From the NCBI RefSeq assembly GCF_006345805.1, contig NC_043006.1:59520001-59584000 (forward strand): a stretch of DNA of 64,000 bases, given 5' to 3'. The translations under genes and the position numbers were made by a program. Below are positions 1 through 64,000 of the stretch, piece after piece; position 1 is the stretch's first letter; the number at the start of each line of letters is the position of its first letter. The notes under the pieces are model-generated. The model saw nothing but the letters and a program-made list of their open reading frames with translations, ran no database searches and was not told where the DNA came from. The stretch comes from Octopus sinensis. Its lineage: Eukaryota.

Positions 1-100
1 ATCCAAACAAAGAAGAACAAGCATGAAAAAACAATAACGCAAGGACGTGGTACGAATAATGTATTATCAGACGTTCGGGAAAGGAAAGAAAGAGGATTTA
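1..100 (-). repeat. Partial diverged copy of the small repeat whose 5' part also occurs at 36400-36500 and 39562-39636 (hammerhead-associated mini-element)
   Basis: The reverse complement of 1-100 aligns by eye with GAGCGTCCAATAATAC...GTTCCACGTCCT...CTTGTTTGGAT at 36421 and 39562. Confidence 0.55.
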
Positions 101-1244
101 ATGTTTCGAGCAAAACTCTTCTTCAGAAATAGAAGAAAGTCCAAAAGAAGTGAAGACGGAGGAAAAAAGCCAACGATTCACATGTGGTTACATTTTGAAA
201 TGACCGGAAGGGAGTGGGTGAAGCAAAAATTCTAAGATATATATGTGTATGTCTATATGTGTTTGCACGCATGCGTACATGCATGTTTATATGCATTCAT
301 GGATTTATATATTTATGTATAGATTAATGTAAGTACATACACATCATCGATACTAGTGCTTTACTAATTGACTTTACAATGAAGATATATCCACAAACAT
401 CCGACATTGTAATCGGTAGCAGGCTGATGTTTTTAATGTCTGCTGTAAATCAACATGTTTGCTTGCCTTTCATTTGGCCATAAATTGCATTAACTTTTCC
501 TTATATTACTTAATGTCATATATTTTCCTACAGTGCCTATGATATATTCATGCACAAAAGCCTTCCGGTTTTCGCCTCTTTTCATATGCTATATTATTTC
601 AGTTTCCGGAAGCGATGTTAGACATATTCGCTTTCTTTTTACATTTTGTTTTAAATTGATTACTATTATAAACTTTGAACTACATTTTCACTAATGGACG
701 GACAGTATATAAGTGTATGAAAGCAGATAAAAAATAATTCTGCGCCGGCTACTGTTTTAATGTACACAATGACAGTGATGTCGGCAACCTGTGACGGCTC
801 TATGAAGTAAAAAATTACTGAAGTGCAGCAAAACGTGATGGACAATCATGTAAACCGGACAAATGGATAACGTGCATTAATGGAACAATACTCTTTGAAG
901 GTATTTATGTTGGAATGTTTGTATGCTCATGTGTGTGTATGTATAATATATACATAGAAGCACTCACACACACAACACACACAACTTTAACAATATACAC
1001 ACACATACATATTGTTTATATCATAAGAATTTATAAACTTTCAAAAGAACATGAAATAATTCGTTTTTTGGAATTGCATTTCGAAGTAATTTAAAGCTAC
1101 CAAATCCACTGACAAGGCTTTGGGTAGAGGAACCCGTTAGGGTAGAAAAAGTCAAAGGTGGCCTTTGAATTTTTCTATGCAAAAGGACTTTTCAACCCAA
1201 TATTTAGATGCCATTATATATGTGTGTATGTGTGTGTGTGTTCT

Positions 1245-1490
1245 TTTATTCCTTTACTTGCTTCAGTCATTTGACAGCAGCCATGCTGAAGCACCATCTT
1301 GAAAAGTTTTAGTCGAAGACATCGACATCAAGAATTATTTATTAAGCTTAGTGCTGGTTCTATCAGTATCTTATGCCGAACCGCTAAGTTACGGGGTTGT
1401 AAACACACCAAAACCAGTTGTCAAGTAGTGATGGGGGGTTAAACACACGCAAACACATATATCTGTATACGGCAGGCTTCTTTCAGTGTC
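1245..1490 (-). mobile_element. SINE 3' part (octopus-type tRNA/CORE-like SINE)
   Basis: CTTCAGTCATTTGACAGCAGCCATGCTGAAGCACC...CCGCTAAGTTACGGGG matches the reverse complement of the full copy at 3505-3902. Confidence 0.8.
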
Positions 1491-1491
1491 C

Positions 1492-1808
1492 TATTTCTTT
1501 ACTGCCCACAAGGGGCTACACACAGAGGGGATACACAAGGACAGACAAAGGGATTAAGTCGATTATATCGACCCCAATGCATAACTGGTAATTATTTAAT
1601 CGACCCCGAAAGGATGAAAGGCAAAATCGACCTCGGCGTTATGATCTGAGTTCAAATTCGACCTCGCCGTTACGATCTGAGTTCAAATTCCGCCGAGGTC
1701 GACTTTGCCTTTGCATCCTTTCGGGGTCGATAAATTAAGTACCAGTTACGCACTGGGGTCGCTGTAATCGACTTAATCGATTTGTCTGTCCTTGTTTCTC
1801 CCCTCTAT
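1492..1808. mobile_element. Head-to-head inverted pair of a second SINE family (Meta-domain-like body GACTTTGCCTTTCATCCTTTCGGGGTCGATAAATTAAGTACCAG)
   Basis: A minus copy at about 1492-1638 is followed directly by a plus copy at about 1640-1808; CGTTA(T/C)GATCTGAGTTCAAATTC is duplicated at the junction. Confidence 0.85.
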
Positions 1809-2634
1809 ATGAAAGATAGATGTATTGATTGATGCAAAGCGGTAAGTATATATATATATATATAGAAGGAGAGATAAGCAAAAGGCAGAAAGATAGGTGT
1901 ATTAATAGACACAAAGCGGTAAGTGGGTGACGGAGGATAATTGGTGATAAGAGTGGTGATTGCGATGATGGTGATGAGGATTAGGGCACTCTGACTTTCC
2001 CCTTTGAATCGTGTATTTTAAGTGACTTAACTCTGTTCGAATGAACCAGTAACCTAATGACAACTCTTGTATACATCTATTTCATTTATCATTTTTGCCT
2101 GTCCGTCGACAGGTTTTGTTAATCTTTAATAACAGCAGTATCTGCTTTGTTAACGATAATTGTTTTTGACGGTGTTAATTATAATTATAATTATAGCTGA
2201 CACCGTTAATCACAACTATATGAAACGATGATATATTGATCAAAGTTACTCAGTAGATTTGGTATGTGCCACATTCATTTATTAGTTGTTTATATTGCTT
2301 TGCTCGGATCAACACCACCAGCCTTCCAGAAGTGATACAATGATTGTTTTATATTTTTTTCACCATATTGTTTTTATAACCAGCATTGTTAGTTATTATT
2401 AGTGGCGATTAATCTACAGTCAGTCTTGGAGATTAATTCTAGTTTTCTGATTGCATTATATAGTGTCTCCTTTCCTTTATTCCCGTGTTGTGTGTGTGGG
2501 GGGGGGGGGTGAATGGTTCTCAGATCTATTTCACAGCTCTATCGATAAAAATCATTATCAAATAACCTCTGCACTATTTTTATCAATGACACTGCTATCT
2601 ATAACTCCATATACAACTTCTTAAAACGTATATA

Positions 2635-3140
2635 CAAGGTGTGATAGGTAAATTGTCGCCGTTTCACTTTGTTTTATTTCTCGCATGCATATTGTTTGTT
2701 TTCGATTTTGTCGACGACAGAGTATTGTAAGGTCAGTTGGACACCGCCTGTGAGAAAAACAGCAACATGGGGCAATTAACTCGGCCAGAAATTTGGAAAC
2801 GACATGCTGTATAGCTTGGCATTCATGCCGGAAGCTCCAATATGAGCATTCAGAGTGTTTGTGTGTCAATCTGATGGCAGTGCAGAGGATTCGAAAAGAG
2901 TTGGATGAGTCTAATGGTGATTGCGAAGGTATGGCAGGCAGCTTGGAAAACTCACTCTGATCGTTCTGATAAGAAAAGAACTCTTGAATTTGTTTGTGAG
3001 ATCCAGGCCATGATGGGCAACGATCCCTTCAAGTCAATCAAGTCCATCGCCAGGAACATGGGAGTGCCTGAGTTTCTTATTAGGCAGGTAGTGCATAAAG
3101 ACATTTGGTATTCCTCATGCAAGAGGAAAAAAAGGCCAAT
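2635..3140 (+). mobile_element. Truncated Tc1/mariner-superfamily transposon (left end plus transposase N-terminal part)
   Basis: TA|CAAGGTGTGATAGG start; ORF 2905-3252 (KKRTLEFVCEIQAMMGNDPFKSIKSIARNMGV) is homologous by eye to the transposase fragment at 17699-18172. Confidence 0.7.
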
Positions 3141-3504
3141 TTTTAACCCATTTTTGGATGAAAGGAAAAAGTGGGAAGAAAAATTTTCGTTATTTCCGTG
3201 TAAAGGTAGGCAATCTGTTTTTCCAGTTTGCTGTCGGTGTTCTCACCACTAAATATTTGTGTATTATTCTTATGTTAAACCTCCTTCGGAGACTTCCCAT
3301 TCTTGTTGCTACTATTGTTGCTGCTGTCTTTTGGTGCTGCTGTCGCTGTTAATTTTAATATTTGCTTTTGTTGGCTTTGATGTTTCTGCTGCTGCTGTTG
3401 TTGCACGCTGGTGTTCTTGTCGCTAACCAGCGCTTATATTTTAGGCATAACGTCCAAGATATACTGGTAACAGGATTAGTTCTTCATTTTTAAAAGAAGA
3501 TATA

Positions 3505-3902
3505 GGCGCAGGAGTGGTAAGTAGCTTGCTTACCAACCACATGGTTCCGGGTTCAGTCCCACTGCGTGGCACCTTGGGCAAATGTCTTCTACTATAGCCT
3601 CGGGCCGACCAAAGCCTTGTGAGTGGATTTGGTAGACGGAAGCTGAAAGAAGCCCGTCGTATATATGTGTATATATGTATGTGCGTGTATGTTTGTGTGT
3701 CTGTGTTTGTCCCTCTAGCATTGCTTGACAACCGATGCTGGTGTGTTTATGTCCCCGTCACTTAGCGGTTCGGCACAAGAGACCGATAGAATAAGTACTG
3801 GGCTTACAAAGAATAAGTCCCGGGGTCGATTTGCTCGACTAAAGGCGGTGCTCCAGCATGGCCGCAGTCAAATGACTGAAACAAAGTAAAAGAGTAAAGA
3901 GT
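3505..3902 (+). mobile_element. Near full-length tRNA-headed CORE-like SINE
   Basis: Head with a B-box-like GGTTCAGTCC, CORE-like CACCTTGGGCAAATGTCTTC, internal (TG)n, and 3' GCGGTGCTCCAGCATGGCCGCAGTCAAATGACTGAAAC with a short A-rich tail. Multiple copies occur in the window. Confidence 0.85.
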
Positions 3903-4196
3903 ATATTATGGTTTCTTGCTTCGATCACTGTAGAGAATCTGACACCGACCGTTCCATTATAGTGACCGCTACGAGTGATAAAAGTTTTTTGAGTCAGAAC
4001 GGCTTCTATGTATTCTTCACTTTGGGCCAGGTTTTGTCTTTCAACCTGTCTACTTTTTTGCCCAGTACATCGGTAGGTTACCGTGGACCTCCCGACTTAT
4101 TTAACAATATATTTTGCTTACATGGGATTAATTTTTTGTCCTACTCTACTAACCAAATTTTTCGGCTGTGATAGGTTTTTTTCCATTTTTAAATAT

Positions 4197-4335
4197 AAGG
4201 TTGTCCCAAAAGTTTGTAGAAAGTCTTGGAAAATAATGGTCTTTATTTTGAGGAACAATTTTTGTTGTTTTTGTTAGTACTTGGCGAGTAAAAATTCAAT
4301 TTTCGCAAGTGTTTACGAACTTTTGGGACAACCTA
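4197..4335. mobile_element. About 140-bp mariner-type MITE
   Basis: TIRs AGGTTGTCCCAAAAGTT / AACTTTTGGGACAACCT flanked by TA; near-identical copy at 59911-60050. Confidence 0.8.
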
Positions 4336-4540
4336 ATAGTTTCCCATACCATAGTTGCAATGGCACCTTCATCCCCATTTTTAGCACATGCTCAACTGTA
4401 AATGATTTGAGTGCTGATGGAGTAGTCAGCTATGGTAGTCATTTTTTAGAGGCGACGATGAAGCCTGTTTGTCGAAAGTTTTATTTTATGTTGTTGAGGT
4501 GGTGGTGGTGGTGGTGGCGGTAGCGGTAGTGTTATTGCTT

Positions 4541-4930
4541 TACTAGCAGTATCGCCCGGCGTTGCTCGGGTTTGTAAGGGAAATAACTATAAAGCATTTT
4601 TAGAGAGTTATAGCCAAAAAAATAGCAAAAAAATGGGGAAAAAAATGATGGTAAATTTTTTTTTGATAGTTAAAAAGGTCGAGTTGCGTCCGCTAGACCG
4701 TCTGTGGTTTGTGTTTCTGATTGTCGACCCCATGTCGAATTTATCGATCTTTTTCAGAACTGGGGGAACTTTTCAAAATTTTCGCTGCGTTAGTTTTGAA
4801 TTATGATATTGGGCTATGTGTGTGTCAAGTTTCATCAGAATCGGTTGAAAGCCGTGGTCAGGGTGAGGGTACAACCAAACAGACACACAGAAACACACAC
4901 AGACAAACTGCCGTTTATATAGAGAGAGAT
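4541..4930 (+). mobile_element. Non-autonomous Helentron/HINE-like element
   Basis: Starts TT|ACTAGCAG with the CCCGGCGTTGCTCGGG hairpin, has a CA-rich subterminal tract and ends TATATAGAGAGAGAT|T, an architecture typical of DINE-1/HINE elements. Confidence 0.6.
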
Positions 4931-5869
4931 TACTGCTGTCGCTGTCCACTGCTGAAGTGGTTGTGGCAATACTATGTTGGCTGATGGTCGCAATGTTTCA
5001 GTGTTCCGTGAGAAGTCGTTGCTTGCAAAAAAGCACTGCGTTTTTATTATTGATATTGTTGTTCACGGCGATTGCAGTAGCTTTGCTTGTTATATTTTTT
5101 TGCTGCTGTTGTTTACTTTTGTCGTAGTCGTTGGCTTTCATAGTGGTGACGTCACTGCCACCGTCCATTATTTGTATTTGTTGCCATTGTTGTCGATATT
5201 GGTCTTGCTGTTCTTACCATCACTGCCAGCTGTTGCGTTGGCATTGGTGGTGGTGGTGGTGGTGGTACAATGCTTTGACCTACATCTGCCGTTAAGGTGG
5301 GGAAGGCGACATCAAGATTGTCGTTCCAAACACTATTTACCTCATTATTTACATTATTTACATTTGACAGATATTTGTCCTCATGTAAATAATGTAAACA
5401 ATGTACATAATTCCTCATTTCTTAAATATAGAACTGTACTATTTACCTCGCTCCGTTATCCTGCCGAAAATTTTAACGCTGCTTTGATTTCTTAAATAAT
5501 GGCTACGTTCCTGAAAAAAATAACAAGCTCTGCCCCTAAGGTCAAAAAGTGACGTAACTGACCACTTTCTTAAGACACTGGTCACTTTAACTACAAAATT
5601 GTGCAAAAACTTAACATAAGCCTGTTTAAAACACAGTTAATGCAAACAAAATTTAAGCGCGAGTCGAAGAAGCATCTGGCTAATTCCAAAGGAGGAGGAG
5701 GGGATAAGGAGGAAGAGTAGTAGTAGTAGTAGTAGAAGCAGCAGCAGCAGGAGGAGGAGGAGGAGGAATCATCTAAGCGTCCTGGATACACTTGAAGGTC
5801 TTTGATAGTTTTCTTCACAGCTGGATAAAGCAATGTTTGGAGATGTTCAAAATTTCACTAGTAATCTGG

Positions 5870-6030
5870 AATTTTGCATGAAGAACTGGAAAACATTAAT
5901 TCTCGGCATTGACACTACGAATATAAATGCTGGACAGCTCAATATTAATTGTGGGATCTTTCAAGGAGACCCATTATCTCCGTTATTCTGCTTAGCACAG
6001 TTTCATCCAAGTGATAGCATCATAATGGAA
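5870..6030 (+). pseudogene. Short non-LTR reverse transcriptase fragment (RLE-clade-like)
   Basis: ORF 5833-6048 contains GIFQGDPLSPLFCLA, similar to the RT at 23105-23620. Confidence 0.65.
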
Positions 6031-6219
6031 TGTAGGCTTGACAAATGAGCCAAGCTTACGTCTATAACAAGGGAAAACTATCAAGCACATACTGCATCTT
6101 CCTGGGCAGAGACATCGAGATAAAAGAATTAGAACACTAGGGAAGTAATAAGTATCTATGAGCATTTTAAGGAGATGGGATTAAACCCTCAGAATAGACT
6201 AAACAATAGGAAACTTCTC

Positions 6220-7100
6220 TTGAAAATGAACAAAATTTCGCATCGTGGTGTTATCGAGCATCTGCAGAAAAAGGATTAGACTCCTAAGGATATTCATGCT
6301 GATATGGTTGCTACATTAGGGGATGACACTCCAGCTTTATCAACTGTGCAAAAGTGGAAAGCTAAATTTAGGAGGGGAAGGAAGAGTCCATAAACTTACC
6401 TAAGGTCTGGAGTCCTGAAACCACCATCACCGAGGAAACCATTGATCATGTTAACCACATGATGATGGATGGTAGGCGATTGGCAGTAAATCAAATAGTC
6501 AATGTTATAAGCATATCCTAAGGTTTCTGCTCGGTGGGTGCCACATCTTCTGATGCCCGATGATGAAAAGCGCACCAGGCTGGTCACAATACAGGAAAGC
6601 CGGACATTATTTGAGGCAGATCCACCTGGCTTCCTTGAACGTTTCATAAGCCAGGATGAGTGTTAGTTTCATCACTTTGAGTCAGAGACAACGAAACAAT
6701 CCATGCAGTGGAAACACCCCTCCTTATCTACTCCAAATAAGGCCACGGTCGTTTCATCTGCAGGGAAGTTGACGGCCTCAGTTTTTTTTTGTATTCATTG
6801 ATTATCTTCAGAAGGTCCACGCCATCAATGGAGAGTACTATGTCAACTTACTCAGGCAGTTACAGAAGGCTATCAAGACGAAACGCCCAGGAAAATTGAC
6901 AAAACTTATCATGATTCATCAGGACAATGCTCCAGCACACAAGCCCTCGGTTTCAATCGTTGCTGTGCGTGAATGTGGCTTTGAACTAGTTCTTCACCAA
7001 TGGGATCCAAGCGCTGCAACACCGTTAGCAGAAGTCTGTATTGAAAAATAAACCTCATTTGGTCACATTCGAGGCTATGAATTTTTCAGCTGACCCTCAT
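6220..7100 (+). mobile_element. Degenerate mariner transposon (5'-truncated, many stops)
   Basis: Frames read HRGVIEHLQKK, DIHADMVATLGDDTPALSTVQKW, DECxFHHFESE, SMQWKHP and HQDNAPAH; right end ...TTTTCAGCTGACCCTCA|TA. Confidence 0.8.
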
Positions 7101-7299
7101 AAACACTTTGGGGTGCATGCTTACATGCCACTGCATCGGAACAAAACCTCGTCGGGTTGAAAATGCTACCGAGGCCCAGGTACAAGAATAAACAATAGTA
7201 CAAACTGTTAACACAAAGCACCAAAGACTCATACATACACCGAATCACGACGTAGTGCTACCGTTGTTGTCGCATACATGTTTCAATGTTCTTATAACA

Positions 7300-7690
7300 A
7301 AAAGACGCTAATAGCAAAAGGAACCGACGTACAAAACGTCAAGAATATCTCACACAAAATATGCAGAGTCGCTTGCAACAATTCCTAAAAGACGAACGAA
7401 TGTGGGCTCTATTCGTGAGAAACGTTTTTCCTTGATGAAACTTCAGCCCTGAGTGAAGGAAAGACCAAGGCTGGGCGTTGACGAAAACGAAATGGCACGT
7501 CTATTACGAAGAACTTTCCGGTCGGAAGTTACCATAGATAATTTCCAGAAGACCTTGGCCTAACAGTGCTACTGATGTGTGCTACTGGTTCGGGACATAC
7601 TTTACAGGCGCGGATGTGCTATCATATGAGCTTATCTGAGATGTGCACAGATCGACGAAATAGTTCTGCGCACACTCGTTCAATGTCTTA
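7300..7690 (+). pseudogene. L1/Tx1-clade LINE 3' fragment (zinc-knuckle region)
   Basis: Translates LLVRDILYRRG...RCAQIDEIVLRTLVQC; homologous to 62820-62950. Confidence 0.55.
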
Positions 7691-7885
7691 TTTTAGAGAT
7701 GTATACTTTGTATATTTCTTCCTTCTATTTCATTGTTTAACACATATGCCTTTTACATTTTTATTTTATTCATGTACATTTTATCTTTATTTTTATGTTG
7801 TATTTTATTGTTATTATTTCATTTTATGTATACTTACCACATTTATGTCTGTCTTTGTATTACCACCCCTGGTGGCAAATAAAAG

Positions 7886-7888
<3 letters not shown>

Positions 7889-7921
<33 letters not shown>

Positions 7922-7922
7922 A

Positions 7923-7976
<54 letters not shown>

Positions 7977-8050
7977 TATTATTATTGTTATTATTATTAT
8001 TATTATTGTTGTTGTTGTTGTTGTTATTATTATTATTATTATTATTATTG
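7889..8050. repeat. Compound trinucleotide microsatellite (CAT)n-(TAT)n-(TGT)n
   Basis: Seen directly in the sequence. Confidence 0.95.
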
Positions 8051-8605
8051 AGTGAGAGACCAGTGCATGCCATCAAAGTGACACTGGGGTAAAATATACG
8101 AAACCCAGTATATCTATCTTGACTACCCGTCTGATAAGGGTACACAAGGCACATGCATCACAACCATATGTGCGCGACATCGTGATCTCATATCAAGATA
8201 AACAGCACATGACCTTGCAGGTGGGGCCCAGTTAGAATTTTCTTCTGGTCGAGTAACCCATCCCACTCAAAAGGTACCTGAATAAAGATTGTTTAAGGAT
8301 ATTGAACGAACCACCCATGTTTCCAGAGGTGAATTATTAAAACCCCAAAGAATCCCTCTCAACACATGGCAATGATGCTCCCCGACTACTTCTACTCGTA
8401 ATCAGAAATGCACATATCGTCAGCCACTGAGGGACATGCTCAACTGGTTAAGGTCAAACAACTGACAAGCAAATCTGTGGTATTGAGCAGAATATTTGCT
8501 GTAGCCCATCTTTCATACCAAGACAAAACAATGTACATGATAACACTTCCAATCAGTTAAGATCAGAAGCCACGAGAGCCACTGTCTGGTATTGCATCAG
8601 GGCAT
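8050..8605 (-). mobile_element. About 560-bp interspersed repeat inserted in a (TAA)n tract (copy 1)
   Basis: Aligns end to end with 14301-14860 and 20465-21010, and partly with 63745-64000; TTA-type repeats flank both sides. Confidence 0.85.
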
Positions 8606-9159
8606 TATTATTATTGTTGTTGTTGTTGTTGTTATTATTATTATTATTGTTATTATTATTGTTATTATTATACCAAGACGTCTTATATGCGTTGTAATGT
8701 TTTTAAATAATGGTATGTATTTGTTAGCGATATGTGAAAATGTTTAAACTTGTCTAGTTGCCACTGGAATGTATGTAATGTTAATGTGTTGATGCTTGCA
8801 TAACTAATGTTCAAGTATATATATGTTTATAGCATATATGTGCACATATACGGATGAAAGATTTATATCTGCGTACGTTATAAAGTTCCTACTGCTGTTT
8901 TGGCCTTTCGTATCATACAGTAGCGCATTTACGCTTCTGAGAGATTTTATGTGGAGTAGTTATAAAGCTGTGCCTTGGCAATGGTAGAAGGATGTAACTA
9001 ATAGTTCTTCTTGTATATTTAAATGTCAATGTATGAATATGAAGAATTTGGTTCAATAAATTTTTGGGGCGGGGTGATGTTTTGTTTGTATTATATTGCA
9101 ATAGATTTACTTTTTCTGTGTTAAAGTTGTTTATTTTACATTTGCTACTTTGGTTCTTG

Positions 9160-9262
9160 TGGAGGCGCGATGGCCCAGTGGTTAGGGCAGCGGACTCGCG
9201 GTCGGAGGATCGCGGTTTCGATTCCCAGACCGGGCGTTGTGTGTGTGTTTATTGAGCGAAAA
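9160..9262 (+). mobile_element. tRNA-derived SINE head
   Basis: A box TGGCCCAGTGG and B box GGTTTCGATTCC, followed by the CORE-like start GTGTTTATTGAGCGAAA; truncated. Confidence 0.75.
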
Positions 9263-9274
9263 TTCCTACATACA

Positions 9275-10793
9275 TATCATCTTTCTCTCTACTCACTTTC
9301 TCTATTCATCTTCTCTTTCCTCTGATCCTTTGGTCTAGTCTTCCACTACCCTCCTATTTCTTTGTCTCGCTCTGCACTCACAGGTCATTCTTCGACACCC
9401 ATCCCTTCTCCTCTCTGATTCCTTCTTTCTCTCTCTTCTCTCTCTTTGTTGCGTTTTGTCCCCCTTTTCTCTCTCTCTCTTTCTTTTCTTTTCTTTTCCC
9501 TCTTCTCTGTCACGTGACTGTTGGCCGAAATCTGCCTTTCAGTTCCTGACCCTCGTCGTGTTAACATCGTTGTTCTTCGTCCGCCGCTATAAAGGCTTTT
9601 TCCAATGCGCCAGAGGAAAAAAAAATTTGTTTGCTTGTTATCAGTCGTAAGACATTGTTGTTTTCACCGTTAATGCTTCTGTATTCATGTTTCTGTATTC
9701 CATTATTGTTTTTTGTTTTTTTTATATCTGTCCCTTTTGCTGTCCTGGTGTTCGTATGCATTCGATCCTTCTTCCAGGAAATCTACGCTTCCAGCTTAGT
9801 TTTTCTTGGAGGGCTGGCGTGATCTAGTAATCTCAAGATTAATCAGCCGAAATTACTACGATGATCCGGTTCTTGACTGAAGACTGAGGGGTTCGAATGT
9901 CCTGTCCATGTTTATTGTATCGTCTTCTATCTGTTAGACGTTCTTGTCCATGTTGTATTTTTCTACATACCTTAACATATATTCCAGGCGCCCCGTACCC
10001 CTTTATCATAATGTGAACACATATTCTTAATAATTGTACGACTCTCGTTTTGTTCTCTCTCTCTCTCTCATTTTCTTTCTCTCTTTCTCTCTATTCATCT
10101 TTCTCTCTACTACTCTTACTTTCTATATCCATCTTCTCTTTCCTCTGATCCTTTGGTCTAGTCTTCCACTACCCTCCTATTTCTTTGTCTCGCTCTGCAC
10201 TCACAGGTCATTCTTCGACACCCATCCCTTCTCCTCTCTGATTCCTTCTTTCTCTCTCTTCTCTCTCTTTGTTGCGTTTTGTCCCCCTTTTCTCTCTCTC
10301 TCTTTCTTTTTTTTCCCCTCTTCTCTGTCACGTGACTGTTGGCCGAATCTGCCTTTCAGCTCCTGACCCTCGTCGTGTTAACATCGTTGTTCTTCGTCCG
10401 CCGCTATAAAGGCTTTTTCCAATGCCAATGCCAGAGAAAAAAAATTTGTTTGCTTGTTATCAGTCGTAAGACACTTGTTGTTTTCACCGTTAATGCTTCT
10501 GTATTTCATGTTTCTGTATTCCATTATTGTTTTTTGTTTTTTTTATATCTGTCCCTTTTGCTGTCCTGGTGTTCGTATGCATTCGATCCTTCTTCCAGGA
10601 TATCTACGCTTCCAGCTTAGTTTTTCTTGGAGGGCTGGCCGTGATCTAGTAATCTCAAGATTAATCAGCCGAAATTACTACGATGATCCGGTTCTTGACT
10701 GAAGACTGAGGGGTTCGAATGTCCTGTCCATGTTTATTGTATCGTCTTCTATCTGTTATACGTTCTTGTCCATGTTGTATTTTTCTACATACC

Positions 10794-10795
<2 letters not shown>
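9275..10795. repeat. Two tandem copies of an about 720-780-bp unit (CT-rich start; ends CTACATACCTTAA)
   Basis: About 9275-9975 aligns with about 10085-10797 at high identity; the 3' part recurs in diverged form at 44705-44830. Confidence 0.9.
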
Positions 10796-10829
<34 letters not shown>

Positions 10830-11230
10830 CTCAATAGGATCCAGCATCTCACTGGCCCAGACTATTCTACACTTATTTTGAGTGGTCGAAGAAATGGCTT
10901 CCTTCTTGCTGCTCTGCCATAATAGCCAAGTTTGTGGAGATACCTGATAGCTGTTCTGGGACTGACATCAACTTGTTCTGCCATGTCCGAAGCCTTTCAA
11001 AGAGGATTAGCCGCCACACTTCTCTTAACTAAGCAAAGGGTCCTGTCTGAGGGCTCTGGTTGACCTGGGCGAGATGATGTTGACTCCTTCCCCTCTCTGA
11101 ATTGCACACCCCAGTTAACTATAACAAGCGGTATCCTAAGGTTTTCTACGATTTAACGCTTAGTCCAAGTTCAGATTGACCCACAATACGGCCTCTTTGA
11201 AATTCGGACAGTTCCGAAGCTTCTTTTGTA
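10830..11230 (-). pseudogene. Tc1 transposase N-terminal fragment
   Basis: The minus strand reads ASDMAEQVDVSPRTAIRYLHKLGYYGRAARRKPFLRP (Tc1 second HTH and RRKP motif). Confidence 0.7.
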
Positions 11231-11334
11231 CATGGCATGATTAAACAGTCACATATAGAACCTGAAACATAAAAACGTCAACTGATAAAAAATATAAACC
11301 ATTTCAAGATAAAATAAACATATATCTATGTATC

Positions 11335-11640
11335 TATCTATCCCTTTATCTCGGCACTCTGTCGGTTACGACGACGAGTGTTCCAATTGATGCGATCAAC
11401 GGAGCAACTTGCTCATAAAATTAACGTGCAATTGGTTGAGCGCTTCACAGACACGTGTGCCCTTAACATTGGGAGATTCAGCATTTGACAAATACAGTGA
11501 AATACAGGTGCTACACATTTTGCGAGCTGGGTGGACTAGAGCAACGTGAAATAAAGTGTCTTGCTCATGGACACAACGCACTAGTGGGAATCGAACTCAC
11601 GACGTTTCGATCGTGAGCCGAATATACTAAACACTAAGCA
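11335..11640 (-). mobile_element. tRNA/CORE-like SINE
   Basis: The reverse complement has a tRNA-like head (TTAGTGTTTAG...GTTCGATTCC) and the CORE-like GTGTCCATGAGCAAGACACTTTATTTCACGTTGCTC. Confidence 0.75.
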
Positions 11641-11664
11641 TCGCACATCGCACACACACACATG

Positions 11665-11930
11665 TGAAGGCGCATGGCTTAGTGGTTAGGGTGTTGCAGT
11701 CACAATTCCGAGATCCTGGGTTCGATTCCCAGACTGGGCGTTGCATTGTGTTCTTGAGCAAAGCACTTCATTTCACGTTGCTCTGCGATCATTTCGACAT
11801 CTGAAATGTGGCACGCAGTTGCACCTGTACAGGTAATGTCGACTTGATGGAAGGAGTGAGCTTATATGTACACAAACATTTGAACACTATAAACAAATCA
11901 TTCGTGTGGTTTTTCGGTAAGAAATTGTCG
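11665..11930 (+). mobile_element. tRNA/CORE-like SINE
   Basis: A box TGGCTTAGTGG, B box GGTTCGATTCC, CORE-like GTGTTCTTGAGCAAAGCACTTCATTTCACGTTGCTC; related copy at 18535-18760. Confidence 0.8.
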
Positions 11931-12044
11931 AACCCTCATACGTCGGCTAACGACGGGAGTGTCCATCATATATATGTGTGTGTGTGTATGTGCGTGCGCA
12001 CGTGTATGTGCGTGCGCACGTGTATGTGCGTGTGTGTGATTGTA

Positions 12045-12102
<58 letters not shown>

Positions 12103-12105
<3 letters not shown>

Positions 12106-13713
12106 TGACGGCCAAAATGTTCGGAACGGCATTGTTTTCGTCAGAAAAGTAGATATAATTTTTTATCAAAGTCGTTCTATATTCTATAATTTTCACAGAC
12201 AATAAATGCAATATTATTTGTTATTGCCTGAGATTTTGGTGTAATTTGAGAGGATAATACAAAAGTTATGGATGATTTAGTGATTTACTGCAAAACCCAT
12301 GGCGGCCAAAATGATCAGAACGGTGTTTTAGTATATTTAACCGGCGAACTCTAATGTTTTTAATTTGTTTACGTGACGGTTCGTTTACTAAACATTAGTA
12401 ACAATATTTGCAGTGTACTTTGTTAATATAATGCCACTTACTCCGTTACCAATTCGTCAGCAGATTATTAAGCTTCGAAGGAAGGATAATTTAAGTATTG
12501 GATCTATTGCAAAGATTGTTAACAAGTCATAAAGTGTTGTACACGGTACTCTTAAGGTCTACGATGATTGTGGTTCGTGTGAAGCAAGAAAGTTTACAGG
12601 TAGGCCAAGAAAAACGACCAAGAGAGAAGATTGTGCTATGGTAAAGTTGGTTAAAAAGGACAGATTTAAAACTGCTGCTGCTGTTTCTCAGAAAATGAGC
12701 ATTGTATTGAAGAAAACTTTATCTCGAAAAACTGTCTCGTCGTTTAGTTGAACATGACCTACAAGCAAGAGCACCTGCAGTGAAGCCACTGATCAGCTCC
12801 AAGAATAAAAAGTGTCGTCTTACATTTGCAACCAAACATCTGTTGTCATCTAAGAAAAATGGCAAACGGTGCATTTCAGTGATGAATCTAAGTTTATGTT
12901 ATTTGGCTCAGATGGGAAAAGGTACGTTCGTAGAAAAGTAGGTGAAAAATTGTCGCTTAAATGCCTTAAGACTAGTGTTAAATTTGGTGGAGGAAGTGTC
13001 ATGGTTTGGGGGATGATATCTGGAGATGGTGTGGGCCCTTTGGTGCGATTACATGGAAAGGTAAATGCAGGAGTTTATAAACAACTTGTAAAAGATTATG
13101 TCTTGCCTGTGCTGAGAAATTCAACTAAGCGGCCACCCATATTCATGCAGGACAATGCCCCATGTCACAAGGCTAAGATGGTCATGAACTTCCTCAAGGC
13201 TGAAAAGGTTATTGTTATGGATTGGCCTGCTCAAAGCCCAGATCTCAATCCTATTGAAAATCTATGGAATATTCTAGGAGAAAGTTCGAAAGCCAGAAAT
13301 CCTCAAACAACTGAGCAATTATGGAATGCCCTTCAGGAAGAATGGAATAAGATCACCCAGAAGAAATTGAAAATTTAATTTCCTCATGCAGTCGAAGATG
13401 TCAGAGTGTGATTGAAGCAAAAGGGCTTCACACTAAATATTAAATAATTCCAGTATTCTCTGTCATTTTTGATTATTTTGTTATTTTTTCAACCGTTCTG
13501 ATCATTTTGGCCGCCATTGGTTTTGCAGTAAATCACTAAATCATCCATAACTTTTGTATTATCCTCTCAAATTACACGAAAATCTCAGACAGTAACAATT
13601 AATATTGCATTTATTGTCTGTGAAAATTATAGAATATAAAACAACTTTGATAAAAAATTATACTTACTTTTCTGACGAAAAGAATGCCGTTCTGAACATT
13701 TTGGCCGCCACTG
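12103..13713 (+). mobile_element. Full-length Tc1 transposon with about 220-bp IR/DR-type TIRs
   Basis: TA|CAGTG...CACTG|TA; TIRs 12103-12325 and 13492-13713, each containing two copies of GGCCAAAATG(T/A)TC(G/A)GAACGG; 1611 bp. Confidence 0.93.
12431..13441 (+). pseudogene. Tc1 DD34E transposase (frameshifted; catalytic domain open at 12869-13378)
   Basis: FSDESKF, MQDNAPCH and SPDLNPIENLW, with 34 residues between the second D and E; the N-terminal HTH region has stops and frameshifts. Confidence 0.9.
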
Positions 13714-14015
13714 TATATATATTTCATTTTTGAATGTGATTTGCAAGATTCTTTATGTGAAATCGTGTATTGAAGCATATTTTATTTTGTCTGGGGAAAG
13801 TCATTCACTTTTAGTGCCTTATTATTTAACAGGCTCACCGGTTCGATTTCCACTGATTTAGTTACTTATTTTTCTCAAAACTTACGTTGCGTCTTGCAAC
13901 ATTTTCAATTGTCGTTGAGCTACTTTCTTTTTGTTTATTAGTTTGCACACGTGTGTGTTAGTGTGCATGTGTATACACCTGTCTGTCTGTCTGTCTGTAT
14001 ATATGTATGTATGTA

Positions 14016-14047
<32 letters not shown>

Positions 14048-14251
14048 CCGTATTTGACGGCATATAGGACGCACTTTTTTCCAAAAAATTTGACTCAAAA
14101 AAATCGCCCTGCGTTTAATATGCGAAGTCAAGACCCTCCTGTAGGCTAATCCTCTCCCAGACGCTCACTAACCTAGCTTACGATAAGTATTTCTACCTAC
14201 GCTAACGCCTTAATGATATTTTCCGTACTCATGCATCATTATTTTATTGCT

Positions 14252-14302
<51 letters not shown>

Positions 14303-14856
14303 GAGTGAGAGAGCAGTTCATGCCATCAAAGTGACACTGGGGTAAAATATACGAAGCCCAATATACCCATCATGACTACACGTCTGATAAGGGTACACCA
14401 GGCACATGCATCACAACCATATGTGCGCGACATGGTGATCTCATATCAAGATAAACAGCACATGACCTTGCAGGTGGGGCCCAGTTAGAATTTTCTTCAG
14501 GTTGAGTAGCCCATCCCGCTCAAAAGGTCCCTGAATAAGGATTGTTTAAGGATGTTGAAAGAACCACCCATGTTTCCAGAGGTGAATTATTCAAACCCCA
14601 AAGAATTCCTCTCAACACATGGCTATGATGCTCCCCCACTACTTCTGCTCGTGATCAGAGATGCACATATCGTCAGCCACTAAGGGACATGCTCAACTGG
14701 TTAAGGTCAAACAACTGACAAGCAAATCTGTGGTATTGAGCAGAATATTTGGTGTAGCCCATCTTTTATACCAAGACAAAACAATGTACATGATAACACT
14801 TCCAATCAGTTAAGATCAGAAGCCATGAGAGCCACTGCCTGGTACTGCATCAGGGC

Positions 14857-14921
<65 letters not shown>

Positions 14922-15394
14922 GTATTATTACTTTAAAATACGAATTATCGTAAAAAAAAATCAAAGCAATCTACCGTAAATTATTAGGCTGCGATCCATG
15001 ATACACGTTTACTAATATCAGCTGATCGGAACCCTAACTTGATGCCATCTGACGGTGAGGAGTAAAACTACATGATCGTTGCGAGTTCGTGTATATACGG
15101 AGGTAGGTTGGATATCTTGGTACAACAAAGTTTATGATCATAACAAAACACACTATAACAGTACAAGCACCCTCACGGCTATGGCAATACCCTCACGGCT
15201 ATTGTAATTTGTATGCTTGCTTTTATACAGCAATGTTTTCTGCTTTTGTAATGTGCTGCTAGACTGCTTTCAACAATATATGCTTAAATACACTTCAAAC
15301 TTTTTTTCCTGAATTTGACCTGCTGAAATGAGGGTGCGTCTAATATGCCAGTGCGTCTAATATGCCAGTGCGTATAATATGCCGTCAAATACGG
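14048..15394. mobile_element. Non-autonomous pogo/Tc2-like DNA transposon carrying a nested 560-bp repeat
   Basis: TIRs CCGTATTTGACGGCATA / TATGCCGTCAAATACGG flanked by TA; subterminal GCGTCTAATATGCCAGT repeats at 15337-15380. Confidence 0.8.
14301..14860 (-). mobile_element. About 560-bp (TAA)n-associated repeat (copy 2)
   Basis: Aligns with 8050-8605; (ATT)n on both sides. Confidence 0.85.
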
Positions 15395-15599
15395 TATATA
15401 TATATATATATGCATGCTTGTGTGTACATTTGTATGTATGTATTCTGTATATTCAAGCTTGGTGTTTGTATGTTTGTATGTATGTGTGCGTCTTTGTATG
15501 TGTGTATGTGTGTGTGTGTGTGTGAGTGTCTACATAACAGCCTTCTAACAACTCTACCTGTGTATATATATATTGTGAGTATTGAGATATGTCTACCTT

Positions 15600-17100
15600 C
15601 TACATATTTCCTATTAAGTACAAGGGATGTTTCGTTTATGAGGACGTACTCCTCTGTCTGTAAGAGTGTTTGGTCCTTCGGGTGCTTGGATAAAATACGG
15701 ATGTGAAGTTGGCCCAGTATGCCTCCGTATTGGTCTTTGGCCTCTTGGTAGAGTATGGAGGACTGTTTTCTTGTCGTCATATTGTCTCAAATGTTCATTT
15801 AGTCTTTCCGCAATGCTTCTAGTTGTCTCACCTATTTATATCATGTTGTCTTTACAAGCACCCTCTATGCACCTTATGCTGTAAACTACATTTCTAATTT
15901 TACAGTTAATGCCAGGATTAATCTTACATACCATGCAGTTGTCATTGGTGCATGTAGTATTCTCAAAGGGGTACGTCCTACGTAGTTGTGATCTGATGGA
16001 GCTCCCTGACTTTTCAACGATCTTAATGTTGAGTTAGGCCTCCTTCAGAGCTTTCCTAAATCTTCGGGCTAATTCTCCATGGGTTGTGGCCTCTACAAAC
16101 ACCGCTCCTTGATATTTGTCGGTCTTGTACAACGTGTTCATCATGTTTGCTTTGTCCCAAACTCTTTGTATCCTATTCCAGTATTTACTTCTATATCTAG
16201 GACAGGTACCATTGGTTTCATTACATATAATGCTATCTAACTTCTTTCTAGCTTCCCTGTATATGCGAACCCTATCTTTCTGATCATATCCAGAGAATTG
16301 CATGCAGTGCATGAAGTTCCGTACATGTTTCTTTGTTTCATAGGGTTTGCATAGTGGGAACACGTTGTTCCCACTATGTTCCTGAGTCTGCTATCAATAA
16401 GTTGATGTTCCTTTTATGTAACAAAGCTGAGTCCTTGTGAACAACATATTTAGAAGCTATGGGTCTCATGTAATAGGAGTGGAGGAACTGCACTCTGTGT
16501 TCACAGTCTCTAACCAAAGTTCAGTATCAAGGACAGCGAGTCTAATGTTAGGGTGTGTTGTGGGGTAATCGATAGTTACCTTGATACCTTGATACTACGT
16601 ACTGGATGATCTCCATTTATGCTCCTCTCGGTTTCTACATTACAGTTACTAGAGTTTGTCCTAACTAGAATAATAATGTTATCTACATACCTACAGTAAA
16701 GCAAAACAGTTGTGGATTGTTCCGCTAAGGATTGCTTAAGTTTTCTGTCTCACCAGACATGAAGAAGCCGGCCACGTCTCCAGCCACACCGACATCAATG
16801 GCTGCACCTTGAACCTGTATGTATAGTTTCCTGTTAAACTTTTCTAGGTGGTTCTTCAAGGTGGTTTTTACGCTAGCCCCTATTGCATGTACAGTCATTC
16901 TTTTCCCCTGACTGTTGTTCTCGGGGTCCTGGGTGGGTGTGGTCCATCCACTCCAGCGCTCTGCGGTGCTTTTCATCCCTGTCGAGGTAATGGCGGGTGG
17001 TCTTCCTCTCCGTGACCTGGTGAGGTAGAATCTACTACGATCGGGGTTATCTAGGTAGTTAATGGAAATCGAACCGGTGAGTGTGTTAAATAATAAGGCA
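15600..17100 (-). mobile_element. Degenerate Penelope-like element (RT plus GIY-YIG C-terminus)
   Basis: Minus-strand frames read LYIQVQGAAIDVGVAGDVAGFFM (RT QxxG motif), LLYCRYVDNI (YxDD-like), YYMRPIASKYV and GAVFVEATTHGELARR, then a GIY-YIG-type C-terminal segment (SILYQEAKDQYGG...EEYVLINETSLVLNRK). Confidence 0.8.
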
Positions 17101-17143
17101 CTAAAAGAGACTGACTCTCTCCTGATACAAAAATATATATATA

Positions 17144-18376
17144 CAGGGTGCGAAGGGTATTTGAGGGCAGTTTTGGTATACAATGAAACAACTATACTTC
17201 AGCATAAATTAATATGTATTTGACTAAACATTTGTGCAATTAGTCCTGATAATTATTTTTTAAGCAAATTACTCTATGAAACCGCATTCGGCTTCGATGA
17301 CTGCTTTAATACGGGATCGAAACCGCTAGCATGCTGAGACTATACGGTCCTTATTCATTTCGGACAATGGCGGCCTTCAGTGAAGCTACAGTATTATGAG
17401 GATGACGATTAGTCTCCATCTCATCAGCGCTCCACATTTAGTAATCTATGGGGTTCAAATCTGGTGAGTTTGGTGGCCACATATTGGGTGTTATATAATC
17501 GTAAAAATTGTCTGACGACCATTCTTGGGTGTTTAGGGCTTTGTAAGAATGTACTGAGTCTTGTTGAAACAATTATGGCCTTCCATTGCATACTTCATCA
17601 ATCCAGGGCTTGATAGCAGTTTCCAGTACCTCAATGTATCCAGCAGCATTAATTCTAAGACCCTCTAGAAAAAGTGGGGAGGCATCACATGACCTTCGCT
17701 ACTCACCACTCCTAAAACCATCGCAGTTGCTGGAAATGTCGTGTGCATCACTCATGGGTACTTCAGAAAGGTCTGCACTTAAACATCTGTCATTCCTTCT
17801 GTTAGACTTTTGAACCTGGTCAAAGTTTTTTTCGTCAGAGAAACACCAAAGCATGCTTTGTTCATGAGGGTTTTTCACTTTGTTAAGTAACCGTTTTGAA
17901 CGGATGAGATGGGTTTCCTGTGTCTTTGCAGACAAGAATTTGCCCTTCCTCATCACATAGGACTTGTATTGAATGTCACGATGTACCACAGCTTTAGTCC
18001 AATCTGATACCCGAAGTTCCTTACCAATGGACCTCATTGATCTTCTGGGGTTTTCATCAATAATGTTTTGAACATATATAAATTCCGGTGTCCTTTTAGT
18101 GTCTGGGCGTTGTGAATGTCTTTTTCTCTTTGATACAGGTGAAACAATACCATCACATGCCTCCAATTCCAACCGAACTTCGTGTACAAATGATCTTGCA
18201 ACATTTAGAAAGTTGCTAATTTCTAAATCACTGTAGTTTGCAAGTATAGTAACTATGACTGCATGTCTTTTCGTTTCTTGAGTTAGGGTAATCTGGAAAA
18301 AAACAATGCTACATTAAATAATTTGAAGGTGTAATGAGCTAAAAACGAAATGTCCTCAAATACCCCTCGCAGCCTG
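17144..18376 (-). mobile_element. Full-length but decayed Tc1/mariner-superfamily element (probably maT/DD37D-type)
   Basis: TIRs CAGGGTGCGAAGGGTATTTGAGG / CCTCAAATACCCCTCGCAGCCTG flanked by TA; ORF 17699-18172 has WCFSDEKNFDQVQKSNRRNDR. The subfamily call is from motif style only. Confidence 0.8.
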
Positions 18377-18534
18377 TATACACACATGTGTGTGTGTGCG
18401 TGTGCGTGCGTGCGTGCGTGTGTGTATGTATATATATCCACTTGATACTTAAAAACTGTATTAATTTTCACAAAGACTGTCAAACAAATATGTGTGTGTG
18501 CGTGTGTGTGTGTATACATGTATATGTGTATGAT

Positions 18535-18760
18535 AAGAGGGCGCGTGGCTTAGTGGTTCGGAATCGAGAGGTCGTGGTTTCAATTCCAAAACCGGGTGAT
18601 GCGTTGTGTTCTTGAGCAAAACACTTCATCTCACGTTGCTCTGCAATCGCTTCGACACTTGACGTGTGATACACCGTACACCTGTTCAGGCAACTCTGTT
18701 TGATGGAGGGAGTGAGCGAATGTACATACATTCAATCACTATAAACAAATCATTGTATGT
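18535..18760 (+). mobile_element. tRNA/CORE-like SINE
   Basis: TGGCTTAGTGG A box, GGTTTCAATTCC B box and CORE-like segment. Confidence 0.75.
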
Positions 18761-19849
18761 GTGTGTGTGTGTGTGGTGTGTGTGTGTATGTATGTATGCA
18801 TGTGTACCCTCTAAGACTATGAGGCCAAGATTTGGCAATAACGTCTGCTAATATGTATAAATTAGTTAAGATTAATGATACCAACAGATTCATAGATAAA
18901 TGTGTCGGCTGTCTTGACTAATTTTCCTACTCGGTGTTTCTTGTATTTTCCTACAGAAGTTCTTACCTTTTAGACCTCCTTTTTGATTATGCAGATTCGT
19001 GACCTATAAACTGTCCCCATACTGTTGCAATAATCGTTCAACTGACATATTTCATGTATGACAACGCTGTCATCATTTTAAGAAATAATATATATTCTTC
19101 AGTTATCTCGCATTTATAAAGACTGTAAGGTGTTATTTGAGGGAGATTTAGCAGCTGCTTTTTCTTGTATATGAAACAATGGAGCAGTGGACTGTAACAG
19201 TGGCTACACTGATATATATTTAGAATATTAGTGTCATACATAAAGACGGAAGATATGATTAAAGTACAGAAAGTCTAATTTTGCCATCCAATATCCAAAC
19301 AACTTGAGCTGTTTACTAAATGTCAATGGGGTAAACCGACTAGAACAAAACATGGCTGAGCTTGAAATGTAGTAGAGGAAACAAAATCAATAATTATTGA
19401 TCCTTAAATTTATACCACACCTGCAAAAGTGTATAGCTTTAGAAATATCTCTCAAGAATTTCCGCTCTCTCCCTCTTTATTCACTTCTAGTTTTATTCTA
19501 ATAAAAGAATATTTAATTAGCGGATTATTTTCATCCGGTCAAATTCGTGTAATATTTCTTAGATTGAATATGGTAACTTTATTTTACTAAATGGTTTTAC
19601 CATTTTAACTCCGGAACTTTTATTTGGCTTGTGCAATTTTGATATAATTGAGTTTGGAACTTCAGCATTTCTTAAAAAGTATAGAAAACTGGCAATATCT
19701 GATATATTTCAAAACATTCCATTTGGTAGATGGAAACCGTATGGAAGCCCATCATAGACATACATAAAATAAACTACCAGTCATGTACTACGGTCGATGT
19801 AATCGACTAGCTTCTTTCCCCAAGATTTCAGGCCTTATTGATCTGGCAG

Positions 19850-20042
19850 AATGGTTTGCATGTCGGGCAAAATGCTTAGCGGCATTTCGTCTGTCTTTAC
19901 GTTTTGAGTTCAAATTCCGCTGAAGTTGACTTTGCCTTTCATCTTTTGGCAGTCGATGAAATAAGTACCAGTTTCGCAGTGGGGGAGGTATAATCACCTT
20001 ACCCCTTCCAAAAAATCAGGGTTTGTGTCTATAATAGGAAGG

Positions 20043-20100
<58 letters not shown>
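19850..20100 (+). mobile_element. Meta-domain-like SINE, subfamily with an (ATT)n tail
   Basis: Same body as the 33538 array but a different 3' end (...ATAATAGGAAGG followed by (ATT)n); the same 3' end occurs at 61390-61595. Confidence 0.7.
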
Positions 20101-20101
<1 letters not shown>

Positions 20102-20405
20102 TGCCTGACCGTCGTCACTTGCCCTGTTTTATGGCTGACCAAGCTGGAGAGGTTGCTTTTCCATTCTCTGTGGAAGGAACGTGATCCGCTCGTCTGACAG
20201 TCCATCTGCTGTCAACAGTCGCTGAGTGGAGGACTGGGTGTGCCGTGGTTAATGATGCGCAGACGCACGTTGAGGTTACATCTCCAACATTTTCTTCACG
20301 GTGAAAAAGTGTGGTCGCCGTTTGTCAAGCCGGATTTTCCGTAGCTCGTCTCATTGAGCTTTGTCGAACAGCTGTTATCGCGTGTAGGACGGATCTGGTA
20401 TTCTA

Positions 20406-20464
<59 letters not shown>

Positions 20465-21010
20465 TGTGAGAGAGCAATGCATGCTATCAAAGTGACACTA
20501 GAGTACAAATATATGAAGCGCATCAGACTACTCGTCTGATGAGTGTACACTAGGCACATGCATCACAACCATATGTGCGCGACATCGTGATCTTATATCA
20601 AGATAAGCAGCTCGTGACCTTGCAGGTGGGGGCCAAGTTAGAATTTTCTTCAGGTCGAAAAGCTCATCCAGCTCAAAAAGTTCTTGAATAAGGATTGCTT
20701 AAGGATATTGAATGAAACGCCCATGTTTGCAGAGGTGAATTGTTCAAATTCCAAAGAATTCCTTTCAACACATGGCTACGATGCTCCCCCACTACTTCTG
20801 CTCATGAGCAGAGATGCACACATCGTCAGCCATCAATAGACATGCTCAACTGGTTATGGTCAAGCAACTGGCAAGCAAGTCTGCGGTATTGAGTAGAATA
20901 TTTGCTGTAGCCCATCTTTTATACCAAGACAAAACAATGTACATGATAACACTTTCAATCAGTAAAGATCAGAAGACATGAGAGCCACTACCTGGTACTA
21001 CACCAGGGAA
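20465..21010 (-). mobile_element. About 560-bp trinucleotide-tract-associated repeat (copy 3, more diverged)
   Basis: Aligns with 8050-8605; flanked by (GTA)n and (TTA/TTG)n. Confidence 0.8.
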
Positions 21011-21109
21011 TTTATTATTATTATTATTGTTATTATTGTTGTTGTTGTTGTTATTATTATTGTTGTTGCTGTTGTTGTTGTTGTTGTTATTATTATTATT
21101 ATTATTATT

Positions 21110-21290
21110 ATTCACTCAACAGATTAGACTGTTGGAAAAGAAAAGAATCCTAAAATAGGGTTATAACAAGTAGTTTTGGATGCCAAGAACTCTCCCAAGT
21201 ATCCTAGCTGTCCCTAATAACTCTGTTTTCTGCAGCTCTACTAAACTGGGCTTTTTACCTATTTCCTCTATCCATATGTTCAGATCTTTA
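21110..21290 (-). pseudogene. 3' fragment of an RLE-type LINE
   Basis: The minus strand reads SLVELQKTELLGTARILGRVLGI, the C-terminal motif shared with the 21847 ORF; (TAA)n tail. Confidence 0.65.
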
Positions 21291-21374
21291 TGGATAGTTA
21301 TCATTATTATTATTATCATTATTGTTGTTGTTGTGGTTGTTGTTTTTGTTGTTGTTGTTGTTGTTATTATTATA

Positions 21375-21431
<57 letters not shown>

Positions 21432-21459
21432 CATCATTATTATTATTTACTTTTTAGTC

Positions 21460-21730
21460 TGCATGTTTTTTACAGTCACTCGCCGAGACACACCCAGCGT
21501 CTTAGGGCGATGTTACAGTATGACTAAAAGCTTGAGGAGGAGAAGTGGCAGTGGCAGTAGAGAAATATCTGCATGTAACACAACACAGACATTTAAATTG
21601 ATAGGGTTTTTCTAAGGAAGTAGGAAGTACTTGTGAGTATAATAATCTTTTGGATTTCTCTGAGACATGGTTCTCCTGGGATATTACTAGATGTTTCTGA
21701 CATCCATTTCCTATCATACCTAGGGCACTT
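21460..21730 (-). pseudogene. 3' fragment of another RLE-type LINE
   Basis: The minus strand reads ALGMIGNGCQKH then, frameshifted, LREIQKIIILTSTSYFLRKTLSI; (TAA)n tail. Confidence 0.6.
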
Positions 21731-21749
21731 TTATTATTATTATTATTAT

Positions 21750-24700
21750 TCAGTAGTTTTATTTTTATAGCGTGCTTTCACTTCATTACCGAGCACAGCT
21801 CTGTGTGCCTTGGGTATGTGCTGTGATTTGTTGTGATGCTCTGATGTTATTGTATGGAAAGTGTTCTGCGTAGGATGTGTGCAGTGCCTAGTGGTGCAAT
21901 TTTCTGTATGTTATATGTGTTTGTAAGTCCTGGTGTTTTTGTTATGTATTTGTCTGAATATTTTTTTATCATGCCTAATGCACCTACTATGATAGGAATT
22001 GTTTCTGTTTTCAGATTCCACATTCTAGTTACCTCTATTTCCAGGTCTTTGTATTTTGAGAGTTTCTCCATTTCTTTTAGAGACACGTTGTCATCAGCCG
22101 GTATTGATACATCAATTAGAAAGCATTTTTTTTCTTCATGATCTCTGACAACTATATCTGGTCTGTTGGCCTTAATTTCTCTATCTGTGTGTATCGGCAT
22201 ATCCCAGAGTATGGTTGCTTTCTCGTTTTCTGTGACCATATTCTGCAGTTACTTGTAATATTTCTTTTCATTACATGTTTTTGGTAATTTCTGGTGGGCA
22301 GGCTTTGGTCTTGTGCTGCAATTAAAAATCCCTCTGTTTCTGCTTTGAGTCCTGAGCTTCTCAACCATTGCTGGGATTTTTCTTTGTCTATTTCTTTTGC
22401 GTTTAGTTTAGTCCAGTATTTACCATGAAGGGGCTTTTCTTGCCATCGTTTTATCATGGTTCGTTGCTGTTCTATTTTTAGTTTGGATTTCATTTGTTTT
22501 ATAGCTTTTGTTGTTTCTTCATCTTCTTCTTCTTCTTCTTCTTCTTCTTCATGTTTATTAGGTGGTATGATTTCTTGTTTGTATTTGTCAGCTTCCTTAA
22601 ATACTGAGAACAGTTTTTTATTTTGCTCGTGTTTTGCCGCTATCTGGATCAGTTTTCCTTCCTTCTGAAGTAGATATTTTTGCAGTCCTATGGTGGTTAT
22701 TTTATAGTAGTTTTCCAGCTGTATAAGGCCTCTACCACCTTCTATACGTTGTATATATAGTCTTTCTATGTCAGATTTTGGGTGATGCATCCTAGATCCT
22801 GTCATTATTTTTCTTGCTTTCCTATCTATTTTGGTCAGTTCATTTCGTGTCTAGTTAAGGATATTGTAGCTGTAACTTATAACTGGGACAGCTAAAGTGT
22901 TGATACCTATTATCTTGTTTTTAGCATTGAGCTCTGTGTTTAGTATTGATCTAACTCGTCTATAATATTCTTTTTTTATTTTCTCTTTCATTTGTGTGTG
23001 TTGTGTCTTATCTAGTTCATGGATTCCTAAGTATTTGTAAGTTTGGCTTTGGTCTAATTCTTTTATTTCATTGGTTTTATCTAGTGTGATGTTGTTACTC
23101 TTAACTAGTTTCCTCTTTTCAGGGTTACTTTGGCGCATTTTTCTAATCCAAATTTCATATCTATTTCTTTGGTAAATCCATGAACTGTCTTTAATAGTGT
23201 TTCCAGCTGTTTGTCATTTGCAGCGTATAGTTTTAGGTCATCCATATATAAAAGGTGGCTGATCATTTTGCCGTAACATTTATATCCGCATCCAGTTCTA
23301 TTTAGCATATCAGATAGAGGTGACAGTGCCAAGCAGAAAAGGAGTGGAGAGAGCGTGTCTCCCTGGAATATTCTTCTTCTAATGAGGATGTCTTTGGTTT
23401 TCATGAGTCCCTCTTTTGTTTGGAGGTGTAGGACTGTTTGCCATTTATTCATAGAGTGCTCTATGAATTTTATGATTGTTGGTGCTACTTTGTTAATGGC
23501 TAGTGTTTCGAGGATCCATGTGTGGGGGATGCTATCAAACGCCTTTTTGTAGTCAATCCAGGCCATACTGAGGCCTTTCTTCTTTCTGTGGCTGTCTTCA
23601 GTTATGGCTTTATTAATCATTAGTTGATCTTTACAGCGATATGAGCCTTTGCGGCATCCTTTCTGCTCTTCTGGGAACAGTTTGTTTTCGTCCAGGCTTG
23701 TTCAGCCTTTGTGATATCACTGCAGTAAATGCCTTGAACATAGTAGGGCAGGTTATTGGTCTGTAGTTTTCTGGTTTTTCTGTTTCATTTGATTTGGGAA
23801 TTAAGATGGTTTTCCCCTTCGTGAGCCATTCAGGCATTGTCTCTGGCTCTGCTAGTACGTTGTTAAAGTTTTCAGCCAGCTTTTTGTGCATTCCTGTTAG
23901 ATATTTCAACCAGAAGTTGGGGATCTTGTCATGCCCAGGTGCCTTCCAGTTGCTTAGTCTTTGCAGTGCCTGGGTGACCTCTTCAGTTGTTATGGGGGTC
24001 CAAAGTTGTTCAGATGCCGAGTTTGTTATTCTGATACTCCTTTTTTTGGTGGTTCGTTCGCCGACCATATTTCTCCCCAGAATTCTTCCAATTCTTCTGC
24101 CGTTGGTGCTGCAGTGACTTCTATTTTATTTTTCCCCAGTTCTTGGTAGAACTTTTTGGGGTTGGAGTTGAACTTTTTGTTTTCTTCAAAGAAGCGTTGG
24201 CGTTTCTTGTACCGGCGGATCCTTTGTGCTTTGGCAAGGATATCTTGCTTCAGCTTTTCTTTTATTTCAGGCAAATCTTTCTCTGTGATGTTATATTTGC
24301 GGAGTATTTTTGTTCTCTTTTTGTTGCTCAGTAGCGTTGATTGTTTGCTGATTTCATTAAGAATCGACAGGTCTTTTCTAATTGTCTTTATTTTGTTTTG
24401 GATGTTATTTATCCACAGGGTTGTTTGGTGGTGGTACTCCTTGTTTGGGCGGGTTTGGGTGAGTATCCAGCTTCTTTTGTGGCTGCAGTGGCTGCTGCGT
24501 ATATTAGGTTATTTAGCTCAGTGATATCACTTTTTTTTTTATTCAGTGGCTATCAGTTCAGTGACGGCTAGGTTTATGCTGTTTATAATAGGTGTTGTTA
24601 TTTTGTTTATTTTGATTCTTGGGAGGTATGGTCGGTGGTCCATTTTGAGCTCTGTGGTTTTCAGTTCTTTGATTATTTTATTTTTTATATTATCATAATC

Positions 24701-25335
24701 ATTAGGCTCCCCTTCGTTGTTTACATCGTGTTTGTTGGGAATGTTGCGTTTGTCTTCGTGTTTTACAGTTTCAGTGTTTATATTATTGGGCATTGTTGTG
24801 TGGCTTCTATCTACATTTTCCTGGTGTATGTTTTCTTTTAGGTGTTCTATTTCTATTTCTGATATTTTTTTTGTGTTGAGAATGTATCTTCGTACGTTAG
24901 CTAATTGATTAGGGTTCATTGCTGTATCCAAGTATATATCTCTATTATTTTCCTTCTATATTTTATATGTATGTGTTGTATTTTCATTTTTTGGGTAGAG
25001 TACTGCTGTGAAGTATGCGTGTAAGATAGAAATGTATTCCTCACGTGTCCATTTACGTCTTTTGGGTTTTATTTGCAGGACATGAGGTACAACGTCCGGC
25101 CCATTATTTTGACGGTCGTCATTTTCGTAGGGTACCGGTCCGTTTATTTCTGTTGTCACATTATTTCGCACGTGTAGTTTTTCGTACATTTTTTGTTGTA
25201 AGTTTAATGTACGTACCGCTCGATTGTTATTCTTGGGTTGAATAGTATCGGTGGCATTTAATTTCTTCGTAGTTCCTTTGTACATGGTGTTTGGGGTCGG
25301 AGATGATCGTGATGTTCCACGCATGTTTATATGTG
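21750..25335 (-). mobile_element. Near full-length R4/Dong-like non-LTR retrotransposon (RT plus restriction-like endonuclease), frameshifted
   Basis: Consecutive minus ORFs give RRKWTREE (N-terminal), NWKAPGHD, PENYRPITC, WIDYKKAFDSIPH, IFQGDTLSPLLF, LYMDDLKLYA, a partial Cys knuckle and the RLE motif RPDIVV...DVSIP...EKLSKYKDL; (TAA)n at both ends. Confidence 0.92.
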
Positions 25336-25339
25336 TTGC

Positions 25340-25385
<46 letters not shown>

Positions 25386-25469
25386 TATTATTATTATTAT
25401 TATTATATTATTATTATTATTATTATATCATCATCATTATATTATTATTATTATTATTATTCACGGACG

Positions 25470-27295
25470 TATGACATTCTTGATATCGGATCACAAACAC
25501 TTTCTTTAGATATCGGGGACCTTTCTTACAATCCTTACTGTTCTCAATAGATCATATTTCTGAATTAATGCAGCTCTCATAATTACACCAGTCTCATTAA
25601 AGAAACTGTTAAATCTGTTGGTAACGGTACATACGGCACCTATCACAACTGAGATTACTTTTTGAAACCCTCCTCAGTCGTCGTATTTCCTCGTCAAATT
25701 ATGATGTTTTCCTATTTTCTGTCCTTTGACCATTACATTGATGCCTGTAGATATAGTCACATCTAAGATGGTGCACTCTTTTTCCCCTTGTAAGAATCAT
25801 AATATCTGATCGCCTTGATTGAATTTCGCAGTCAGTCTGATCATTAAAATCATATAAAACCTTACACTGGTCGTTTTCTATTTCACTTTTCGGTTGATGT
25901 TGGTAGTATTTTCTTTCTACTTTAAATCCTCTTTGCCATAATATGACCCGTTGCAATATCTTGGTCACACAGTCGTGTCTGCGTCTATATTTTTTCTGTG
26001 CCAAATGAATTTCCCTTTCTTATTACAAGCCATACACTTCGCATTTTTCGCGGATTTGTCTATTTTTGCCAGGCTTTGTGCGGTTATTATGAGTTCTTCC
26101 GTTTCTTTCGTAAGGTCTCCATTCTTCAGCCATAACCAAGACTCCTCTGCTGCGACATCCAGCGTTTGTCTGAGATGGTGACCGTGTAGTTCTTTTCTCC
26201 AGATATTTCTTTCCCGCTCCTGTTTGCTTCTTTTTTTGTATTTCGTTGTGGTCTCCACGGCTTCTTTCTCCTCTCCTCAGGCAGGTAAAATCAATCTTTC
26301 TGAGTTGCTTCGATACCGCGTTTTGCCATCTCTACACAGTTTTCTATTGGTATTAGCCTCCTCCCACCTCCTTCTATGGTAAGTATAATCTATCGACACT
26401 GTCTCTAGGATGTGGTAATCTGTACATGCACATCGTTTTCCTGGTTTTACAATCTTTTTCTCTTAGCTCTTCCTTAGACTAGTTCAAGAAAGCAGCAGGA
26501 TATCGCATTAGACAGACTGCCTATGTGTTCACTAGAGAGATTCTTTTTCCTCCATTCAGTTTTGAGCTTAGCACCCATTTTACTCTCCTGAAATATTCGT
26601 TTCTCACCCTCTCTTTCATTTCCTGACAGAAGATTCTACTTGCCTCCAATACACCTTGGTAATTGTAACAGTCATCCTCATTCATTACTCGAATCAATCA
26701 CTCATTAGGGAGTTTAATCCTTTCTGACTTGCACTTTCTACCTCTCTTTATCGCTAGCAACGTACATTTATCTATCCCAAACTCCATAACAATTCATTAC
26801 TCACAACTCTAACAGTCTGAACCAGTGAATCTAAAGCTTTCTCACTTTTAGCAAATAATTATAGGTCATCCATTTGTATCATGCTAAATTTGTAGTATGA
26901 TTTAACCTCTCCCAAGATCAGTGTAAGAGGGGTAAGAGCAACCACAAATAGCAGCAGTGAGAGTGTATCACCTTGGAATATTCCCCTACTTATGCTGATT
27001 ACACATAACTTATCTTGACCAGATGTTAGTATAGGTCTCCATTTTGGCATAATATTTTGTTAGAGCTGGACAACATTCTCAGCTATCCCAAATATACTGA
27101 GGAATTCTAGGATCCATGAGTGCGGCACACACTCATATGCCTTTTGGTAATCAGTCCACGCCGTTGCTAATATTTTCTTCTTGATTTTTACATTTCGGAG
27201 GATTTGCTGATCTATATATAATAGGTTGTTCGTCTCTTTGGGACATTTTCTTTATCCTTTCTGATCTTTTGGTAGCAGGTCACCCTCCTCAGGAT
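25470..27295 (-). mobile_element. Second, older RLE-type LINE (RT to endonuclease), heavily decayed and 5'-truncated
   Basis: TAWTDYQKAY, GIFQGDTLSLLLF, QMDDL, WLWLKNGDL, RRHDCVTKIL and VLYDF fragments; its 3' end abuts (TAA)n at 25341-25460. Confidence 0.8.
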
Positions 27296-27311
27296 TATAA
27301 ATATCGTTTGC

Positions 27312-27475
27312 AATAAATAGAGAATACCAAACGAGTTCCCTATGGATACCGTATTTATTACAACGAGTGGCTTGTAAACGTATCTAACTCGCTTTCGCTC
27401 GTTAGATACGTTTACAAGCCACGAGTTTTAATAAATACGGTATCCATAGGGAATGAGTTTGGTATTTTATTTATT
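27312..27475. repeat. 164-bp imperfect palindrome at the Crypton 3' end
   Basis: The arms include TTCCCTATGGATACCGTATTTATTA / TAATAAATACGGTATCCATAGGGAA and GTGGCTTGTAAACGTATCTAAC / GTTAGATACGTTTACAAGCCAC; centre TCGCTTTCGCTC. Confidence 0.95.
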
Positions 27476-27809
27476 ACACACGAATAAACGACCATATTTT
27501 ATTAATCTAATAATTAAATTCTTCACATCGTGTTGAAGCGCGCATGAATACAGCTTGATTTCACGTCAGTGACGTCACAATGTGTAACTGTAAAAGATGT
27601 CATGCCGCAGGAAGATAGTCCGACTTCATAGCGCTAAGTTTTCAGGTGAAATGACTGATAACTGATGACTGTTTAACATTTTGTTAACATTCAAGTTCAC
27701 GTTCAAGAAATACATAACACAGATTGAATCTTCAACAACTTTAATAATACTCAAACCTGTTTTCGAGTAGCAATGTCAGTCAGAGTAGAGTACAATAGTC
27801 CAGTAAAAC

Positions 27810-29374
27810 TTAACAGTCCTCATTATCTGTGAGACGAGGTCGCTTTGCATCTGAACCAAAGAAGTTCACATTGATTGTTCCCCCATATATTGGAGCCGAG
27901 AAAATGGAGAGCAATGAACCAAAGCAAGTGACAGCGTTCCGAGATTGACTCGACGTAACGTTGACGGTGGAGGGGAGTTCACTTGCACTCGCTGCTGATG
28001 TGTTTGACGGAAGTACAAGCGAACCAGACTGGTCATTGTTGCTACTAAGGATGTTACTGATGGCACGATGACGATCCATGGAAATATTGCTGTAACTATT
28101 GATGCTTTGCACATTACGATGTCCAGATATCTGCATGATTTCAGTTGGAGGAATGTTCTGGTCAGCGAGCTTCTGCACAAGGTATTTGCGTGCTGAATGG
28201 TTCGTGAATCTTCGATTGTCCAAACCAGCTGATTTAGCCATCCTTTTCATAATTGTACCTAGTTTGTTGACACCGACCGGTTGACATTTAAACCAGGGAT
28301 GAGAATGGGAGGAATCTTTGCAGTTGGTGGCCAAATAAAATGGTGAATCCGGCGATGAATAATCTGATGGTCTCAGATCAGCAAAACGCTTGTACAGGTT
28401 AACTGGACAACGCTCATCATTCGTCGCCCATGCTTTTGGGTAGATGTTACGTGCATGGTCGAGATTATCACCTTGACAAGTTTTGGACTGTCGCTCCCTA
28501 AACTGAAGGAATTCCTTGCCTTCATTGTCAACATGCAAAGAAACGTCGCCCCATCGCATGTCGTTGTGAGGTTTGACACTCCGGATACCAAAGTGAACGG
28601 TGTTGTTCCACCATAGCGTGTTGAGGATGGATGCAGGTGTGTTCGGACCGAGCTGGTCACATTCCCATAGCTTGTTGATATCGTCGTCGGAGAGAGATTC
28701 CGCGCGTCGAGGTAGGTTTCCCATTCCTTCACTTTTCAACAGCTTTTGCTTTGTTTTTAGTACGTCATGTAGTTTCACGAATAGTCACGAGAATAGTGAC
28801 GTCGAGTAGTGTTTTGACTTCAGATATCTTTCAATACTGGATAACATTCCCCTCAAAGATGAAGGTTCATAGTTGCTACCGTCCGGCTTTCGTAACGAGA
28901 TAAAGAAAGTACACAGAATGTCACAAAGTTCGCTTTTGTCGATAGATTCAATTGGACGCGTGTCGCCATTTGTCGCCATGAAAGCAAACAATCGTTTAAC
29001 ATCATAGCTTGTTTTCCGAAGAGTGTTTTTATTTTGATTACCTTGAACGAATTTATCTATTCCAGAATGATCATACCTCGGTTGAAATTCAAGTTCATTA
29101 TGGCTATCATCAAAGAAATCGTCACGAAGAAGATCATTGTACACCTCATCAGGGATGTTAAATGTAGGGTTCGATGACAATCCACTCGTCGATGACACTG
29201 TTTCAGGTACCTTTGTTAACCTGTATCCAGCAACATGTCGAACTTGGCCAGTATTGATCTTCACATTGAACATTCTGTATGTTCCAAGAGGTTGAACAAC
29301 GGATAACACTCTTCCCCATCATTACCATCAATCTTAACAAAATCATTCACCTTGATATCGACAACAGTAGCCAT
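27810..29374 (-). pseudogene. Crypton-type (DUF3504-like) tyrosine recombinase, about 520 aa when reconstructed
   Basis: Catalytic set HFGIR(R), SK(K)T, NH(H)SAR(R)K, SGH(H)RN, NSY(Y)S, plus FFISLRKPDGSNYEPSSL in the core-binding region. ORFs 28785-29309 and 27810-28778 are in the same frame, split by one TGA (28787-28785); one 1-nt frameshift near 29310 joins the MATVVDIK start at 29374. Confidence 0.88.
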
Positions 29375-29759
29375 CTTGTTGATAGATCTACCTGCACTGC
29401 TAGAGTATCGACGAGCAGACGATATATGTTGTGATTTTTTTGGCAACAAAAATTTGAATTACGACCAGAAATGTTTATATTTTATGTGTATATGACTTTA
29501 AGTGATATCTGGTATAAAAAAGATAGTATGTTTGTTTAATTACATGGCTACATTCTACCTGCTCGTGAAAGTTTAGTTGTAACTTATGAATGACAAAAGT
29601 AGTGCCGTCACCGTGACCTCGGGTCATCACCATGGATTGACCAATCAGAAGCAGCGCTCGCAATGTTAGATACCAAAAATATCTCAAAGTGTTCTCACTC
29701 ACATGTGTGTGATAACACCTGTTAGCAACTTCCATGCCAGTGGAAGGCGAGTTATTGGT

Positions 29760-29950
29760 CGGTAGTTTCTGTATCTTACGTTTGTCCTCGTGTTTTACAG
29801 TCTCAGTGCTTAGGATATTATTTGGCATTGCTCTGCGGTTACAATCTACGTTTTCCTGAAGTATTTTTTTCCTTTTAAGCGTTCTATTTATATTTCTGAT
29901 AATTTTTTTGTTTTGAGAATATATCTCCATAAGTTAGCTACTTTCTTAGG
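29760..29950 (-). pseudogene. Diverged fragment of the R4/Dong-like ORF N-terminal region
   Basis: Aligns with 24720-24910 (NNILSTETVKHEDKRKI vs NNINTETVKHEDKRNI). Confidence 0.7.
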
Positions 29951-30268
29951 GTTTCCAGTTTCCAGTTGGTAATGCGCGCATTATTGATGTTCTTACTGAT
30001 ATGTCATTTCGGTTAATTTAGTCTAAGTGATTTGTGTTGTGCTGTCCAGATTAACACTTCAAACTTTTATATTTGATTTTAGCATTTACACCAATGTTCG
30101 TTGCTTATCCAAACCGTTGCTCATATCTCCGACAATCTCCCCCCATACATTATTTTCCACTCCATTATGTGTCTTTTTCTTCCATTTCCATTTTACCTAC
30201 ATTCACAGATATCAATTCACTCGGCAGTCTACATCATAGCTGAAGCTCTGCACCAATCAAACAATTGT

Positions 30269-30592
30269 GGTCGACTTTGCCTTTCATCCTTTCGGGGTCG
30301 ATAAATTAAGTACCAGTTACGCACTGGGGTCGATGTAATCGACTTAATCCGTTTGTCTGTTCTTGTTTGTCCCCTCTATGTTTAGCCCCTTGTGGGTAAT
30401 AAAGAAATAGGTATTTCGTCTGCCGCTACGTTCTGAGTTCAAATTCCGCCGAGGTCGACTTTGCCTTTCATCCTTTCGGGATCGATTAAATAAGTACCAG
30501 TCACGCACTGGAATCGATATAATCGACTTAATCCCTTTGTCTGTCCCTGTTTGTCCCCTCTATGTTTAAACCCCTGTGGGCAATAAAAAAAT
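30269..30592 (+). mobile_element. Tandem dimer of the tail-less Meta-like SINE body
   Basis: Junction AAAGAAATAG|GTATTTCGTC at 30410/30411, the same as the junctions in the 33538 array. Confidence 0.9.
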
Positions 30593-31349
30593 ATAAAATT
30601 GACAACGCTAGTAAAAATACACTATTTAAAACCAAAGTTCTAATGATTCTGTTACTCCCTCTGCGCCTGTCTGAAACACCTAACTCACTGTTTCCTTTCC
30701 CAATTATATTCTCTATCCAGGCATAGATCTGGAGAAGCTTCAACTTAACACCAACAACAATGGTTTTATTCATGTGAAAGCGTTTACAGAAACCGTTCAT
30801 GTTTTCCCTCATCTCCGAATTATAAAACTGATACAACATAGGTTATATTTTGTTTTTTGTCTTTCTGTTTGTGCGTGTGTTCCTCTTTTTTTCTATGAGC
30901 CAGCGTGGGAGTTTTTTGTGCGGTTACTCAATCTGTCAGAATAGCAGCCAAATCTGCATCAAACCGACTTATAGAAAAGAAGTGTTCAAATATGTAGTCC
31001 TTTACTATTGTGTCAGTAAAAAAAAAAAAAAGAAAGAAAAATAAATAAAAGAAACACTGTTAATCACGGCACTCCCTCTATCAGGGTTCACCACGACTAA
31101 ACAAACTATTGTGATATACACACACGTATTGTGGTGGATTTTAAGAGCAAATTTTCAACTATGTTGGTGAAAAGGCCACAAGATGTGAAGAGGGAGGCAA
31201 ATGTGGTTTCAGACATGAAACTGAGTAGGGCGGGACTAACATACATCTTTGTAAGATTTCTTCTTTTTTTTTTTTTCTTAGTCAAAGAAAGGATGGGGGT
31301 CTCTGAGACTGCAATGAGAACAGACGGGAGATCTGATACCGAATGTGTC

Positions 31350-31351
31350 TA

Positions 31352-31413
<62 letters not shown>

Positions 31414-31667
31414 AGGAAGGGGTCGTCGTCATTGTGCTGGTCGGGTGGTGATGATAGTAGCGGTAGTAGCAGTGGTGGTGGTGGTGGTGATGCTTTCTGC
31501 TGCTGCTGCTGCTGGTGATAATGGTAGCAATGATGATCGTGGTGTGGGTGTTGAACATGCTGGTGGCTATGATGATGATCGTGGTAGTGTTGGTGGTAAT
31601 GGTGGTGTTGGTGGTGATATTGGTGGTGGTTGTGGTTGTGGTGGTGGTGGTGGTGGTAGTTGTGTTG

Positions 31668-31699
<32 letters not shown>

Positions 31700-31745
31700 A
31701 GTAGTAGTAGCAGTGCAATACTAATGATGCTGATAGTGTTGGTGT
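31350..31745. repeat. Compound trinucleotide low-complexity tract (GTA/GGT/GTT/GAT)n
   Basis: Seen directly in the sequence. Confidence 0.95.
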
Positions 31746-33007
31746 AGACAGTGCTGGCGGTGATCCTTCTGGTGCAGCTGCACATCATATTCAAACCGGT
31801 GATAAATCATAATTGCTACACATAAATGTAGAGAAACACATGAAAATATTAAATTAATTCATTTGATTAATGAATTAAAATCACGCTTGTAGTGAAGAAG
31901 GAAATATCATTAACGTTGTCGACAATTCTGAAGAAACGCAAAGAAAACAACTATGAAATTTGAATTCATTAAAAATGAAATGACGATATGCAATGCGTTT
32001 AGAGACTGATCTTCGAAAAGACAACTCTGGACATATTTCGGTCTTATTAGTCCTCGTTTCCTGAAGCATATTTTTACTCTTCCTTATCAGATATCAAAAT
32101 GACAATAAGGATATCTTTTATGTTTTATTTCTTCAATCCTTTCGTGTTCAGATTACTCTGTCAGATATGATGCTTATTCATTCACATTATTTTGGATTTA
32201 TCATACATTATCATACATTATCATACATTAACTTTCAGATTTCAATGATGTGATTGTTTCTTTTAGAATGTCATTGTAGGGTAGCTGTGAGAAGCCTGAT
32301 CTGGCCAGTTTGAACGTAAGACAGGTCAATATATTTGGGTTTGACAAGGCCAACTTGAATATTCAAGTGTTAAGGCATCGGACTGCGGTCATGTTGAGGC
32401 ACCGCTTCGAAGGCTTTAGTCGAACAAATTGATCCCAGTACATATACGGGCTTCTTTCAGTTTCCGCCAAACAAATCCACTCGGAGTGCTTTGATCGGCC
32501 CGGGGCAATGGTAGAAGACACTCGCTTAACCTTCTGTCTACCAATGGACCTATTTCAGTTTTTCAGTTGCTTTTTCCTACTGTTTTTATTATTTGACTCT
32601 GATGATTTCTCGTAACTCTTATTTTTTCTTGACTCTCTTTTATTTGTCAAATGGGAAATTTTCCGTATGTTTATAAAAGCTAGAAAATTTCACTTTATAC
32701 ATTAATTACCCTATGGGTCCACTGGACCCTCGAATTAAATTCAGGCAATACTCTTATCATTCTAAACAGAATAAAAGCAGTATCAAATATTATTTTCCTA
32801 GATATTTATCAGATATAAAATAGATAGAATTGTATTCAATTTATTTGCTGAATTTTAGATAGAATAGGAAAAGTTATGAAAATATTCCTAAAAATTTGTG
32901 TGGTATTGCATCACCTAGAATCTGCTAGTTTATAAGGAATCGAAAACACAACTTCATGATCATGAGTCGCACACGCTATCCACTAGGCCACAAACACACA
33001 CACACAC

Positions 33008-33055
<48 letters not shown>

Positions 33056-33537
33056 CATATATGAGTACAGGACGTCACCAACTGTGTAAACAACATGAAG
33101 TACATATGTTAACAGCGAGAGAGAGAAAATGGAAAACAGGACAAGTAACACGGAGAACGACCCTTCATCAGTAGTCAGCTGTCTTTCTGCTTCTCATTTC
33201 GAGCATTCAACGACAATATGAGTCTTCGAAGACAGTTGCTCCCAAAAATGCCAAAATAAAATTTTGGGCTTATGGAGGATCAAAGTTGAGAACAAAAACA
33301 GGGCAATGGAGACATAGAGAGATGACCTGCTTTGTGCCTTCCTGCTACATTCCATTTATCAGTTTTCACTATGACTCTCAATCTGCTAGTAACTGCTGCT
33401 GAGTCTCTCCTTACAAGCATACACAAACACTCACAGAGAACACGCACATAAAATGCAATGGATAATGTGGTGTAATGTAACACCAAGATTCCCTCGCGAG
33501 GAGAGAAACACGATGGAAAGAGCACGACTGGGATACC

Positions 33538-35043
33538 TATTTCTTTACTACCCACAAGGGGCTAAACACAGAGGGGACAAACAAGGACAGACAAACAGAT
33601 TAAGCCGATTATATCGTCCCCAGTGCGTAACTGGTACTTAATTTATCGACCCCGAAAGGATGAAAGCCAAAGTTGACCTCGGTGGAATTTGAACTCAGAA
33701 CGTAGCGGCGGACGAAATACCTATTTCTTTACTATCCACAAGGGGCTTAACACAGAGGGGACAAACAAGGACAGACAAACGGATTAAGCCGATTATATCG
33801 CCCCAGTGCGTAACTGGTACTTAATTTATCGACCCCGAAAGGATGAAAGCAAAGTTGACCTCGGTGGAATTTGAAGTCAGAAGGTAGCGGCGGACGAAAT
33901 ACCTATTTCTTTACTACCCACAAGGGGGTAAACACAGAGGGGACAAACAAGGACAGACATACGGATTGAGCCGATTACATCGAACCCAGTGCGAAACTGG
34001 TACTTAATTTATCGACCCCGAAAGGATGAAAGGCAAAGTCGACCTCGGCGGAATTTGAACTCAGAACGTAGCGGCGGACGAAATACCTATTTCTTTACTA
34101 CCCACAAGGGGCTAAACACAGAGGGGACAAACAAGGACAGACAAACAGATTAAGCCGATTATATCGACCCCAGTGCGTAACTGGTACTTAATTTATCGAC
34201 CCCGAAAGGATGAAAGCAAAGTTGACCTCGGTGGAATTTGAACTCAGAACGTAGCGGCGGACGAAATACCTATTTCTTTACAACCGACAAGGGGCTAAAC
34301 ACAGAGGGGACAAACAAGGACAGACAAACAGATTAAGCCGATTATATCGACCCCAGTGCGTAACTGGTACTTAATTTATCGACCCCGAAAGGATGAAAGC
34401 AAAGTTGACCTCGGCGGAATTTGAACTCAGAACGTAACGGCAGACGAAATACCTATTTCTTTACTACCCACAAGGGGCTAAACACAGAGGGGACAAACAA
34501 GGACAGACAAACGGATTGAGCCGATTACATCGACCCCAGTGCGTAACTGGTACTCAATTTATCGACCCCGAAAGGATGAAAGGCAAAGTCGACCTCGGCG
34601 GAATTTGAACTCAGAACGTAGCGGCGGACGAAATACCTATTTCTTTACTACCCACAAGGGGCCAAACACAGAGGGGACAAACAAGGACTGACAAACGGAT
34701 TAAGCCGATTATATCGTCCCAGTGCGTAACTGGTACTTAATTTATCGACCCCGAAAGGATGAAAGCAAAGTTGACCTCGGCGGAATTTGAACTCAGAACG
34801 TAACGGCAGACGAAATACCTACTTCTTTACTACCCACAAGGGGCTAAACACAGAGGGGACAAACAAGGACAGACAAACGGATTAAGCCGATTATATCGAC
34901 CCCATTGCGTAACTGGTACTTAATTTATCGATCCCGAAAAAATGAAAGGCAAAGTCGACCTCGACGGAATTTGAACTCAGAACGTAACGCAGACGAAATA
35001 CCGCCAAGTATCTCGCTCGGCGTGGTAACGTTTTTGCCAGCTC
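33538..35043 (-). repeat. Tandem array of 8 SINE-body units (182-184 bp each) with one SINE head
   Basis: Units begin (plus strand) at 33538, 33722, 33904, 34088, 34271, 34454, 34638 and 34820; the last runs into the SINE 5' head at about 35000-35043. Confidence 0.95.
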
Positions 35044-35110
35044 ATGGATCCTAAGTCTACACGACTAGAGCTGCCTTAGGGTAAAACAACTACATCCTTA
35101 AGATTCTTAC

Positions 35111-35530
35111 CACCACCACCACCACCACCACCACCACCACACCCACCACCTTCATCTCCCCCTCCACCTCCGCCTCCACCACCACAATCGCCGCCGCCTC
35201 CGCCGATGCCTCCGCCGCCACTGGAACCAAAAGTAGCAGCTGTTATGTTCATTTTCTCCTCCCACCGATACTACAACCAATACGCTTACTGCTACTTTCC
35301 TACAATTTTAGCTGCTGATATTGCACTGCCACTACTATATCCACCACCACCACCACCACCACCGCCACCACCGCCACCACCACCACCACCGCCACCACCA
35401 CCACCACCACCACCGCCACCACCACCACCACGCCACCACCGCCACCACCACCACCACCGCCACCACCACCACCACCACCACCGTCACCTCCACCGCCAAT
35501 CACACCATCAACACCAAAAACTAGCAGTAC
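35111..35530. repeat. (CCA/CCG)n low-complexity tract
   Basis: Seen directly in the sequence. Confidence 0.95.
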
Positions 35531-36500
35531 GATTGCTTTCCTCCTCCCCCCCCCCAGCCTCTCTAATAACCGGCTTAGTCATATAACTGAAGCTGCAAGC
35601 GGAGGATGACAAGAGAAGCTAATATACCCTCACCGAGACACCATCATCATATCTTGTTTTCGGAATTAAATACCACTGGATGAGAAACAAGACAAAGCTA
35701 CGAGAAAATCAGTGAGAGACCCTATATATATATATACACTCACTCACTCACAAACACGCACACACACACACACACGCAGACATACACACACACACACACA
35801 CAACACACACACACACATACACACACACACGCACGCACACACACACACACACGTACAGAAATATATTCTATGAAACTGAACCAAATTTTTTCGGTAAGCC
35901 ATTCTCATTTTCATATTATTATTATTCACATTCCATACAAGAAATTCTAATATACGTTATCTGTGTTGTTGGAGTGTAACAATAAAAAAAAAAAAAGAAT
36001 TATAGGTTTCTGCGTCTATTATGCCTGAGTGTCTATCTTTCTGTATTGAGTGTCTATCTTTCTCTGTGTCTGCTGCCTGTCTGATTGTCTTTTTCTCTGT
36101 ATGTTTGTCTGCCTCTATCTATGTATGTATGTATGTATGTATGTATGTATTTATGTATGTATGTATGTTGGTAGGTAGGTAACTGTAAACGCTACATTTC
36201 TGTGTCCCTTAAAATCTAGAATCAGGTGTGTGTGTGTGTGTGTGTGTGGTGTGTGTGTGTGTCTGCGTGAGTGTATCCACCCACACAACACACACGCAGA
36301 CACCACACAGATTATGAAACATGTATAAATTTGTGTGTATGTATATTTATAAATTTGGGTCTGTGTACATGCATGTATATATATATATATATATATATAT
36401 ATCCTTCTTCCTTTCTTTCCTGAGCGTCCAATAATACTTTATTTGTTCCACGTCCTCCCGTTGTTGTGTTTTTTTGTTTTCTTGTTTGGATTATTAACTT

Positions 36501-36572
<72 letters not shown>

Positions 36573-36626
36573 CTATCTATTTATCACTCTCTCTCTATGT
36601 ATGTATGTATGTATCTATCTATGTAC

Positions 36627-36701
<75 letters not shown>

Positions 36702-36831
36702 ATAACAATTTAATAAATAAAAATATGCATACATATGTACATACCTACATCTATATGTATATATACATGGAAACGGACTTTTTTTAACAACGAAAAAACA
36801 GTGTACAAGACAAACAATACAAGGAATATTC

Positions 36832-36870
<39 letters not shown>

Positions 36871-37028
36871 GGAGTAAACACATAAATGTGAAACAAGGTG
36901 GAAAAAAGAGTACTCAAATACCAGTGGTAGAGTAATATGCTTTATTTTAAGCAGCAGAAAATTCAACAAAATCTGTTACTCTGAGTTCTCGTTGCCGTTC
37001 ATCAGACAGTTTTTGCTAGATTCTAGCA

Positions 37029-37075
37029 AAAACTGTCTGATGAACGGCAACGAGAAACTCAGAGTAACAGATTTT
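37029..37075 (+). ncRNA. Minimal type I hammerhead ribozyme motif (family A)
   Basis: AAAACTGT-CTGATGA-ACGGCAACGA-GAAA-CTC-A-GAGTA-ACAGATTTT: stem I CTGT/ACAG, palindromic stem III ACTC/GAGT, GUA site. There is an A.A mismatch at the base of stem II. Confidence 0.7.
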
Positions 37076-37103
37076 GTTGAATTTTCTGCTGCTTAAAATA
37101 AAG

Positions 37104-37139
<36 letters not shown>

Positions 37140-37370
37140 GTGTGTGTGTGTGTGTGTGTGTGCGTGTGTATGTATATATGTTAATTTGTGTATAAATATG
37201 TATACAGAGAGAGGGAGGAGAGGGATAATATGAAAGAGAGAGGGGAGAGAGAAAAAGAAACCATATGCCGTTTGTTTAATAAATATATTTTTCTCGGGAA
37301 AATTTATTATCCATTGGTACGTTCTTACATAATGAGTATTTATGTACACACACACACACAACACTCACAC

Positions 37371-37430
<60 letters not shown>

Positions 37431-37662
37431 ATATGTGTCTGGGTGTATGTACGTGTATCTATTTTATGTATATATATCGGTTAACCAAAAACCGAAATGG
37501 AATGAAAAAAATCTACAGAAGACTTGTATTACATGGTTAAAGAATATATTTAATTCGTCATGCTAGAAAAATGTTAGAGAAACGTTCTAACATGACGAAT
37601 TAAATATATTCTTTAACCATATAACACAAGCCGTCTGTAGTCTTTTGACGGTCTTTTTATTT

Positions 37663-37727
<65 letters not shown>

Positions 37728-37884
37728 TGCATGCGTGTAAGTGTACACACATACTACATATATATATATATGTGCTATTTTTGTGCTGAGTTTGATCTGA
37801 GAACATAATCTTTTGTGGAGAATGGCGATTTGACGTCTATATCTAGCATGTTGACTGTCCACTTTTCGTGTTCAGTCCTTAATT

Positions 37885-37924
<40 letters not shown>

Positions 37925-38595
37925 CAATTGGTCTTATGGATAGTATTTGTTCCCTTCTTCGCTTTGGGGTCCATCGCAATGGTTATCCGTAAAAAATTAT
38001 CCAATGTACGTATAAATCGGGAAAGCTTATCGGAACGATATGACAGCGATACGATGTAGTGACATTCATACGTTTCCCTCCAAAAATACCTCTAATAATA
38101 AAACTCTGATAGCAGCAACTAGATGCTTGAGAGAGAACAACGAAATCGATTGCAGGAAATATTTTCAGTGAATTGCAAAAGAAGCACTGGCTACAAATAT
38201 GCAAACACACACGCACAGACACACACATACACAAACACACTCACACACACACACACATACACAGCTGCATACGTTCACATTCACGCTTACAAACTCACCA
38301 CATCTGCGCACATGTACGTACGTATAATTAACATAATTCAGACATACAAAACATACGCACGTGCACCCGCATTCAAAAGGCGCGCGCACACACGCATACA
38401 CACACACGCACACACAGACACGCACACACAGACACACACACACAGACACACACACACAGACACATGTATATCTGTATGTTTGCATAAGGAGGCAGGAACA
38501 TTCATACACACATACATACATACATACATACATATAAACACATACACACTCAAAAGAAATTATAGACTGAACATGTAACATTATCTGAATACATT

Positions 38596-38638
<43 letters not shown>

Positions 38639-39326
38639 CTGTCTGTTTCTCTCTGTCACTCTCTATCAGTCTGTTTGTCTCTCTCTCTCTCTCTCTTTCA
38701 TCCTCTCCCACGTTACGTAAGGCGGAAGATGGAATGTGTGTATAGCTGTGTGATTGCGTGTGTGTGTGTATGTGTGAGAGTGTGCGTGCGTGCGTGCGTG
38801 GTGCGTGCGTGCGTGCGTGCGGGGAGTTTTGTGCGCGTGTGTATGTGTGCGTGTCAGAATATACGGGAGGGAGAGGAATATATACGGGAGGGAGAGGAAT
38901 ACACGGGAGAGTATATTTCGTCGTGTTCTAGATTTCAACAAATTATTATAGACGTGTGTTACTAACCACGTCGTTCCAAATTCGTTTCTACGATAAGACA
39001 CGGTGAGATTACTATTCCTAAAGCGGATTTTTCGAATAGCTGTCCTTCCTTCAAACCCCTAATAACTAAATGAATACATAAGGTATATTTCTCTTTTTGT
39101 GTGTGTGTGTGTGTGTGTGGCTGGGGTATTTCATTTTTTTGTCCTATTCTTGATTCATATATGAGAAATTATACGATTACCTTTAACTAGTTTCAGTCAT
39201 TGGATTGCGGTCATGATGGGGGGGGGGGATCACCGCCTTGAAAGGTTAATTCCAATAAATCGACCACATTACTTGTTTTTAAACCCGTTGCTTATTCTAT
39301 CGTTCTTTTCGCCACAGCACTAGGTT

Positions 39327-39359
<33 letters not shown>

Positions 39360-39494
39360 ACACACATATAGATAGATACATACATACATACATACATACA
39401 TACATACATACATACATAGAGAGAGAGTGATAAATAGATAGATAGATAGATAGATTGATAGATAGATATACATATTCCATATATATACATATTC

Positions 39495-39531
<37 letters not shown>

Positions 39532-39651
39532 TGATGAGAGATAGAGAGAGAGAGAGAGAGAGAGCGTCCAATAATACTATATTTGTTCCACGTCCTCGCG
39601 TTGTGTTTTCTCTTTGTTTTCTTGTTTGGATTAACTTTATACATACATACA

Positions 39652-39698
39652 AAAACTGTCTGATGAACGGCAACGAGAAACTCAGAGTAACAGATTTT
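39652..39698 (+). ncRNA. Minimal type I hammerhead ribozyme motif (family A, second copy)
   Basis: Identical core to 37029-37075. Confidence 0.7.
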
Positions 39699-39863
39699 GT
39701 TGAATTTTCTGCTGCTTTAATAAAGTGTATATATATTATATTATATATATATATAATACATACATGGATACACACACCAAACACAGATTATATATATATA
39801 TTATATATAATATATATATATAGAGAAGAGAGAGAGAGAGAGGGGGGGGATAGATATACATTC

Positions 39864-39947
<84 letters not shown>

Positions 39948-40471
39948 CATACACAAAGCTTACACACACACACATACATCGTCAACCAATCCACTCAAAA
40001 GGCTTTGGTCAACCTGGGGCTATAGGTGAAGGCACTAAAGATGCCATGCTGTGGGATTGAACCCAAACCATGTGATTGGGAAGCAAATTTCTTACCACAC
40101 AGTTATGCAAATATTTTCAATCATTTTTTGTCTTTTTTAAACATTTCCTTAAACATTTCCTTTATTATGCGGTATGGGACTTCGTAGGAGAAGCTCTTTA
40201 TAAAACATCTATGCATTTACTGTCGATTTCGATGTATTACTCGATCACGTAAACCACGAGCATGTTAAATGAGCGCGTTAGTGGCTAGGTATTCCTGAAA
40301 CACGTGTACTTTTAATGCAATTCTCTGTTCAAGTAAGCGTGACATAGCATGTCAGAAGGCCAGACAGAGCTTTGAATTAGAGCTTGAATCAGCGCAAAAA
40401 GCTTGCAGTGTCACTTTCTGTTTATCTACATTTAATCCATAACATCAAATTCATTCTCAGCAACTTGGCAA

Positions 40472-40533
<62 letters not shown>

Positions 40534-40689
40534 TCTGTCCTTGTGGAACTATCCCAATCTATGGAAATACTCTACTGTTTGTTTCCAAAAAGGGACACCT
40601 TCGTGCATTTCATCCCCAAGCAAAACATTTCCTCTCTCATCGTCAACTGTCTAACTATCGCTCTCATTACTAACACTTCCAAACTACTT

Positions 40690-41000
40690 GAGAAAGAGAA
40701 TTATTAACGACCACATTCTCCGATTACTTCGATCCCTCTGTTTCTTTAATGACCAGCGCTGAGCCTTTCACAAAATTAGATCTAGTGGGGGTAGTGTCCT
40801 ACTTCCCTGTCTCCCCATGCAAATGTGCCATCTTATCCTCGAGAAATTTAATGGAAACATTGCGCTGTACTTGATATCATCAAAGTATTCAAGTATGTTT
40901 GTCATGCAAATCTATTCGCTAAACTGTCTACCGCGGTTCCATCCGTCTTTCGCTTTTCGGATCGTAGGTGTGTGCAGATGAATCGATCTCCTACAGGAGC
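40690..41000 (+). pseudogene. CR1/L2-group LINE RT fragment
   Basis: Degenerate frames read INDHILRLL...NDQRxAF and LDIIKVFKYVCHANLFAKL (LDxxKAFDxVxH motif). Confidence 0.5.
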
Positions 41001-41310
41001 ACACTCTCAAGCCAGATGTGCCCTGACTTTTTTCCCCAAAACATTTCCCCTAAAACATTAATGACCCATTTTTCATTGCCTCTAACAACGCCTACTCCTA
41101 TCCATACGCTGCCACTTTCATTTTCAGTCATAACGTTGTGTGCCATAGACTCATCTTTATGTAATCTTGATACTTCCTGCTAAATTTTAAAGTATAGTGT
41201 CACAATTACTCCACCTACCAAAAGCAACACTGAATCCTTACACACACACACACACACACACACACACGCGGTACTACTTAAGAAGAGTGGTCCCGGCGCG
41301 CGCACTCGCG

Positions 41311-41529
41311 CATCCGCGCTAGCTAGTCGTGACTAGTCGATCGTTACTTTGTGTCTTTGTTTTATTTTGTTTTAAAAAAATTATTTACTTTGTATTTTTG
41401 TGTTTTATTTACGTACTTTGTTTTAAAAAAAATTATTTACTTTCTGTAAAAAAAAATTATTTTGTGTTTTATTTACTTTGATAGGTAGTCGTTGTAGGAT
41501 CGACTAGTCACGACTAGCTAGCGCGGATG
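41311..41529. repeat. 32-bp perfect inverted repeat around an AT-rich core (MITE-like or fold-back)
   Basis: CATCCGCGCTAGCTAGTCGTGACTAGTCGATC (41311-41342) and its exact reverse complement (41498-41529). Confidence 0.85.
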
Positions 41530-41639
41530 ACAGTCACTATAAATGCTAGCATTACCATTGTTAAGGAACTCTCCTGGAGATCTCAACCTCAAGGTAGCGA
41601 AGATCTAACCATAAAGGTTAGCTTCCCTTCTCTGAGCCA

Positions 41640-42000
41640 GAAAGTACTTCATCCCCCAAACAACCACCATTATCTCTCTACAGCAGTCTGTTGAGACCCA
41701 CATTTGAGACAGTGCTGCTACACTATGGAGAGAGATGATATACTGCATCCAAGGATGCTACACTGCAACTATTCGATTGGTTGGGCATCATGTCACTCAT
41801 CAAAACACTTCAACTTCTGTTTGTTGTCTTCAGCAACTACGACAGAAACTTCGCCCCTCAGAGCTGGCAGATCACGTGTCAACTCTACTCATGCGTTGCG
41901 ACTCACTCGCCTCTCCTCCCTAGCCATTCATGTTGCATTCATTCGAGCAGGCACCGTCCTGGCCACTAAAGCTCGTTGTTCTTCCTTAAAACATAGTCCC
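41640..42000 (+). pseudogene. Probable RTE-type LINE 3' fragment
   Basis: Degenerate ETVLLHYGE, GCYTATIR and LRQKLR...LADHVS motifs. Confidence 0.45.
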
Positions 42001-42266
42001 TCAAGGATTCTTTTCCGTTCCGTAATCATTTGCCGGCAAACATTAATTTACAACTGTAAAAGAGGGTCATTAATCGCATCCACTTCACCGATATATATAT
42101 ATACATACACACACATACATACATACACACACACATACATATACCCACACACATACACGCGTACTCACACACTTTCAGATACTTATGTATGTACGTCTGT
42201 GTGCGTGGACATTTATATATATATATATGTATGTGTGTGTTTGTTCGAAAAATTTTATCCTACATT

Positions 42267-42312
<46 letters not shown>

Positions 42313-42435
42313 ATATATATATATATATTATATATATATATATATATATATGTAGTATGTATATATATATATGTATACATATATGTATGTTATATATATG
42401 TATATACATATATTATGTATATATAATAATATATA

Positions 42436-42495
<60 letters not shown>

Positions 42496-42669
42496 CTGTG
42501 TGTGTGTGTGTGTGTATAAGAAAATGGATAAAACAACAATGGGAAACTCGTGGTTTACGCTGGCATGTCTTTAATTAGATAGGTAATAAAGAAGGAAGAA
42601 GCAGAGATAATTATCATTTAGAAGTATTAAACCCCTCTACCTTGATACCTACACAACTATATATATATA

Positions 42670-43020
42670 TATATGGTTCCGAGTTCAGTCCCACTGCGTG
42701 GCACCTTGGGCAAGTGTCTTCTACATAGTCTCGTGACTGGATTTCGTAGACGGAAACTGAAAGAAGCTCGTGGTATATATACATGTATATATATTTATTT
42801 GTGTGTGTGTCTTTGTGTCTGTGTTTGTCCCCCCTTCCATCGCTTGACAACCGATGTTGGTGTATTTACGTCCCTTAGCGGTTCGGCAAATGATCCCGAT
42901 AGAATAAGTACTAGACTTACAAAGAATAAGTCTTGGGGGTCGACTGCTTCAGCTAAAAACCCTTTAGGCAGTGCTCCAGCATGACCGCAGTCAAAATGAC
43001 CGAAACAAGTAAAAGAATAA
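42670..43020 (+). mobile_element. 5'-truncated copy of the 3505-3902 SINE
   Basis: Direct alignment by eye. Confidence 0.8.
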
Positions 43021-43562
43021 AAGAAATATATATATATATATATATATGTAAAGGAGTTTGTATAATTGTGTATAGAAGGATATATATTATTCAAAGAAAT
43101 TCCAACTCTGTTTTTTATTTTTATTTATATTCTTTATAATATTAATGTAATGTAGAATATAGAATATATATAGTATAAATAGTATATATAGTAAAATGAA
43201 ATGAAGTATTGATTGTCTTATTGAATAGATGAAATATTGAATATAAAATATTAAGGGACTAGTATACTTTCTTGCATTAAAACACTCTTCAAGGTCCCAG
43301 GTTGTGACAGGAATGTGTGTATGTATGTATGTATGTATGTATGTATGTATGTATGTATGTATGTACGTATGTATAAATATTTGACTCGTATAATTACCTC
43401 TATAAATATAGATACTCTTTCGATGTTTTATCAAATTGAAATATTCCATACATACATAGACACATACACACGCACACATACATATACATGCATGAATGCA
43501 TACATACATATACATACATATATATACACATACATACATACATACATACATACATACATACA

Positions 43563-43594
<32 letters not shown>

Positions 43595-43880
43595 CATGTA
43601 TGAATACATACATACATACATATTTCGGAGCGGTACTTTCGGTCAAGTAGATTGACCTAATACCATGCGTTGAAGGAAAATGCAATAATATTATCTGTCA
43701 TCGTTTTTGTCATTTATATTCCGGTCTATTCATTCGCATTCATCATATTTCTGGATAGTGTTGCCTATTATGAAATGCAGCCGAACGTTTTGACGGTTCA
43801 CAAACAGGATACGCAATTAAGAGATATAAGAAGCTATGAAAAATATGAAAGGCAGCTTTTGTACGGTCTTAAATAGCTCA

Positions 43881-44069
<189 letters not shown>

Positions 44070-44072
44070 CTA

Positions 44073-44217
44073 GGTCAACTTTGCCTTTCATCCTTTCGGG
44101 GTCGATAAATTAAGTACCAGTTACGCACTGGGGCCGATGTAATCGACTTAATACCTATGTCTGTCCTTGTTTGTCCCCTCTGTGTTTAACCCCTTGTGGG
44201 TAATAAAGAAATAGGTA
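44073..44217 (+). mobile_element. 5'-truncated tail-less Meta-like SINE
   Basis: Same body as the array unit; ends AAAGAAATAGGTA. Confidence 0.85.
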
Positions 44218-44606
44218 GTGGTGGTGGTGGTGGTGGTGATGTGTGTGTGTGTGTAAATTAGCCTCTTTGTAACAGTACACCTTATCTCCTTTACGTAAAC
44301 TAACGTCTTATCTCCTACGTGCAAATTTATTAGTAAAGGCACAGCATCCGCCATAAACAATTCATTAAATAACTTGATTCTCAGATGAGATCTTTGCATT
44401 CGCTTGTGCGTAGTTTTAAATTTGAAATCTTTCCCTTGTCTCGTTTGTTCATCTTGTTGGTATTACATTCACTGCTCTTGATCCGTGTATCAGGTGTGTG
44501 CAAGTACATTTATACATTACATAAAAAAAAGTTACATACATACACACATATACAGACACACACATACACATGCACACACGAATATATTCTGTATACATAT
44601 ATATAT

Positions 44607-44690
<84 letters not shown>

Positions 44691-45005
44691 AAATTATGTA
44701 TATGATTCAGCCGAAATTGCGAGGATGATCCGGTTCTTGACTGAAGATTAAAGGCTTCGAATGACTCGTCCGTTTTTTGTGTCGTCTATTTGAATGTTTT
44801 GCGTTCTTGTCCCATTTTGTATTTTTATATATATTTTTTATACATATATATATATATAAAAGCAATAAAGATTCAAGTTAATTTAAATGAATTTACTTGA
44901 ATATGGTACCTAACTTAGATGCACCAAAAAAAAACTATACTGTTTTAACAATACAGTAATGTGGGGTGATTATAAGCGAGAAAGAAGCAACAAGAATGGA
45001 TAGGT

Positions 45006-45096
45006 TTTTAGTACAATCGTTTCATACAAGGACAGGCTTTATTAAAAGTTGCAAAAATTACAGCATATAAACGTGTCCTGTACTCATCAGCTAAAA
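45006..45096 (-). ncRNA. Type I hammerhead motif with extended stem II (family B, left arm)
   Basis: TTTTAG-CTGATGA-GTACAGGAC...GTCCTTGTAT-GAAAC-GATT-GTA-CTAAAA on the minus strand. Confidence 0.72.
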
Positions 45097-47236
45097 TACA
45101 TGTGAGTTCTCTAGACATCCTAGTGGTTGAGGCTATACTCATGAAGTGATGTAGATAATTAAGTAACATAAACAGATTTCCAAAGTTCATTAAAGTTCTT
45201 TAAAGATGATGTACAGTCTTATCACAGATTTTAAAAAAGTTTTAATAGCATCATCACAGAGAAGGTGACCTAATCCATAGTGCACATATGAATTTCCAGA
45301 GATATGAGGAGGGATTACATACTCACAGACGACAAATTTATCCATTGTTAATCAACGGGGTGGGTCTCAATTCCTGCTTATTAGCATTACAGAGAGGGTG
45401 AATTAATCCTTTGTATAGATGCACAATTTCCAATGGTGTAGATGTAAATTTCCAGAGAAATGAAGAGGAATTTCATATTCACAGGCGATAAATTTATCAA
45501 TGGTTGAACACAATGAGGTAGGTATCAATTCTTGTTATATGATTAGGTATTTGCCACATTAATCACATTACTGCTATTTACAAGAGGCTGTAGCTATTTA
45601 ACTTTTAAAGGCTGAAGGGCTTTCTAGAGAGGCAAAGAACAGAAAAAGGGGAAGGAAGAGAAGAAAAGAGAGAAAATAAAGGAGGAGGGAGCAAAAAGGG
45701 GGGGGACTAAAAGAGAAGAGAAAAGGAAAAAGAGAATAAGAAGAAGAAAAAAAAAGAGAAAAGAGAAAGAAATAGGAAAGAAGGGAAAAAAAGAAAAAGA
45801 AAAAAAGGGTTCTAGTTATACAGAAGAATTAGTAGACGGCAAGTCTGGTTTTAATTTACAGGCATCTAGGAACTAGAGGAGAATATTATTCTTTGACTAG
45901 TAAAACAGCTAATTTATTGCTGTTGAAATCAGCTATGAATTTAAAGAGACTCTAAAGAGGTAACACGGTCAGGGGTTTAGGGGTCAGAGGCTAAAATCAA
46001 AAGAAAATACATTAGGAAAATCTAAGTATAATCTTATCAAAAAGTCATTAAAATTTATTTATTTAATTTTGAAATAGAATTATGGGGCTAATTCTATTTC
46101 AAAATTAAATAAATAAGGCTACTCCCTCGGTGATAATAGGATTATCTTCATTATGATAGACAATTCCCTAACACCTTGTAAATGATCTTCTAAGATTTGA
46201 CCTGTAGTCCGTCAATGTATGAATAATAACGGCAACTCCTTAAGACAATAAAATGAATAAATTAAATAAATAAATTTTAATGACTTTTTGATAAGATTAT
46301 ACTTAGATTTTCCTAATGTATTTTCTTTGATTTTAGCCTTTGACCCCTAAACCCCTGACCGTGTTACCTCTTTAGAGTCTCTTTAAATTCATAGCTGATT
46401 TCAACAGCAATAAATTAGCTGTTTTACTGGTCAAAGAATAATATTCTCCTCTAGTTCCTAGATGCCTGTAAATTAAAACCAGACTTGCCGTCTACTAATT
46501 CTTCTGTATAACTAGAACCCTTTTTTTTCTTTTTCTTTTTTCCCTTCTTTCCCTATTTCTTTCCTTTTCTCTTTTTCTTTTTCTTCTTCTTATTCTCTTT
46601 TTCCTTTTCTCTTCTCTTTTAGTCCCCCTCCCCCCCTTTTTTGCTCCCTCCTCCTTTATTTTCTCTCTTTTCTTCTCTTCCCTTCCCCTTTTTCTGTTCT
46701 TTGCCTCTCTAGAAAGCCCTTCAGCCTTTAAAAGTTAAATAGCTACAGCCTCTTGTAAATAGCAGTAATGTGATTAATGTGGCAAATACCTAATCATATA
46801 ACAAGAATTGATACCTACCTCATTGTGTTCAACCATTGATAAATTTATCGCCTGTGAATATGAAATTCCTCTTCATTTCTCTGGAAATTTACATCTACAC
46901 CATTGGAAATTGTGCATCTATACAAAGGATTAATTCACCCTCTCTGTAATGCTAATAAGCAGGAATTGAGACCCACCTCGTTGTGATTAACAATGGATAA
47001 ATTTGTCGTCTGTGAGTATGTAATCCCTCCTCATATCTCTGGAATTCATATGTGCACTATGGATTAGGTCACCGTCTCTGTGATGCTATTAAAACTTTTT
47101 TAAATTCTGTGATAAGACTGTACATCATCTTTAAAGAACTTAATGAACTTTGGAAATCTGTTTATGTTACTTAATTATCTACATCACTTCATGAGTATAG
47201 CCTCAACCACTAGGATGTATAGAGAACTCACATGTA

Positions 47237-47327
47237 TTTTAGCTGATGAGTACGGGACACGTTTATATGCTGTAATTTTTGCAACTTTTAATAAAGCCTG
47301 TCCTTGTATGAAACGATTGTACTAAAA
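47237..47327 (+). ncRNA. Type I hammerhead motif with extended stem II (family B, right arm)
   Basis: Stem I TTTTAG/CTAAAA, core CTGATGA at 47243, stem II GTACGGGAC/GTCCTTGTAT, GAAA at 47310, stem III AC-GATT-GT, GUA site at 47319-47321. Confidence 0.72.
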
Positions 47328-47366
47328 ACCTATCCATTCTTGTTGCTTCTTTCTCGCGTATATATA

Positions 47367-47402
<36 letters not shown>

Positions 47403-48222
47403 TGTGTGTGTGTGTACACACATAGAGAGAGAGAGAGAGAGAAAGAGAGAAAGTGACAGAATTAATATAGACAGCAGTGTGCAATGTGTTACCAAAAGCG
47501 AAGACTCTAATTGTCACTAAATATTACTAAGGTGTTAGAAGCACCTACATTGCTAGAAATAAGAGCTAAAGCTGTAGTCAAAGCACACACACACACACAC
47601 ACACACACACAGATATGTGTGCGCGCGCGTGTGTGTGTGTATGTGTGTGGAGGGGTGGGGGTGTAGTTGAAATTTACAGAAAAAAACAAAAGACGAAGAC
47701 GGGTGAATGAGCAACAAGCAGATGCATTAGTTTGACGCTCGGGATGAAGGAAACGGGAAATAGATTTAGCCCCAGGCTTTATTATGTACGACGATCGCTT
47801 CGACCCATCCTGCAACTGTCCGTTAAGGGTAGAATATTGTGCAGCTAATTGTGCTGCATCAGTCTGGGCATTTTATGTCACATCAGGTACATGCACAAAC
47901 TAGGGGATGCCCCCACAAAATATACTGAGTTCTTCTAGCCATGTTGTCTTGACCGCTGTGTTCTGGTTATGATGGCTAATGGGGCTAGCTACATTATACA
48001 TATCTTATACACATACACATATTTATATGCATGCATATATGTATGTGAACATATACGTGCATGTGTTTGTGTGTGTGTATATGTGTGTATCTTAAATGGT
48101 ATTGTGGTTTTGTGGCTCAACATGTTGCGAAGCAATGGTATATATGTGTGGGCATGTCGGGGTTTGTGTGTGTGTACGTATGTATATATACATACACACA
48201 CACATATATATATGTGTGTATG

Positions 48223-48293
<71 letters not shown>

Positions 48294-48565
48294 ATAATAC
48301 ATTCCTAAATCTCTCAGAGACATTTATACAGTAGTAACACGATAAGGTGGTGGTATGTTGTCAACTTAATGTGACAGCCGCATGAAAGCTGAGAACAGTA
48401 CTGCTATTTAGCCCTGGGAAGCACCGCTTCCTGTCGGCCTTGACACATTTCTTGTGTTCTTGTGTTTACAAAAGGGGAGATAAGCACCTCCACATCTCAG
48501 TGTTTCAAATGTCGGAGCTAAAAGACATCCTCATTAGTTATTAAGACAAAAACGTCATAGCGTTT

Positions 48566-48630
48566 TTGTCTTAACTGATGAGGATGTCTCTTAGCCCCGG
48601 CATCTGAAACTCTGAGTATTATTATGACAA
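48566..48630 (+). ncRNA. Type I hammerhead motif (family C)
   Basis: Core CTGATGA at 48575; 7-bp stem II GGATGTC/GGCATCT; GAAA at 48606; stem III ACTC-T-GAGT; GUA site; bulged stem I TTGTCTTAA / TTA..TGACAA. Confidence 0.75.
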
Positions 48631-48791
48631 CTAACTGATTTTCCAATATTATATATTTATAGATAAATTCCTCTATTTACATAATATAGAGGTTCCATTC
48701 ATTCTTTTGTTGTCATATTAATATTATCATTAAAAAACTCTCCGTCGGAAGGAAATCCTCCTTCTTGACTTTTACGAATACACATATTTTT

Positions 48792-48848
<57 letters not shown>

Positions 48849-48914
48849 GAATGCACTCTAAGTGTGTGTTGCGTGTGGTGTGTCTGGTGTGTGTGTGTGT
48901 GAGAGAGAGAGAGA

Positions 48915-49234
48915 ACTGCAAAAAGAAAAACACTGTATACCCGATTAAGTGCGATGAAGAGACTTGCGCGATTATCCAAGAGTCATGTGTTGGTGAGACC
49001 TCTTGGAGCATCATTGATAGGTTCAAGGAACACTTGGACAAACAGCTACATTGAAAAATAATAAAACCAAACTCCATCTTCTATCAGCATGCTGTAGACT
49101 GCCTCATTGGCTCCTTAGGCAGATTTAGGTTAGACATCTTATCTCCACATCCTACTGATGCAATGCTGAGACAAGTCACCGAAGCTGTCCGTATACAGGA
49201 ATACAAGCCCACCCTCAACCGTAAACCCGAATAG
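48915..49234 (+). pseudogene. Penelope-like GIY-YIG endonuclease fragment
   Basis: NTVYPIKC...CVGETSWSIIDRFKEH*...FYQH...MLRQVTEAVRIQEYKPTLNRKPE. Confidence 0.8.
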
Positions 49235-49573
49235 GTTAACACCCAGATTCCACTCGGGAGTACCCATCTATAATCCCCCCTTACATGTAGAAATCCATAC
49301 ATACATGTTGGGATGCATGATACTGAAATATATATACGTAGTTATATATAATCGTATGCGTGTACTGAGATTAATATGTATGTACGTATCTGTAGATGTA
49401 GGTGTATTTTAGCGTGTGTGTGTGTGTGTGCATGTGTTGTGTGAGTATATGTGCGCGTATGAGTGTGTACATGCATGCACGTATGAGTATGTGTATATAG
49501 ATATATGTATAATATATATATATCTATATATATATATAGATATGATATATATATATATTATATATATATGTAT

Positions 49574-49642
<69 letters not shown>

Positions 49643-49702
49643 GTATCTATTATATATATTATTATATTATATGTATATAATATATATATATATATATATA
49701 TA

Positions 49703-49767
<65 letters not shown>

Positions 49768-50048
49768 CTGTATGTAGCACGTATATGTTTATGTCTGCAT
49801 GAAAAAATTTTTAATTTTATCCGTTGTCTGCGAAAATAGTGACAGGTGTAGATGGATATGCGTATATAAGTGTATACGTTAAAGATTATACATATATATG
49901 TGAGTGTGTATACGTGTTTATATGATTGTGTGTGCTTGTACGTATGTGTAGGTAGGTTTATATTTGCATGTACGTATCTAAGTCGTTAGATACCCATTCT
50001 CCGTTAGACGGTGGTGAGGACACGTACACACACACGCACACACACACA

Positions 50049-50086
<38 letters not shown>

Positions 50087-50311
50087 AATACAACCTTCGA
50101 CAGAGTAACAGTCATATATACAACTTGAACAGACACATATTTCAGTACATAAACATACGTTCACATGTACACACACCAGACACGTCTACACACATACCAA
50201 AATACTCAGTAAGTACATACTTACATACATGCATGCATACATATATGCGTATAGGCATGCACGCATACACATGTACACATATGCATATACACATACTTAC
50301 ACACACATATA

Positions 50312-51583
50312 CAGGGGTTGAACAAAATAATGGAAACACCTTAAAATTTCAAACAAATTTAGTTTAATATGGAGTAGGAGAGCCTTTGGCAGTTATTACA
50401 GCTTGAATTCTACGAAGTATAGACTCGTACAAAGTTTGAATTGTTTCCCAAAGAATTTTTGTCCATTCTTCAGGGAAAACAGTCTCCAGTTCTTCTAGTG
50501 ATGATGGAGGATATCGACTCCTTACTTGTTTTTCTAAAATGCACCGTAAATTTTCAATAATATTGAGATCTGGGGACTGTGGTGGCCAAATAAGATGTTC
50601 AACTTCACTAGAATGTTCCTCGTGCCATTCAGTAACAACTTTAGCTGTGTGAATTGGTGCATTATCATCCTGAAAGATTGCGTTTCTGTCCGGAAACAGT
50701 TCTGTAACCATAGTATGAATTTGATCAGATAAAATGCTTAAATAGTCTTCACTGTTAATTCAGGCATGAAGGGAAACCATTTGGGCCGGCGGATTTCCAA
50801 GATCTAGCCTCACCAGATCATCACAGATCCTCCACCATGTTTAACAGTTGAAAGAAGGCACTCTGGGTCAAATACTTCTTTTGGCTGTCTCCACTCGTAT
50901 ACTCGGCCGGTGGGCAGAAATAAGGTAAATGATAACTTGTCTGAGAAAATAACATTCTTCCACTGCTCTAGGGACCAATTCTGTAGGTTTTTACTCCACT
51001 CTAAACGCTTTGCAACGTTTGTTTTTAAACGTAGTGGTTTCTTGATTGCAGCCCTCCTATGAAATCCGGCTTTGTGCAGCTCTCAGCGAACAGTTTTTGT
51101 GAAAACTGTTTTCTCGAGATGGTCATTAAGCTCTGCAGTAATTTTGGGAGCTGTACTTTTGTGATCCTTTCTAACAATTTGCGTAAGAGTCCGACGCTCC
51201 CTATCTGAAAGTTTTGGTTTTCTCCTGGAATTTTGTGTCGACGAAGAGGTTTTCCCCTCTTTCTGAAAAGCTGTCATTACTTTCGAGACAGTACTTCTTG
51301 ATTCACCAAATATTTCGGCTATTTTCGTTACGCTAGCGTCTGGCATACAAGCACCAACAATTTGACCTCTTTGAAAGTCCGATAGATCATCATTTTAATG
51401 AATTTTAATTACATTTTTTTCTGATGATATCTGGAAAGAAACAACAATTTTAGCAAAACATATTAAGCAACACTAGTAATAATCAAAAAACAAAAATAAA
51501 CAAGCTTTTGACGGTTTTATACATCTTTTCAAACTTATGATGCTTTGATGCTGGGTGTTTCCATTATTTTGTCCAGCTTCCTG
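50312..51583 (-). mobile_element. Full-length decayed Tc1-like transposon with DD36E spacing
   Basis: TIRs CAGGGGTTGAACAAAATAATGGAAACACC / GGTGTTTCCATTATTTTGTCCAGCTTCCTG flanked by TA; ORFs 51083-51346 (HTH) and 50364-50711 (QDDNAPIH...SPDLNIIENL). Confidence 0.88.
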
Positions 51584-51589
51584 TATAAG

Positions 51590-52322
51590 CATACATACAT
51601 GCATACACATATACATACATACATACATACATACATACATACATACATACATACATACATACATACATGCATACATATACAACATACATACAACATACAT
51701 ACATACATACATACATACATACATAATGCACAAAATACACTATACATACATACATACATACATACATACATACATACATACATACATACATGCATACACA
51801 CATACATACATACATACATACATACATACATAATACATACATACATACATGCATGCATGCATACATACATACATACATACATACATACATACATACATGC
51901 ATACATACATACCATACATACATACATACATACATACATACATACATACATACATGCAGGCATGCATACATACATACATACATACATACATACATACATA
52001 ACATACATAATACAGCATACACATCTACATACATACATACATACATACATACATACATACATACATAACATACATACATACATACATGCATACATACATA
52101 CATCATACATACATACATACATACATACATACATACGTGAGGGGAGAATTCACAAAAGACGAAGACAGGTGGTGTAGACAGCAAACAGATGTATTAGTTT
52201 AACGCACGGGAATTGAAAAATTCTTTAATGTTTCAAGCCTACATACATACGTGCATACATGCATGCATGCATGCATACATACTACATACATACATACATA
52301 CATACATACATACATACATACA

Positions 52323-52350
<28 letters not shown>
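51590..52350. repeat. Long (ATAC)n microsatellite interrupted by a PLE-end-like repeat
   Basis: Seen directly; 52140-52240 matches 57485-57590. Confidence 0.9.
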
Positions 52351-52353
<3 letters not shown>

Positions 52354-53814
52354 CATGAACTAACCGTTACCTTCTCAGATGCAGCACGGAATTTTGTCAG
52401 TGAACAGGTCGCGGTCTGAAAGCGACGGAAATATTTTGACAAATTTTATTTAAATGAAGTGAATCTAACGGTTTTCGATGTGTGTGTGTGTGTGTGTGTG
52501 TGCGTGCGTGTTTTTTTTTTCTTGTAATGTCTTATAAACACCTTCCACACTGCAAGTGCTTGTAGAAAACATAAATCCAAATAAGTACACTCTAAGATGT
52601 AGTGCAGCGTATAATTTAATAGGCAAGGCCGGTTTATGGGATTACCTTGGGTTTCCCGTCTATAAGGTTTTAGCAAAACCTGTTGGCCTAAGATCTCTTC
52701 AAAATATGAAAGGGGAAAAGCCTCGCCACGAAGGTAAACAATAGAGAATATCTTCCTTTGCCACTGGCTATCGACTTCCGGCTATGCCGCCGTCTTGCAG
52801 CCTCCGAAAAACTACGATGATAAACAATAGGGGATTATCTCCCTTTGTCATTGGCTATTGACTTCCGGCTGCGCCGCCAAGTTGCGGATTCCAAAACGCT
52901 AGTAGGAATTTTACCTAAATGTAAACATGGCCCGAAAAATCATTCTGGAGTTAAGGATGCTCCCTGGCTCGAGTGAGTCTTTTAGAATTCTCGCGCGTTC
53001 AGCTATGCATAACTTGCAACGCTTCGTCTCGTTGATGTAGGGGCCCGGGTTTTCGAGGATTTTCCATGAGATCAAGTATGGGATCCCATCGTCCCTTAGT
53101 TGCCAGACGTGACTGCCCAGCTATGATACGTATCCCCTTTCCGGAACTCTGAAAGAATACCTATAGTTGGAGAGACATTGCGTGATAGAATTCCCAGTAC
53201 AGCCAATGGGCGCGTGTTGTCGAGCTGCACCTGTTGCTGTTGTTGTTGCTGCTGCTGTTGTCGCTGGTGGTGTTGCTGGTACTGGCGATGATGGAGGTAG
53301 GTGGTGGTGGCGTCAGTAATGTTATTGCCACTGCCGGTTATGGAGAAGGCGCTGTTGTTGCTATTGTTGTTGCTATTGTTGCTATTGTTGTTGTTATTTT
53401 ATAACTGTCATTATTGCGGTCTCCGTGTGTGTGTGGGAGGGGGAACTGCCACTGCTACTAGAGGTGTCATTAACCCCAGTTTATGCCCGAGCTAGGGCCG
53501 TTGTCGCTACCGCTGTTGTTGTTGTTGTTGTTGTTGTTGCCGTTATAGTTTATGATGTCACCTGTCACTGCTGTTTATAGGGGCTGCCAGGTCTGCTACT
53601 GTGGACGACGGGGAAGCTACTGAAAACGATCGACGCTATGCGTGTAACAATATGGACACACAGAAGTAGGGGTGTATATGTGCATATATGCATCCACCAA
53701 ACACGCACACACTCTTATATCAACGTGCATATGTATATATGTACATGTGTGTGTGTATGTGTGCGTATGTATGTAAGTGTATACATACATATATATGTAT
53801 ATATACATATAACT

Positions 53815-54030
53815 CTTTTAACTCTTGCTTGTTTCAGTCATTTGACTAAGGCCATGCTGGAGCACCGCCTTTAATCGAGCAACTCGACCCCGGGACTTAT
53901 TCTTTTGTAAGCACAGTACTTATTCTATCGGTCTCTTTTGCCGAACCGCTAAGTAACGCGGACATAAACACACCAGCATCGGTTGTCAAGCAATGCTAGG
54001 GGGACAAGCAGACACACAAACACCACAACA

Positions 54031-54121
<91 letters not shown>

Positions 54122-54280
54122 TACGACGGGCTTCTTTCAGTTTCCGTCTACCAAATCCACTAACAAGGCTTTGGTCGCCCGAGGCTATAGTAGAAGACAC
54201 TTGCCCAAGGTGCCACGCAGTGGGACTGAACCCGGAACCATGTGGGTGGTAAACAAGCTACTTACCACAGCCACTCCTGT
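53815..54280 (-). mobile_element. Full-length copy of the 3505-3902 SINE with an expanded internal (TA)n
   Basis: Direct alignment by eye. Confidence 0.85.
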
Positions 54281-54288
54281 ATATATAC

Positions 54289-54352
<64 letters not shown>

Positions 54353-54450
54353 CTATATATATATATATAGATATATATATGTATATTTATATATATATAT
54401 ATATATATAATATATTGATAGTGTGTGTGTGTATATATATATATATGTAT

Positions 54451-54707
54451 ATATAACATAAGAGGGATCAGCATCTGAATGTGGCTAGGGTCAGGGCGGG
54501 GTGGTGGGGGTGTTACTGATGCATTTAGCCCCAGGCGAACATCTACGTCACCAGAAGAGCTGACACCATCTCGTTGTCCTTACCGAGATGGTATCAGCTC
54601 TACTGGTGACTCGAGTGTTCGCCTGGGGCTAAATGCATCACTAACACCCCCACCACCCCGCCCTGACCCTAGCCACATTCAGATGGCTGATCCCTCTTAT
54701 GTTATAT
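54451..54707. repeat. About 255-bp fold-back palindrome (copy 1)
   Basis: ATAACATAAGAGGGATCAGC...CCATCTCG-loop-CGAGATGG...GCTGATCCCTCTTATGTTAT. Confidence 0.95.
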
Positions 54708-54753
54708 ATACATATATATATATAAACACCCACACACTCATATATACATATAT

Positions 54754-55045
54754 ATATAAACAGTAACTGCTCTATAACATAAGAGGGATCAGCCATCTGA
54801 ATGTGGCTAGGGTCAGGGCGGGGTGGTGGGGGTGTTACTGATGCATTTAGGTCCAGGCGAACATCGACGTCACCAGAAGAGCTGACACCATCTCGGTGTC
54901 CTTACCGAGATGGTATCAGCTCTACTGGTGACGTCGATGTTCGCCTGGGGCTAAATGCATCACTACACCCCCCCACCCCGCCCTGACCCTAGCCACATTC
55001 AGATGGCTGATCCCTCTTATGTTATAGAGCAGTTACTGTTTATAT
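54754..55045. repeat. About 290-bp fold-back palindrome (copy 2)
   Basis: Same element with arms extended by AAACAGTAACTGCTCT / AGAGCAGTTACTGTTT; 6-nt loop GTCCTT. Confidence 0.95.
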
Positions 55046-55079
55046 CTCGCCCAGAGATTTTTATTATTGTTATGTATAG

Positions 55080-55129
<50 letters not shown>

Positions 55130-55665
55130 TACATATATATGTATGCATGATACACACATACATACACACGCACACATACACAAACTTGTATATATGTGTG
55201 CACATAGATATGCATACATATATATGCAAGTTGATATAGGTATGTGTGCGTCTATGGTAGATGCGTATATGCATATATATACACCCTTACTACTGTGTGT
55301 CTATTATTGTTACACGCTTAGCGCCAATCGTTTTCATTTGTTTGATATAAGGTATTTAAAAATAAATAAATCTGCATTTTATGTGGCTCTTGTCGTTGAT
55401 ATATAAGGTAAAACCTCTACTAGGATCGATGGATGAGTCGTAGATGATACTCTATGTTTGCTGTACTCAGGAAATAGCATCATATTTCATTTATCAAAGA
55501 TGGAGTGTTCTTACACATTTAGAGCCCTTAACACCCATCTGACAAACATTCAGACACGCCAATACATGAATGCGTTATATTTTTCATTTCTTCTTTCCCT
55601 CATAAAGACGTACATAGATGTATGCGCATCCACACACATCCACACACATCCACACACATCCACAT

Positions 55666-55726
<61 letters not shown>

Positions 55727-57054
55727 CACACACACACAGAGACCCGCAAACAAATAGCAAACACACATTCATGAACACCCACTTATATACATATAGATAA
55801 ACATACAGACATGAACACCATACAAACATATAGTTAGAGTGGGAACGTTCGCAGACGTACGGGCGGCGGCGGATACGTTCACACACTCACATATACATAC
55901 GCACAAACACACAAACAACAAAAAAAACACACAATCATACTTATACATAATCCTACACTCAAACACACATCCGCGCTTGCATATATGAACACCACACACA
56001 CAGAGCTTGATAAATAAATAGAGAGAGAGAGAGAGAGAGAGGGAGAGATAGATAGATAGATAGATAGATAGATAGGTAGGTAGGTAGGTAGGTAGGTAGG
56101 TAGGTAGGTAGGTAGGTAGATATAGATTGTATTCCCTCGCTCCCTCTGTCTCTCATGCCCACACCTATACATACATACATACATACATACATACATACAT
56201 ACATACATACATACATACATACATACATACGTTCGTACATACGTACGTACATACATACATACATACATACATACATACATACATACATACATACATACAT
56301 ACGTTCGTACATACATACATACATACATACATACATACATACATACATACGTACGTACATACATACGTACATACATACGTACATACATACGTACGTACAT
56401 AATACGTACGTACGTACGTAAAAATATGAGGTAGTTGGTTTTAATTGCCGCTTAGAACACTTACATTTTCTCCAGATTATAAATATATATTTGAGAGAAT
56501 GCATGAGCAACACAACGCTGTTTTCCTCTTCATTTCTCTTATCTCGTCTTCGTATTAAAATACGATCTTATTACCCTATGTAACAAATCATCCTTAACGA
56601 GTCAAAATCCCCCCTGGATTTTCACCTTCAATTCTATAATGTCATTAAGTCTGCTAATAATAATTAATGAATGATATTAATTAAAAGCTACAAACCAACA
56701 TGCATATAATATCATTAGCGTCTTCCTCTCTACGTCTAAATCTCGGTACTTATTAAAAATAAGTAATAATAATCAATATTGTACCGAATATGTTGGAGTT
56801 TATCAAACCTACAAGCTAAAGTGAGTTGATTAACATGGTTGCTATTTTGTATTTTGCATTCCAAATATAACTTAACCTAATTAAAAATTGCAATATAATT
56901 TTCTTCGGCTTATAATTTATAGCCGTCAATTTTCTCACTGAATTCATCACAAATAACCTTAGGACTCCATCAGACTCGAGGAAAGACATGTATATATATA
57001 TATATATATATGTATGTATATACAAATACATGCGCGCGAAAGCACACATGCATA

Positions 57055-57432
57055 TTTTATTTCTTTCAGTCATTTGACTGCGGCCATGCTGGAGCACCGC
57101 CTTTCGTCGACCAAATCGACCCCAAGATTTATTATTTGTAAGTCTAGTGCTTATTCTATCAGTTCTTTTGCCGAGCCGCTAAGTTACGGGAACGTAAACA
57201 CACCCACATCGGTTGGACAACATGGGAGACAAACACAGACACACAAACATATACATGTATACATATATATATATACGACGGACTTCTTTAAGTTTCCGTC
57301 TACCAAATCCACTCACAAGGCTGTAGTTGGATCGAAGCTATAGTAGAAGACACTTGCCCAAGGTGCCACGCACTCGGACTGAACCCGGAAACATGTGGTT
57401 GGTAAGCAAGCTACTTAACCACACAGTCACTC
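57055..57432 (-). mobile_element. Full-length copy of the 3505-3902 SINE
   Basis: Direct alignment by eye. Confidence 0.85.
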
Positions 57433-57484
57433 CTGCTTCTATATGTACACACACACGCATACACACATACACACACACATATAT

Positions 57485-58720
57485 ATGGCGAGAATTTACA
57501 AAAAAAAAAGACGAAGACAGGTGGTGTAGACAACAAACAGATGTATTAGTTTAACACTCGGGAAGTGAAGAGTCTTTAACGTTTCGAGCCTACGCTCTTC
57601 GATAGAAAGGAACACAGAAAGAAACAAGGAGAGAAAATAAAGAATGTGTAGTGGCTAGCGATCTATCGTGGCGAATGCCGGACAGAGGGGTCACACAGGA
57701 GAGCTAGGAAGAAGGAAGAGATAAAGTAGTGGTGATCCCAAAACGAAGGTGCGCGTGCGTGTGTATAAGGGAGCATGTACGTGCATGTGGAAGAGGGCTG
57801 GTGACCTTGACATGTGCGTGTGTGTATATGTAGGTGTGTGGATATGGAGCAGTGGAGTGTGGTGTGGTGTGATGGTGTTGGGATGTGGGGGAGGCGAGAG
57901 TGGGGAAAGCAAGGGTGAGGTATAGGTTAGGCTGTGGGAAGAGAGAAGGCGGCGAGCTGGCAGATACGTTAGCACGCCGGGCGAAATGCGTAGCCGTATT
58001 TCGTCTGCCGTTACGTTCTGAGTTCAAATTCCGCCGAGGTCGACTTTGCCTTTCATCCTTTCGGGGTCGATAAATTGAGTACCAGTTACACACTGGGGTC
58101 GATATAATCGACTTAATCTGTTTGTCTGTCCTCTCTGTGTTTGGCCCCTTGTGGGTAGTAAAGAAATAGGTATAGGTTAGGCTGAGGGTGGGGTATGTGA
58201 GTAGGTAGAGGTGGTGTATGTGGGAGTGGGCGTTAGGGATGGATGGGGCGGGGTGGGATTGATAAGGAAGTTGGGATTGGATTGTGTAGGGGTGGGGTTA
58301 CGAGGGAGCGGTGACGATGAAGAGAGAGGGGAAGGGAGAAGGTGGGTAGGAGTGAAGAGAAGAGAGAAGGAGAGTATGAGTTAAGAAAAGAAGTAGGAGT
58401 CGGAGAAAGAGAGGAGAGGTGGGTCGGAGGAAGTAGGTGTGAGAGGGAGAGAGGAGAAGGGAGGAGGTTAGATGAAGAGGGGAGGAGAGTTGAGCTCATG
58501 TAGCGTAAAGGAGGGAAGAGAGAAGATTAATCCCTGTTCACAACGCAAACGGGAATCGGGATGGCCCCTGTGCAAGGACAATCCGAACACAGGTGTTGCA
58601 AAGTGTGACCGGTAAAACGGAAATGGCGCGAGACCGGGGTATCATTGCCGAGTCGGATGTCTCGGAGGTGTTTCGTGAACCGGTCAGCCAAGCGGCATTC
58701 CGTTTGCCCGATGTATAGAG
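57485..58720 (-). mobile_element. 3' portion of a Penelope-like element (GIY-YIG fragment, CT-rich region, terminal repeat)
   Basis: 58720-58489 reads LYIGQTECRLADRFTKHLRDIRLGNDTPVSRHF...EQGLIFSL...LN; the downstream terminal segment recurs at 47680-47740 and 52140-52240. Confidence 0.75.
57948..58170 (+). mobile_element. Full-length tail-less Meta-like SINE inserted in the PLE
   Basis: Head GGCGAGCTGGCAGATACGTTAGC through ...AAAGAAATAGG; GGTATAGGTTAGGCTG occurs on both sides (57919-57934 and 58169-58184). Confidence 0.88.
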
Positions 58721-59231
58721 AAGGGCAGAGAGAACAGGATATATATGTGTGTGTGTATGTATATGTATATATTTATACATATAGACATGCATATATACAT
58801 ATGTATGTGTGTTATTATACATGTATACAGAAATTCCTTCAAATAATGCCAGTTAGTACAAGGGAGATGACCGTCGCCTCCAGCATGTAGCGAGATTAGG
58901 GTTTCGAATTTGAAATTACAGATTTACAAGGATAAAGATGCATAGAATTTACATACTTATTTGTTGTTGCTATTGTTGCTTATTTATTACGAAATTCTTA
59001 CAATTTCTAGTTGGTGGTAATCATTTATAACACTATTTCGTTCTTTTGAGAAATCGTCATCATGATATAACCTGTGACATTAATTAGAGATTTTACGAAG
59101 TGAAGCATTTCATTAACGGTGGAATTAGCTGCAATCTTGAGGAAACCCGCAGAATGTTATATATCATCATCATCATATATATATATATATTTAAAAAAGG
59201 AGATGTGGAACACGAGTTGTGATATATAAAA

Positions 59232-59556
59232 AAAGGAAATGAAGAAAATGCTGACAAAATAATTTAAGAAAAGGGAGAGTGTATTTAATTAGGTGAAAGT
59301 TCTTTTTACCGGTTGCGCATTTGTTATGCTTATCAAAAGATATTTTTTAAAGAGAGATAGAGTTCCTTTCTGATAGATTTTTTTCTGGTAGATTTCAGAT
59401 AAGAGAAAAAAATTATCAGAAAGGAACTCTATCTCTCTTAAAAAAATATCTTTTGATAAGCATAACAAATGCGCAACCGGTAAAAAGAACTTTCACCTAA
59501 TTAAATACACTCTCCCTTACTTAAATTATTTTGTCAGCATTTTCTTCATTTCCTTT
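59232..59556. repeat. About 325-bp near-perfect palindrome
   Basis: Arms of about 150 bp (AAAGGAAATGAAGAAAATGCTGACAAAAT... / ...ATTTTGTCAGCATTTTCTTCATTTCCTTT) around an about 17-nt loop; (AT)n flanks. Confidence 0.95.
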
Positions 59557-59576
59557 ATTTATTTATATATATATAT

Positions 59577-59618
<42 letters not shown>

Positions 59619-59645
59619 AAATAAGCAGCAGGATATCCAGAGGTA

Positions 59646-59733
59646 ATGCAGTACGATCGTTTCAAGCGACTTCATTTAATTGAACAATGCAACCATTACA
59701 TCAATTTAAATGCAGAGCAATCCTCAGCTGCAT
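59646..59733 (-). ncRNA. Type I hammerhead motif with a long stem II hairpin (family D)
   Basis: Minus strand: ATGCAG-CTGAGGA-(57-nt foldable insert)-GAAAC-GATC-GTA-CTGCAT; perfect 6-bp stem I, palindromic ACGATCGT stem III. The base of stem II has U.U mismatches. Confidence 0.62.
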
Positions 59734-59910
59734 AAATACATAGGATTAAATTAAATTAAAACAGATGGGCATATTAGTATAATTTTACCTAAGACTGTAC
59801 AACCACTTGTCCTCTTTAAACTTAAACATAAGGCGAATTGTACGTCATTATCTAGTAAGATTTGGGAACTGAAGGAAAGCAGAATTGGCTTTATCCTTAA
59901 ATGGGAAATA

Positions 59911-60050
59911 TAAGGTTGTCCCAAAAGTTCGTAGAAAGTCTTGGAAAATAATGGTCTTTATTTTGAGGAATAATTTTTGTTGTTTTTGTTAGTACTTGGC
60001 GAGTAAAAATTCAATTTTCGCAAGTGTTTACGAACTTTTGGGACAACCTA
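59911..60050. mobile_element. About 140-bp mariner-type MITE (second copy)
   Basis: Matches 4197-4335. Confidence 0.8.
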
Positions 60051-60794
60051 ATAATAAGAAAAGCACAGCCTTATAGTAACAGTAGATATGAGTATGAACT
60101 GTGCTCTATGGAAACATGAAATTTTTAAGCATAAAGATAAAGGCAACCTGATTAGATTAGATTAGACCTTAAGGGTGTCATGCATACATAGTGTTACCGT
60201 ACTTTTAAATATTTTCGAAAGTAGAACTTTGTGCTTGAACTGATTTTGATGGAAATTTACTTTTAATATTTTCAGTTTGGAAATTAAAGTACATTGCATA
60301 TATTACAATATAATAAAAGCTATATAGTATAGATAGTATGCTAAACAGAATTAGTATACTATCCATATGTATTTTCCTGCCTAGTTGATCAGATTTCATC
60401 ATGGCTTTAGTAATTACTCTATTTATCCTTTTCCTAATGTGTTCCACCCTCCTGATCTTAGTATTTATAAGGGCCTTTATTTAAGTAGCCCTTCTAATTA
60501 AGTAACCCTAAGAAACTATCATATCAAGTATGGATTAACACTAAAAACTTTTAAAACCTATATTTATACCTCTTAGTTTATAATTAGTATATAGTTAGCA
60601 TGTCCTATAACATCAATAGTCCTTTAGTTAATACCCGGTATCAGTCTTTATAGATACAAAGTAGATAGATAAATAAATAAAAAGGGAGTCGACAGAAATC
60701 CTAGTGGGTATAGTCATAAAACTATCAAGATTAATTCGAAGCGATATAATGAGATATGGTAAAGGAAATCTTAAATTAAGATGGTAGTAATCAA

Positions 60795-60980
60795 TTACTA
60801 GTGTTGGAGTGTTTACGTACCCGTAACTTAGCGGTTCGACAAAGGGACCGATAGAATATGTATTAGGCTTAAAGAAAAAGAAAAAAAAAGTACAGGGTTT
60901 CATTCATTTGAGTAAAAGCTCTTCAAGGCGGTGCCCCAGCATGGCCGCAGTCAAATGACTGAAACAATTAAAAGATAAAA
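60795..60980 (+). mobile_element. 3' fragment of the 3505-3902 SINE
   Basis: CTTAGCGGTTCG...GCGGTGCCCCAGCATGGCCGCAGTCAAATGACTGAAAC. Confidence 0.8.
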
Positions 60981-61389
60981 TATCTGTTTTCCTTTATAAG
61001 CATTTATTTTTTCTCTACGTATTTGTTTTCCTTTTATCTGTTACATTTGTATAAATATGTCATAATCTAACTTGATACCTGTCGTCTGCCGGTTTTTGCT
61101 TTTGTTCTATTATACACAAACCAGCTTGATTGGTGCATTGCCTCTAGCTAAACTTCATTTGGCTGCTACCACATTCCTGCATTTAAAACTAGAGTTTCTG
61201 CACACATTGAACCTAACTATCAATTGTATATACCTATTTTCTTACGTCGTTTGACAGCGTATTACTCATAAATTAAATTAGCATTCATTTTAAGGGTGTT
61301 GCCTTGGTGTTAGCAAACATGTTGGTGCTTGACATCGGTGTTTGATCGGAGAAGCGCAAATGTGTGCGATACTTAATATATCACGACAG

Positions 61390-61595
61390 CCTTGGCAGAG
61401 TCGTTAGCACGCTGGACGAAATGCTTAGCGGTATTTCGCCCGTCGCTTCATTCTGAGTTCAAATTCTGCCGAAGTCGAATTTGCCTTTCATCCTTTAGGG
61501 ATCGATAAATTAAGTACCAGTGAAATTCTGGGGTCGATGTAATCGACTAGTCCCCTCCTCCAAAACTTCGAGCCTTGTGCTTATAATAGAAAGGA
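61390..61595 (+). mobile_element. Meta-like SINE (subfamily of 19850)
   Basis: Head, body and the alternative 3' end ...GTGCTTATAATAGAAAGGA. Confidence 0.8.
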
Positions 61596-61821
61596 CAGCC
61601 TTCATCTCACGCAATAGTCAGAGAGCATGGGACATAAACCTGGGACTCTAATCAATCTGAATCAGTCATAAGCTTTGGATAGGGTTGACTGTCGCCACCT
61701 TCATTGCTCATAAAAGCAATGACCCTTTTCAACCCGTTTTCAGAGGCTAATTGCAGCTATGCGTAATAGCATCTGTTCGGTAGTTTGAGTGAATGGCCAC
61801 CGCTCAGATATGTTATATATA

Positions 61822-61896
<75 letters not shown>

Positions 61897-61898
<2 letters not shown>

Positions 61899-62960
61899 AT
61901 CGGTCCTCTCTCGCTTCTACTATTGCTGGCTCTCGAGTTATTGCTACGGAAGCCAGAATTATTAAGAAACGTCCCATTCGAGCTGGAACACGGGAGTTAT
62001 ACTGACGTACGCTGATGACGTCATCATAATTGTGTCGAACACTAAGGCGTTGGGTGGTAAGCAATATTCCAATGACTACGAAGCAGTGATAGGAACTAGA
62101 TAAATTCGAATAAGCCAGTGAGCCGGTATTTTATGAGGAAACCCATGCCGTTAAACAGCATCATGAAGTTCAGAACAGAAGGACATGTTAAACCTTTAGT
62201 GGTCTGGTTTGATCTGGATCACCAAGTGGACCGGAACTGGAACTAAGTTATGAGCAGAACTGCTATACTTACCAAGAAATGGGCCGAGAGGAAGCTGTTC
62301 TTGAAAAGCCGAGCAGTCATGGTGAATGCCTACATCTCCGTCATATTCTACTGCCTGGTCGTCATGCCCCAGCTTCCACTTAACTAGACTGGAGTATCTA
62401 CTGTTCTACCCCCCCCCACAAAAAGCAAGCGTTCCACAGATCAAAATGGCTCGGCATACTGTGATTAGTGATGAGTATACACGCACTGGGGTTACACCAC
62501 TTGCAAAGTTTCAGGATGGTGAGAGGATGTCGTCTTTACTTAATATATCTTTCCGCAGCTCGTCTTTTCAGTAGAAATGCAATCTAGGATCAACAAAAGA
62601 CCAAGATTGGACACCTTTCATCAGAAATGTTGTCAGATGCTCATCGCTCTCAACCAGTCTGGCAATGTATCACTGCAGATTCCAGGAGTGCTACTGAGAA
62701 AGAGCGACGAGTCCTCAATGAAATGCCAGATGTCGACAAAGAGGAATTTGTCGAACTATTCAAAGGAATTTTCAAATAGGGTCTACTAGGGATAACTACC
62801 AGAAACCTTAGCTTGCAAACGGTACCGTGTGGCACTACATATTACTGGTCGGGGACAAACTACACAAGCGAGGAAATATCATCAGACAGGACTGTTCAAG
62901 ATGTGTGCAGAGCGAGGAAACCGCTCTGCAGGCACTCGTGGAGAATCCAAGCATTTCTGA
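61897..62960 (+). pseudogene. L1/Tx1-clade LINE RT and 3' region, decayed
   Basis: PLSLLLLLLALELLLRK, TYADDVIII, NAYISVIFYCL and LVGDKLHKRG...CSRCVQSEET; another 3' fragment lies at about 63560-63700. Confidence 0.75.
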
Positions 62961-63744
62961 CTTAATGCAATAACTGTTGACTGTCGAACAACTGTTATTG
63001 CATAAAGGACTAATCCATCATGAAGATCGTCCTACCTGGAAAGGCAATCAGTTTTATTTTCTTCTGCCGTTATAGCGAAAATGGTTACATGGTAGACCCC
63101 CGTATGGCAACTATAAAAAATCGTTTATTTTTCATTCCTGCGCCGTAGATAAAATAGGGTGCCAATCAACTACTGGGACCGCAGTAGATAAAATAAGGTA
63201 CCAGCTAACTAATATAATCGGCTCGGATGATTCCCACGAAATTTTTGGTTCTTATCCGTTTTATTCCAGCGGTATCGGATTAGCACCAACTCCTAAAATT
63301 TACTAGTCTTATATCTAAATCAGAAACATGGAGGTGGCCAGGCAGAATCGTGAGAGTGTCAGACTAATCTCGCGATATTTCATCCGGCTGTTTATGTTCT
63401 AAGTTCAAATCCTACCATGGCCAACTTCGCCTTTCTTTCTTCTGTCGATGGTATCTATTTACCCTTTCCACTCAAATGTTTTTGTGCTTGTGCCTAAATG
63501 CGAAATCATGCCCGAGTATTACTGATTTGAAAATTTACATTGAACAGCTATTATCATGTGAAGAACGAATCCAGCTATCAGCCAAGTCCATCATGAAGAT
63601 CGTCCCACCACACGCCTGCTGTAAGGTGGGGCAGGCGGTATTCCTCTGTCTTGTAGCTATGGTGAAAGTGGTGAACGGGTTAAGAAAACTTGCATCAGTT
63701 TTTTTGGTAACTTCGTATTAAGATAAGAAGAGCATGCTCTTGCA

Positions 63745-64000
63745 GATGAGACTCAGAATTTTCTTCAGGTTGAATGGGCCAACCCGCGCAAAAGATCCCT
63801 GAATACGAGTTGTTTAAGGATGATGAACGAAACACCCGTTTCCAGAGTTGAATTATTCAAATTCCCAAAAATCCATCTCAAAACATGGCTGTGTTGTTCT
63901 CCCACTTTTTCTGCTTGTGATCAGAGATGCACACATCGTCAGCTACTAAGGAACATGCTCAACTGGTTAAGGTCAAGTAACTGACGAGCAAATCTGTGGT
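63745..64000 (-). mobile_element. Partial copy of the 560-bp repeat running off the window end
   Basis: Aligns with 14490-14740. Confidence 0.8.

What the first reader, a model, noticed from the sequence alone, without database searches (positions are those of the whole stretch)
27810..29374. Crypton-type tyrosine recombinase transposon, two lesions from intact
All R-K-H-R-H-Y catalytic positions are present in an intronless ORF with only one in-frame TGA and one 1-nt frameshift. The TGA lies within a short imperfect duplication CTATTC(TC)GTGA. Established: DUF3504-type YR domains come from Crypton DNA transposons and were domesticated as ZMYM2/3/4, QRICH1, KCTD1 and KIAA1958. The near-intact state and base composition unlike the flanks suggest recent activity, possibly horizontal acquisition (inference).
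Basis: partly seen in the sequence, partly recalled or inferred. Interest (0 to 1): 0.7.

Follow-up and report, generated by a model that had tools for sequence, protein, structure and literature searches.

The report
Dead Crypton transposon copy in octopus
This is a decaying, fixed copy of a 2.4-kb Crypton "jumping gene" in an octopus genome; the copy is ordinary, but comparing it with its relatives shows how this poorly understood transposon class probably marks its own ends.

Summary
On the minus strand, 29374→27810, lies a 522-codon intronless tyrosine-recombinase ORF (Pfam DUF3504 2e-26, Phage_integrase 2e-8). All six catalytic residues are present. The ORF is broken by one 1-nt deletion in a G-run (29314-29317) and one TGA (28785-28787).

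It is one copy of a 2.4-kb Crypton (CryptonA-type) family of Octopus. I found seven independent insertions with the same sharp ends at unrelated loci. The consensus ORF is intact and the copies decay neutrally.

- "Recent activity" does not apply to this copy. The same insertion sits at the orthologous O. vulgaris locus with different lesions, so it predates that split.
- Horizontal transfer has no support. The nearest non-Octopus relative is 62% identical, and only the coding part is GC-richer than the flanks.

There is also an unexpected result. The element ends in a ~165-nt palindrome whose outer 13-14 bp are completed only when the 3' end is joined to the 5' end. The termini share a TTTAT repeat. 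This layout, with compensatory changes, recurs in two other mollusc families and in many metagenome relatives. I found no description of it for Cryptons in the papers I could search.

The parts
27313..29716 (-). Whole Crypton copy, 2404 bp. Its limits are set by where seven independent copies stop being alike.
   Evidence: L001, L002, L003, L005, L007 and L008 align to the window only between these points (93.6-97.4% identical). The flanks are unrelated, except in the orthologue L004.
29711..29716 (-). 5' terminal hexamer GTTATC. The family has TTTATT in 6 of 7 insertions. It is followed by the conserved ACACACATGTGAGTGAG.
   Evidence: The two changes are shared with the O. vulgaris orthologue.
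29375..29710 (-). 5' non-coding region. It carries a window-specific 11-nt deletion between 29663 and 29662.
27810..29374 (-). Recombinase ORF. The family consensus has 522 intact codons without introns. The window copy is broken twice.
29208..29374 (-). Coding part for an N-terminal five-stranded small beta-barrel of about 55 aa. It is conserved across the protein family and matches no Pfam family.
   Evidence: strands 12-55, pLDDT 84-89; alignment; no Pfam match.
29314..29317 (-). Lesion 1: a G-run of 4 where every other copy has 5, giving a -1 frameshift. It is specific to the window lineage and is the kind of change a long-read assembly error could also produce.
   Evidence: alignment; 1-nt deletion in the window only.
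28785..28787 (-). Lesion 2: in-frame TGA. The O. vulgaris orthologue has TCA.
28779..28799 (-). Templated 9-nt duplication. TCACTATTC (28799-28791) was copied as T[C>G]ACTATTC (28787-28779), replacing 12 nt of the consensus (SDGTF became SSLF, later S*LF). The replacement is shared with the orthologue.
28092..28583 (-). Catalytic core, with all six codons intact: Arg 28583-28581, Lys 28484-28482, His 28199-28197, Arg 28190-28188, His 28121-28119, Tyr 28094-28092.
27318..27482 (-). 3' subterminal palindrome. The arms are 27401-27466 and 27323-27388, extending outward to 27482. Folded as single-stranded DNA it gives -68 kcal/mol, z = -18.
   Evidence: (I1: 66-nt arms, 91% complementary).
27470..27481 (-). 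Outer end of the left arm, GTGTGTAATAAA. It is the reverse complement of the family's 5' terminus TTTATTACACAC, so the palindrome is completed only across a 3'-to-5' junction.
   Evidence: helix 1.
27354..27362 (+). Inner right copy of the 9-mer TTTATTACA. It reads TTTATTACA on the + strand and TGTAATAAA on the element strand. The inner left copy at 27427-27435 is mutated to TTTATTAAA on the element strand.
   Evidence: Intact family members have exactly four copies, all at the terminus or in the palindrome.
27313..27322 (-). 3' terminus CTCTA+TTTAT. TTTAT repeats the start of the 5' terminus and is the presumed crossover core.
   Evidence: The 3' pentamer is TTTAT in three insertions, TATAT or TATAC in two, and it merges into a TA repeat in one.

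Best explanation
The feature is a fixed, neutrally decaying copy of an autonomous CryptonA-type DNA transposon of the Octopus vulgaris species group.

Shown:
- The unit is 2.4 kb and holds a single intronless gene.
- That gene encodes a Cre-like two-domain tyrosine recombinase, preceded by a small N-terminal beta-barrel.
- The unit has no terminal inverted or long direct repeats.
- It begins with TTTATTACACAC and ends with ...GTATTCTCTA-TTTAT.
- It carries a ~165-nt palindrome just inside the 3' end.

Inferred mechanism:
- The recombinase excises the element as a circle by crossing over between the two TTTAT cores.
- Joining the ends extends the palindrome by 13-14 bp. This creates the fourth copy of the 9-mer TTTATTACA, arranged as two inverted pairs that I take to be recombinase-binding sites.
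- The circle re-integrates by recombination between this core and AT-rich T(T/A)TA(T/C)-like targets, often TA microsatellites.

The window copy can no longer make recombinase, because of a frameshift and a TGA, both acquired after the split from O. vulgaris. Its cis sites are also damaged.
For: Identity:
- Pfam DUF3504, Phage_integrase and a sub-threshold QRICH1 match.
- An AlphaFold model of an intact paralogue matches QRICH1, then Cre (TM 0.55-0.6 on the target), lambda Int, IntI4, XerA, Flp and XerH.
- The catalytic R, K, H, R, H and Y are intact.

Mobility:
- The 90% protein cluster holds models from seven O. vulgaris loci on six chromosomes, plus O. sinensis.
- Seven independent insertions share identical boundaries and have unrelated flanks.
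- The consensus ORF is intact at 522 aa. Copies lie 0.8-3% from the consensus.
- Substitutions on the copies are 38 synonymous to 90 non-synonymous, as expected without selection.

Age:
- The window and L004 share both junctions. So do L001 and L006, which are O. sinensis and O. vulgaris.
- All stops and frameshifts are private to one orthologue.

Termini and circle model:
- TTTAT-like pentamers sit at both ends.
- The palindrome extends 13-14 nt further across the joined ends.
- The 9-mer occurs exactly four times per element, only at the terminus and in the palindrome.
- The same layout is present in a 62%-identical family (L009/L010) and a 40%-identical family (L012-L017).
- Between the Octopus family and the 62% family the palindrome is 80% identical in DNA, against 69% for the coding region.
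- 27 of 76 pairs show compensatory double changes, against 2-6 in slid controls and 0 of 500 shuffles. Three of them lie in the junction-spanning helix.
- About 29 of 54 metagenome relatives with enough downstream DNA have a 90-175-nt palindrome after the ORF.
- In at least five of these, the reverse complement of the left arm's outer end matches 12-18 nt about 130-250 nt upstream of the ORF. Controls reach at most 10 nt.

Targets:
- Four of five independent copies of the young family, and one of seven Octopus copies, lie in (TA)n.
- One copy lies in a repeat whose intact version shows the target GGGTT(A/C)TT(C/T)TAT|ATGC, which resembles the element's own 3' end.
- One metagenome copy abuts the 5' end of a second copy head-to-tail.

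Precedent: the active CryptonF-1_cRei ends in CACCG and targets CAYCG (PMC9977147).
Against: - No circle, excision footprint or empty site was observed for this family. The paralogous LINE copy in the window does not give a clean empty site.
- The crossover position is inferred only from where copies stop being alike and from the short terminal repeat.
- The sequences on either side of the core are not inverted repeats of each other, unlike classical 11-13 bp + 6-8 bp + 11-13 bp tyrosine-recombinase sites.
- Palindrome symmetry could be kept by hairpin-templated repair rather than by selection for function.
- The copy number in the genome is unknown. I saw only copies that carried gene models.
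- No Repbase or Dfam comparison was possible.
Confidence: 0.88

Rival explanations
1. It is a domesticated, single-copy host gene of the DUF3504 group (ZMYM/QRICH1/KIAA1958-like) that recently became a pseudogene.
For: NCBI names several relatives 'zinc finger MYM-type 2-like' or 'KIAA1958 homolog'. The locus is syntenic between two Octopus species. The best solved-structure match is QRICH1.
Against: - There are seven insertions at unrelated loci with identical ends.
- The catalytic Tyr and second Arg, which all domesticated genes have lost (PMC3212892), are retained.
- No zf-MYM, BTB or other host domain is present.
- Substitutions are neutral, 38:90.
- Each orthologue carries different disabling mutations.
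Confidence: 0.02
2. It is the recombinase part of a DIRS/Ngaro-type retrotransposon; the neighbouring reverse-transcriptase fragments belong to it.
For: RT-like ORF fragments lie 250-800 bp away on the same strand (26859-27050), and an RVT_1 ORF lies at 23105-23620. The left-arm end, complementary to the joined termini, recalls the internal complementary region of DIRS (my own knowledge).
Against: - The RT fragments lie outside the unit shared by all copies.
- They belong to a LINE family that also occurs at 21.8-24.9 kb.
- The 2.4-kb unit has one ORF.
- DIRS/Ngaro recombinases do not match DUF3504 (PMC3212892), and this protein does, at 2e-26.
Confidence: 0.02
3. The family entered Octopus by recent horizontal transfer and this copy reflects recent activity.
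For: - Copies are only 0.8-3% from their consensus, and two O. vulgaris copies keep open ORFs.
- CpG observed/expected is 1.0 in the ORF, against 0.77 for the whole window.
- No other cephalopod protein appears among the top 120 hits. Transposons are usually masked before annotation, so this means little.
Against: - This insertion, and the L001/L006 insertion, predate the O. vulgaris / O. sinensis-level split.
- The nearest relative outside Octopus is 62% identical and comes from a mollusc. Nothing shows anomalously high identity.
- The GC excess is limited to coding sequence and is only about 1.3 sd.
Confidence: 0.07
4. One or both ORF lesions are assembly errors, and the copy in the animal is intact.
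For: The frameshift is a single-base loss in a 5-G homopolymer, a typical long-read error. The orthologue has GGGGG.
Against: - The TGA is a transversion in non-repetitive sequence.
- The copy also has an 11-nt deletion, a deviant terminal hexamer and a neutral excess of amino-acid changes.
- The orthologous copy is independently broken, by W257* and a ~66-nt deletion.
Confidence: 0.1

Closest known systems
[quoted passage not shown]
   Same: - A single intronless ORF encoding a tyrosine recombinase that matches DUF3504 and keeps the catalytic residues.
- No C-terminal GCR1_C domain, no RT, no TIRs or LTRs.
- Low to moderate copy number, in a mollusc host.
   Different: [quoted passage not shown] Here the family has a TTTAT-type terminal direct repeat, a conserved 3' end (GTATTCTCTAT), and a ~165-nt subterminal palindrome completed across the joined ends. 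A conserved N-terminal beta-barrel is also present, and I did not see it described.
CryptonF-1_cRei of Chlamydomonas, the first Crypton seen transposing (PMC9977147), and the Goodwin et al. 2003 model
   Same: A short terminal motif that matches the target: CACCG with target CAYCG there, TTTAT with T(T/A)TA(T/C)-like targets here. This fits site-specific recombination of a circle with a look-alike target.
   Different: It belongs to a different Crypton group (F, not A) with a different protein architecture. That paper does not mention a palindrome. For the Octopus family no transposition event has been seen.
Domesticated DUF3504 genes: QRICH1 (PDB 9hjt), ZMYM2/3/4, KCTD1, KIAA1958
   Same: Homologous core-binding-like and catalytic-like domains. 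QRICH1 is the best match by both sequence and structure.
   Different: The domesticated genes have lost the catalytic Tyr and second Arg. They are single-copy, conserved and fused to host domains. This element keeps all catalytic residues, is multicopy and decays neutrally.
Integron attC sites with IntI, and the CTX-phage attP with XerCD (my own knowledge, not tested here; IntI4 structure 2a3v is among the fold matches)
   Same: - An imperfect palindrome at the 3' end of the mobile unit.
- The crossover lies near the outer end of one arm, so a few bases of that arm start the integrated unit and the site is whole only in the circle.
- There are conserved departures from symmetry inside the stem.
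   Different: - This element is eukaryotic, and the recombinase is encoded by the mobile unit itself.
- The stem is longer (~90 bp).
- Nothing here shows that a single strand or a cruciform is the substrate. Four co-evolving duplex binding sites would give the same pattern.
Glomhoppers, fungal DUF3504-encoding CryptonA elements (PMC13465315)
   Same: A DUF3504 recombinase with intact catalytic residues, intronless copies regarded as potentially mobile, and placement in repeat-rich surroundings.
   Different: It has a fungal host. [quoted passage not shown] Here the termini are sharply defined.

Membership tests
Crypton, CryptonA group | Encodes a tyrosine recombinase with the full catalytic set (R-H-R-Y tetrad, plus Lys and second His) | tested here: met
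   R266, K299, H394, R397, H420 and Y429 of the consensus are all present in the window. They are invariant or nearly so in 34 homologues. Box II aligns with XerA and a S. aureus integrase. The fold is Cre-like.
Crypton, CryptonA group | The recombinase matches DUF3504 (PF12012), which DIRS/Ngaro recombinases do not (PMC3212892) | tested here: met
   DUF3504 E=2.3e-26, 93 bits against a cut-off of 29.7.
Crypton, CryptonA group | The recombinase is the only gene: no RT, RNase H, methyltransferase or GCR1_C domain | tested here: met
   The 2.4-kb shared unit holds one ORF. There are no other Pfam matches.
Crypton, CryptonA group | Multicopy, dispersed, with the same boundaries at unrelated loci | tested here: met
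   Seven independent insertions in O. vulgaris, O. sinensis and the window.
Crypton, CryptonA group | No TIRs or LTRs; at most a short direct repeat at the termini that is alike in all copies | tested here: met
   TTTAT(T) at the 5' end in 6 of 7 copies. TTTAT, TATAT or TATAC at the 3' end.
Crypton, CryptonA group | Clusters with reference CryptonA recombinases (Repbase) in a phylogeny | not tested
   No Repbase or Dfam sequences were available. This is supported only indirectly, by DUF3504 membership and by best hits to mollusc and cnidarian Crypton-like proteins.
Crypton, CryptonA group | Moves through an excised circular DNA | not testable with these tools
   Inferred from the palindrome that is completed only across the joined ends and from one head-to-tail junction.
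Domesticated DUF3504 host genes (ZMYM2/3/4, QRICH1, KCTD1, KIAA1958) | Loss of the catalytic Tyr and second Arg | tested here: not met
   Both are retained in the window and in the consensus.
Domesticated DUF3504 host genes (ZMYM2/3/4, QRICH1, KCTD1, KIAA1958) | Single copy under purifying selection, fused to host domains | tested here: not met
   Multicopy. Synonymous to non-synonymous changes are 38:90. Stops arose independently in the two orthologues. No host domains are present.
DIRS/Ngaro tyrosine-recombinase retrotransposons | RT/RNase H gene within the element; ITR plus internal complementary region, or split direct repeats | tested here: not met
   There is no RT in the shared unit. 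The nearby RT fragments belong to a LINE outside the boundaries.
attC-like folded recombination site (works-like comparison only) | Imperfect palindrome at the 3' end, with the crossover near the outer end of one arm, so that the site is whole only in the circle | tested here: met
   in three families. Searches show it in metagenome relatives.
attC-like folded recombination site (works-like comparison only) | The substrate is a folded single strand recognised through extrahelical bases | not testable with these tools
   Conserved asymmetries exist: a 1-nt against 3-nt loop beside the core, and ACTCGT-like words in direct orientation in both arms. Their role is unknown.

The most novel reading that the evidence does not exclude
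CryptonA transposons, thought to lack terminal structures, share a conserved recombination module. It is a 150-190-bp imperfect palindrome next to the 3' end, whose outer arm is split by integration and restored only in the excised circle. It carries four copies of a family-specific 9-mer and a conserved 3' end (GTA(A/T)TCTCTAT). This would be the long-missing cis site of animal Cryptons. Its attC-like topology, together with the conserved bulges, raises the possibility that a hairpin or cruciform is the substrate rather than plain duplex.
Probability: 0.45. Interest if true: 0.65.

Novelty: new member of a known kind. Interest (0 to 1): 0.42.

Why it matters
The copy in the window is an ordinary dead transposon and needs no special explanation.

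The value lies in what its relatives show. Cryptons are the least understood order of eukaryotic DNA transposons. Curation guides say their 'only distinguishing feature' is a few-bp terminal repeat (PMC8969392). For animal Cryptons no terminal structure at all had been reported (PMC3212892).

A sharply defined, evolutionarily co-varying junction palindrome gives three things:
- a concrete candidate recombination site that can be tested in vitro
- a way to find the true ends of single-copy Cryptons and their non-autonomous derivatives in genome annotation
- a direct prediction of the circle junction that can be looked for in long reads

It also bears on what DNA features the ancestors of the human DUF3504 genes (ZMYM2/3/4, QRICH1) once recognised.

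Tried and rejected
- Other copies in the window: tblastn and blastn find only this one.
- Empty site from the paralogous LINE copy at 24.7 kb: the 5' flank aligns to 24916-24729 and the 3' flank only weakly to 23680-23506. About 1 kb of LINE is missing between them, so no clean pre-insertion sequence can be read.
- Horizontal transfer by anomalous identity: none found. The nearest non-Octopus relative is 62% identical. I could place its source assembly (ERZ25071447) only as 'a mollusc'. The best named hits were Lottia and bivalves, with no cephalopod.
- Composition anomaly: rejected as evidence.
- Pfam identity for the N-terminal barrel: none. Only sub-threshold small-barrel hits appeared.
- Circular or tandem metagenome contigs: no contig repeats its own ends, and the 5' flanks do not match the element's own 3' end. 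Only L051 shows a head-to-tail junction, with a second, diverged copy.
- Classical recombinase core site (two inverted 11-13-bp arms around a 6-8-bp spacer) at the junction: not seen by eye. The sequences on either side of TTTAT are not inverted repeats of each other.
- Literature: no paper in the searchable library links Cryptons with a palindrome, hairpin or subterminal repeat. Repbase, Repbase Reports and Dfam could not be consulted.
Full report
**1. What is in the window**

Translating the minus strand from 29374 down to 27810 gives one long reading frame with two interruptions. The joined product, with X at each break, matches three Pfam families:
- DUF3504: E=2.3e-26, 93 bits
- Phage_integrase: 2.2e-8
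- the QRICH1 domain: below its cut-off

Its only solved relative by sequence is human QRICH1. The strand is minus.

**2. The lesions**

I aligned the window copy with six paralogous copies and one orthologous copy.

- The frameshift is the loss of one G from a run of five (window 29317-29314).
- The stop is TGA at 28787-28785.
A 9-nt copy of TCACTATTC (28799-28791) replaced 12 nt of the family sequence, in frame (SDGTF became SSLF).
- The O. vulgaris orthologue still reads TCA, so the window's TGA is a later C>G change.

Both ORF-breaking lesions are private to the window lineage. The orthologue has its own lesions, W257* and a ~66-nt deletion. The window copy also carries:
- an 11-nt deletion in the 5' non-coding part
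- about 11 amino-acid replacements
- a deviant 5' terminal hexamer
- one mutated terminal 9-mer

The homopolymer frameshift is the kind of change an assembly error could produce. This could not be checked.

**3. Catalytic residues and fold**

Arg, Lys, His-x-x-Arg, His and Tyr are all intact in the window. In consensus numbering they are R266, K299, H394, R397, H420 and Y429. They are invariant or nearly so in an alignment of 34 homologues. A profile of that alignment aligns the HxxR...GH...Y segment with the same motifs of archaeal XerA and a S. aureus integrase.

An AlphaFold2 model of an intact paralogue has mean pLDDT 75, and above 85 over most of the core. Its matches in the PDB are QRICH1, then some twenty Cre structures over both domains (TM about 0.55-0.6 on the target), then lambda Int, IntI4, XerA, Flp and XerH.

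Residues 12-55 form a five-stranded small beta-barrel. It is conserved across the family and matches no Pfam model.

The Glu that usually follows the first Arg is Pro in this clade.

**4. It is a transposon family, not a gene**

The best database hit is an O. sinensis protein at 93% identity. Its 90% cluster holds ten O. vulgaris gene models from seven loci on six chromosomes, most of them split by stops. I fetched eight of these loci.

- All copies align to the window only between about 29716 and 27313, at 93.6-97.4% identity. The flanks are unrelated.
- The majority consensus has an open 522-codon ORF.
- Copies lie 0.8-3.0% from the consensus; the window copy is at 1.3%.
- Copy-specific substitutions in the ORF are 38 synonymous to 90 non-synonymous, the neutral expectation.
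- The unit contains nothing but the recombinase gene.
- The RT-like fragments beside it belong to a LINE that also occurs at 21.8-24.9 kb, and they lie outside the shared unit.

These features, together with the DUF3504 match that DIRS/Ngaro recombinases lack (PMC3212892), place it among the animal Cryptons (CryptonA). They exclude a domesticated DUF3504 gene, since all of those have lost the catalytic Tyr and second Arg (PMC3212892).

**5. Age and origin**

L004 (O. vulgaris OX597822.1, 52.87-52.89 Mb) is collinear with the window over more than 20 kb. It carries the same insertion with identical junctions. The window therefore comes from a close relative of that assembly. O. sinensis is likely but not proven.

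A second insertion, L001 in O. sinensis and L006 in O. vulgaris, is likewise orthologous, with flanks 98.3% identical. Orthologous copies differ by 0.9-1.6%, and each is 0.8-1.4% from the consensus. The insertions therefore predate the split by a modest margin, roughly 1.7 times its age if rates are equal.

This copy is fixed and old on the scale of the species pair. It does not show 'recent activity', although two O. vulgaris copies still have open frames.

For horizontal transfer I found no positive evidence:
- The nearest protein outside Octopus is 62% identical. It comes from ENA assembly ERZ25071447, which I could place only as a mollusc.
- Named relatives are gastropods and bivalves at 40-57%, and a coral at 45%.
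- The GC excess (43% against 38 ± 4%) is limited to the ORF, while the element's non-coding parts are at host level.

**6. The ends of the element**

In element orientation, six of seven insertions begin TTTATT-ACACACATGTGAGTGAG; the window has GTTATC. All end ...(G/A)GTATT(C/G)TCTA followed by TTTAT, TATAT, TATAC or a TA repeat. There is therefore a TTTAT-like direct repeat, no TIR, and an AT-rich target.

This fits the model of Goodwin and of Kojima & Jurka, in which a circle recombines with a look-alike target. It also fits the one Crypton seen moving, which ends in CACCG and targets CAYCG (PMC9977147).

**7. An unexpected structure**

Just inside the 3' end lies a long palindrome. In the window its arms are 27401-27466 and 27323-27388, at 91% complementarity. 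Folded as single-stranded DNA it gives -68 kcal/mol, z = -18.

The left arm runs 13-14 nt further out than the right arm. That extra stretch (GTGTGTAATAAA, window 27481-27470) is the exact reverse complement of the element's 5' terminus (TTTATTACACAC). Joining the 3' end to the 5' end therefore lengthens the palindrome, whereas real 3' flanks generally do not.

The 9-mer TTTATTACA occurs exactly four times in an intact copy: at the 5' terminus, at the left-arm outer end, and once in each arm. It occurs nowhere else in 2.4 kb.

**8. The structure is conserved with covariation**

Two further families from the mollusc assembly ERZ25071447 have the same layout.

- The first is 62% identical in protein (L009, L010/L011).
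- The second is 40% identical (L012-L017). It has five independent copies that are 99.9% identical with an intact 513-aa ORF, so it is probably active now.
- Their 5' ends are TTTCTTACACACC and TTTATTACATAAC.
- Their 3' ends are GTATTCTCTAT and GATTCTCTATATA.
- In each, the left-arm outer end is complementary to that family's own 5' end.

Between the Octopus family and the 62% family, the palindrome is 80% identical in DNA. That is more than the coding region at 69%, and the other non-coding DNA does not align at all.

An alignment of the joined-end palindromes of the three families gives 76 pairs:
- 93% of cells are paired.
- 27 pairs have compensatory double changes, against 2-6 when the partner is slid by 1-3 columns and 0 of 500 shuffles.
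- Three of these lie in the 14-pair helix that exists only across the junction.

Three departures from symmetry are shared by all three families. One is a 1-nt against 3-nt loop beside the core. The other two are places where both arms read ACTC(G/A)T in the same orientation.

**9. It extends beyond molluscs' close relatives**

A scan of metagenome contigs returned 80 loci encoding relatives.

- Of 54 with at least 250 nt after the ORF, about 29 have a 90-175-nt palindrome there (scores 67-233, against at most 50 for shuffles).
- About 20 of 26 readable ones end in (T/C)CTCTAT or (A/T)TCTAT(A/T)T, counted by eye. The narrower automatic pattern hit 14 of 26, against a background of 0.04 per 50 nt.
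- In at least five loci (L019, L020, L026, L051, L094), the reverse complement of the left arm's outer extension matches 12-18 nt located about 130-250 nt upstream of the ORF. Controls reach at most 10 nt.
- The terminal words differ completely between these families (for example TTATAAGTACTGAGATTT), but the symmetry is kept.
- One contig shows the 3' end of a copy abutting the 5' end of a second, ~85%-identical copy.

**10. Targets**

- Four of five independent insertions of the young family, and one of seven Octopus insertions, lie in (TA)n.
- L009 lies inside a ~330-bp repeat whose uninterrupted copy gives the target ...GGGTT(A/C)TT(C/T)TAT|ATGCACC. This resembles the element's own 3' end, GTATTCTCTAT.
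- In the window and in L001, the 3' flank (TTGCAAAC, TTCACAC) loosely resembles the element's TTACACAC. I treat this as suggestive only.

**11. Mechanism, with levels of support**

Shown:
- one gene for a Cre-like recombinase with a full active site in the consensus
- sharp ends with a short direct repeat
- a palindrome completed only across joined ends
- four co-evolving 9-mers
- AT-rich targets

Inferred:
- excision as a circle by crossover between the terminal TTTAT cores
- binding of recombinase protomers to the 9-mers
- integration by crossover between the junction core and T(T/A)TA(T/C)-like sites

Speculative: the substrate may be a hairpin or cruciform rather than plain duplex. The topology (a palindrome at the 3' end, with the crossover near the outer end of one arm) and the conserved bulges recall integron attC sites and the CTX-phage attP. 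That comparison rests on my own knowledge, not on a test here. Four duplex binding sites co-evolving with their protein would explain the motif covariation equally well. It explains the whole-arm symmetry less well.

**12. What is new and what is not**

A Crypton in a mollusc is known (Lottia; PMC3212892). An Octopus family is at most a new member, and it may already be in Repbase or Dfam, which I could not consult.

The terminal architecture appears undescribed in the literature I could search:
- Kojima & Jurka found 'no terminal repeats in animal Cryptons'.
- The 2022 curation guide gives a short terminal direct repeat as the only hallmark (PMC8969392).
- The 2026 Glomhopper study reports poorly conserved termini (PMC13465315).
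- No paper links Cryptons to palindromes or hairpins.

**13. Verdict**

The finding itself is real and correctly classified, but it is ordinary: a fixed, dead transposon copy with no sign of recent acquisition. The comparative by-product, a candidate recombination site for CryptonA, is the part worth following up.

Noticed in passing
L012-L017 (ENA assembly ERZ25071447, a mollusc): A third Crypton family has five independent insertions that are 99.9% identical, each with an intact 513-aa ORF. Four of the five lie in (TA)n microsatellites. It is probably active today and would be the best system for testing the circle model.
   Followed up: partly
L014:5977-7603: Next to one full copy lie two further pieces. 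One is an inverted 3' fragment sharing the same TA repeat (5977-6467). The other is a ~1-kb internally deleted, non-autonomous derivative that keeps about 500 bp of the 5' end and about 470 bp of the 3' end (6598-7603).
   Followed up: partly
L051:2370-2724 (metagenome contig Ga0209567_10025283): There is a head-to-tail junction: the 3' end of one Crypton copy is followed directly by the 5' end of a second, ~85%-identical copy (...CCTCTATTTAT|CACATAACCTACGG...).
   Followed up: partly
alignment A2, columns 19/165-167, 30-32/152-154, 62-63/121-122: All three families share the same mismatched islands inside the palindrome. In two of them both arms read ACTC(G/A)T in the same orientation. These could be strand-marking bulges or separate binding words. 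They remain unexplained.
   Followed up: no
window 29208-29374 (minus strand) and the N-termini of homologues: A conserved ~55-aa five-stranded beta-barrel sits at the N-terminus of the recombinase (consensus V.D.V.IDGKG.G.V...Y.V.......RL). It matches no Pfam family. In the fold search, only one low-ranked hit of matching length appeared (YorP, 2heq; 81 aligned columns); I did not check that it maps to this domain.
   Followed up: partly
window 21847-24931 (minus strand), 26859-27050 and 29716-29953: A non-LTR retrotransposon with an RVT_1 domain lies at 21.8-24.9 kb. Fragments of the same family flank the Crypton on both sides, but about 1 kb of LINE sequence is missing between them.
   Followed up: partly
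window 33533-35002 and 30269-30593: A 183-bp satellite is present as 8 tandem units plus 2 more units 3 kb away. The array is longer in the orthologous O. vulgaris locus (L004), so it changed size since the two lineages split.
   Followed up: no
window 12869-13378 (+): A fragment of a Tc1/mariner-type DDE transposase (Pfam DDE_3, 1.7e-16).
   Followed up: no
window 28779-28799 (minus strand): The in-frame 9-for-12-nt replacement is an exact copy of the sequence 12 nt upstream. This is a template-switch type of mutation, shared by the window and O. vulgaris and therefore older than their split.
   Followed up: yes
window 51590-52136 and 56167-56417: Long (CATA)n and (ATAC)n arrays create spurious long ORFs on both strands.
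   Followed up: no
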